NCBI GenBank assembly: GCA_003971905.1
Contig: RSEE01000020.1
Location: forward strand, 62,001-126,000
Direction: 5' to 3'
DNA from: Moniliella sp. 'wahieum'
Lineage: Eukaryota
Length of the DNA stretch: 64,000 bases
Shown: one piece after another, positions 1-64,000 of the stretch
Numbering within the stretch: position 1 is the stretch's first letter
Layout of the letters: the number at the start of each line of letters is the position of its first letter
The notes under the pieces: model-generated
The model's database searches: none
Told to the model about the DNA's origin: nothing
Seen by the model: only the letters and a program-made list of their open reading frames with translations
Position numbers and translations under genes: made by a program

Positions 1-1059
1 TCCGAGTTCTCATTGCCCGCCGCGACAGCAAAGTGGAGACCCGACGAAACAGCACCATTGACAGCAGCGTCGAGCGTGGGCGACTTGCCACCGCCAGAGA
101 CATGTTGGCAACAAAGCCCTTGTGCTTCTTGCGTGTTGCCGGGTCCTTCGACGCAAGCTTGGCACTGATCTCCTGTGCGTCCTTCACAGCCCAGAGAACC
201 CCCGCCGTCACATCCGACATGGTGCCACTGCCCGAGGAGCGGAGCACCTTGACGGCAACCAAGTCGGCGTTCTTGGCAACACCATACGTCTTGCCACCAA
301 TGGTACCAGCACAGTGGGTGCCATGTCCGTTGCCGTCCTCATCCGGGTCACCATAGGGAATGGTCTTGCCCCAGCGGGCGCGGCCCTCAAAGTCGGTGTG
401 GTGAATGTAGACACCCGTGCTGAGGTCGTGTTAGCATGCGCTGCTCAAGCTGCGGGGCAAGGAATAAGAACGTACTCAATGATGTAAGCTGTCACACCGG
501 CTCCCGCCGCCTCGTCGTAAATGTAGTTGTTGAATGTGCCATAGCCGAGCTGGTCGCGGTGGGAAATGCGAGCCAAGCCCCAGGGGGCATCCTTCTCGGT
601 GAGATGCTTGTGGTCTTCGACGATGACCTTCTCGGGCATGACCTGGGTCTTGACAATCGAGTCGCGCTCCACGTACTCAACCTCGTCCTGCGCACGAATG
701 AACGCCAGCACATCGTCGGTGAACTGCCCCGAGTAACCTTGGAGGTGGCCCTCCAAGTCGTACACGTGGCGAATGCCGTGCTGGGCTGAGGAGAGCGTTG
801 AATCCATAGTAGGCGTTGGCGGCCTCTTGCGCCGAAGCAATCGTGTCCTGGTGCGCCAGGAAAGAGCTGGCAGAGACGCCCTTGAGCTTGACAATGTAGT
901 TGTCCGGCACCTCGCCCAGGTGGCCTTCAGCGCTCTTCAGTGCGGCAGGCACAACCGACGCGTCTTGGATTGTTGCGCCGGGCACAAAGCGGGGCTTGGG
1001 GGGCGCGCGGTGGCCACAGCGGCCAGGGCAAGGCCGACGGCGGTCGAGAGCAGACGCAT
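1..1059 (-). CDS. Subtilisin-like (S8) serine protease, proteinase B/cerevisin-like; 3' end runs off the window
   Basis: Signal peptide MRLLSTAVGLALAAVA (ATG 1059), I9 propeptide (YIVKLK...VEYVERD), APWGLARISHR. Removing a GT-AG intron (475-420) gives the catalytic motifs IIDTG and DGNGHGTHCAG, then NMSLGGG and AAGN. Confidence 0.95.
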
Positions 1060-2151
1060 GCTGGTGGACGAAGTAGAGAAAGGAGAGGCAGAGAGGGAGG
1101 AGGCAGTGGGTGGGTGGCCTAGGCAGGGATGGGGCCGCTAGGGGGGAAAGCAGGCTGCGATGGACAGGGGGTATTTAAGGGCAGGCGAGCGCTGGCTTAT
1201 CGGCGCGATAATCGATAACGGTCTGTCCTGCCTCTCCTCTATCGATATCGTATCTCCACAGCACGAACGGCAGTGGCGATAGCCGGTGCTGTCGCCACCG
1301 CCTGCCACACAGGCCACGCCATCCCCGCCCTCTGCCCTCTGCCCCGTGGGTGTCCCCAGGCAGGGCGCCAGTGCTGCGGGATAATGACGTCACGTCGCTG
1401 TAACGCGCAGGGTGGGGAGGCCGGGGGGGGCAGTAGTCATAGTATGACTCGATCGATCGATCATCGGCCAGAAGCAGTAGCCTCAGTGGCTAGGGAGGCA
1501 GGGGGCAGTGTGTGATGCTTGGTGGCTGATGCAGGTGCGATGGCGCCAACCCGGCTCCTAGATCCGTCCCACTGGGGGGCACCAACAGCTGCGCGCCAGC
1601 ACTGCTCCAGCCGCCTCCCGCGGGCTCCCGCTGGCTCCTGCTCTGGGATCTGAGACGGTTTCTTAGGCCCTGCGCTCTCCTGCAGCCACCCAAGCCACAG
1701 TTGAGCTGAGGCCGGCTTTTTAGCACCAGGCTCTCTGGTGTGCGCGCGACGAGATAAGATCTGGGATCAATCGATCACGCTAGCTTACTCCTGTGTGCCA
1801 TTTGACTGATATCGATTAGATAACTCCCTGTAGCGTTGACCCTTTCCTCCGATCTCCCATCCTGTCTCTTGGCCACCACCTCCCGCCTCGCCATCTGGCC
1901 GGCACCTCCATCCTCATCTCCTCCTACAACCGCAACTATAGTACACACTCGCGCTGCATTCCTCCGTGCAAGCAGAATCATCGGCAGTCATATAGCACTC
2001 TCCAAGTCTCCTATACCGTATGAACTGGAACCACATCAAACATCCACCAGGATACACCTCATGCCAATCGTCCCTAGTAGCTTTTTGGACTACAGCTGCC
2101 AACCGCAGCACTTGCAGACGCGTCTCGATTCTATCGGAGCCAGCAATTCCA

Positions 2152-3933
2152 TCACAACAAGAGCAAAGCGCAAAAATCTGTTGAATGAGCTGGACGATCA
2201 ATGTCGCCGGTTCTTGAGCAGGTGGCGTTCCCCATGTTCAGCTCAAAGTCACGTTTGGGAGGGGGCAATCCGCGCGCGCGAGGAACGCCTTGGGGCATCG
2301 TCCCGTGAGGCTGCGCTCCATTGGGTTGGCTGGGATGCTGACTCGATCTTCCGGTCCCCGTGATGCCCTGGGACAAAGCGGTGGGCTGGTGTTTATCTTC
2401 CTCTTCGATCGGCTCGGCGTGGAGGGAGCGAGTAAAGGCTTCTTCGTCAATCCGGTGCACGGCATAGGAGACATCAAACGCGTCCTTCAGTTGTTGGAGA
2501 CCGGGAGTGGTGAGACCCAATCCGGCACGAGCGGCACGGGAAACGGTAGGGTCCGTGGAGCGCAGCACCGATAAGAGGGGCGAGGCGAGTGGCATGCCTC
2601 GGGCCATCTCCAGTCCGTTCGGGGTGAGAAAAGGGACGGACTGAGGGGCACGGCACCAAGGATGTTGCAAGAATGGTCGATCGTGTATCGTCCCCTGGGG
2701 TTGACGGTCAGCAGGTGGCTGATCAAGTCTTTGGCTGAATCCGATACATCGTCCCACCAAGGCGAGAGGAAAGTGAATTGCCCCCGCGCCACTTTTTCGT
2801 CAGGACGGCAATGCTCTCGTCGTAAAAGGGGGGAAACCACAAAGGAACGTATAGAGAACACAACCCAGTGCCCAGATCCACCGACTTGGTGTAGGAGGAC
2901 TTGCGCACAATCTCTGGTGCTGTATACCCAATCGTTCCACGGTGAGGTGGCATACCCACCTCATGTACCACCTTGCTCAGCCCAAAATCCGCAATCTTTA
3001 CCCGTCCAATCCCGCATCCACCGACACCGGGAATGAATCACCCTCATCGGCTTTGCCATGGTCGTACAGCCGCGTTTCCGGACCTTGACGGGATCAAAGG
3101 ATGGGCTCAAACAGAATGTTTCCGGCTTGATATCGCGGTGCACAACGCCAGCCTCTTGGTGCAGGTAGCGGATAGCCTCGGCGACCTGGAGGATAATATG
3201 CCTGGCAACGTCTTCGGAAAAGTAGGTATACTTGGCAATCTGGTGGAACAGCTCTCCGCCTTGACAAGTTCCATCACAAGAAAATAGTGGTTCGCCGACT
3301 CGCCAAACTCGAGCAGACGAACAATGTTGCCATGCGACAGTCTCCTCATGACCTGAACTTCTTGGAGCACGCTGGCATGCTCCGTGGCCCGCTGTCGCCT
3401 CCGGAACCGCGGTTGGAGATGAGGAAGAGAAATTCTGGGCCTTGTGCACCACCTTGATGGCGCACTCTCCTCCCGACTGACGGTGGCGAGCGCGAAAGAC
3501 GTTGCTAAACGCCCCTTCTCCCATCTTTTCCAGCAGAACAAAACGCTCGGTCACCGGGGTAGACGGGCAGTGTGTCGCCGGTCACCGTCTTTTCCCTCCG
3601 GACCAAATCTTCGGCCGCATTGCGGTACACCTGTTGCGTATCATTCTCTTGCCGCACCGAAGAGGCCGGCGCAGCTGGCGGAGAGGCGGGAAGGAAGTGG
3701 CAGGTGTCTTGGGCCCATTGCCTTGTGGACCTTCAGCAGTCTTGCACCAACGTTATCCACAGAGATTGCTCCTCCACAACAGGCGTGGGAGGACCATCGC
3801 GTTCGACCTGGTGCTCGCCCCACTTGGCAGCAACGGCGGGTGCGGCGCGGCCATGGCGGATGAGGTGTTGGAGGCTATCGAGCAACGGCGTTGCCGGCTC
3901 TTCGGGTGGGGCGATGGCGCTTACAATGCTCAT
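2152..3933 (-). CDS. CAMK-group Ser/Thr kinase, Srk1/Rck2-like (frameshifted in this assembly)
   Basis: Fragments across frames: LLEKMGEGAFSNV, CAIKVV, FLVMEL, GGELFHQI..YTYFSED, VHRDIKPE, GTIGYTAPE, FLSPWWDDVSDSAKDLISHLL, TPGL..LKDAFDVSYAVHR. Confidence 0.9.
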
Positions 3934-4433
3934 CGAGGTGGGAGGAGGACGAAAGGGGTGGCTGAGGAGAAGGAGGCAAGGAGGCAAGGCTCAGCTGGGT
4001 GGAAATGTAGCAGCGCCATAGGTGGTCCAAGCCACAACGCACTGGAAAGAAAGCCGGCGGGCGTTGGCAAAATGGCGGGGGGGGGCTTATGGAGGCGACT
4101 GTGGTGCCAGCGCGACGACGCGCGCGACCGCTGAGGCCAGCCCACACTCCCGGCGGTAACCGGTAACGAGGGGGGGGAGGGAACCAGGCAACCAGTAAGG
4201 CGGGCTGGTTAGACGAGGGCCCCCCTTTACACTGCTCAATGCAATATGCAACTCCCCCCCACGATCGGGAAAGCCTCGACTTGCGCCCGAGCCCTGAGCT
4301 GAGAGCCTCAGCGCTACCGCGCCCAGCACACTGGCCCCGAGCTGCCCTACTGGCTTGCCTGTTGCACCGATCCCATGGTACACAGCACTCGCTTAAGCGC
4401 CGCCTTCGGGGTGTGTTCAGCATGCATCAGCCA

Positions 4434-4524
4434 TCTCTATATCATAAGATCGGCTGGGAAATCCTGCACACTTTTGCGTCATAGGGCCGACCGGTGCCAC
4501 GTTCCCAGCCACCCAGCCAGAGAA
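4434..4524 (+). mobile_element. Duplicated 5'-terminal fragment of the Helitron-like element; contains the empty retrotransposon target TCTCTATATC|ATAAGATCGG
   Basis: Starts A|TCTCTATATC. 4444-4526 is nearly identical to 7841-7929. Internal inverted repeat GGCTGGGAA...TTCCCAGCC. Confidence 0.6.
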
Positions 4525-4534
4525 TCTCTATATC

Positions 4535-7500
4535 GTGTGCATTCCATTGACAGAGCTTAAGGCTGGGACAGGGGGAACGCTACGTCTAAACCGAACCGTT
4601 CATCTTGCGGGGGTTACTTGGAAGCGCCACAAGATTAAGGGACCAGGGGATCGCCAGGATATCAGGACCCTCCGGCTCACGCCATCCGGTCCCGTACCCT
4701 AGGAAGCGCGTGTGGACACGGAGGAACGTGGTTGACATACGAGCGAGGAACCATTTCCACTGAGACTTAGTAGCCAACTCCTTCCAATGCGCAAACAACT
4801 TGCCCGCCCTTGGTGCCGTAGTATCCTCCGCGTCAAAACCAGGGGGAAAACGGTTCTTGAGTGCGTCCCTGGTACTTGGCGTTCTTGTCGCATTCTGCGT
4901 TCAAGCAGCCGAAGCAGTTCCTTCTCCCGGCGTTCCAAAGGCGACGCAGTGCTCTCATGCACCACCCGCCGGTACGGCTCTGCGCCTCCTGCGATCCCGT
5001 GTCGCGCAGCGTGTGGTCTACCTCCATTCCGGTTCCTCCCTGCTCCGGGCCCCATCACGCGGTAATCGGTGCGCTGTGCCTTCCGTCCGCGCCTCGTCCC
5101 ATCCTCTTCCTCCACCATAGGTTCGTTGTGGACGTGGTGTCGGGGATGGAGCGGAGGAGCTGGAGAATGGGCTCCGCACTGCCTCATGCAACGCACCAAA
5201 CTTGGCCTGGGTGCGGGTGCAGGACATATGTTCCAGCGAGGACATGATGCCGCACTTGCAACATGCTGCGCGTGGTGCGGCACAGCGTGCGGAGCTGGAG
5301 ACCAACCTGGACCTGCTGGTCAGAGAGCGTGAGGTTACGGGACGGATGGAATGGCGGAGAGCCAGTTGTGGCTCAGCGGGTGCTGTGCTCAACCACATGG
5401 CGACCATCGGCAGCGTCCAGCTTCGAGCAGCTCCTGTCGACTTTGCTCCCACATCTCGCGGCAGCGCTGGCGTTGTTCGTAAATGCGTTGGCCCTTGCCG
5501 TTTGCGGTCCCGAACGGTCAACATAAGTGGTAATAGATAGTCGTTGACCTCGTTGGCCGCGGCACGGCGTGGGGCGCGATATACGAGTAAAGCGGGCTGC
5601 CACATCCTCCCAGCCGAAGAGGCAGGCTCATGAGCATGTCGAAGTGGTCGTCCTTGGCACCTTGGGGATCCTCGTCGCCCGGATCCGTCTGAACTCCGTA
5701 CAGATGAAGGCATCAATCTCGGCCAGCACGTCGTCTAGCTCTCCTTCCATCTGCATGGTGCGGAGCAGGTGGCGCAGCTTGGTCTAGTGCTGAGCCGCCA
5801 TAGTAAGAGGCGTCCCTGGCGGGTGATGCCATCAAACTTAGGCATGTTCTCCCTCAGACTGGCCAGTTGGGCCCGGAGCCACTCGACGACAGTCTACCCC
5901 TCCCACACAAGTGCCCAGAACCTGCAGACCATCCTCCCGAATCTGGTCCCGGTCCCGCTCGACACACTTACGCAGGTTGAGCTTGAGGCCTGACGCGTCG
6001 TCTTCCAAAAGCTCCGCGCTAGGCCGGTAATGCCTGGCCCTGGACCGAAAATCGTAATGTCGTCCAGGTATGCCATCACCAGGTGCCCCGGCGGCAGGTC
6101 CTGTTCCAGTTTCTCCAGCGTGGGCCGCACTGCGATGGAGAAGAAAAAGGGGGCGAGGGGGTCGCCCTGCCGTACCCTCTGCCGACAGGACGTTGGTCTC
6201 ATTTCCGCCGACGCGACCCAGAGCTGGGGGGGGAACCATAGATCCATCGGCCCAACGTGAGGAGATGGGGGGCGTAGGCATGGAGCGCCTTGGCGAGTGT
6301 GCGACGGCGCACAGTGTTGAAGGCGTTGGTAAAGTCGAGCATGGCGACGTGGGCTGAAGTCGCCCAGTTCCGCATCGTTCTCCCCGCCTGGCGCTGTCAT
6401 GCGCTCGACCATCCGTACGATAGGCTCCACCCGTTTTGCGATGCTACTCCCAACTGGGGGGAGAAGCCAGCTGTTGGGGGCGATCGCTCGAGCGATGGCC
6501 TTGGCGCACAGGCGGTAGATCAGCTCCCCGCAGGCGATGGGGCGGATGCCTCCCGATGCCTTCTCCAGGGGGTAAGGCGGGAGGCCAACAGGAGCTCGCG
6601 TCCTGGGCAGTGCCGTGGTAAATGCTCTTGTGAGGGCGGTGAGAAAGGCGACGAAGCGCTTGCATTCAAGGGCCGTTCTTAGGAGGGGCTGGGTCCACCC
6701 GGATAGACCTGCCCCAACGTCGATTCTGAACGTGGCAATCAAGGCAACAAAGTCGATTTCGTCCAAGTCCACCACGATACGGCCACTGTCCGTCGTGTCG
6801 GTGAGGGTGGTGCCCGGCGGTACCACGCGGCCTGTGTGGGGGACGAGTGCGGGTGGTGGTGTTGCCAAAGGCTGTGCCCGAGCCGAGGCTGAAGGGGTTC
6901 GCCTCTCCAACGGGGGGTGGAGCTTTCCAGGCTTTGCCTGGGTCTCGGGGGTGAGAGGGGCAATGGTGGATTGGCCGACGAGGGTACTTGCTGCGCGGCT
7001 GAGGCAGCCCTCCAGAATGAGGCGGTCGGCCTTGGTGACTGGGTCGAGTGCCTCGCGCGTTGAGAAGTCGGGGGGCGGAGGAGTTGCCAGGCGCTGTTGG
7101 GGTACGTCCCGATGAGGTTATTGTCCTTGTTGTGGTGGCGGAGTACTTCCTTAGGCACCGCTAGAATATCCATCAGGTGTGCTGACGAGGGCTCCTGCAA
7201 GTAAGCGTCCGCCAAACGGCCGAGCATCTGAAGGAAAGGGCGCTTCAGGTGTGGCGGTATCTTGCGTGTGCTGGGCGCTCGGCCAGGGCGGTCTCAAACG
7301 GGGAAGGAGGTCGGCCCCCGTGTCGGTCGAGGGTTGCGCGGTCGTCTGGTGGCGGTGGTGGTGGGGCGGCGGCGGCGGGGGGGGGGCGTGGCGCGGGGGC
7401 GCGGGGGGGTTGAGGGTCGGGGTGGCGGGGCGGGGGGGGCTGTCTGCGCGGGGGCGCGGCGCGGGCGTGGGGTAGTGGGGCGTGGGGTCTCGGCGCCGTA

Positions 7501-7840
7501 GCCATGGTTGGCTGTTCGGAGCCCAGCCGGGGGCTGCGGCGCCGGGGGGTGGCGAGTTGGGGGTTGGGGAGGAGGGGCGTGCCTTGACCCGGTACTTCGG
7601 GCACCGGGTTCCTGGCTTCGGAGTTGCGGGGGCAGCGGGCCCTGTTGTGGCAGGGTTCGTGCAAAGGGAGCAATGATACTCGCGCTTGGGGGGTGGGTCG
7701 GTGGCGGGGGGGGCGGGGGTGGTGGGTACGGGGACGGGGGTGGTGGGGATGGGGGTGGGGGTGGCGGCGGGCGGGGCGGGCGTGTCACGTGCCAGGACCC
7801 AGGTGGCAGCAAGCCGGCGCGGTCACGTGGTCAGGCATCC
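4535..7840 (-). mobile_element. Non-LTR retrotransposon with restriction-like endonuclease (CRE/Cnl1/MoTeR-like)
   Basis: A single frameshifted ORF with RT and C-terminal endonuclease motifs. Boundaries are defined by comparison with the empty site at 4434-4453. No LTRs, no poly(A), no clear TSD. Confidence 0.85.
4586..7838 (-). CDS. Retrotransposon polyprotein: Pro-rich N-terminus, CCHC zinc knuckle, reverse transcriptase, RLE-type endonuclease
   Basis: CSLC....HNRARC (about 7673-7631, across an indel); PLEKASGGIRPIACGELIYRLCAK; RQGDPLAPFFFS; YLDD (6070-6059); CCKCG...EHMSC...RH..VHN; RTDYRV; KNAKY...F.PLV. Confidence 0.85.
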
Positions 7841-7860
7841 ATAAGATCGGCTGGGAAATC

Positions 7861-7999
7861 TGCACACTTTTGCGTCATAGGCACGTGCCGACCGGTGCCA
7901 CGTTCCCAGCCACCCGCAGCCAGAGAATCCTGCACACTTTTGCGTCATAGGCACGTGCCGACCGGTGCCACGTTCCCAGCCACCCGCAGCCAGAGAATC
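7861..7999. repeat. Tandem duplication of a 70-bp unit
   Basis: TGCACACTTTTGCGTCATAGGCACGTGCCGACCGGTGCCACGTTCCCAGCCACCCGCAGCCAGAGAATC at 7861 and 7931. Confidence 0.95.
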
Positions 8000-8063
8000 G
8001 GTGATATTATTTGCCCTCTCCAGCGTGGAAGGGTTCCAGCGTGGAACGGTAGCGACGGTGGAA

Positions 8064-8167
8064 CGGTGGCTAAGGTGGCGAAGGGGACCGGTGGCTAAGG
8101 TGGCGATGGGGCCGGGGGAACGGTGGCTAAGGTGGCGAGGGGGGGGGAACGGTGGCTAAGGTGGCGA
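8064..8167. repeat. Four copies of CGGTGGCTAAGGTGGCGA separated by G-rich spacers of variable length
   Basis: Copies start at 8064, 8089, 8121 and 8150. Confidence 0.95.
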
Positions 8168-8431
8168 CGCAGCACCAAGCTGGGGCGAAGCCCCAGCCGA
8201 CCGGGCCGTAGGCCCGGTGGTCCTCCTCGTCTACTAATAGCCTGTCATTTAAACCAGCCCCATCCCAGACACCTGCGCTTGTCGCCCATGATGCGTGTTG
8301 GCATCACCACCACTGCTTCCAGAAGTTGGCATGGATTATGATGTGATCGATGGGATCTGAGGTCTTGATGCTTGATCGCCCTAAGCAATTAATCTATTGA
8401 ATGACTCTTTCCATGTTTGGATCACATCCAA

Positions 8432-8515
8432 GCCTCGCTATTTCAATCGGTAGAATTTGAGACTCTTACGTTGGAGATTCATCTCACGGTTGTGGGTTCG
8501 AGTCCCACGTGGGCG
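8432..8515 (+). tRNA. tRNA-Lys(CTT) with a 12-nt intron (8469-8480)
   Basis: Anticodon arm TGAGA-CTCTTA..A-TCTCA, T arm GTGGG-TTCGAGT-CCCAC, oligo-T terminator downstream. The acceptor stem lacks one G (likely homopolymer error) and there is one D-stem mismatch. Confidence 0.8.
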
Positions 8516-10499
8516 TAACTTTTTGTCTCATCCACAAGTCATTGTTCCTGTTGATTTGTGAAGGGGTAGATGGCCAAACCACACTATATAGTGTACGTGC
8601 ACGCGTTGCGCTACGGGCGAAAATGTTGTCGTCGCCACAACCTCTTCCCTTTCTATTCTCTCTTCCACTCTCCTTTTGATACTTGTTGCGAATGAATATC
8701 TGCTGGTTGGCGCGCCTCTCCCAGGACCAAGTGGCTTACGGCCGTGCCCTGTCGCGTCGCTCCAATCTCAGGTTCCATCTTGATCTCGATAGTGTGATCT
8801 CAGATCTCAGATCTCTTCACTTATTCTCACTCAAACTTTTATGATACTTTCCATTTTCCCTGTGGATTCAGCCATATTCAACCGTGTTTTATGGTTAGAT
8901 CTTAGATCTTGGAGCTTTTCTCAGCTGTTCCACACTTCCAGACTCATATATAATGGTACTCATCATACAGTTGGCCCACAGTCTCTCAAGAAATGTTGGG
9001 CGGGACCGAATAGATCGCCGGTCGCATAACGTTATTATTGCGTTGGTAATTGAACCATGTATACTTTGGCGGCACGACGGTAGTCCCTTATGCACAGGCA
9101 CTCTTCTCACAGCCCTCCGTCTGGATGAGGCCTCTCAGGGTCTCGTCTCAAAAGTTCTCAGACCTTCAGGTATACATGTCATGACCTCATGACCTCCATG
9201 CCCGATTTGATTCTTAATGAGACCTGGAGTCCTGATGGTCCTCGAGGGTGATGCAATCGCACTGGTGGTGCTGGTGCTGGTGGTGGTCTAAAGCAACCAG
9301 CAAGACCTACAGAGGAACATCAAGCAGCGAGTCGCCACCAGGGGCTAAGCTGCGGAACAGGGAAAAACAGGAGAGAGAAAACAACGGAACTCTCAGGCCT
9401 GAGGAGGAACTGAAGGGACATTGGCCAAAGCACGAGCCACCCGATGGCTCAACATTCTCCATCAACGCTGACAGCTTCGGCCACGAAGGGGGTTCAAGTC
9501 TGCCAATGGAGCTTGAAAGCCAAGTGAAAAAACTTTGAAGCGGCACCCGCAGGGCACAGCGACTTGCACAGCGAGAGAAGGCGAGAGAGACGAATCGATT
9601 CTAATAGCAAACCACTCTGACTAAAGAGCTTAATGCGCTTGTACTTGGCCTGCATAGCCGCTTACCCTCTCGGTTTCATCTCAACGTCCAACGAGAATGA
9701 ATATGCTCCCCTTCCCTGGACGCGCCTCCCTAAGCCTATACATCTGACGGTTGCATCCTCTGAACTATATACTCTGGGGTCTGTTCTGTCACAGAAGAAT
9801 AGATATGTGGCCATGCTCTGTACGAAGGGGTGTGGGTGCCGATGGTATTCATCCAGGCTGCATGGAATGGTGTTTTATATACCAGAGGAAAAGGAGAAGC
9901 AATCGCACGGTAAACCATCCGTGATGAGAGGGAAGAGGCACACAAAGGGATCAAGGAAGATCTAGAACAGGGTCGTACGCACAGCCAATGGGAATGTGTG
10001 TGTGGCCCGTCACGCTCACATAGCTAATCGAAAATGCTGGTAACAAGGTTCCGGATAGATATGTGAGGACTACGTAAAATTCAAGGGGGCAAGGCCCAAA
10101 AAATTGTGCGCAAGAAATTTCGATTAGCTATGCAATGCCCACCATAGAGGAAAGGATACTGAACAGTATACGGGAGCCAAGACGGACCTAGTGTCTGCTT
10201 CTGTTGGCTTGTGAAGACCAGATGACGATGGATGGGTGCTGCTGCCAGACGGAATACTATCTTCCTCTGCTACTAGAGAGATTCCTGATCTTTATAGCCG
10301 CGAGATGTTTGAATAAATTGTGTGGGCCTATACGATTCATCTGCCTTCTCCTCCTTTATACCGTCGCTACGTGGACCATCAGAATCGTATATAGGGAGGA
10401 GGAGGGGGAAGTGTGCCACTCGCATCACACATCCACCTCCGCCTGCTTAGCAGGCAGACATAAAAGGCCAAAAATGCAGGTGATGAGTGCGATCGATCA

Positions 10500-11629
10500 A
10501 AGAAAACATAAAAAAAAGTCTCGGCTAGCCCTTCCCTCTCCCATGGAACAACCTGCGCAGGCAAAATGCGAGGGAAGGGCGAGGAGGGCGAGGGCGAGGA
10601 GGGGCTCGGTCAGAAATATCAACAGGCCGACGCTGAGCTCAAGGGTCGGTTGCGTCCTGATGGCGGCGCCGTCAAGGGACGTAAGGGTGTCAACGGCGAG
10701 AGGGACGGGATGGAAGGACGTCGTCGGTCATCACGGCCTCTGTGCGGTCCGACGCGCGTCGCGGCCGCTCATCCGCCACGTGGGATGGTGGGCGAGGCAA
10801 AGCAGATGGGAGAGGTACGTCCATCTCCGTCGCTCTCTAACTCGGACACGGAGCATTGTCCAAGGCGATTTGGACCGCTGATACGCCTCGACCGAAATCA
10901 CACTCTCGTCTTCCGAACCGTGTTCCTGCTCTTGCTCTCCTTCTTCCTCGGCCCACTCTTCGTACGCCTTTTCCTGCAACGTTGGCTTCATCATCGAAGC
11001 ACTCATACTGGCCGCGCAAGCTCCTGCCACCGTCGAGCGGGGCGGTAGGCGTGGTAGTAACAAAGGGCAACGACTTGCGATGCAACGTTGATGGACGGTC
11101 CCCCTGCGCCAGCATGCCACCCGACCGGAGCGCAGAAGGCTTGACCGAATGCCGTCGCGCCAACGGCCGGTCCGGCGGGTAAAGCGCGTCGACAAGGTAC
11201 CCAGTCACCCGTCGCGCGAGAATGGGGGCTGCACTCTTTTGGGTCAAGGGGAGAGGGAGCGGCGGACGTGCGCGGCGGCGGAGCCGGCAAGAAGGGGGTT
11301 TGGAAGGTAGGCGGCGTGGAGGGAGGGGGCAAGGGGCGAGAAGGAAGGGGCGAGGCAGCAGCGCTGTTGGGCGCATCCCATGGCGCGACCTGCAGAGTGC
11401 AGGACAGAGAAAGTTCGTCGGGGCTGGGAGTCGCCTTCTGGATGGTAAGCAAAGCAGATGTGAGGCGAGCCTGTGGGTGGAGGGGTGCCCCAGGAGCGCC
11501 AGGCGGCGTTGCGCATGCGTTCGCCCGTGGCACCCAGCAGGCCGGGGGGGGCCGAGGCGAGAGAAAGTGGGCGAGCTGGGGGCCGGCGGGTGCGTCGGGC
11601 TGGAGCTCGAGGGAGAGGGCGCTGCTCAT
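10500..11629 (-). CDS. Hypothetical Pro/Ser-rich protein (frameshifted); 3' end uncertain
   Basis: ATG at 11629 (MSSALSLELQP) downstream of a TATA-like TATATTAA near 11750. Overlapping GC-rich ORF pieces include an acidic EEWAEEEGEQEQE tract. No recognisable domain. Confidence 0.4.
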
Positions 11630-14346
11630 CGGGACGGGTATAGCGATGGGGCAGGAGGCGAGGGGCGGGGGAGGCGGGAGAGGCGCGTGGTGGAGAGGTG
11701 GCAGGTGCGGGCGCGCACGAGAGGGGTACAAGGGTGGGCGTACTTAATATATAGGGGTGGGGGTGGAGTTGAGTTTGGGGTTGTGCGATCGGGGCGGGGC
11801 AGTGGCGAGGAGTGGCGAGGCAGGCCGGAGGGCAGTGGCTAGTGACTAGTGACGGGTGGTGTGACAGGCAGTGCTGCTGTGGGTTACTAGGCGTGTTTGA
11901 GCTGGACGCGGGCCTGGCTGCTGCACACCTCGTACGCAGCAGCAAGTAACACAGCGATCCGCGCCAGTGCTGTGCGGGCGAGAGCGGGTGGGACTGGATC
12001 TAGGTCGTGCTATTGTGCCGAGCGCGACGAGGTAGAAGCACGCAGCCTGCAGGATATGCGCCCAGCTGGCGGGCGTGTGACACTCCAGCTGAGCAGCTGC
12101 GCCAGGCTGAGCGTGCTGAGCGTCTGGCCTCCCTTCGCGCCTCAGCGCTGTCCGCTGACAACTCTTCAGTAGCTGTCCCTGTCGTGCAGGCGCCGCCCCA
12201 GCCAAGCAGTACCCCGGTGTCCGCTGCCCCATGCTGCCCCAGGCTGTGTCTGCTCCTCGAAACCTGGCTAGGCAAACGCCCTTCCCGTGCCTGCCCGTGC
12301 TGCCCTGCCCCCGCACCCGCCTGACAGGCGACCTGCCCAATCGACACTGCCCGGGGCGGGGTAGTCGTCGGCGTGGCCGTTTATCGATCATCGCTTACCA
12401 GGCATCATCGACTGCCTTATTCGCCACCCGGCCTCAGGCTGCCCCGCAGCTGCACCACCCAGCTGATGCACTGGTACTGATGCATGATGCCCCATGCATG
12501 CCAGGTGACGATTCCAGTTCAACGTTCAACGTTCGCATTCAAGGTCAAGCTTCAGCGCAAGATCTTCGAGGAAACGTCGACCCTACTTAGCTCAGTCAGC
12601 GCGACTTGGCTTGTCCCACCTGCTGGGGCTCTTTTTGTCGCTCAGGGCCCTGGGGGGGGCGCACCATCGGACCTCAGCGCCCTCGCGTGCCATCCAAACC
12701 CAACTGCGAGAACCCACCCTCTCGCTCCACTCACCCATCATCCACAGCGCAGTCTACTCATCAGCCCCTCTCATCCCCCGGTTTTCTTCTGCTCCCAACG
12801 TCAACGTCCTTCAACATCAGTCAATCATTTTCCTCTAATCTCCAAAATGGAACAGCAGAAGCAAACTAGTAGTAGCCAACTTCTCCCCCCCCATTCCATT
12901 ACATGTCACTAGAAGAGTACGTGTTACTTGGCTCAGGCGCTCAGGCTCTTTAAGCGGCACTCGAATAACGGCCCAAACTCGTCATCAATCAGCCCACACA
13001 CTATCTTCTTCAGCTGTGCTTGGCCAAGAAAAGCATACTGTTGAATGAGCGCGGGATATCAGCTGCATCTCAGCGCTCGGCATCGCAACGGAGGTATGTA
13101 CCCAGGCGGAGAGTATTATTTCGGCAAAAGACAGTGTATAGGAGACGCTATTAGGAGAGCTGTTCGCATACAGGTTACAAATTATAAGCAAAGCGTTAAA
13201 GACTGTGCATAGTAGAGGGAGAGATGAAGGGAGCAGTTCTGCCTCAGAGACATAATCTTTTTGGAAAAGAACGTGGCACTAGTCCAACAACCATATAGGT
13301 GTACACCACAGGGATGAAAATGACACTCGGATGCCGCGAGATACATGACGTGGGCGATTTCGTGTGTGTCGGGGGGGAGGAGGCGTGCACGTAAAGGTCG
13401 CATCTTGGTTCTGTTGTTGTGCAAGTTGATACGAGGTGGAGGGAGGCAGAGAAGAACCAACAGTACGACAAATGGGCGAGACTTACGAGACTTCAATGGG
13501 CACGGAGTTAAACGGCCGCGTTTTGGGGCAAAGAGCGCGTTCGTGTGTGTTCTCTACTATCATGGGTCCTGAGGCCATTCCCCACGGTGTGTACAGGATG
13601 TTGTTGTTGACACGCGCTGTCATAGTTTGGCTGATCTCGCTTCTATATTTCCAATTTCGTCATCCCGAGCGTCTCGTCACCCTTCCCTGTTTTCCCACTT
13701 CGCACCATGCCCTCCGTCAGCTCGTCCTTCTTCCCCCCGAACAATCGCTACATCCCTTGGCCTAGTTCCAACTCTCGTTTCCCTCCGGTCGCCTTAGCCC
13801 AAAGAGCTATCGTTACTACTGATAACTACCAAAACACACGGATATGACCGATAGTTGCAACTATACTATAGGCTGCTACGTGTGGTTCTGGCGTCACTAC
13901 AAAAGGGGGGATTCGTTTCATTCATCCGAAGACAATTCAATTCAGTAGTACGATCGCCTCGCGGTATATGGGAAAGCGAAAAAAAGAGAATATAAGTAAA
14001 AGGATCCGGTTCCCGTGACGGGGTCGGAACCGCCCGGCACTTGACCGGAAGGACCAATGATTTGGTCGTTGTATGCTCCAATAATGGCGTAGAAGAGTAA
14101 TAGGTCGATTAACCCTGAGGCAGGGCCGAGGGAGCGATGTGCTCGACCTCGTTAGTTAAATCTGTCCTTCTCATCGCTTATCAGGAGAGAGGGGGCCCAC
14201 GCCCCACATATTGCCAACCCATTAGGTTGGCGTGGGGTACACAATAGGATATTGGACATCTTCCTTCCATACACTCGCATAATGCCCGACTGGATTGTGT
14301 GGTCGGGCGCTGGGCCGTGGAAACCTAAAAGTAAACCGGATAGCGG

Positions 14347-16434
14347 TTACTGCGGCAGGTGAATGTTGCGTGGGTAGTCCGTGCCGCGTTGGAGGTCAAA
14401 GAAGCGGTGCTTCAAGGCCTGCTCGGCCGAGATGCGCAGACTGGGGTCGGGCTCGAGAAGCTGATCGACAAGGTCCCGGAAGCAAATGTCGTAGGTCATG
14501 TACTTTGCTTCGTTCTGGTGGTACTGGTACCGAGAAAGTGGGGTGGATGGGATCGGCTTGGTGGTGCGCACAGTGCCATCGGGGAAGAAGAGCTGCTGAC
14601 GCTTGTCGGCCGGAAGATTGGCCAGCAGGCTGTTGGGCATCACCCCAGCGCACTCTGCATCTGCGCCAAGAGGGGTGTCGCTGGCCTCAAAGGCATGCTT
14701 CTCGCTTTGTACTGGTTGTACGCCTCCTGCGTTGGCCAGACATCGCGCTGATGGGGTCCAAATGGCAGCTTGCCCGTCATCATCTCCAGCATCACACACC
14801 CAGCTGCCCACATGTCGAGGGGAGCCGACCAGGCGTGTGTGCCAAGCAGGGCCTCGGGTGGAAGGTAGGCCTTGGGAAGCGCACTCGGTTTGGTGCTGGG
14901 ACGAATGCGGATGTTACCCGCACCAGTCATGTGGACCATTGGCGAAGAGAGGAACGGAACCACCTCGCCATTCTTGGAGGGAATGGGGATGAGAGCTGCG
15001 GCGGTGCTGTCGAACCGAATGTGTTCTGCGGTCAGATTGCCATGGACGAAGCCCTGGTCATGAAGAGAGGCGAGAAAGAGAGAGTTGCTTCATGATGGCC
15101 TGGATGTGCTCCAGTGGGAGCCCACGTCCGTGGAGATCGTGCTTGATAAAGCTGTCCAGCGTGCAAGCCTTGCTGTCAAACACGATGCAAAGGCGGTCGT
15201 GGTTGTAGAGAAACACCTCGCGCACGTGCACCCAGCCAATGACGTCCGGCTTCATGGCTCCACTGCATGCAGGATCCGGGCCTGGCGCATGCTCTCGGCA
15301 CGCATGTCGGTAGCGGTGTGGCTGACATTGATCACCACCTCTTGGTTGGTGACCATGTCATGGGCCAGCATTGCGTGTCCATAGGGGGTCTTGCCACGGT
15401 CCCCGGTAATGATGTATCGCTGCGCCAGAAGATAGGCGCAGCTGTCGCTCCGAGAAAAACGCAGGACGGGGCCAATGACTTGGGTGCCACCAATGCTGGC
15501 GAGATTGTCCAGTTCCATTGGGTCGGCTTGCACCTCGTCGGCAACCGCAGGCTGCACGTGAATATCAGAGTTAGCTTCCACGTTATGGGCGCATGTAGGG
15601 GAGAGAGGACGTACGCTTGGATTTCACTGGGATAGGGTGAGAAATAATGGGTGGTATTGTTGTTTTCAGCGATGCGAGCATGCTTCACTTGGTGCCGTTT
15701 GGGTGCTGGTGTACCAAAAGTGGCAAAGACGTTCTCATTCGCGCGCTTTCGCAGCACGGGGGGGCGTAGTGGCGGGTACAACCGTGGAAACGGTGGCAAT
15801 GGCGGCAGGTGGTGCTGCTGCGCCACCAGGCGTCCGATGAGGAACAGCGCCGGTGGCATGGCGCCGCGCGGCAGATTGCAAATCGGCCGGGGCATCGGAA
15901 GCGGGGCCGGCGCAGGGAGAGGAGTGGGGAGCAATGGCGCCGCGGCCGCCGGGCGCGGGAGGGGAGGGATAAGGCAAGGACGGAGGAGGGTGCTGGCTTT
16001 GTGTCCCTTGTGCGGGAGGGCCCGCGGCAGATTGCAAATCGGCCGGGGCATCGGAAGCGGGGCCGGCGCAGGGAGAGGAGTGGGGCAATGGCGCCGCGCC
16101 GCCGGGCGCGGGAGGGGAGGGATAAGGCAAGGACGGAGGAGGGTGCTGGCTTTGTGTCCCTGTGCGGGAGGGCCTGCTTGAGGCGCGGGCCAAGCTGGCC
16201 GACACGCGGGCGGCGGGAGAAGGCAGACGACTTGAGCGGGGCCATTGCAGATGCTGTGTCGTTTTCCGGCGTCGCAGGAATGAGGCAGGCGGTGGTGGGA
16301 GAAAGAAGAGGGCCAGATGGCGGCGTGCAGGCCTTTTATGCGGCCATCAGGGAGCGGGCGTGGTCGAGGCTCAGGCGCTCAGGTGCCCTCGAGCACTGCT
16401 GGGCCCGCCTGGGCACAGCGCCAGTGCCTGACAT
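14347..16434 (-). CDS. CMGC (CLK/DYRK-like) kinase-fold protein with degenerate catalytic motifs; start uncertain
   Basis: RYIITGDRGKTPYG, HDRLCIVF, GLPLEHIQAIMKQL, FVHGNLTAEHI, YLPPEALLG..WSAPLDMWAAGCVMLEMMTGKLPF, DLVDQLLEPDPSLRISAEQALKHRFF. Confidence 0.75.
15867..16174. repeat. Tandem duplication of a unit of about 156 bp in the 5' part of the pseudokinase
   Basis: CGCGGCAGATTGCAAATCGG...GCGGGAGGGCC starts at both 15867 and 16023; the copies differ by a few single-base indels. Confidence 0.95.
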
Positions 16435-17663
16435 GCGAGCGTACTTTAGGCGCACACAGTGACGCCGTGCGGGCAGTTGGGCTGGCGGGGTGGCGGCAGG
16501 GGGGCAGTGCGTGCGCGGATTGTCGATGTGTGATGCATGATGCATGGATGATAGACGATCGATAGGCGGCGCCCATTGGAATATCAGTAGGTGTGATGCA
16601 TGCGATTTGTCTCATTTTTGTATCAGTTGACCTGTTGGGACAGCCAGTCCCATTTTTGAGACACATCCTCCCGCTCATATGCCTCCAACACACATCCTCT
16701 GCTGCAATGAACGCTTTGCTGTGAGATCTGAGACTGTATGAGCTAGTGACCGAAGTTCACATTTTGGGCCAAACGCACGAGCCGCCCTGTGGCTCTCTGA
16801 TCTCAAAGGCCCACAGACTCTCTATAGTGATATTAGCCTACTGCTGCCGTGTATAGCCTGTGGTGCATATACAGCAAACAGGTTATACTGGGACTGGCAC
16901 AAGCATGCTGAACATCATACCGGAGAATCAACTCATTCAAGTTGAGCAGGACTTTGTTTCCAGTCACTGGTAACACCCCCGGTGGTTAATTCATCCACGG
17001 TCGGCTGCCACATCCTTTTGCTATTATTATACTGTATTGGACTGGAACGGAAACCGTTGATGCAATGGAGAGGTGTTCAGGCAGAGCATGTGCCAATGTA
17101 GCCAGCTCACTCTGATGCCGCAGACGTGAATAAGAGTGTGAGGGGGCTGGATGCAGCGCGAGTGGGTGTGAATGAGCGCGGTAAACGTGTGAGCGATGAA
17201 CCATCTCTTATGAGACTCCTCTCAGTAATTCTTTTCCGGTGGTCAAACATCGTGTTGGTTCTTTGTATAATGGCACAATACCCGCACTTTCGTAATAACG
17301 AAGAGGGAGAAAAGCATAGTGTTGTTTTGCCCTGGTGAGAACTTTTCACGCTCTTGCCTGTTCTAACGTCAATCGAAGCAGACCCAGGCTTCTCTGAGGA
17401 TGCAGACTATGAGACTACAATAAGCGTGTTGAACAGGAGACTGCGCATATGTGATATACTCTAGTATTCAGAGCAGATACTCCGCAACACCGAAGGAAAG
17501 GTGATGGTAAGAATGGTTTATATTGACAAAAAACACAAACGAGGACGGAAAGACCTTTGTACAAAAGGTACAATGATGAGTGGTAAGTAAGCAACACAGA
17601 CCCCCTTTTGGTATGGCACCTTTCCTGGGTCGCCCGTGACTGATGGAGGAAAGGAGTTCATCA

Positions 17664-19268
17664 TTAGACGCTATTGTCTTGACACGAGAAAGGTTTCCCC
17701 TTGCCCGCCGCCATATCGTTCTTCATCGCCACCACGGCCGAGTAGGTACCAGCGACAGTCAAATATGCGCCAGCAATAATGAGCACGGCGCTGATAACAA
17801 AGATAATCTTGTCCGTGACGAAGCGCATGGTTCCAGCCACTTTGGAACCATGTCTTGCCAGGTACCTGGACCAGATCGCCAGTCTCCTTGTCGATATATT
17901 CGAGAGAGAGCTGATAGATGCCCATGAGACCCGTAAGACCAATTACGAGGAAGCCACCGGTCAAGGCGCCTATCAGTGAAAGCAAATCGTCAAACACGGG
18001 AACAGCACAGGCCAGGATAAAGCCAATGATCAGCACTGTACAGAAGGAGGCCGACCATACGATCCAGTGGATCGGGGTCGAGTTGGCAAGGTGGCGCGTG
18101 CCTCGCAGTGCACGAACAAAGATGTACTTTGCACCAATGTGGGACAGCAGAAGGGCACTGACAAATAACCCAAAAAGCGCCATCGCGTAGCAAATGATCT
18201 TAAACGTGGGCCCGGCTGAGGCCAGGACAGGCGAAGCAAGCCATTTTCCGGCACAGTCATATACTAGACAGGCAATCACCACATAGGTACCACAGACAAA
18301 GCCTTGTCCGACATAGACCGGTTTAAGGAACTCGGCCGGTGCGCCAACTCGGCTGAGATGGAGAAGAAGCCAGGGGTGCCCATTAGGGCAAACAGCTGAG
18401 TAGATACCGCGTTCATCGCTTTGTAGAATTCGGTGGATTGGGTAGCACGGGTATCGTTCCCCTCCCCAGGAGGTCGGCTTGCACCCTTGCCCTTGACCAG
18501 GATAGCAATCGTCAACACCCAGTTGGCTGCAATAACACAAGCCAGGCCAATGTATGAAAGAATCGCCACCCTCCATTTCGTGGAGCATCGAGCCAATGAT
18601 GGCCACAAAGCCCGTTACGATGCCGGCAAATGCAATGGTACAGAGCCCATGCAGATAATAGCGTTGAAGGCGATCGTTAACGTCCTGAAAATGATGGATT
18701 AGTATCGTCCACTATAGAGAAGAGTACAAAGAAGACATACTCAATGGCTGAACCAGCAAAGAGAATAAACACAATACAGTAACTCCACCCAAAATCTCAC
18801 CGCCCAGACGGCCACCAATCATCTGGCAAAAGTCTCCCACGGAGTGAATGTGGGGGTAGCGTACTCGAATCTTAGCAATGTACCACGAAGAAAGGGTGGT
18901 GATGGCGCAGAGGAGGAGGAGAGAGATGAGGCCTGGCACAAAACCAAGTACGCCAAAGGTCCGGGAATACCAAGAATACCGACTGCGGTCATCCCACATC
19001 AGGGTAGTGTTAGTCCCATACCGTACCAAAACGAGAGAAAGAAAGAGTACGCACTTCCAATCTGGGATTTGGCCACAACCACCACGGCACCTTCCTTCCA
19101 GTTCATGCGGCGCATCGCACTCAGCGTCATCTGAAGCAACACATCCTTCTCGTCGGGGTTAACTTCGAAGACGGCTACCCTGGCCTTGTCGTCCTCGCCA
19201 GTGATATCAAACTTCTTGTTTTCTTCGAGGGAGCGGGGCTTCTTCTCCGCAATGCTTGAGGTCGACAC
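17664..19268 (-). CDS. Amino acid/auxin permease family transporter (Mtr-like neutral amino acid permease)
   Basis: RRMNWKEGAVVVVAKSQIG, FGVLGFVPG, RYPHIHSVGD, GTPGFFSISAE, ASPVLASAGP, IGFILACAVPVFDDLLSLIGAL; many hydrophobic segments; introns present. Confidence 0.9.
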
Positions 19269-21302
19269 GGCGAATGCGGCAGGGAGGCAGGGGAGAGATG
19301 AAAGGGTAGACGGGGCTGAGCACAGAGGAGGTCGGGTGGCGAGAGGGGGGGGGTGGGGGATATATATAAGGACGCATATAAAATCTTCGAAGTTCGTGGG
19401 CGTGGATCGTGCGGGCGGTTATTTTGCGGGTTTGGCTCGCATAGTGTTTCGACATCTCTAATGGGCCGGGCGTGGTTGGGCTGGCCTGGGCGTTCGCATG
19501 CTTATAGCTGGCAGAAGCTGGCAAGACCAGAGTAAGGAGATGCGCGTAACTGTCAGGAGAGGTCAGCCATGCATGTGGGCCCCACGATTGCAAACTACCC
19601 GCTCGCCCCGTGCTCCTGTAGCAGATAACGCGGCAAGCGGGCACCCATATCCCAGGGACATCCATTATTCCGGGGCCAACATCGCCCGCGCCGGGTGTGA
19701 TGCGCGGTGCATGACGAGTACATCGCGTGAGTACTGAGTGTATACTGCAACGAATATGTTGCAGGTTGAGTTCAACTGGGTGTTGGAACTGCTAGGGGCG
19801 CTTTTTCCCTGCTGGTGCTGCTCACCAGATGATATATGTCCGGCGTCCAGAACCACACATTCACCGTGTTCCATGCTGGGAGTCTTATCGGATTATCAGC
19901 GCGACAATTGAAGATTGAAGCACTAGTTTCAGTCTTGGCACTCTCTGCCTGATGCCCTGAGACCTGAGAGGCCCCTGAGGCTCAGGCTCAGGTCTCAGCG
20001 TCATTGTGGTCATGAGTCGATGAGCGCAGACCTCAAGCTGGCCCTCCGATGGCTCCGTGGACATTTTCAAGACGGAAATATGGGGCAGTTTTTTTGCATT
20101 TTGCAAAAAGGCGGCCTTTTGCTGCATGGGCGCCTTGTTCTCCATACCGACCTTATGCGGGCCTGCGTCTACCTCGTGCAGTTGCTATATAGTTGCCACA
20201 GTTATTAGTTACCACACATACAGGTCCTAATCTTGCTGTGGCACAGCTGCGATCGTCGGCCAAACATCTACTGTTAGAGGGTAGTGCTAGGGTTCCCTTG
20301 CACGGCCCTCGATGGATCGGTGACGCTCGCTTTAGCTAGTCCGAAGAGTTCCGCTCGCAGGCCGCCACGCCCAGCTCGCTCCATCTCCCTTCTCTCTCTT
20401 TTCTCCTTCCCTCAGACGTTGTAAAGATGTGGCTCACCACTTTGCCTTCACGCCTTGTCTGAAGGCTGCTTTGCAGCTGATCCATAAGATCGCGAGTGCT
20501 CCCAAGTCGCACTCTAGCACATACACGTACGTCCTCCTCATGCAGATCTAAGGTCTAACCGATCCCACCGCTTCTCGCCGTGAATGAGTTTCTCTCACCG
20601 GCTCACCTCGACCCAATTGGCTCAAAAATAAATACCGCACAGTAGAAAAAGGCGGATAACATTAGTACGAAGTAGGATATCTAAGCTTCATATCATCTCG
20701 CACAAAACAGTCCCATGCATGCATCATGCATCATGAGGTATCTGCATGATAACATGGCTCCACATGCAGGCTGGGTTAGTTTGGACTGGCCCGAGATACA
20801 GCCCTTTCCCCCGCCAGCAGCCATCTTTGCCCGAGCAAGAACCATCAATGGTTGGGTTACGCTCTTTTGTATCCTCTATCCGACGGAGAAGACGTTGAGC
20901 GCAATGATACCGCGACGCATGACGCGCATGACGCGCATGACGCTTCACCCAAATCGTAGGCGCAACGTTTTGTTTCTATTAATCTCATTTTCTTCCTTCC
21001 TTCTCTCTCCCTACTACGAAGGAAAAATACCAACAGGGCAGAGATTCGATGAGAGGAAAAAGAATGAAAAGGAATGTAGACTGCCAAATGGTATATATAG
21101 GTATGATAACGGGCGACCAGAGTTGTGATCGCAAAACAGAGGCTGGAGCAAACAAAAAATAAGCGTGATGTTAAAAGGACCGCGTTATCTCAGGCACCAT
21201 CGTAAAAAAGATCGTAAAAGCGTCCAGCGGAAGCGCCAGTGGTATCCCAAGAACGGGTCGACTGGAATCCGGAATCGACGAGTTAACCGTGCCATCCCGC
21301 GG

Positions 21303-23154
21303 TCACAATGCTGTCCGGCCGCGCGTCTCGTATGGCAGCAAAAGCATCAGTACACTGGCCAGCAAAAAGAGCGAGGCAGAGACCATAACGGGAACCTTGT
21401 AGGTATTCGTGTAGACTGCACCAAGGGTGCCAGTACCCCCCGACCCGCTGCACCGCCATGGCCAGACCGCCCCCCGTTCCGCGGAGTGGGGTAGGGAAAA
21501 GCTCATAACTGATCATGTACAGAATCGCATACATCGCATCTTGCGTCACTGAGCTCCCAGCCGACCAACCAAGAATGGCAGGCGTTCGCGCCGTCGTAAA
21601 CCCAAACAGCAGCACCCCGTCAGCATCGTCCAAAAGGCCATCGAACCTTTCCTTCCCACCCACGGGATCTCTGCCATCAGTCCTGCAATCACGGTGCCGG
21701 GTGCGCCAGCACAGGCAATTTCCAACAGCTGGGAGTACTGTTCATGCACACTAAAGGAACCAGTGCGGCCTCCGGCCTCCTTGATGTAGATCGAGATAAG
21801 GGTGTTGAACAAAGAGCAGCCCGAAGCGATCTGAAAATTTGGGCCAGCGGTCATTGTTAATACTCAAAAGGATGCGGTGCGGGGGGAGAGCACTCACTAA
21901 AAGCCAGAGCAGAACGACGTCAATCGTGTTCCATGCCATACGCGGGGTGACAAAGAGCCTTAAACTTGTTTAAGGACCAGGAATCGCCTGTGCGGCGCCA
22001 GGCATCGCCCAAGTTCGAACGAGAAAAGAGACGAGTGTGTCTTGCCAGTTGCCAACAGCCGCCTTGCGAAGCGCTGGGCCCGTCAATTTCGCCAGGACAT
22101 CCTCTTCCTCTGTTGGTGTAGGTAGAGGGCAGACCGAGCTTTTCTTATCGGAATCATTGGACTGTTCTGCCAGTACCTCCATTTCAACCGCACGTAAATC
22201 AGCCAGGTCAGCTTCAGCGTTGTCCCGTTCTCCTCTGCAATGAACTTGAGCACCGTAACGCTCCCAAATCGTCTCCCTGCGCCAATAAGAATTTGGGCGA
22301 CTCGGGGATGGGGTAAATAAAGAATCGGGTGATCCAAAACAGACAGGAGACGCCCGAACAGACGATCCACACGTATCGCCAACCCATGTTGGCAGCGCGG
22401 GTGCATCCATCTGCCTGTTGGCATGAAAAGTTGGGAATCAACGCCCATCCCATGAGCGCTGCAAAGATCTGGCCAAGTGTCCAGAACAAGGCAAGAATTG
22501 ACGAGCCATTGGTATCGTCCGGCGTTGGCTTCGATAAACTGCGAGCCATCAATGATTACATTCCCACCAGTCCCGATTCCGGTACAGAGGAGCAAGGCGC
22601 AATACGTTACAAAATTCATCGACCCCGCTGCACCGAGGCCAAAGATAAAGCTGATCAAAAGGGTTGTGTTCCAGCTCATGCGTCGACCGACAACGTCGGA
22701 TGTAAACCCCCAGAAGGCGGTGCCAACCTGTGTTCCGTCCACCAGCAAGGTCAGGAAACGCAGGCGAGCAGAAGACAAGCCAGGGGTAAAGGACGTACAA
22801 GGGTGCCAACGTAAAAGTAAACCGAGGCAAACTGGACGTGCTTCGGGCGCATCTCCATCTGCACCTGGGTGAGAGAAAGTGTCAAGCACTCCATCACAAT
22901 GTTGTCTGCCGCCCAGCCATAGGCGACTTGGACAAACAACCACCAATTGAACTTGCCCCATCCGATCCGCTCAATCTCCCCATTGATCAAGGCAGACTTG
23001 CGTGCAAACACCCTGCTCACTTGAGAGTCCGAAGCCAGCTGTGAGTCCACTCCTCGTTTGAGCACCGCAACTTCTTCGGTCGAAACGAGGGCGAGGCGTC
23101 GCATGAGGAGCCCACTGCTGTTGTTGGGGGGGTCAATGTGGCCAAAGGAGACAT
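21303..23154 (-). CDS. MFS transporter (SV2/SVOP-like sugar-porter-related)
   Basis: IGWGKFNWWLF..YGWAADN, WGFTSDVVGRRMSWN, GTGGNVIIDG..E, NMGWRY, PESPKFL, YELFPTPLRGTG, LPYETRG. Confidence 0.9.
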
Positions 23155-24313
23155 TCCAGTGCGGGGGAGAGATAAGAGGGAGGGTAGGATGGGGGTAAAA
23201 GGAGTGTGGGGACAATGAAGAGATGGTGGCGACGATGGTGTATCGCGATGAGATATCAAAAGAGCCAACGAGGTCAGCCAGGGGCGGAGGGTCCTGAATT
23301 CAGTGCTGCCGCACTCATCTTGTGCGTGCCGCGTCAGTAGAGCGCGAAGGGAAACGCCACAGGGGCTTTGTTCCTGTCATAATACGTGCCGCTCATCGTT
23401 GCTTGGGGTGAGGATGATATAGGGCGGTGATCGATTATCAATGTTCGTCTCAGCTAGTCTGTGTTGCTCGGTTGTGGAGCAGGCGAGGAGCGCTTCACGG
23501 CTACTGAGTACTGAACGTTCAAGGTGTGGACACCCCTGGCGAGGGAAAAATGGCAATGGGAGAAGAAACTGGCTCTCGCATTTTCCTCCACATGTTTTAA
23601 GATTCAGATCTTCAGGGTCCGCCTCACGACTGGGTCTCAGTTCGTACCCAAAGCGTATCCAACGCTGCACTCGGGCGCTGTCTGCGCGACAGGCGCACTA
23701 CGGCGCACTAGGCACTCCTGGGCCTCCCAACTCCAACCAATTTTCCACTTTCAAACACCAATATTGCTGAGGCGCATGGGGCGCTCTGGGTCACCGCACC
23801 TCAAGTTTCGAGCTCAGCGTCTGAGTGAGCGTGCCCTGAGCCTCAGACCGCCTTCAAAAGACATTAGATCCATCAGTACTGTGGCATCCCGGAAAGTCGT
23901 GGCACACAGTCATGCACATCATGTTACTCTGTTACGTTGAACGTCGGGCAGATTTGTTGGGCGGTTTACCGGGTTTTTTACCGAGCCCAAAACAGACGAA
24001 AGAACGGCTGTCGCTTGATAGCGCGTCAGTACTGCGCCGTGGGGTACGTGCACGCGCTATGCCACGGCAAGCAGTGGCAGGCGGCACAACCCTGGTTCTA
24101 TGTGCCCTCCCTTCTGGTCCTCTGCACTTGCTTACTTCTCCCCAATCCGCCTTGCTATCAGTCTGGCTCTGACTGCCAAGAAGAGGGCATCTATATATGT
24201 CGCCAGAGCAGCGGAAGGTTAAAGAAGTGTGGCGAAGGCAATGGTCTACCAGGCACCACCTCTAAGGTCGAACACCCGTGACATGCAGATGAAACAGACC
24301 GAATCTTAATGCC

Positions 24314-25063
24314 CTATATTGTGGGTCCCCCCCAATGTCCCTGTACCTTCGTGTGATCTTTGAGCTGGGGTGTGGCTTCGTACACCAAGTTGGCCGGCGC
24401 CTGACGATGCACCTTGCTCGTGTCCCCCTTGAATCCCACAAAGTAGATCCGAGCCGTTTCCTCGCCTTGTGCACGGGGAATGAAGAGCGTCACATCCCGC
24501 ACGCGAGAGAACTTGGTCACGCGAAGGGGGTATTCGACCAACTCGTTCGTCTGCGCCACCTCCACTGTCTGGGCAGGCAAGAGCGGGCTGCCCTTCCCAG
24601 CGTCCAGACGGGCCGCCGCATCATCAAAGTCCAAGGGCGTGTCGCAATTGACAAACAAGTGAATCTTATCCGGCGTCTGTCCCCCGGACCGGCCAGCACG
24701 AGGAGCGTCCGCACCTTGACCGACGCCGAGTCCACAAATGGGATCCGGATCAACAGCGAATCATCCACATCCGACTCGAGGTAACTTTCCCGCGACATGC
24801 GCTCGGACCATGGCTTGATCACATTCCGCCCCATGTCCTGGTACATTTGGTATGGTACGTTGTTAGCTCACCCATCTCACTTTGCTGTGGGTGGGGGGGT
24901 TGGTACTTACCCGTTCTGCTTCGTTGAGCGCCGTTACGCCCTCACGGTCAATGTCGCCGTAGAGGTAGTCTTGAGGCCCTTCAATGAGCAAGTGGTCGTC
25001 ATCGTCATGATGGTGGTGATGTCCGTGATCGTCGTGGCCAGCGTGTTCGTGGGCACAACTCAT
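24314..25063 (-). CDS. PITH domain protein (PITHD1-like)
   Basis: His-rich N-terminus, LYGDID..GVTALNE, YLESDVDDSLLIRIPF, EYPLRVTKFSRVRDVTLF, IYFVGFKG, YEATPQLKDH. Confidence 0.9.
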
Positions 25064-25409
25064 GATGGTGGTGGTGGCAATACTGTAGTCAAGGGCCGGT
25101 AGAAGAGAACTTGAGCCGAGTAAAACTCAGTGGCGGTTGTTTTCCATGTACCAGCCCGGTCCGTGCACCGGGATATTTTAATTCCGCCCGTGGCTGCGCC
25201 GACCCACACAATCCGTTCAGATCAGTTCATCGTCACGTGCTTAACGAGAGGAGCCTGCCCAGAAACTAAATCGATTGAGAGGTGGATAGGAAAAGAAAGT
25301 AGAGGATGCAAGACGACAACCACCCACATCAGGCCGGGATCTCCAGATTCCGTTTTGCATCGGTTTCCTACCCAGAAATCATCCCCCCCCCTCCTTTGAG
25401 CCTTCCAAT

Positions 25410-26599
25410 CTAAATCGAGTTACCCTCTCTGGCTGAATCAGAGAAGAGTATCGGGGCGTAACATTTGTACTCTTCCTGGTCCCCCGATCTTGGATCCTCA
25501 AGCACCATTTCGACCCGTGCGCGAATACTTTGTGAGCTTATGAAACACGTGTCGTTTACGTACGGCCTAGAGCCAAAAAAGATATGTTCGGGTACCATCC
25601 ATTGGATCGTCGTGTAGGTCGATCCGCACGCAAAAGAAAAGTATACAAACAGTGGGGGGTATGCGAAAAGAGCTGTGGTGCGCTGCTACACGTCGGGGAC
25701 CTGCCACGACGCGGGAGCAGCCACGGGTTACTGCACGCTAATAAGCACGCGACTGGGCCTGGAGCCGGTCTTGCCGTTCCATCAGCTGCAGTCCAGGGAC
25801 TTGGGGCTGCCCTCGTACCGTTTGAGGTAGGATGTGGCCACGACTTGTTCTTGAGCCAACAGAGGCGAAGGAGGACGCGCTCTGCGTGCCTCCCTGCGCG
25901 CTTGCAACCGTTCCCGCTCAAACTGTCTGCCTTTCTCCCGCTCCCGCTCTGCCTCTCGCGCTTGCTCTGCACGCACTTGGGCCATAATCTGGCTTGTCTG
26001 AACCTGGTCTCCGCGCTGGGTCCACTCGGGCTCGGAAAGGGAGCGCATCCTAGGGAGGTCAAGGGGCGATGTGCCGCTAGATGGGAGGGGGGGAAGCGGT
26101 AGCGGTTTGCTCTCTCCTTTCCTGGGGAGCTCGGTATGGAGCGAGGGGAAGGCAGCCGAGACTGGAGCAGGCTCATTCGGAGGTCCCGCACTGATTTCCC
26201 TTGCGACGGGCGACGAAGTTTTCGCATCCAGCCCAGGAGGCGGATGCGCCGGCCCGATGGTGGGCTACCAGGGGAGGATAGGATGGCATCGGAGCGTGGG
26301 GGGAAGGAATCCATGATGTCTGGCTCCTGCTTAGTATCTGGGTGACGGGAAAAAGCGGTAGCTGCTCCCTGGGAGCGTGCGGGAGGAGGGCCAAGCGCTT
26401 GTTTGGTAAAAGGCTGAAGAAGGGATTGGGGAGCCGACGGACGGCGTGCGCGCGGTGCGGACATTGCGCGTTCTGGCCAACGGGAAAGCCAGTCGACGCC
26501 AGTGGCTGGTGGCTGGTGGCTGGTGGCTGGGTAGTTGGGGGCAGGCGGTTGGGGGAAGGAGAAAGGGACGGAGGAGGAGGATGTAGTGGCAAGGGACAT
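25410..26599 (-). CDS. Hypothetical protein, possibly a distant Spt20-like domain at the C-terminus
   Basis: Low-complexity N-terminus, charged coiled region (EQAREAEREREK), TSYLKRYEGSPKSL and MVPEHIF...RVEMVLED; one probable intron near 25630-25750. The family call is tentative. Confidence 0.4.
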
Positions 26600-28974
26600 A
26601 GGGAACTCGCCGCGCTCTGCCAGTGCTCTGCCGCCGATGGGGCGCCACATGAATTGGGGGCCCTAATCGTGTGGCGCGCGGGGGAGGCGACTCGGGACCG
26701 GGGATACCGACGGGTGAGACTCCAAGGTCAGAACGGTGATGCATGATGTCACACATCCCGGTACGTACTGGACCTTGAAATATTAGCTGCCAGCACGCGT
26801 TTATATGTCAACACCGACGCTTTGTAGAGTACTGCGGGTGTGGTCTTCGTATATGGCCAAGTCTGAATCCCCGTCTGAACACTAGTACCCCCCCTCCTCG
26901 TCAGCCTCTGTCCTCTGTTACACACTGGGGAATCAAAAATGGCTTCGAGGGCTTGCGAAAAGGGAGATGTACCACCCAATCCCCTCTAGCCGCTGCCATC
27001 TCGGGCATCCGAAAAGAAGGCGGTGGCTCTTGGTGCGGCCGCCCTTATCCTACTCTTTCCGTTAACGTCGAGATTTAGCACTTCATACAGGTTGATCCTA
27101 CAGCCACCAAGTTTAAGTCTTCAAGATGAGTTGGCGACTCCACAGAAGGGAGAGGGGCTAGAGTAGGGAGAGAGAGATACGCGAAGGGGGAGGGGAACAG
27201 GCGAGAAAAGGGTACTCTCCGGCGGGTATTGTCACGGGCTGCGGCGGACACGAGATGGTCCGACCCAAGCTAAGGCCCGCCTGCCGCACATGCCCAGTAG
27301 AGCGTGCACCGCAGGCCAACCAAGTGTGATGATGGTTGGCTAAATTAAGCATCGTGGCCGAAGGGCCATGCTCCGTGCGACAATAGTCGCCCCCCCCCCC
27401 AAGTCCAAATCGGCCGGCCTAAATAAGGCCACCGAGCTTCCAGTGCCGTGGCGGCGTCTGTCGCCCGTCCCGTTCCTTTCCTTTCTCGGTCGCGCCTGCG
27501 GCGACCACCCCGTTTGACGTGTCTTCCTTTCTACACCCCTTTGTATCCGTTTCCCTTTGATCCTGCCTGTACCCTGGTTGATGGGGATCCTTTCCCCCAC
27601 CTTCAATTCTCGTCATCTCTCGTCTCCACTCTCGTCCTTCCCGCCTATCCTGTCCGACCCCTGCCCGTTTTCCAGCCAATCGATCCAGTACAGGCAGCCT
27701 ACTCTTGTTAGCGTCCGACATCCTCCGACCTCGTCCTCCAGCCATTCGTCAGTCCTGTCGCGCGAACCCTCCTTTGGTCGCGTCGATTCCAGTCTCAGTT
27801 GAGACAGTGTTTGTCCCCCTCTGCCTCCTCCCGTCCCTAAGTCCGGAGGCTTCAGACACGTTACTACGGCCCAAGCCGGTGCAGACGCAGCCTTGCCACA
27901 CGTGCAGCCGCCCCACCAAAGGCCTCTCCTCGTCCCTAGCTCCGCTCGGATACACCAACCAGCCCAAGCCCGAAATACCGTGAGTCGACCTACCGTCGCC
28001 TAAGGGATTGTACCCCAAAAAACCCCAGGGCGGGCCCCCTGGCCGCGCCCGCCCGTGACAGGTATTATGGAGACGAAGTACAGCGTGTTGCAAGCTTCCG
28101 GAAGACACTGGGGTATGTAAGTGATAACGAATCAGAACTTGGCTGTCCGTCCGTGACAACAATCATCAACAATAACAAGAAGAGGACCCTATATAACGTC
28201 TGAGTCATTTCAAGCTGGCTGTCTTCCTCCGAGGAGCTTCTGATGACGGACCAAAAGTGCATGCTTTATGCACAGTTGCTTCGCTCTGGGTAGCAGCCGC
28301 AGCGTTTTGTCCCCACAATGAGTCGCTAAAAGGGGATATGGCCGTCACAGTTCAGCCAACCGTTTTTCTCTATGACACAACACACTGAGGGTATTGGCGC
28401 CGGCAGCCCTCAAACTTGGTTCTCCCATTTGCATGATGGTGCCTTTCTCTCTGAGGGGCAGGAACGTTGTCTATCCTATGTAACAGCTCATGCATACCCA
28501 CACCGACAATTAGCATAGTACCAACAACTGCTTTTGTTGCTCTCTGGTCTCCCAAATCCTTACAACACAGCAATGAAAGGCCCTGCACCTTCGCGCTGTG
28601 AGTAGTGGCCCATGGAGCATTTGAGATGATCTTCCTTCGACTCTCTTAAACCAACACTGTGCTGGTTCATGCGACCTGGACATCGGCGGGACTACAAGAG
28701 AGGCTGATGAAGGCCCAATCGATGATTCATGACAGCCCATGTGGCTCTTGCAAAAGATTCACTCATCCTGGGCCTTGCGCGATGAAGGGAGTTGGCGCAG
28801 CAAAAATAAGTGCATTACCAGAGATTGGGAGACCGGAAAGAAGATAAGTGACAAGAAAAAGGTAGGTACTTAAAGAGAGACAATGGCACGATCTTGCCGC
28901 GTTTTCGCGCGAGATGGCCAAAAGTTGGAAAGTTAATTTAGAGAAAAAAGCCAATGCATAGAAAAGAGGAAACG

Positions 28975-30403
28975 TTAATTAAAGTCGATCATCTCGATCG
29001 TACGGCGCGTGCACCCTGAGTGCATTGACGCCGGCAAAGCGCTGATGAATCCAGGGGAAGATCTGGCTGAGGGAGGCTGCCATGGTCGGGGTGTGGTCGA
29101 GACCAGGGTAGAGCAGGAGCTCGGCACTGGAGTTCGGTACTGGGCGCAGGTAGCGTTGAAGTCCTGGACGGTCAAGTCTGGGAAGACGTTTGTCGCCAGT
29201 GCCTTGGGCGACAACATGGGCCCGGCCAGAGGGTATGGCCCGGTTCGTTCAATTCCTTTTCGTCTGAGACGATGGAGCTGTTGATCCAGGAAGGGTCACG
29301 GTACAGTCGGACAGGGTCAGGTTGAGCACCGCGACGGAGGCGGTGGGAAGACAGCCCTGGTCTGCAACCCGCAGTGTCTCAGCCATCTCATCGGTAATGT
29401 ACTGAGACCGGTTTGAACTTTTCCACGCCATAGACACGCTGCAGCACGTCCATAAAGAACACCCCCTCTGCATCGCCCACCGGACCAGACCCCGCGGCGG
29501 CCCAGGCGGCCGGGATCAAGCGCGTGGGCCGCAACGCTGGGGCAACCGCGACCGAGCCAAGGAAACCACCGGTGGCCTTGCCGGGCTTGGCTTCCCGCTC
29601 ATTGATCCGCCATGCCGTCATGCTCCCTCCGAGGCCGACAGCGACCCATTCCTACGGGACACAGCATGTTAGTACACCCTGATTTTTCGGCTACGCTCCT
29701 GCAGCGCGACAACGTACCTGGGGGTGATGCGGTTGCCCAGATGGCTACGTGCCGCTTGGATGGCAACGAAGTATCGGCCGCATGGAGGGCGCCGGCTCGT
29801 ACCGGAACCCACCGGGGATCTCGCTGCCCAGCCCACTAAAGTCAGGCCCGATCACTGCGCCCATCTGGACCAGGTTAAAGGGTCCCTGCCAGCTGTACCA
29901 CAGGTCGGACCGGTCCGAGGGCGCAACTGCCGCTGCACCCCAATCGTGCCCCGGGTCCATGCGATCGTCTTGAGCGGACCGCCGTCGCCACTTGGGTTGG
30001 CATAGGGCAGCAGGGCAAACGCAGTGGACGGGATCGGCTTTCCATTCTCGTCCTCACTCACAAACATGAACCGGCTGAGACTTGCGGTTTCGGGGATGGC
30101 AAAGGTGGTGTTGCTCGGGCCGCCTTGGCCATCACCCTGGACGTGGATGAGGTTCTGCCACCGGACCAACTGGCCGGGACGGTAGGCACTGAAGTTGCTG
30201 GGGGTTGGTAGAAGGGGTCGGTCGAAACATTGGAGGCCCAGGTGCTCACGTCGCCACCGACCAAGTGGAGTAGAAGACAGACTGGCAGGAAGAGTCGCCA
30301 TTGCACGAGGGCGGGTACAGCACCGATGCGGGCGGCGGCGGGGGGAGGCCCAGCTGGTGCCAGAGGCAGCGAGGAATGCGGCAAACGCGACGGCAGCGAG
30401 CAT
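28975..30403 (-). CDS. Secreted lipase (LIP/CalA-like family alpha/beta hydrolase)
   Basis: Signal peptide MLAAVAFAAFLAA, DPFYQPP, PGQLVRW, TIAWT.GTIG, PDFSGLG, a frameshifted G(H)SEG nucleophile elbow near 29635, YPGLDHD near the C-terminus. Confidence 0.8.
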
Positions 30404-31492
30404 GGCCAGCGCTGGGGGGTTGGGTTGGTAGCAGGGGAGATGGGGGTGGGGGCGGGCGAGAAGAGAGCGCTTTTTGTATGTTGGGAGCGGCATGCAGGGA
30501 GTGGGATGTAGATCTAGCCTCAAAGGCCGATGGCGGGGATGGTGGTAGCTGGCCGTCTACTTGGTACAGGCACACAACGCATCCTACCGAACCGGCCGAC
30601 ATGGCACCGAGAGCAGTGAGCGATACGGTGCTGAGCGGCTGAGCTGACAGGCAAGCGCGTTTGGGGCGGGTGCGATAAGGGACACGAGGCATGTGGAGTG
30701 TGGCCGATCGAACGTGTCGAATGGGGATGGAAGGCCGACGGGCGCCCGGGGAAGATGGCGTGTGGAGCGCTGGCTGGCTGGGACGCGTGACGGGACGGTG
30801 AGTGGGTGCAGACCGAGACAAGCGCAGTGGAGTCTGCCTCTTGTCCCCACAGATGCCACCCCGCCCGCAACTAGTAGACGCCCAGGTGCTGCCCATCCGC
30901 CCCCCCGCCTGCGGCCGCCGCCCCGGCCGCGCCTGGCGCCGCGCGGCGCCGCCTCATTCCAACCACCCAGAGCACAGGGACAGTGCGCGCTGAGCTCAGC
31001 ATCTCGCTTTATTGGGCAGTGGGGCCTGTCCTGGCCAGCTCCGCTTTCTTTCAGCTTTCCGCACGAGGCAAGTTGAAATGTTTCCGTGATAGATCAGCTC
31101 TAGATGATCGATGAACCCAACCACATGGCTAGCTAGCTACGTTGCGCCCCCCGCCTGCTGCCGCCTTGCCTGCCAGGCCCTGCCTGAATTGGATAGGTGC
31201 ATGATGCATGATGCATGATGCATGATGTCACCCTTTTAGCGCGCGTTAGCGCGTTAGCCTTGAAATCTAACAGGCAGAAGTGCACGTGACGTAGTGGCCA
31301 CGTGACTCTCACCCATCCGGCTCATTTGCCGTGCTCTGAATGCAAGCTGGCAGGATGAAAGATTGAACAGTTGGTCTGGGTGGCGACGACGACGGCGAGC
31401 CAGAAAGGCAGGATAGGAAATGGACGAGTGGCACGCCGAAAACAACCATCCTGCATCCTCCACTCGCTCCTTGCCTTCCTTGCCCCGCCACC

Positions 31493-32504
31493 ATGGAGGC
31501 CGAGCGCGTCTCTGCCTTCCCCGCCTACCCTGCTGCCTTGCCCCAGCCCGTCTCGACCATTGCATTCCGAGAAGACACAGACGAGCGCGCAAGGGGCAGA
31601 GAAGCCCGCCGCGGCAGCCAGCCGCTGCCAGGCGGCGAGGACGAGGACAAGGACAAGGACGAAGACGAGTGCTGCCTCATCTGTCTGGGCCCGATTGAGG
31701 ACCGCACGGCACTGCCGCTTGTGGGCATTCCCAGTTCTGTTTTTACCTGCATCTGCCGTTGGGCCGAGCAAGCACGCAAGTGTCCGCTGTGCTCACGCCC
31801 CTTCACCTACCTCGTCCACCACATTCATTCCCCCCGCGACTTTTTCCCGTTTCTACCTCCGTCCTTTGTCTCTCCCACTCCAGCCGCTCCCTCCCCCCTC
31901 CCGCGCCGAGGAGGAGGAAGAGGAGGATCGCGAGATCGCCGTGCGAAGGCGGGTATACCGGCACCAAACCTACGCTCTTCACGCGTCGGCAGCACCGGTT
32001 TACCCGGTTCACCGCGCCTCCACCGTGACTGCATTTGCCACGTCGCCCGGGCTGTGTCTGGCGAGCGCGCCAATTCGCATTGCGAGAATTGGGGTGTGGA
32101 GGCACCTTCCCCCTCTCAGCGCGAATGGATTGCCTCCTACCTCATTGCGATGGGCAAGAACTGAGTTTGGGGTCGGATGCGGCCGTCGAGCTGTTGGCCG
32201 AGTTGGTCGCTGTTCCGCCTTCGGAGGCCCATCACTTTCTCCATGAACTTCAACATTTCCTCCGCTCGCCGTTTCGGACGGTGCAAATGGGATCAGTATG
32301 TGCGCTAAGCCCCACCGGGCCCACCTGCACCGATTCTGCCGCCCTCCACCCCCCGCGCCATTCGTGTGTGTCCTCCCGCCCCCTCCTCGTCCGCGGCCCA
32401 GTCCCCAGTCCTACCCTCGACCCCAGCGCCCCCTCGCGCGGAAGGAGATCCTTCGGCGTCTAGAGCGAGAAAAGGCGTTGCTAGCACGGCGGAGATCAAG
32501 GTGA
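31493..32504 (+). CDS. RING-finger E3 ligase (Topors-like fungal family)
   Basis: CLICLGPIEDRTALP..H..F..CI.RWAEQARKCPLC, then RRRVYRH, A.HFLHELQHFLRSP. Confidence 0.8.
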
Positions 32505-32589
32505 GAAACCGGAGAAGATATGTATTGTTCATCTATGATACCTTACCATAACAGAATACCATACAAATTTCCTGGGGAACGGGAGGACC

Positions 32590-35126
32590 TTAAGCGTTTG
32601 AGGAAGCCTAGAAATGGAAGGGGATCTAGGGGGGTACGCATCAAACCTCAGTCCCGACGCAGGCGCATCATCAAATCCCAACGAGTCGTATGCAGGCGGC
32701 AGCGGGATCGAAGGGAAGCTCAACCGATCCGCGTTCCGAGGGGCGGGGCTCCCGTCGTGGTGGCCCAGCGGAGAGTGTGCGAATTCGACGCCAAGGAACG
32801 TGGCTGGACGTTTGCGAACGTCCCTTGGCGGCGTGGGAAGACTCGCGAAAGGAACAGGTGGACTAGGTACCGCACAGCTTACTGCCCCTCCCCCCAGCGG
32901 CGAGGGGGGAGAGTGTGGGCGCCAACCTAGAGGTAACTCTCCGACTTTACCGTGGCTCGGCACCGAGTCACTCGACACGTCGGCTGAATGCTCGCCCTGT
33001 ACCAAACGAGGGGGCAGAAGCGATTCCTGTTGGGCAGAGTTCAGTCATGGAGATCCCGCAGACGCAGTGGGTCTGCAGGTGGTCAGCATCTGGCACCACT
33101 GGAGCCGCACTGTCGTTGGCTGGAGTGTAGCGTGGGAGCGTGGCTGCGGTGTACGCAACGCAGCAAGAAGGGATGATAGCCGTTGGCGCAAGGCAAACAC
33201 TTTGATTTTCCGGTCCCCGTCTGATGGGCGGGGAGGTGTTGTATCAGCTCCTCGCGCGAGCCATACGTCGATGGCCGGATCACGAGAATACACAATCTCA
33301 ACCAGGAGCGTGTGGGAGAACCGGATGGAAGCGCGGCTGCCTGGCATGGTAGTCGCACGAATCACATTATCGTCCGGCAAGCGGACCGGGTTTTGCACGG
33401 ACCAAGCATCATCATTCCCCGCGGCACGGATGAATCCTTGCGACGGATCTCCTTCGCCATGCTTGGTGACCGAGCCGGGCTTGGTGGTACCCAGCCCTGC
33501 TGAAAAAGACAATGGCGTTGGACGGGGAGCGTTTGCTTGCCCCTCCGCCGTGTTTCGAGTTCGATCGTCGTTTCCAGCGTAACGCGGGCCAAGTAGACGA
33601 TCAAGTCCTGCGGCGGTTGAGGCGAGTGGAGATCAATATTCATAATCCCTCCGACGGAGATGTTGGTAGAGGTGAGAGAGATACTCAAGAGCCCGACTGA
33701 CGGGTGCAAGTCGTGGTAGTACAGAATGCGAGGGGTAGCAAAGAAATGAGTCGGCGTAGGGACGACAATAGGATAAATTCCTGTACATCCTCCACGTTCG
33801 AGTGCGCACGGCCGCCACCGACCACGACGGCCCTGATGGTCCATTTGACGCGGCCAAGCGGACTCCGTTCATAAGGCGGTACATCGCTCGGTAGGATAAA
33901 GGCAAAGGAGAAAGCATGCACCCTTGGTTAGAAAGAGACCTTCCTCTTCCTCCGCCTCACCGCCCGAATCGGGTTCGGCACGAGTTAGTAGCGAAGAGGG
34001 CGAGAAAAGACAGGGGATGAACCGTGAGCTTCCCGAGAAGAATCGCGGCGATCCTTATCCTGAACACGTGAAACAGACTGGAGAAGCGGGATGATACCTG
34101 CGACGCATCTTCCTCCTGCACCTCCTGCTCCAGCTCCTCATCAGCAGTGGCGATGGAAGAAGAACGGTGATAGCGACCTAGCGTCCCAGGGAGATGGGTC
34201 GCATACCCGTCCAGTGCTCGCGTCCCGTTTCAACCAGGATGGCACAGCGGGGGAAGGGGGGGGAGAAAGGAGGACTCAATCCTAAACTGGGATGCCGGGC
34301 GGGAAACGGGGCTGCCAAGGTGAGGCACAGAGGATCCGAGGTGGAATCAGGTCGACGAGAAAGGGCGTGTTCCACGCTCTCGGATCCAGCAAAAGCGGGA
34401 TCGAGGATGGACGCCGCATCGTCCTCTCCCCCGGGGTAGGGCAAGCAAGGGTTGAGGGCCAGTCCAGCAGGACGGATGGCCACAGAGCGTCCTCGGGACT
34501 GTTGGGTACGCGCCAGATTGCTTTCAGGTGTGGGGCTGGGGGGCGACTGAACGATCGTCGGGGAGGGTCGGGGGTGTCGACCTCAGCCACATCGTTCAGC
34601 TGGCGTCTGGGGCGGAGAGAGAAGTTGACGAGCGGACAAGGGACCGGAGGCCGTGAGAGCGTGATCGACGATCAGGGATATGCTGAGCACGCCTGGGTGG
34701 TCGGGAGCGGGACTGGGAGCGAGAGCGGGAACGCGAGCCAGACAGAGATCGAGAGCAGCACGAGGACATGTGGTATTATGGGACACATCGCGAGGTGGGT
34801 AGAAGAGAGTTTGCTCAAAAACAACCGACTGTTCCCAGTTAATCGGGACCGTCAAAGCGGCGGAATCGAGGATGGCGACGACCTGGTCAGCTCGCAAGCG
34901 CAGCCGGATCTCAGAAACAGTCCGGTCGCTGGGCACCCGCACCTCCACAACGCCGCGCACCAGTTCGGCATCCTCCGTGGTGGCGGGTGGCGTACCGGTG
35001 AGGTAGGACCAGTCGGGCTCAGAGTCGGGGGTACCAGAGCGGCGCGCGTCTGGGCGGGTGGATGAAGACGGCGCTCTGCATAACCCGCACATGCGGCTCA
35101 CACGACTGCAGTAGAGAGGACAACAT
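32590..35126 (-). CDS. Arrestin-domain (ART-like) trafficking adaptor
   Basis: ELVRGVVEVRVP...IRLRL, FSFAFILPSDVPPYERSPLGRVKWTIRA, IRATT.PG...IRFSHTLLVEIVYS, C-terminal LPPAY motif. Confidence 0.7.
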
Positions 35127-36128
35127 GCGCAGGACGGTGGTGGTTGGGAAACGGAGAGGAAAGGAAAAGGAGGTCAATATGATGCAAAGGAGGCTGTGGT
35201 GAGTGATGGGGGTATAGTATAATGAGCTCCCCTGAGGTTTCGGCGCCACCGGAAGCATATCCGTCCACACTTCTTACTGTATGTACGGGTGTGGAGCTGT
35301 CACACTGCAGTTTGGAGTTGAGCCTTCCCAATGGCAATTTCGACTGGCTGGGTGCTGGCGTGGTGTCTACGGCTATTACCGTGCTTCTCGGCAGCACAAG
35401 TGCCTCCACGGTCGACTCCTAGGCACAGCCATCCACAAAGGGGGGTCAATATATCGCAGTGACTAGTGGCTGGAAATGGCACACACACAGGTACTATTAG
35501 GGCGGCGACTCAGAAACAGGTTGCTCTCTCCACAAAGAAGAGCGAGAAGCTTTCACCTTTTCTACGAGTATAGCTTCCGAGAGATTTAGCTTCAAAAGTT
35601 TCCACTATTTTGCGATGGTTGGCCTTCGCCTGCCTTCGCGCCAGAAGCGCAATGCACACATCGCGCCCAATTTTTGCGCTCGACGCAGCTTATTATTAGT
35701 TCAAAAAGGGTTGCAATGGCGTTTTTGTTGATCGATTAGGGCGTTGTGTGGCACAATAACTCCATCGCTGCTGTTTCCATCCGCCGTTCGCGACGTTATG
35801 CATTACAGCACACCGAATCAACGCGGTGAACTTGTGCACCCTTGTGCCCCCAGCCTCCCCAGTCACGTACTAATACCATATGCACCCAATAGGGCAGCAT
35901 AATAGAATGGCTTCATCCGCCCGTCATTATCTTTTGGTGCACTGGATTGTGAGTTGTGAGTACCGAGGGGATAACACCGTCATCGTTTGGAGGCATTTTT
36001 GCAACTGGTATATCGGCTCGACGCGGCATGACTGTCAACAAGGGGCAAGCAATTGCACCACTAGCCAGAAATAACGATGGATGGCTGAGGCTTGTGTCAT
36101 ACATTTATTGGCTCCGTCTTCGACTTAA

Positions 36129-36200
36129 GGGCGGATAGCTCAGGGGTAGAGCGCTTGCTTAGCATGCATGAGGTCCGGGGTTCAATTCCCTGTTCGTCCA
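36129..36200 (+). tRNA. tRNA-Ala(AGC)
   Basis: Complete cloverleaf: GGGCGGA/TTCGTCC acceptor, GCTC/GAGC D stem, TTAGCAT anticodon loop, TTCAATT T loop, followed by T6. Confidence 0.95.
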
Positions 36201-36377
36201 TTTTTTGTCGGGCATCCATTTTCACCCGCTTCACTTATTCAAACCATTCGACTGCCCACCACGCCTGCTCAGGGGAGGAGATATAGAAGGCTGGCAAACA
36301 TATTCCTCAGGAAGGCCAAATATACAAGTGGGGCATGTGGTCTCGTTTGTGTCCACGTTGCGATCAACCATAGATTT

Positions 36378-38241
36378 CTACGCCCGATCGTCGTCGGCGT
36401 CATCGTCCTCTTCCTCGGAATGATAATCCACCTGTGCGAAGATGGGGGTCGGCTGGGTGTCTTGCCAGGCCGCGGTGTACTTGGGCCCTTCGGCCTTGAC
36501 CTTATCAGCGTACTTGAGCAACGCCTCGCGCGGGTCCTCGGCTCGCGAGTTGTCTTTGTAGATGCCTTGGACTAGGTGCTGGGTCGCCGCTGACCCAATC
36601 CGCCCACCACGTCCGGGCCCATTGATAGGACGCTCTGGGATACGGCTGGCGACCGGGTCCTTACGCATCTTGTCCAGTCTCTCCGCTTGCTCGCTGCGCT
36701 CAATCCGGTCGTCGTCCGCAGTTGCCCCGAACCCAGCATGACGTCCCCCTCGGCATCAGGCATCGTGTCCCGCAGACTATCCGAGATGAAGTCCTCCACA
36801 TCCTTCCTCCTCCTGCTGGCCCGGTTCACTGAGAGGAGTGCCCCCTTGGTACTCGAATCAGGAGAATAGAAGACGTGTACCCGTCCACTACTGCTCGAAG
36901 CAAAGACCTGGTTGATTTTGGCATGCCAGGCTAGCCGAACCACTGACCCGGCGAGTCGCCAACGGAGACCTGCTGACGCAGCGAAAGGTCTCTTCGGTTG
37001 AGAACATTGATGTGTCCCGCTTGTCTCCAGCTGAGCCCGTAAGGATGGTTCGCTCGTCGGGAGAGAAGATGATGTTGGTCTCAGCGTAGAGGTTGGGCAG
37101 CTCCTTCCTCTCGGCCAGGGGGCGCTGCAAGCTTCGCACGTCCCACAAGCTTGACTGTATCATCCCCCTCCCCTCCTCGGTGGCAAGGGTGTGAGAGTCG
37201 GCGCTCCAAGCCAAGCCTGAGGTGAAGGTGCCGGGCACGTGGGCCGCTTCAGCGTCGCAGTGGGCCGGGCAAATTGGAGTTGGTCGCCCAGAGGCGCAGC
37301 GCACCATCGGAAGAACAGCAGCAATCTGACCTCCGGTCGGACTGTACGCGGCCTGCGTCACTTTGGTCCGCGTCCCAGGCTGCTTAGACTTGACCACAAA
37401 TGATGCTGTGTTGTTCTAGGACATGGTCCACATCCCATAGCCGAATGGAGCTGTCCGTGGCGGCAGTGAGAAAGACCCCACGGTTCTGAGGGTGCCATTG
37501 GCCACAAGGTCATCTCTGACACGTGGCCCGATGTCCGCCGCATATCGCGAATATACACATCGCCCCGCTTGTAGGTCAGAGGGCGGTCGCCGTCCCGGGT
37601 ATAGACCATGGCCTGGGCCGTAGCAGGGATAACAAGGAGCATATCCCCTTGCGGGGACCAGTGCAGATCGTGTATCACGTGCGACCCACTCGGCTCCCAT
37701 GATTTGAACGGGCGCAGAGACGAGGTCATCCCTCCAAAATCCCACAGCTTCACTTCCCCATCGTACTGCCGGTCGCCACTCGTGTTCCTGATGGATCCAC
37801 ATCCAGTGCTGATACGATCTGAACAAACATGTCAGGATGAATCACTCCTATTGGAATGAGGACTACTTTGGTGTGATCCTGCAAGATTGCCTCGTGGCTA
37901 ATGGGGAGGGGGAGGGTAGGGTCCTCTGGTTCCGGACCTAGGTCCTCGTCCTCACTACTTTCCTCTGCTTCGAGCTGGGCATTGGCCTCCCGCTCTGCAG
38001 CCGTCAGCCCATCATCATCGTACTCTTCGTCGGCCGAAGATTTGCCCTTTCTGGCGGCGAGAATGCGACTGGCCAGGGATGAACTAGGCGCCGCAGCCGC
38101 AGCGGGGAGGTTTGTGCTGGCTGCTGTAGGCGAGGAGGTGGATGTCGGGTTGGAGGGAGCAGCAGGAGCCGGGGCTTTGCGCTTGGGTGCCTGCTTTCCA
38201 AAACCCATGGGCAGCATCGCCCGGAGAGCAGCCTCGTCCAT
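36378..38241 (-). CDS. WDR70: WD40-repeat protein WDR70-like
   Basis: MDEAALRAMLPMGFGKQ, LPISHE..LQDHTKV, KLWDFGGMTSSLRPFKS, RGDVYIRDMRRTSGH, WHAKINQ, EDPREALLKYA; intron about 37866-37819. Confidence 0.88.
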
Positions 38242-38512
38242 AGTAGAAGTGATGTCGAGGCGATGGTGGTGTGCAGAGAGGAGCGGCTGGTACCGCACTG
38301 GGAGGACGTGGGAGGGCACAGGCCATCCATGAAATTTGAACGCTCCTCCTACGCCCGCTGCACAGGCTGCTCGGCAGAAAAAGAAATAAAAACAAAAAAT
38401 AAAATAATGCAAAACGCATTTCAACCGCGTTTCCGTTCCCTTTCCAACCGCCACCACCACCTGCGATCGAGCCAGCCTCGAAGCGAGCACCCATCCCACC
38501 CATCTCACCACC

Positions 38513-42111
<3,599 letters not shown>

Positions 42112-42369
42112 GTGCCATTCAATCACATTGCGCGCGGTGGCCTTCCTTCCCTCTCCAGTCTGTCCCCGGCCGGGAAGAGAAACAAAGGACTGCTAGAAAA
42201 ACAGGTGGTGCCGACTGGTATGCACGTAGACCGATCCATGTCCCTATCCTATCTGGCGCCCGCCTGCGATGATTGATGCCTGGGATAACTCCTGTTGAAA
42301 GCCGGCCACGACCATTCGATGCATTGCAAGTGCCCACCGCCTCCTACCGAACCAACTTCGTCAAAAAGA

Positions 42370-42455
42370 ACCTCCGACGGGAATCGAACCCGGGTCTCGT
42401 CGAACGCCTGCCAAACAGTGACAGGAACGTGTCATAGCCACTAAACTATCGGAGA
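42370..42455 (-). tRNA. tRNA-Asp(GTC) with an intron of about 16 nt
   Basis: Minus strand TCTCCGA-TAGTTTAGTGG...CTGTCA-[intron]-...GGGTTCGATTCCC-GTCGGAG, followed by oligo-T. Some stems are one base short (probable indel errors). Confidence 0.75.
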
Positions 42456-43553
42456 CACATGGCCTGGGTTGTCATGTCAAAACTTGCCACCAAACCCTTA
42501 TTTTACCCACTCAGTGGCGATATTGTTTAACCCTTTGAGACAGAAGATTGTCCGAAAAATGCCAGGTTACTCACTAGTTACACCGTCGCCAGCCGGTGAA
42601 TGTCCATTTGTCATCCTGTACTAGCTGTACTGCTATTAATCATCGATGCTACCATCCGCATCTCCCGGATCCAGATCTCAAATCTCTCGGATCGTACAGA
42701 TCGCCGAGATTTTGCCGGTCACGCTCTCTCATGTGATGCAGCGTTGTGTCACTTTGGGTGCGCCCCAACTCCGATGCTCCGTGGAGCCAGCCCCTACCAG
42801 GAATCTGACTGTGTGTCCCAAGTGGGGCAAGATGGGAGGTTGTTGGGGATGCTCGATGCTCAGCTTCAGCGATCATCGAAACCAACCAATACAGCTCTGA
42901 ATCTGGCTTCAGAGCTTCGAGAGCGCCTGAGCGCCTGAGAACCCCAGGCTTTTCAGGGCATCAGGCTTCCGACTTGGTGACGGTAACATGGACCGTCCAG
43001 CTGCTCCAGCCATCTCATGCATCATACATCATGTGCATCATCTCATGGGGCCGTCCACCGTCCCCCACAGCAAGTAGATCGACGGCAAAACAAGGGTTGG
43101 ACGTTGGCCGGCAGTGGCTTGACTTGGTCCTTTCCCTGTCTTTCCACGTCCTTCCCCATCCCATCGGCCAAGTCATGCTTGGGATTCACTGGCATCATGC
43201 ATCATATGGTTGCCTCCCGTGAGAGTGGTCGGTGCTCCGCCGCCATCGTGTTCCTACCTGCCATCCCACACAGGCGCTTCGGTTCCCGCTCGGGGGCGCT
43301 GTGGACCCAAAACAAGCCGGCTGGCCGCACACTGGTACAATGCTGTCCAGATGCAGCAGAGGCCTGTGCCGCTGCTGCCCATTCCCCTGCTCCCCAGCAG
43401 CGGCACTGCAGCGGCACAAAACGCCCATCATGCTATCAAGCTTCAAGCTTCAAGTGATTAGGAACCCTTGTGGGCACCGACAAAAAACGCCCCTCCCTCG
43501 AGCCCATCCAGCCCAACCCCTCCCCCCCCACCTCTCGACACCCCCTCCCCCTC

Positions 43554-45726
43554 ATGCAGCGCCCTGTTCATCGTCGCCGCCCGCGCTGCTTCGTGCTGCA
43601 GCGGCAGCCAGCAGTGCAGCCGCCCTTGTCGCCGCGTTGCCAGCGGCGGCCCTGGCTCTTCCCTTCGCCTACCGCAGCCTGGCTGCCGCCCCGTCGGGCA
43701 TCTCCACCACTGGCCAGGCATTCGATGGCCAAGCGTTCGGACGTCATCGTCGGTGGAGGAAATGCTGGCTGGTCCTCGCTTCCCGCCTAACCGAAATAGC
43801 TCCACTACCGTGGCCGTCATCGAGGCTGGCCCAGCGGCGAAGGCGACACTAGCCTCACTACCCTGCAGCCAATGTACGCCACTCCTCCTACGCACGAAGG
43901 CTCCACTAACTCGCTGCTTCACAGGTCTACGATTCGGCTGTGGGCACCGACATGGATTGGGCCTACAAGACCACCGCCCAGTCCAGCATGTTCAACCGCC
44001 AGCTTCCCTGGCCCCGGGGCAAGACCCTTGGCGGTTCGAGCGCAATCAATGGTCTGTATCTGGTGCGCCAACCCGAGGCGGAACAAGCCAGCTGGGAAAC
44101 TTGGTGCAGAGCCTGAGCCCTGACGCCAGGCCACCTGGGCATGGGCCAACGTGTTGGACGCGATGAAAAATCCGAGACCTACACTCCCATCCAGCACGAC
44201 GCGGACGCCACCATTACTGCCGGTGACTTTGGCCAGACCCATTCGCTCGTGCCGTACAACCAGACGAACCATGGCGAAAAGGGGCCGGTTCACTACTCGT
44301 ATCCGGACATGTGTATGCCGACGTGGGCGCATTTCTGCAATCAATCACCACCGTCTCGGGACTGCCACTAAACCAGGATGCGTACGGAGGCAAAACTCGG
44401 GTCCGTTTTTGTCTGCGAGCGCGATCAACCCTAGCAACTGGACGCGTTCCTTTTCGCGCACTGGCTATCTCGACCCGGTCGTCTACCGTCCCAACCTGCA
44501 TGTCCTCACGGCTACCAGGCGACCAAAATTGTGTTTGACACCACCGGCACCACCCCGACCGCAACAGGCATTGAGTGCCGCCTCAGCCAACTCCCCCACC
44601 TACACTGTTAACGCCACCAACGAGGTCATTCTGGCAGCAGGTGTGATTGGATCCCACAGCTGCTGCAGCTTTCGGGGGTGGGCGACAAGTCGGTGCTGGA
44701 TGCAGCCAACGTCACGCAGGTAGCCAACGTGCCCGGGGTCGGCTTCAACCTTCAAGATCACGTTTCGACCGCTGTCACGTTTTCACCCCAGGCCAATGTG
44801 ACCATGCCGCCTTCCAAGGTGACGGGCAATGCAACCGTCGACAGTTATGTCAACTCGGCTACGGCCTATGTGCCATTGAGCAAGATTGTGGGTGCCAACG
44901 CGACGCAATCTTTTATTTCGACGTACAAGTCCAACATTGCCTCCTATGTGCAGGCCTACGACGCGCCCGACACGGTCAAAGCCGGATTTAATGCGACCAG
45001 CTACGAACTGGCCAACACCTTGTACCCGCAGGACGTGCCCACGGTCGAGATCTTGCTCGGCAACACCTATGGCAGCATCCTAGTCGAGTGTGGCTTGCAG
45101 CACCCCGTATCTCGCGGCAGTGTCAAGATCGTCTCTTCCTCGGCGTTTGATCCGCCTTCGATTGACCCAGGCTACCTGCTGTACGAGGAGGACAAGCAGA
45201 TCATGCGGGACGGATGCCGGTTCGCCCGCCAGGTCGGCACCTCTTACCCACTCAATGCCTACACCCAAACGAGCTTGCGCCGGGTACCGCCGTCAATCGG
45301 ATGAGGACTGGGACACGTTTGTGGCCAACTCGTCTGGAACCGAGTACCACCCCAGCTCGTCCAACAGCATGCTCCCCTCGCGCTGGGTGGCGTGGTGGAC
45401 CACGAATTTAAAGTGTACAATACCCGCAACCTGCGCGTCATCGATTCCAGCGTGCCGCCGTTGTCCATGTCGCAGCACTTGATGACCATCACCTACGGCT
45501 TGGCAGAGATTGGAGCAGAGATGCTGCAGGCCTCATGCAGGGCCAAAACTACACCCCGTCGGCTACACCCCTCCCACTCCGGCTGCCTCCTCGGTGGCGT
45601 CGGCTTCGGGCTCGGCGACCGCGTCGGCGACGGCTAAGCCCGCTGGTGCTAGTTCCCCTGCAGGTCGGACGGTGTAGCGACGGGCGCATTGTTACTGGTG
45701 CTGGTGACGATGGGGCGCTTCTGTAA
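43554..45726 (+). CDS. Secreted GMC oxidoreductase (glucose oxidase/dehydrogenase-like), possibly GPI-anchored
   Basis: [90 protein letters not shown]; Ser/Ala/Thr-rich then hydrophobic C-terminus; intron 43873-43924. Confidence 0.92.
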
Positions 45727-45938
45727 CGCGGAGGCCGGGCGCGACTGTTTTGTCCCTCTTTTGTCTGCTCCGATACCCCAGACTCATGGTCTCACCGTTT
45801 TGCCCTATTCATCCGTCGTTGCTCTGCTGCCTTTGTTTGGTGTTGATCAGTGTCGGCTCCTTTTCGTATCTATGAAACGAGGTTCATGATCAAATGTGCA
45901 ATTAGTATGTAACTTTTGGACCGATTAGGGCAGAGTGG

Positions 45939-48102
<2,164 letters not shown>

Positions 48103-48853
48103 GGCAGGTGGTGGCGGCGGCGGAGGAGGAGGAGGAAACGCAGATGGAGAAGATGGCCAGTCGCGAAGAGTCCAGCGGCGAGTGGGAGGGATGCGGATGA
48201 TGGGTGAGATGATGCAGGTGATGTCTGATGCCTTCGTCCTCCCACGCGGGGAAAGTCGGAGAACGGAGAAGACACTGCCCTCCTGCTGCCTCGTACGGCG
48301 GGTCCGGATTAAATGGCGGGGGGGCCTGGCCTAGGACTGGGCAATTAAAATAGCGACGCACCAACACCCGCCGGCTCCCGGTTGCTCGCTCGCCCGGCGG
48401 AACGGAGGCCTCCTCGACAGCGTGCGCAGTGCTCCCCCGCCACTTGCCACCCACTTGCACCCACGGGTCCCACGGACGAGGGTGGCTGAGGCGGCAGGGA
48501 AACTGGAAGGGACATTGCGTTGATGCTTCGTTCCAGCACTCGTCTCATGTCAGGCCACCGTATTTGTCCTGGCGGGCTCAGCCTCAGCATCAGCAAAGCA
48601 CAACCGGGGCCGGCTGAGGCGCTGAGAGGCTTGGTGTCATTATTATTTCAGTGTTGATGCATGACTGCTATGCCTGTCACTGTAAAATGGGCATCACGTG
48701 ACGGGTGCAACCAGCGCAGCGGCAAAGGCGCCGGATGCCGTAATCCGCTCAAGGGCCGGCACGGGGCGGCTGGGCGGCTGGCGGCGCGCGTCTGCGGCCA
48801 GTTGGGATCGCCAGATCGTCGGCCCGCCCCCGCCTCCGCCTGCTCCACCAGCC

Positions 48854-49341
48854 ATGGCGCTTCGCAACCGGCAGCAACCGGCCTCCTCCGCCCCGCCCGC
48901 AGCCACTGGCTGGGCCAAGGACGACCCCGTCCACAAGGGCCGCATCGTCACCATGGCCCAGAGTGTGCCGCTCCTGCCCAGCACGCCCGCCGACCTGGCC
49001 TCCTACGGCCCTCCCGTCACCCCGCACTGGGTCGCCCACCACCCCATGGCCTACATCAGCGCCGTCCCCAACGATCTGTGCTGGCGCCTCGGCATGGCCT
49101 GGGATGGCGAGTCTGTCTTCTCCATGCTCGAGCCCTGGGAGGCCATGGCCTGTGGTACGTGTCCCCGCCCGCTTCCATGTGCTTTCCTAGCTTGCTGACT
49201 GCGACCCGCACTGTGGCCAGCCACGATGGTCCTGATCGTTGTTGTCCTGCTCGCCCACTCCTTCACCTATCTCCCGGGCACCCTCTCCTACCTCACCTCG
49301 TCCGCCGCGGAATCTACTATGCGACAGGCACAGAGAACTGA
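48854..49341 (+). CDS. Serine palmitoyltransferase small subunit-like protein (SPTssa/DUF3317 type)
   Basis: FSMLEPWE, then a TM segment, YLP...RGIYYATG; probable intron about 49155-49220. Confidence 0.7.
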
Positions 49342-50285
49342 CCACGCATCTCTCGCCTTTCTATCGCTCCACCCCTGCTATGTACTCCCGCCCGCCACCC
49401 ACCACACCAAGTCGCATCCGTTTCCTGTTCCATCCATCCTCTCCTCCCCTCCCATCATTCTGCCTCTTGGACCTGCGTATCGTAACGCATAGGAAGTGCG
49501 AAGGGGGAGTCTGGGCATCAGGGAATGTACCCTTTTGCACTCCGTTCCCGACGAGGGTCGGCTGTTGCCACCCGCAGGCCTCACCCCCCATAGCACAGCC
49601 AATAGCATGCTTCCGGACCACCTGGTGACCTTGTATTTAATCATACGTGTGTGGAACCGACCCAACGCCTAGCCCTCAGCCTGCCCGAGCCTGCAGGTAC
49701 TGAGGATACATCCTGGTCCCGCTAACGTCAGGGTCCTTGGCCACAAAAGGCAGGCAGCAGGGCACCACGCGGGCGGTTTCGCGGCGCCGGCGTAAGCCCA
49801 CATGCCCGGTTGCCCTTCCTGCTTCCTGGGCCCAAAAGGTTTCCATTTGTAATATTCGGTTCTTGTCAGAGGCGCTATTCTTCTACTACAATGCGACTCT
49901 GTCGGGCCCAATTCCCAAGCTGCCCCAAAGAGAGGATGCGATGGACGGATGAGAAGACATTCTGGTCAATCCAGCTCCAGAGACTTGATCTCTTGCCTCT
50001 CTCGCTCGGTACATTGCGGGAAGCAGTGATAATTTTACGACCGCCGAGGGCAGTGCTGCGATCGGTCCCTCAGGTTACCGGCCCGAGTCAGTTTCCTAAC
50101 CTGTCTACCAACGAGAAGTTGATGCTACGGGCCATGTATTGTTTACACATTGCTGTCTCTTTCTTTACCGTTTACCCAACTGTTGTCCATGACCCAAAAC
50201 AGTCATTTTATTCTTTTGGTTCTTGTTACGAAAGCGGCAACACAACGACCCCGAGTCATGGATATAGCACAGCAGATTACCCCAG

Positions 50286-51864
50286 TTACAACCGAGACTA
50301 AAAGAAGGTGGACTGGCTGCGATCGTGACGCTTGTAGCCCCCCAGGCGCGGAGGATGGTTGCTCACCTTTTCAGCAAGCGGTCCCATGTTGACTTTAGCC
50401 AGCACCCGCTCGATCCCCATCCAAGCCACGGTCCAGTTCCTCGAGGGGCGGGCCAAAGCTCAGACGTACATACGGCTCCCAAGGAGAGTCGATGATGTTG
50501 CGGCGATGGGACGGGTTGAGGTCAAAGAAGATGCCCGGGGTGGTGATGACCTTCTCCTTGAGCAGTTCTTCAAAGAAGGTCATTCCGGAGCACAGCGGTG
50601 CCGGCAGCTTGCGCACACACAGCCAAATGTAAAACGTTGCCACCGGCGGCACCTCGACCGGCAGGCCCATCTTCGCCAGTCGGCCAGCACATGGTTGCGC
50701 TTGGCCCGGAAATGAACCTGCAGTGCCATCCGATCTTGGGTGCAGTGCTCGGGGCTGAGCATAGGCACCGCGGCCAATTGCAGCGGGTGGTTGGCGCCTC
50801 CATCCAGGAACGAGCCCGACTCGGCCAAGGCATTGACCAAATCCTGCGGTCCTACTACCCAGCACACGCGCCAGCCGGGGCAGCGGAAGTTCTTGGTCAA
50901 TCCATCAATCAGGATCACCGGGTCTTTGTTGACATCGTCAATGTACTCGGCCGCGCTTACGGCGCGTCCTAGCTCGCCTTCGAGCATGTACCACGAGTAA
51001 AACTCATCCAGTACCAGCGACACGTGCATATCCCTGCCAATCTTGACCAGTTCCTTGAGCTCCTGCCCTTCGACCAACTGCCCCGTCGGGTTGCGTGGGT
51101 TGGACATGACCACCGTAGAGAGACCGCGGTGGCGGATCTCCTTGCGCAGCCCATCATCCGCTTGTAGTTGTTCTCCTCGCTCAGCTGGGTGGGGATGGGC
51201 ACCAGGCTCTTAAACACGCCCAACATGTTCTCGTACGCCGTGTACTCGGGGAGCTGGTAGCCTGTGTTGACCGACCCAATGATCGATGCTACGCGCGACA
51301 ATCCCGCTCGCCCCCAGGCACCACACACACATTCGCAGCTGTACTTGGACGCCTTGTCCTGGCGGAAAGTGGCATTGTAGTAGTTGGCAATCGCCTCGCG
51401 CAGCTTGATCACCCCTGTCGTCGGTGCATACTCATTCACATTGTCCCCAAACGGCGAGAGATCAATGGAAGCGGGTTTGGGGTTGGCCCCAGGGATCTGA
51501 CCCGTCTCGGGGGCGCCCTGGCCAAAGTTGGACCAGTCATGCGCGCCATACTGGAACCCATTGGCCGAGGCACGGTCCATGACGTAGATCACTCCCGCTG
51601 TGCCACCGTACCACCCCCACAGCCAAGTCAGTCAGTGTCCTGGGTCCTGGAGCCAATCCGCACGCGCACAACCAACAAGAGGGAGGGACGTACTGCTGCC
51701 GGGGTGCGTCATGCCAGGCAACAAGTCGGACACGAGCTGGCGCGCATGGCCCGGGTGGGAACGGAAGATCTCGTGCGCCTCACCCTCCTCGGGCGGGGCG
51801 GGCTGGAGATGGGCTCGGGCGAGCCGACGCGGACAGGGCTAGGGACTTGGTTTGCAAGCGCCAT
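50286..51864 (-). CDS. PLP-dependent aminotransferase class I/II
   Basis: WSNFGQGAPETG, EYAPTTG..KLREAIA, SNPRNPTG, LDEFYS, DGLTKNFRCPGWR (PLP lysine), YVRLSFGP. Confidence 0.93.
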
Positions 51865-52854
51865 GGCAAGGGGAAGGACAGAGGAGGGAACGGTGGTGGG
51901 GCTGAAGCAGGAATGGAGGAATGGAGGAAAGGGGGAATGCAATCTGCACGGCACAGCCCGCGCGGGATGGGCGTGCTGTACTGAGCTCGGGCTGCGGGCC
52001 AGGGGCCAAGTGTTGGGGGCGGGGCTGAATATTGAATGGGGGCCAGCAGCGGCAGCCAGCGGCCGTCCGTGCGCGGCGCACTAGGCCACTGCCTATTGGG
52101 GCGGCGCCGCCGGGCCACGGGGGGGCACACTGGCCCTGTGCGCCACCCCCGAGCTGCTCGCTCTTCCCATGACTGACGAACAGCAAGGCCTAAGGTAAAC
52201 GGTAAACGCCGCAGCAGGCACACGTGTCCTGCTCGCCCCGCCCGGCATCTCTCGGCAGCCAGCGCCCACCGGCCCCACCACAGCCCACCCCGGCCACGCT
52301 GGCCACCCTCCACGGGCGTCACGTCACGTTGCTAGTGTGCCATGCAACAGCGACACCATCAGCTACCAGGCTACCGTCCGGCGTAGTAGGGTGTGCTTCC
52401 ATTCCCCTGCGTGTCACGACATGCGACACCCCTCGCCCACATGTCCCGCCCTCTGCGAACGGACCGGAGTACCAGTCGGCGTTTTCCCACTTGACTTGGT
52501 TCCTCGACAAAAAGTGTAGACCTGGCCTCAAGCTTGAAGAGACATCCAAGCTTCCACCACCTAGTTCCAGCCCCTCCCTCCACCACACACCCCAAGTCAG
52601 CCTCTACTAGTGTTGTCGCTTGGGCCTGAGTCTCAGCAGCCAGAGTCCCCACGCCCAGATGCGGCCGCACCCGATGGATGATGGTTGGTTGCCCCCCTGC
52701 TGACTGAATGAGGCCAGCTAAAAAAAGAGTCAAGCGGCCAGGCAATGCATTCCCCCGACTGTTATGGGCAAGGGGCGATATCTGCTGGCTGCGCATAGCA
52801 CGCTTGCGTACGTACCTATGGAAGACCACTCGTGCGCCTAAGGGGGGCATGCAT

Positions 52855-53382
52855 TCAGTCCGAAGTGGCGCGGGTGTAGACCAGCTGAGCGTGGTGGTGG
52901 ACCACGCGCTTGATCTGTCCCTCCTGTTCCAGGTGCTTAATTGCGCGCCGGGCGAGCGAGCCATTGATCTTCAACCGGTCAATCAGCGTCGATTGCGAGA
53001 TGAACTTGAACGTCGGCACCTCCTTGATGATGCGGTCGTACGTGGCCTTGTCCAGCACCACATTGTTTTGTGCCTTGTCCTTCACCTTGCCCTTGCTCCA
53101 CTTCTTCTTCTTGGCGCTCTTGGTGGCCGAAGCCAGGATGGCCGACTTCTTGGGGGGCACTGCCAAACAAGCGTTAGTTTCTCTTCTGTCCCACATGACC
53201 GCCCGCTCATCGTAGCCGAAACTAAGGACCCATTCGGACACCACCCCTGCTGTGCCCGGCGGCTTGGCCGCCGCGCGCGCGCACGCAGGCTCAATGCTTG
53301 CGACCCCCCGAAAGCAGCGCTCCCGCAGGGGAGAAGTTCCGCAGCAGAACGGGTGCCACAGTTGGAGTACTTCGTACTTACT
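52855..53382 (-). CDS. RPS25: 40S ribosomal protein eS25; start codon split by a 222-nt intron (53381-53160)
   Basis: PPKK...AKKKKWSKGKVKDKAQ...LKINGSLARRAIKHL...QLVYTRAT. CACAA|GTAAGT...CTAAC...CAG|TGCCC reconstitutes ATG. Confidence 0.95.
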   Translation of the reverse strand, partial: SKYEVLQLWHPFCCGTSPLRERCFRGVASIEPACARAAAKPPGTAGVVSEWVLSFGYDERAVMWDRRETNACLAVPPKKSAILASATKSAKKKKWSKGKVKDKAQNNVVLDKATYDRIIKEVPTFKFISQSTLIDRLKINGSLARRAIKHLEQEGQIKRVVHHHAQLVYTRATSD

Positions 53383-53809
53383 TGTGACCAGCTCCGAGAG
53401 GTTGGCTTGGTAGAGAAGAGCACAATAGCGGTAGCCGCCATGAGGCGGTGACGCTGCCAGCAGCCAGCCATCCGGGTCAGTGGCGTTGTGCCGCCGCAAA
53501 GGAGGGGAGCAGGGGCAGTGTTCTATTTATTACGCCCTGCTAACCCTAGCTTACCAACCGTCGTAGCCGGTCGTAGCCTGACAGGGATGCGGGGCACGTG
53601 ACTGTAGGTGGCAATTTCCAACGACGGCTAGTAGTTAAGTGTTTTTTTGCATTTAAGTGGTTTTTTGCATTACATGGTCCCAAAAAGGTAGTCAGACATC
53701 CAAGCGTAGGTTTCACCGTTTTCCCGCATTCGCCCAACGACCGACGGCAGGAACGAGGCCAGCCGTCATGGGCATCATCTGACAGCAAAAGCATAGAACA
53801 CAGGTACGA

Positions 53810-55034
53810 TTAGGGGATGAGGAGAAACAACATCAAAAAGGCCCAAAGGGCGGAGGTCAAGGGGAGGGGGGACACGGTCCGTCTTGCAGATGAAAAGGAG
53901 GAGGAGGAGGAGGAGGAGGAGGAGGAGGACAAAACACTGGCCGTACCCGTCGTGGGCAGTGTGGTACTGGCAGCAGGCACGGGTGCCAGAACGGTAGGAA
54001 CGGTTGCTACGGATGCAGGCCCGGCCGTCGAGGTGGGCATTTGGGGGGCACGGCCGGTGCCGTCGACGTTGTGTTCGTATTCGCACCAAAGGGGATGCCA
54101 TTCATCTGTGCTGCGGCCTGGAACGGTCCTTGCGCGGCTGTGCCATTTCCCGCTCCAATAAAGTCGAGGAGGATAAAGGTGGGGTAGGCTCCGGCTGTAA
54201 CGGGGGAGGTGCACCCTGCCACATTCTGGAGGATGGAGGTGAGGGAATTGGTTGTGCTGGCGGCCTGTTGGTTGGGGATAAGGAGGCCGAGAACCTCCTG
54301 GTCGAGAAAGTGGTTAACGAGGTACATTTGGTTCAAAGGGGTAGCCCCCTGGCCCTGGCGATCGAGGGAGCAGTTGAACGGAAGCGTGGTTTGGTCATAT
54401 GGCGTTTCCCAGATGGAGTTGAACTCGGGAAGGAGGTAGCCTTCACCCTGGCCCGACGAGAGGAAGGTAACGAGAGTGGTACCTTGACCAATGAGGGTGC
54501 CAAGGGTGGGCCAGTCGTCCTTGTTGGTTGGCCCTGGTGGGGTGTAAGTGCGTGCAGCCAAGCCGGTAGTCTGGAACGCAGTCGCGAATCGAGCTGGGGG
54601 GATATTTTCAGTGTTGACGAGGAGGAGGGTGAGCACATCGCTTGGATGCTGGTCGGACCACAGCTTGATCTCACCCAGCCAAGCCTCCAGTGTTCCCCCA
54701 TCCAACAGGGTGCAGGAGCTATGGCAGAGCTCGATGCCACTGCCCGTTGGAGAGGCAGCGGGGGAGGGATGTGCTTGGGCCTGCAGCAACCTCACGCCCG
54801 CATCCAGTTGTTGGGTCACGTTCCACAGCTGGTTGGCAGCCACTACGTTGGGGCATGTGCAGTCAGCTCACCTACTCGCGGGCTCTCACAGAGGAAATAG
54901 GGGGGGAGACGTGGCGTACCGTTGTTGCTGGCGATCGCATACGAATCGTGGGAGCCAATGTAGGTGACGTTGGAGTATTTACGCCCGCAGAGAAGGGGAG
55001 AGCCGTTGCAGCTCGTCGCGGGGGCAGCAGGGGA

Positions 55035-55065
<31 letters not shown>

Positions 55066-55129
55066 GAGGCGCTCACGCCCCCAGTACCAAGAAGAGCGAA
55101 CCGAGGCTGGGGAACAAATTTGTGCGCAT
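53810..55129 (-). CDS. Secreted PLC-like phosphodiesterase (PI-PLC X-domain-like)
   Basis: Signal peptide, CNGSPLLCGRKYSNVTYIGSHDSYA, AANQ..VTQQLDAGVRLLQAQAH, LCHSSCTLLDGG, WPTLG, MYLVNHFLD, PTFILLDF; Ser-rich tail. Confidence 0.9.
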
Positions 55130-55651
55130 GGGGACGATGGCGAGGGGGCGAGGGGGGTGGATGGACGGGACGGGACGGGATGGGGCTGCGGCGGCTGGCG
55201 GCTGTGTGTGGGGCTGGCTGTGGTTCATCGATTATCGTACGTATACGATTTACCGAGGGCGCTGCGAATCACGATCGACAAATACCCGAGTTCTGCCGCC
55301 GCCCCGCGGGCAGCATAGCCCAAGGCAGCATCCGCCCCACCGGCCTGTCCACCGGCCACCCCACACCCGCCGCTGATCCAAGCGACCGCTGGTCATCGAT
55401 CAACTCTTGACCCTTATTATTATTGGCGCTATGCCGTGGGCGGGATTGGACGATGGTCCCTAGTCCCTAGGGCCTAGTTGTACTGAACGAGCGCTCAGGC
55501 TGAGCGCTGACTAGCAGCACAGAGCAAGGTCGCTATCGATGACTGAGACAGCTTTTACCGTCTTTAGTATGGCACCCAGCGCACCGCACGACAGCAGAGA
55601 TGCATTAAACGCAACCAGTATACAGAGCAAGTATGCTTCTTCTCCAATATA

Positions 55652-57356
55652 TCAGCACCCAGCAAGGCCTGTGCACCCGGCCTCAGGGTTGGGCAAGCGA
55701 CGGAGAACGTAGCGGTGGTGGAACACGGGCGGGCCGGACGTTGACCCACCGGGAACGGGGATGTCCAAGCGCTCTTCCAGCGTCCAGAAATCACTAGGAT
55801 GGTGCATCCCTCCTCCGAGCCCCCCTCCCGACTGTGCCGGCGAGCTGGAGTCCGGCGGGGCCCGAGGATGCCGCCGCGAAAAGGGAGTATTGTACGAGTT
55901 GACCTGCAGGGGCCGCTCCAAAAACCCACATCGTTCCGAAGAGTAGCTCATAATCAGCCATACACCACCCGGCCGAACCAGCGCAGCAAGGTGGATAGCA
56001 AGAACCACCAGTGGGTCTAGTCGATGCACCACTTTGTTGCTGGTGGTAGACGGGGAATGGAAAGTCGGGTTGGAGTTGTAATTGGAATTGGAGTTGGAAT
56101 TGGAATTGGAGTTGGCGTTGGAGTTGGCGTTGGAGTTGGAGTTGGCGTTGGAGTTGGCGTTGGAGTTGGAAAGGACCACGTTGGATTGGCCTGACTCACC
56201 AGAGCCTGAACCCGCCTGATGCAGCAGGTTGGGATCCGCCAAAGCCCGAGCCCGGGTGCGAGCCGGTGAGCGCCGACGCCTCATCAGACGAAAGTCCCGA
56301 AGAGCCAGACTGGGCATCTCGGTCTTGGGGCTCACTCGCACTCATGTTGCGCGGGGAAGGCGTGTCGCCTGTGAACGATAGTTTCTTTCTCTTCCGAGGG
56401 GAGAGAGAAAGAGCGAAGGGACGAGTTGGGGTCGCTGGAGCTAAGCGTAGCCAGGTAATCGATGTACTGCTGAAACGAACCCGAGTCGGGCATATGCAGT
56501 GCGTACCAACCCATAGGGAACAGGGGGCAACACGCTTCGGCAACCGCACTGGTGTTCGAATCGCTGCTGGTTTGGCCCTGGCTCTTTGGATGGTGGGATT
56601 TCTTTGGGGGAACTCTCCTTCACAGGTAAAGGCGAAGAGGCACCCCTACCCAAGATACTAAGCATCTCCTCCATCTCGTCTGCCTCGCCAAACACCACAT
56701 TGGGCCCCGTCGCAATCGCATCCGAGGTCGACTTGTCAAGGATAATGTCGAATAGGATCGGGGGTTCGGTACGAGATTTGTCCTGCCCACTCCCCTCTTT
56801 GGAGCTTGAGCTGCCATCCTGCTCCAGCTCCGTTTGGAACTGGCCCATGAGGGCATGCCAGTCCAACAAATCACCCACAATGTACCGCATGGCATCTCCA
56901 TCCGTTGGCGGCTCAAGCTGCTTGGCCGCCTTGATGGCCGAGCTGACATAGTCCAAATTCTTCGGGTTGGTTAATCTTCCCACGCCACGGTCAGCCAAAC
57001 CAGAGATGCACATACCCAATAGTCGTGTCTTGGCAGCTTGGCACCCACCCATGCTGCGCCCGTGAGAACGTGAAGCGCACTTGAACCGCAGCCAATGTTC
57101 AGACAACGTATTGGCTCGTACGGCGACACGGTCTGGTCAGAGCTAGAGCGGCGGAGCCGGATCGTAGGTGCGCCCGCTGCATGCGGCTCTGCCTCCGAAG
57201 GAGATGGAGACGCATGCGTGGCATAGTCAACAAAAGGCGGCAAGAGCGTGTCGGCGCCCGTGCCAAGCCACTCAAATTGTGCCCCGGCGGCAAGGTCGGA
57301 CGCAAAACGCGATTCCCAGTAATCGGGCGTGTCGTATGCGGGGGGAGCGCCGCCAT
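55652..57356 (-). CDS. Class I SAM-dependent methyltransferase (EEF1AKMT4/ECE2-like fungal family)
   Basis: YDTPDYWESRF, FEW, CLNIGCGSSAL (motif I), NLDYVSSAI, FDIILDKSTSDAIATG, LAALVRPGGVWLIMSYSSER. Confidence 0.8.
56068..56169. repeat. Hexamer repeat (GGAGTT/GGCGTT/GGAATT) encoding an Asn-Ser/Asn-Ala tract in the methyltransferase
   Basis: Direct inspection; translates as NSNANSNANSNS... Confidence 0.9.
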
Positions 57357-58559
57357 AGTGGCTGCTGGAGGTAGGTAGTTATGGGGGTGGCCGCGTTCAA
57401 GGCAGGTAGCGACCAGGAATGCTGGCCCGTAGTGGTGGTGGTGATGATGGTGGCAGTGTGCAGACAGATGGATAAGGTGGGGTCTGAATCAACTGCGATC
57501 TCGGGGGGGCGCTGCGACGCTGGGGAAGGCAGGGGGCGGAGCGTGGCTGGAGGAGCGCGGCAGAGCTGAGCGATGCTGAGAACTGAGATCCGAGAGTTCT
57601 CTGATCCGAATGATATGAGATGGTCGAGGGGGTGGCAAGATGAGGCCAGCGGATGACGCAGATGACAGGTGACGCGACGGCCCCGTGGCGGGTGGCTTGC
57701 TGCCAGAGACGGCACCGGACGGCGGGAGCGAAACACACGTGGTGGCTGGGCGCCCTGGAGCACGCAGGCTGAGTGAGCGCTGAACGCCAATATACAAAGC
57801 ATCCTAACGTTGGTTCTTTACCGGTTACCCCCGCTGGAAAAAGAAAAGAAAAAAAGCAGGGCCCACGCCCGTGATTATGTAATTTCCAGGGATCTTGAAA
57901 CCAAATGTCCGTCGTACGTTGAACATTCAAGTTCAACCTACTCGTACTCAACGTACTCACTACTTCGTACGGAGTACTCACCACTCAACCTAGCCAACAT
58001 TGCTTGTCGCTTAGATTGGTACGGGGCGTTCTAGCTCCTAGTAGATATAACTAGTAACTGGCTACTGCCGTTACCGATTGGGTCTTAGATCGTCGGCCCC
58101 AAAGCTTACTGCCTCAGTACGCGGACTGCTGAGTAGACCTAAGCTTCAGTGCTTCACGCCCTCAGGCTCAAGCCAATCGGGACTTCCTTCGCAGGATGCT
58201 CGAGGCACTCGGCAGCAGGCCAGAGAGGCTCGTGTGTCGCCGGAGGGAAAAGGAAGGATGCTTGAAAAGCTTGAATCAATAATCAGGCCTCAGGCCTCAG
58301 GCCTCAGGACACTTCGACTTGAAGCTAGCGTGACACTCGCCGTTAGTCAACGTGTAGTGGCGCGCTGCTGGCGCTACCATGCTGACAGGGCCCGGTCCTA
58401 CTAACCCAGTACGTACAAGTTACGCAGTTCTCAGTTTGAGCCTGTTTTGAGCCCAACCGCTGGGCCAAAGATTTGGGCCCAAGAAGGGTTCGCTGATTAG
58501 GAGTAGGTCTATCCATTAGCAGGACGACATGCACAATGACATATGACAAGTCAACGTTG

Positions 58560-60459
58560 TCTACCAGTCACTAGCCACGATTGTCGGCACTTGATAATTC
58601 CAAAAATGCGAGAAATGCGAGAGTGGGCTCTTGTGTTTGGCCCGGGTATTGCTACACAGTGGCACGAAGGAGAGTGCGCGGCTTGAGGCGCCGGCGGTAG
58701 GCCTCTTCCGTCGAAGGGATGCGAATGGGCCCAATTTGTCCCCCTGGGCTTTCTGGATGGATCTTTTCGTAGAACAGGAGATACGCGCTTTGCCCCAAAC
58801 ACCTCCTCTAATGAACAAGGTCGCACGTCGGCATCAGAGATGCGCAGCCACTCTTCTCTCTTGGGGTCGACAAGAGCATCCTCAAATTCGTCCGCCTCGG
58901 CAGACGAGGAGGGTCGTCGACGAAAAGCAATGTAGTGCCCATAGCCGTGCATCCCCAAATGAACCACGACTGCCATCAGACGATACATCTCGGCCCGCTC
59001 ATAGACTTGCAACTCTGCCCTCAGTGCGTCCAACTTGGCCTCAGAAGACCGAGCAGCGATGTCTGTCCCTTCCCCAGGCTCAGCGCAAGGGCTTCCTCAT
59101 CCGAAATGCGCGGTTCGAAACATCCTTGCGGAGGCAAACACAAGGTCTCGGGGAATGGGATAAAGGCCGAATTCTTCACCGCACCACCTGCGAAGAAAGA
59201 AGAACGAGACAAATGGATTGGGAGAACCTCTCCGCCACGGAGGAGGGTCTGACGGGTGGCAGCCATGTTCGGGAACCGGTCCCCTCGTGTGCGCAGCTCG
59301 GACCATAGTTCCTCGTGATCAGACTCGTCCAGTGGAGACGTAACCATGCCCTGATTTGTCTCAGAGAGGGGGACCCCCATCTCTTCCACCTCGTCTTCAC
59401 TCAAGTTGTCCCGTAAGATCCGTTCGACTTGTTGAAGCACCCGCTTAATGTGAGCAATTTGCGCTTTGGGATCTACACAGTCGCCCTTGTCCTTCTTGGG
59501 TTTCTTCTTTTTTCGCTTCTTGCCCGATACCGAAAGGCGGCCCACGTCCCCATTCGGCGTTTCCCCTTGCTCAATATCCCTGAGCTCCAATAACCGGGAA
59601 GAAAGACGGACCTGGGTACGTCTTACGCTGCAGCGCCAACAGGTCCATTCCACGCGCTCTTCTTGTCCCCAGCGGACCAGGGAGGAAACCAAGTCAGCCT
59701 CCGGCGTTAGCTCCAATACCGGTGAGGAGGTAACCCGCATACCTGCTGTGTAACCACAAACCAGGCAGCGTGTCATCCTTCCTACGAGACTTTGGAGCGC
59801 GGAGAATTTCTCTCTTGTTGTGGCGGGGAGAAAGGGAGAAAGGCCCGCAGCCCACCTCGCAGGAGCCGGGTGTACTCGACGCGGTACCGCTGTGTACGAT
59901 CTTGCTCTTCCTGCAAGGCATCCAGCAGGAGCAAAAGCAGTTCATGTGCATCTTGCTGTTCATGGGCACCCGTCAGCGTGCGCGTGCTCCATCCCCCCGG
60001 CTTGGGGGCAGAGAGGGCACGAGCGACGGCAGTTACGTGGATCGCCCATGGGCGCGAACGGGGCCCATTGAGCTCATCCCACAGGTCCCCACTCGCTTGT
60101 AACACAGGCGCCGACAGTTCGCTCTCCCCTGCCCGTCTTCGGGCATTCTCCACTTCCTCCACGAAGCGTGGAACACTAGCCAGGGCTTGGAGAGTGGAGT
60201 TCATAAAACACGTGTTTCCTGCATTGTAGATGCCAGGGAGGTAGCCGCCGCGTCTCGTGGGTGGAGGCGGGGGGGTGGGGGGAGCAAAGCGCGCCCACAC
60301 ACCCGATGCGCTAGGGGTCAAGCCGACGCCTAGCATAACAACCAAGAGGGCAAGGAGTGTGAGGAGGCCCACAACGAGGTTACTCGGGGGAGTCCACAGA
60401 GACGATGCTGGCACGGATACGGTAACAATGGGCTGGAGATGGGGCCAGTTGATGCCCAT
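58560..60459 (-). CDS. Ubiquitin-specific protease (C19) with N-terminal TM segment (Ubp16/USP30- or Ubp1-like)
   Basis: GIYNAGNTCFMNSTLQAL (Cys box), QQDAHE, HLGMHGYGHYIAFR (His box), WLRISD; hydrophobic LVVGLLTLLALLVVMLGV. Confidence 0.92.
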
Positions 60460-60734
60460 CGGCCCTCGGCTGGTAGCGGGGAGCAAGGGCGTTGGGAAGG
60501 CGTGTGATGGTGGGTGCAAGCAAACATTGCCACTGGCCATCCTACAACGCAGCCAGCTGTGTTCCCCAGCTCATCGATCTCATCGTCGACTGGCTACTGC
60601 CGAAACAATCACTCGATCACCGGGATCACCGATCACCACTGTAGGACAACTAACTGCCTTGCCAGCCCAATTCCGCTCCAGTTTCAATTCTTCTGGTGAC
60701 CCCCCACCACCACCAGCCCAAGTCCCCGCCGACA

Positions 60735-61083
60735 ATGGCCGCGGTGCTCAACGACGCTTTGCACTCCATCGCACGGCACGTGGCGCCCTCAACGCCATTG
60801 GCGCGCTACGTAGCGGCGGTGCTCGCGCCTGCTGCCGAAACGTCTTCCCCGGCGGCAGCGGTGGTGCGGACGGCAACAAACCTGGACCTGTTCCTCAGCC
60901 ACCAGGCGACCCATGCCGTACGTCTTGCGGGTAGCCCCATGGGCAGGACTGGATACTAACAGCAGTGCGTAGGAGCTGGTGGCCAGGTACAACCCCACCC
61001 TCTCCGCAGACGAGGAGGAGCGTGTGCGGCTGACGGCGCGGCGGGTGGGGCTGGACGTGCCGAAGGACGCGAAGCATGACTGA
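60735..61083 (+). CDS. FMC1: Mitochondrial ATP synthase assembly factor FMC1 (97 aa, intron 60918-60972)
   Basis: The spliced product ends ELVARYNPTLSADEEERVRLTARRVGLDVP, matching the fungal FMC1 signature. GTACGT donor, CTAAC branch, TAG acceptor, in frame. Missed by the ORF track. Confidence 0.85.
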
Positions 61084-61586
61084 GACGACACTGCCGTGCG
61101 GCTAGCAGACTAGCAGCACAGTGTATAATCACACGCTGGAACTTGTCTCGTGGCCCTGTCCAATTCCATCGAGCCCGTCTAACCTAGTGCATCCGGCATC
61201 CAATCCATTCGAGTGCTCCTCGGCGGCATGGCCGGCTGGGCGGGGCGAGGGGCTGGGACGGTGGAAGCGGGGCGGGTATAGTAGGCTGCGGATGGCGCTG
61301 ATGCTCAATGTTCAATGTTTAGTGTTCAAACGTTCAGTGCCCTCGGGCTTCGGCGTGGGCTGCTGGCCGCTGTGCCTGCTGGCCGCGAGCAGAGCAGGTG
61401 GAGTGCGCGGCGCACCCAGCGGCGCACCCACCCGCACATTCGCTTGCGCTTGGTCAGCCCAGCTTGCCTAGCCGCCGCGCTCTTACCGCACCAGCCCCCG
61501 CCAGGCCCACGTCCGTTCCCCCCGCCGCTCCTCTCCCCTCTCCTCCGGCCTCCCCTGCCTCCCGCCGCCCCCGCCCACCTGGCAGG

Positions 61587-63583
61587 ATGGCGCCCAGAGC
61601 TCCCGGCATGCGTGCCGCCCTGCTCCGCCACCTGGGCCTCGCCATCATGCGCTGCGTCACCTTTTCCATCTGGGTGCAGGTGCCGCTCTGGTGGGCCTTC
61701 GGCCTCCTCTACCTCCTCTACCTCCTCAGCCCCTGGGCCGTGCTTCCAGCGGGGCTGGTGCGCATTCTCGACGCCCACCCATACACCGCCTGCGCTCTCT
61801 TTGTCTACAGTTGCGCCGAGAACGCCTTCTCCCTGTATTACCAGTACCTGTGCCATCTCATCCAGCAGCCCGGTCCACGCCCCATGTATGGCCGCCGCTT
61901 CTTGCGGTATGTGCTCTCTCGTGCTCTCGACTCCGGCATGTTCCCCACCGCCGATGGCTCTCACCCTCGTCGCATCAGCTCTGTCCCCAGTCACGCGGCC
62001 GACTCGACGCACACGCCTTGGAGCCCATTGAGGTCCTCCAGCCGAGCCCACACCCCAGCCGAGTCCCCAGCCCTAGCCCCAACGTGACTCTCAACACGTC
62101 TGAGCAAGAGCGAAATGAGCGCGTACGCCGTCTTCGGCGCGTGTCCTACGTCCCGGCATTTGTCGACGATCGCCTAGCCGCCGATGATCCGCGTGCCCAA
62201 TCTTTTGCCCAGGAACAGGGCATGTGGTACTGGAGCCCCCATCTCACAATTTGACCCGGCGGGACGTGGAGCATTGGCTTGCATGGCGCTATATGGCATG
62301 CATCTTGCCGATCTTGAGGCAGAAGCAAGCGACCCGCATTCCCAAGCCCGCAATGCCAACGCATCCCCTGCTCCACCCTCCTGGTCCGAACCCCAAGGCC
62401 GTCGGCCGGGGCTGGTGGATGTGATTCCTCGGCGTAAGGATACGCGGGAATGGGAACATGTCGAGACGCGCGCACGACCTGGGGAATGGAACGACCCCGT
62501 CCATGGCAACGGCTAGACTTTTTGCGCTATTGCCGTGAACTGATTGAGGCTCGCCAAGGATTTAGCCTTCCTCTCCAAATTGAAGGGAGGGATCCAAAGT
62601 GGCTCATGAAGGACCCCACAACGGGGGAAGTGATGCACCGTGTCATGCGTCTCACTATTGATCCCGTCCGTACCACAGCGCGGCCACTTTTATTATACCT
62701 CTTAGTCAACTCGTTGAGCTATCTCGAGATCGCCTGGGTGCGCCGTCATGGGTTTCAACAAGAACAAGAGGGACGCTTGCGTTACCTCATTTACCGCCCA
62801 TCTGGCTGGACTCCTGAAAAAGCTGCCAAGGACCAAACCTCCTTCACTCGCCCTCTGGTCGTCTTTCACGGGCTTGGTATCGGGCTGGCGCAGTATGACT
62901 CGGTGCTCAAGCTCCTAGTCCAAACCCCCGAGTTTAAGGACCGACCCATTCTCGTCCCTCGGCAAGATCAAATCTCCATGTCAATCTTTAGCCGAGACTA
63001 CCTGGATCCGCTGGCGCACCACGAGACCACCCAGTACTTGCATCACATTATGGCCCGCGAGGGCTGGCTTGACCCCAAGGTAGGAATTGAAATCCTGGGG
63101 CACTCGTGGGGTACGATTGTAGCGTCGTGGACGCTCAAGTCGATGAACACGTTGGTCAAGCGATGCTGTCTGGTGGATCCCGTCTGTTTCCAGCTGTGGG
63201 TCCCGCACGTATGCTTTAATTTTGTCTATCGCCGTGCCGACGACGCGATTTCCCTGATGATGCGGTACTTTGTGGCGCGCGAGGTGGGCACGGCCAACGT
63301 GCTGTGTCGCTACTTTGATTGGTCCTCCAACATTCTCTGGCCCGAGGAGATCCCCTGCCTCGACGATCCCAACCGGGTGCTCATCATGCTGGCGACGAAC
63401 GATGCCATTCTAGATTATAAGAGCAACTACGACTACCTGGCTGCTCATGGCATGCGCGACTTTAGCCAAGGCGGTGGACTGTTTGTTGGCCCCGGGCTGG
63501 CCCATGGCGAGCTGCTCCTGCCTCACTGCCAGGGTCTCGAACTCATTCACCAGTTCTTTACCCAGAAGAGAAAGGCAGAGTAG
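61587..63583 (+). CDS. Membrane-associated alpha/beta hydrolase (uncharacterised fungal family)
   Basis: N-terminal TM segments; PLVVFHGLGIGL, GHSWGT nucleophile, LVDPVCF, NFVYR, YFVARE, GLAHG. Confidence 0.85.
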
Positions 63584-64000
63584 CCCCCATGTATTCCCTC
63601 ATCGATCCTCATCGATCATCTTTCATGCATATGTGTCTTCTCGCTCTTCTCTCGATGTAGCAAATAAAACGGGGCTAGACTCGATCGGTTCGCCTTTTGG
63701 CCAGCCACGGAGAGCGATAATCGATAATCGATAAGGGACGCGAAGAGTGCGTACCCAAATTACTGACACTCCAAGCGCAGCGGGGCAACGGGAGTTCTAC
63801 TATGTTGCTGATAACCCGTCGGTGCATCATTCTCCAATATCTGCCTCCCTCTGCAGTGGAGAGGAAACGAATATATTCTTGACTTGCCTACTTAGCTCAC
63901 ATATGAATAGCAGTGTGCACTCTGCAACACACCATCAACTGCCTGTGCTCTGGTGTTCGACACAATTCTCGTTCCAACAATTAACGTTCAACTTGAACAA

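Follow-up and report, generated by a model that had tools for sequence, protein, structure and literature searches.

Nested insertion of a putative restriction-like-endonuclease retrotransposon ten nucleotides inside a probable Helitron-like element

Can the end of one transposable element serve as the landing site of another? Site-specific retrotransposons that carry a restriction-like endonuclease (RLE) serve as models of safe-harbour finding by mobile elements, and tools for programmable gene insertion start from them, as in the case of R2. The question is raised by a locus in a window of 64,000 nt from Moniliella sp. 'wahieum' (the whole stretch of DNA that was analysed), in which a retroelement interrupts what an initial annotation took to be the 5′ terminus of a Helitron-like element, with the proposal that such termini are the target of the retroelement family. 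If this were true, a family that has exchanged telomere repeats for another transposon's end would add a new class of target, and one selfish element would be living on the recognition sequence of another. The results described below support this interpretation in part.

The nested insertion and its junctions

Direct reading of the sequence showed that the 20-mer consisting of TCTCTATATC followed by ATAAGATCGG is unbroken at 4434-4453, whereas the same 20-mer is split by 3.3 kb a short distance away, with TCTCTATATC at 4525-4534 and ATAAGATCGG continuing from 7841 (7841-7850). The juxtaposition of a split and an uninterrupted site, first noted in the initial annotation, was thereby confirmed; the uninterrupted copy is 91 nt to the left of the split one. 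The target site, whether counted as filled or empty, is written TCTCTATATCATAAGATCGG. The features of the locus are as follows.

4434..4443, plus strand: outer 10-nt Helitron-like 5′ terminus TCTCTATATC, the "empty" site, read directly; an A of unique DNA precedes it, and the window holds the left flank once.
4444..4524, plus strand: continuation of the empty site, a 20-nt stretch beginning with ATAAGATCGG and one repeat unit, a copy of 7841-7929.
4525..4534, plus strand: second 10-nt terminus, the left half of the filled site, next to the retroelement 3′ end; the last letters of the preceding unit overlap its first TC, or ATC.
4535..7840, minus strand: putative near full-length RLE-type non-LTR retrotransposon, 5′ end at 7840 and 3′ end at 4535, from Pfam RVT_1, tblastn frames and motifs.
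7841..7999, plus strand: right half of the filled site, a 19-20-nt stretch beginning with ATAAGATCGG and then two 70-nt units, from direct reading and repeat analysis.
8000..8237, plus strand: Helitron-like 3′ module, from tandem repeats, the predicted fold and a signal of hairpin, CTRR and T.
8060-8167, plus strand: 29-nt tandem repeats in the 3′ module, from a tandem-repeat search.
8179-8197 and 8200-8218, plus strand: G+C-rich hairpins in the 3′ module, from the predicted fold.
8234-8237, plus strand: terminal CTAA, then T, read directly.
8432..8515, plus strand: tRNA gene of 84 nt, probably with an intron, given for context only (Rfam RF00005, 34.3 bits).

The tRNA gene begins 195 nt beyond the CTAA end, and ARAGORN gave no tRNA at 8432-8515. 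The retroelement copy is thus interstitial, with a kinase gene on one side and the tRNA gene on the other.

The sequences that meet the insert match the unbroken site exactly on both sides. It was found by repeat analysis that 4443-4463 and 7840-7860 are identical at 21 of 21 nt, a longer match than the initial annotation had stated, and that one C is common to both junctions, so that either 1 nt is duplicated or the position of the boundary is uncertain by 1 nt. To the left, the A before the TC is also shared, which extends the match to the 11-nt ATCTCTATATC. Because exact matches of 10-11 nt and of 21 nt both abut the same insert, chance cannot explain them. The junctions are as clean as first described: no more than 1 nt (the C) is duplicated, with no target-site duplication longer than 1 nt at the junctions, and the poly(A) looked for there is absent. 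Comparison of the 64-kb window with itself by blastn revealed nothing else similar to 4434-8237. The nested insertion is real.

A likeness between TCAGGCATC (7832-7840) and the host flank plus TC, TCAGCCATC (4427-4435), is suggestive in its position, but it was treated as chance because the local alignment score of 13 falls within that of shuffled sequences (14.3 ± 1.8) and 34 such 9-mers are present in the window.

The retroelement and its relatives

Judging from its domains, the insert is a near full-length non-LTR retrotransposon with a reverse transcriptase (RT) and an RLE. On its minus strand, Pfam RVT_1 was detected above the curated cut-off (E 2.7e-08), with RT motifs at 6524-6553, 6316-6342 and 6149-6172 and YLDD at 6059-6070. 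The N-terminal 250 aa, in an uncertain frame, are proline-rich, and a CxxC is located at 7661-7675, where homologues have CxxC...H. A CCHC motif is present at 5219-5263 and endonuclease remnants at 5013-5191, the latter with the motifs E (5113-5127), RTD (5056-5073) and D (5013-5027) in fitting spacing. The C-terminal series of the clade is CCHC followed by RHD/N ... E ... R/KPD ... D/E (PMC12857005, in the part available). In the insert the RHD/N motif reads LHE, the zinc knuckle has H-x2-C instead of H-x3-4-C, and the endonuclease pieces are distributed over three frames; indel errors in the assembly may explain part of these deviations. No other Pfam domain, the AP-type endonuclease included, was found in the 11 minus-strand ORFs of the retroelement. 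Together with the nearest named relatives, described below, these domains support the RT/RLE assignment made in the initial annotation.

Homologues of 1000-1100 aa aligned by tblastn from about 7260 to 5347 in changing minus frames, and at least eight apparent frame changes were counted in the retroelement. The assembly is demonstrably rich in indel errors: the essential gene PRP22 shifts frame without introns at the abutting positions 39294/39291, at 39782 and at 40140/40128, corresponding to an indel error about every 250-350 nt, and such errors are also present in the kinase gene (2961-3554). A PRP22 fragment used as a query matched fungi and plants equally, at 50-80% identity. Therefore, the frameshifts of the retroelement are not proof of decay, and both its decay and the exact detail of the junctions are to be read with caution. 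The same consideration matters for any reading of "broken" genes in this assembly.

The relatives of the retroelement, no more than 26-48% identical to it, included Cryptococcus proteins and metagenome elements. The nearest named proteins were from Cryptococcus neoformans (about 1000 aa, 33-35% identity), which we take to be Cnl1. The domain order of the homologues, in the consensus of an alignment designated A1, is zinc finger, RT, CCHC, endonuclease. When metagenome contigs were searched with this alignment, the best 80 of 258 relatives were kept, all 26-43% identical. These elements, too, are without poly(A) and directly adjoin their target, and 15 of the 80 kept loci end in C-strand telomere-like repeats, which fits a clade of sequence-specific elements; the characterised members of the clade are all site-specific or telomeric according to the available part of PMC12857005. 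Helitron-like parts or the 20-mer were present in none of the 80 kept loci, and the left 10-mer alone was present in one. Exact matches were likewise absent for a 22-mer of the retroelement 3′ end in metagenome contigs and, in genome contigs, for the target 20-mer and for a 22-mer from the hairpin; 18 pattern matches in viral contigs included no relatives. Self-matches mark tandem repeats close to the ends of some relatives (L024, L028 and L041), and VNTRs are mentioned for the clade in the part of PMC12857005 that was available.

A profile of the family, compared with solved structures, matched R2 proteins first (E 2e-19), with LINE-1 ORF2p far behind (3e-05). In a FastTree analysis of 117 rows, compiled without named CRE1/2, SLACS, CZAR, Cnl1, MoTeR, R2, NeSL, R4 or HERO references, the RT of the window fell within a supported set of 99 rows, together with 3 Cryptococcus proteins and 11 telomere-flanked loci, on a long branch (1.11) that is placed no more finely than within this set.

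Among known systems, Cnl1 (Cryptococcus), MoTeR1 (Magnaporthe) and FoTeR (Fusarium) resemble the insert in its probable layout of one long ORF with an N-terminal zinc-finger-like CxxC, RT, CCHC and a PD-(D/E)XK-type endonuclease, in the replacement of R/KPD (motif from PMC12857005, in the part available) by RAD/RTD, and in the lack of poly(A). Unlike these elements, the insert has no telomere-like repeat at either end, nor is there one anywhere in the window; the copy is interstitial, and its RT is on a long, isolated branch. CRE1/CRE2, SLACS and CZAR, found in the spliced-leader genes of trypanosomatids, have the endonuclease motif series that can in part be placed in the insert, and they insert precisely at one position of a multicopy target (PMC12857005, same part). 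In contrast, the target described here is not an RNA gene: a search of 3800-9000 with Rfam at E up to 1 yielded only the downstream tRNA at 8432-8515, by which an RNA gene or ribozyme as the target was ruled out. R2, which resides in the 28S rDNA of animals, resembles the insert with its putative RLE, proposed target-primed reverse transcription and lack of poly(A), and was the best match among solved structures; R2 junctions show small duplications or deletions. It differs in that it is a remote relative, matched over the RT core, with another target and with a 5′ ribozyme that Rfam did not find here.

The host element

The host is most likely a Helitron-like non-autonomous element of about 0.5 kb, with the insert 10 nt from its 5′ end. 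All structural marks of a canonical Helitron are present. The 5′ TC follows an A at 4434-4435, a boundary that we place at the end of the duplicated segment and not by comparison with other copies, and the context of insertion, GCCA/TC ... CTAA/TAGCC, is between A and T without a target duplication. The 70-nt units at 7860-7929 and 7930-7999 are identical. The region of the 3′ hairpins has a predicted fold of -20.2 kcal/mol (z -3.56), with 0 of 200 shuffles as good, and the signal of hairpin, CTRR and T is rare, with 2 occurrences over the two strands of the window (128 kb).

These properties agree with those of the canonical non-autonomous Helitron (HLE1), defined in the available part of PMC11417382 by a 5′ TC, 3′ hairpin(s) followed by CTAA (CTRR), an A/T insertion site that is not duplicated, and tandem repeats within the element. 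The element differs in having two hairpins instead of one, and in that its 3′ module is found head to tail in another sample (8222 back to 8000), in the manner of a satellite. The 64-kb window contains no second Helitron copy, and no Rep/helicase was found among its 92 stop-to-stop ORFs of at least 170 aa, 74 of which were covered in one scan and the rest, or overlapping forms, in other scans. Thus, of the Helitron-like host proposed initially, the 5′ TC, the two 3′ hairpins followed by CTAA and the A/T site stand, whereas the identity of the element is proposed from structural signals, and TC/CTRR signals by themselves produce many false positives (HELIANO paper, PMC11417382, in the part available).

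Mechanism, target preference and the unbroken site

On balance, we favour the interpretation that an RLE retrotransposon, in minus orientation, inserted into a Helitron-like element by target-primed reverse transcription. The split 20-mer, the orientation, the remnants of RT and endonuclease and the clean junctions are read at the locus itself. We infer the nick, the priming and the joining from R2 and its relatives: the endonuclease of the element would nick the plus strand after TCTCTATATC, the freed 3′-OH would prime reverse transcription from the 3′ end of the element RNA, and the far end of the cDNA would then be connected to ATAAGATCGG, without poly(A) and with a single duplicated base (C) at the most.

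Any target preference is read from one copy in one error-prone assembly. It is possible, if doubtful, that Helitron ends are the regular target of this retroelement family, such that its endonuclease recognises TCTCTATATC/ATAAGATCGG at the conserved 5′ terminus shared by a Helitron family of many copies and most genomic copies of the retroelement are located there. The site-specific or telomeric habit of the characterised clade members (PMC12857005, in the part available) and the telomere-like ends of 15 of the 80 kept relatives point in this direction, as do a near full-length copy with junctions precise to 1 nt and a site within a repeated kind of element. However, there is a single copy, the exact-word scans and the 80 kept metagenome loci yielded no other copy with flanks, and the target is itself a putative Helitron. 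Recognition by the nuclease of a short motif that just happens to be present at the Helitron end seems to us somewhat unlikely; what probability remains goes to a one-off nested insertion. As it stands, the locus provides one such insertion, and its practical value is that of a precise pointer, namely a 20-mer and two junctions for counting in the full assembly.

A precedent exists in Tx1L of Xenopus, a non-LTR element that inserts into the DNA transposon Tx1D, has an AP-type endonuclease and belongs to another clade. If Helitron targeting were true, both would be retroelements living inside a multicopy DNA transposon, with the difference that the host here would belong to the rolling-circle elements, with its terminus as the site. 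A Cnl1/MoTeR-like lineage might have switched from telomere repeats to the Helitron 5′ terminus, cutting 10 nt inside it, and the resulting composite, with an intact spare 5′ end to the left of the interrupted one and intact 3′ hairpins, could then still be moved by the Helitron enzyme with the retroelement as cargo; we consider this scenario rather unlikely, and the carriage of the retroelement by Helitron transposition is speculation. Titles and the openings of abstracts in the literature disclosed no RLE element that targets Helitron ends, which is not proof that none is in print.

Between the unbroken copy at 4444-4524 and 7841-7929 there are no substitutions and three indels (5, 2 and 1 nt). 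A very recent duplication, a second 5′ end of a Helitron and an artefact of assembly are the candidates for what this copy represents. Our order of preference is a second 5′ terminus of a composite Helitron, then a local duplication at the resolution of the insertion, and then an artefact; the first is preferred because the second TC follows an A, as in Helitron insertions. An artefact could have arisen if, for example, reads from an allele or cell line lacking the insertion were merged with reads that have it in a poorly polished long-read consensus, in which case the true locus would be simply filled or empty and the insertion polymorphic and recent. That the copies differ by indels alone, the error type seen in PRP22 (about every 250-350 nt) and in the kinase gene, is consistent with an artefact, as is the location of the 5-nt gap in the palindrome GGCACGTGCC. 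However, the second copy begins exactly at A/TC, as a Helitron end would and a chance breakpoint need not, and consensus errors are more typically single-base than multi-base indels, so that we regard the artefact as an improbable, though serious, candidate.

It is quite unlikely that the repeats belong to the retroelement itself, as repeats of its untranslated end or as a long target-site duplication, with no Helitron involved. The 70-nt units do abut the 5′ end of the retroelement, and tandem repeats near the ends of L024, L028 and L041, as well as the VNTRs in the available part of PMC12857005, would be compatible with such an origin. A long target-site duplication was nevertheless rejected on geometry, the two flanks being out of register and the insert lying 10 nt into the duplicated segment, counted from the left; moreover, the segment ends in hairpins and CTAA/T, and a contig from another sample spans part of the last unit and the 3′ module. 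Capture of retroelement DNA by a Helitron, with no insertion event at the site, is very improbable: Helitrons do capture foreign sequences (PMC4289320 and PMC5148889, in the parts available), but such a capture would need to have taken in a complete element, first base to last, and the same 20-mer is contiguous 91 nt away.

A search of public sequencing runs found one food metagenome run with 0.16 of the words, and two runs of the same study. The X2 and X3 matches were limited to G-rich low-complexity stretches at 7365-7779. The X1 contigs have no usable flanks; their depths and the parts that they leave uncovered (the unique flanks, 4444-4518 and most of the 70-nt units) carry no weight. They cover pieces of the retroelement between 4912 and 6977, as well as 7991-8424, and join 8222 back to 8000; one of them spans 7996 with 50 letters or more on either side. 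Because the X1 contigs cover both the retroelement and the 3′ module, these are repeated or shared sequences and not local oddities.

Junctions of the insertion and the Helitron-like host element

The initial annotation had described a 20-mer that is unbroken at one place and split by a retroelement at another, and reading of the sequence bore this out: TCTCTATATC (4434-4443) is directly continuous with ATAAGATCGG (4444-4453), and a second TCTCTATATC at 4525-4534 is followed by 3306 nt, after which ATAAGATCGG occurs again from 7841. The exact matches at the junctions are slightly longer than had been given. It was found that 4443-4463 is identical to 7840-7860 (21/21 nt), and therefore a single C is common to both junctions; at the left junction, the A before TCTCTATATC is likewise common to both copies. 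Comparison of 4444-4524 with 7841-7929 gave no substitutions and three indels (5, 2, and 1 nt), and on the right side a second 70-nt unit (7930-7999) is identical to the one before it. Self-comparison of the 64-kb window yielded no other sequence like 4434-8237. The retroelement has no poly(A). Its final nine plus-strand bases, TCAGGCATC (7832-7840), are 8/9 alike to TCAGCCATC (4427-4435), which consists of host flank plus the TC that opens the Helitron-like end; the location is suggestive, and the score was no better than that of shuffles.

Minus the insert and the duplicate, 4434-8237 amounts to about 0.5 kb.

Features of the host element
4434-8237: in order, the 10-mer, 20 nt of further sequence, a pair of 70-nt units, a 3′ module carrying tandem 29-nt repeats, two hairpins, and CTAA
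8179-8197 and 8200-8218, plus strand: G+C-rich hairpins (-20.2 kcal/mol, z -3.56, 0/200 shuffles equally good)
8234-8237, plus strand: terminal CTAA, read from the sequence

The 5′ TC is preceded by A, and the 3′ end precedes T. These ends and the hairpins match the canonical Helitron marks in the excerpt of PMC11417382, which also warns of many false positives from such signals. A perfect 7-bp hairpin followed by CTRR and T occurs at only two places in the window, both strands counted; the other place (52881-52907, minus strand), in the region of a ribosomal protein S25 gene, is probably a chance match. No second copy of the host element was found within the window, and no Rep/helicase among the 92 listed window ORFs of at least 170 aa (74 in one domain scan and the others, or overlapping forms, in other scans). 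It is likely but unproven that this is a Helitron-like non-autonomous element.

Contigs of another sample, the food-metagenome run X1, cover 7991-8424. In one X1 contig, position 8222 leads through 8 intervening nucleotides to position 8000, giving a head-to-tail 3′ module; in X1 the number of 29-nt repeats varies, and a joint skips 8051-8142. It may be that the 3′ module occurs as a short satellite as well. An 84-nt tRNA gene (8432-8515, plus strand; Rfam 34.3 bits, missed by ARAGORN) begins 195 nt beyond the 3′ end of the element and probably contains an intron.

Retroelement domains and indels in the assembly

The database relatives of the retroelement are remote: at E <= 0.001 there were 44 proteins with 25-36% identity, 13 of them similar in length and 31 longer, the longer including three Cryptococcus neoformans proteins (854-1135 aa) and one Cladobotryum 'reverse transcriptase'. 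The alignment of the longer relatives has the domain order N-terminal CxxC...H fingers, RT, CxxC...H...C, and then RH..., E, R.D, and D, and this C-terminal series is, judged by its motifs, a restriction-like endonuclease (RLE). In the window, these relatives cover the interval between about 7260 and 5347, with minus frames changing along the way. Below 5347, the endonuclease motif series of the FoTeR paper (PMC12857005), as it appears in the excerpt of that source, was placeable with fitting spacing.

Features of the retroelement (motif placements are putative)
5894-7117, minus strand: stop-to-stop ORF with Pfam RVT_1 (E 2.7e-08)
5219-5263, minus strand: CCHC, motif placement
Endonuclease region, minus strand: LHE at the RHD/N position, motif placement; differs from the expected RHD/N
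5113-5127, minus strand: endonuclease E, motif placement
5056-5073, minus strand: endonuclease RTD, motif placement
5013-5027, minus strand: endonuclease D, motif placement

With the family profile against solved structures, R2 proteins were the top matches (E 2e-19) and LINE-1 ORF2p was far lower (3e-05). Because the homologues are 1000-1100 aa and the element is 3.3 kb, this copy is near full length.

The gene for PRP22, an essential splicing helicase (38531-42108, plus strand), changes frame at 39294/39291, 39782, and 40140/40128, positions that abut and leave no space for introns. A protein kinase gene (2961-3554, minus strand) likewise changes frame at abutting positions without intron room. 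In both genes, conserved segments 71-76% identical to homologues run in one frame and then in another. Therefore, indel errors appear to be frequent in the assembly, approximately one per 250-350 nt, and frameshifted genes in the window are not to be called pseudogenes. The frame changes of the retroelement (at least 8) are similar in density to those of PRP22, and so they are no proof of a dead copy. Just beyond the end of the helicase gene, ARAGORN reported a tRNA whose anticodon has four bases (gtca; 42368-42456, minus strand), which had no Rfam support at the gathering score.

Origin of the uninterrupted site

The uninterrupted 20-mer, or 'empty site', may be an additional Helitron 5′ end. 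Immediately before the second TC stands ...GAGAA, an A|T-type junction as expected from a Helitron inserted into the repeat unit of another Helitron, and such a composite could later have moved as a single piece. The site may instead be an assembly artefact, a reading that gains weight from the indel errors in the PRP22 and kinase genes and from the finding that the duplicate and its partner copy differ by indels only. It might also be a by-product of retroelement insertion, in which a second nick would fall about 80-90 nt off and second-strand synthesis would displace a few bases, the flap being ligated and not trimmed; an ATC microhomology at the junction agrees with this scheme. A long target-site duplication was rejected: the left flank ends in the 10-mer and the right flank opens with the next 10-mer, and therefore the insert lies within the duplicated 91 nt, not between two copies.

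Target specificity and relatives

The remaining and largest share of probability, beside two other readings, goes to a single chance nesting event or a locus distorted by an artefact. The proposal of the initial annotation, that Helitron ends would be a regular target of the family, is tentative and is based on the clade prior and on how precise this single insertion is; clade members are site-specific or telomeric in the excerpt of PMC12857005. A nuclease with a short recognition motif, merely present at the Helitron end, is in our view rather unlikely. Exact-word scans of public contig collections gave no matches for the retroelement 3′ end, the 20-mer, or the hairpin. A search of public sequencing runs turned up only a metagenome that shares some of the query words. 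The X1 contigs show that the retroelement and the 3′ module are present elsewhere too, and contig depths and uncovered parts carry no information.

Scanning of metagenome contigs with the family alignment gave 258 relatives, of which 80 were kept (26-43% identity); Helitron-like parts were absent from all 80 loci. At least three C-strand telomere-like repeats, in many cases flanking the element on both sides, were present in 15/80 (L004, L008, L009, L010, L034, L041, L050, L055, L057, L063, L070, L071, L073, L075, and L079). The C-rich strand was always the RT sense strand, with one additional G-strand run in L071. In L001/L002 and L050/L057, where the end is visible from two diverged copies, the element end adjoins CCCTAA-like repeats directly. 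These 15 loci would appear to be telomere-targeting elements of the Cnl1/MoTeR kind that are not yet described. There are no telomere-like repeats in the window.

A FastTree tree of 117 rows comprised 44 database proteins, 72 of the 80 loci (the other 8 had a best piece of < 220 aa or more than one stop), and the window, whose row was read through frame breaks with X. The window had a long branch (1.11), its position unresolved within a supported 99-row set that also contains the Cryptococcus proteins, Cladobotryum, and 11 telomere-flanked loci. 'CRE-type' is a reasonable but provisional label, the tree having no named CRE, SLACS, R2, or NeSL sequences among its rows.

In its mode of action, the retroelement most resembles R2 and the CRE/SLACS/Cnl1/MoTeR group; in sequence, it is nearest to Cnl1-like proteins. 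What sets it apart is an interstitial, non-telomeric site. For a retroelement with a DNA transposon as its target, Tx1L in Tx1D is the known precedent. Titles and abstract openings yielded no description of an RLE element directed at Helitron ends. On present evidence, the retroelement is a further member of a known RLE kind, nested in another transposon; if a genome-wide count confirmed the targeting of Helitron ends, this would be a new class of target for RLE elements.

Head-to-tail arrays of relatives were seen at L042-L045 (two contigs) and L008: in L042, a 5.6-kb stretch recurs every 7.4 kb, its copies being 100% identical, and L008 contains a 1.2-kb exact direct repeat.
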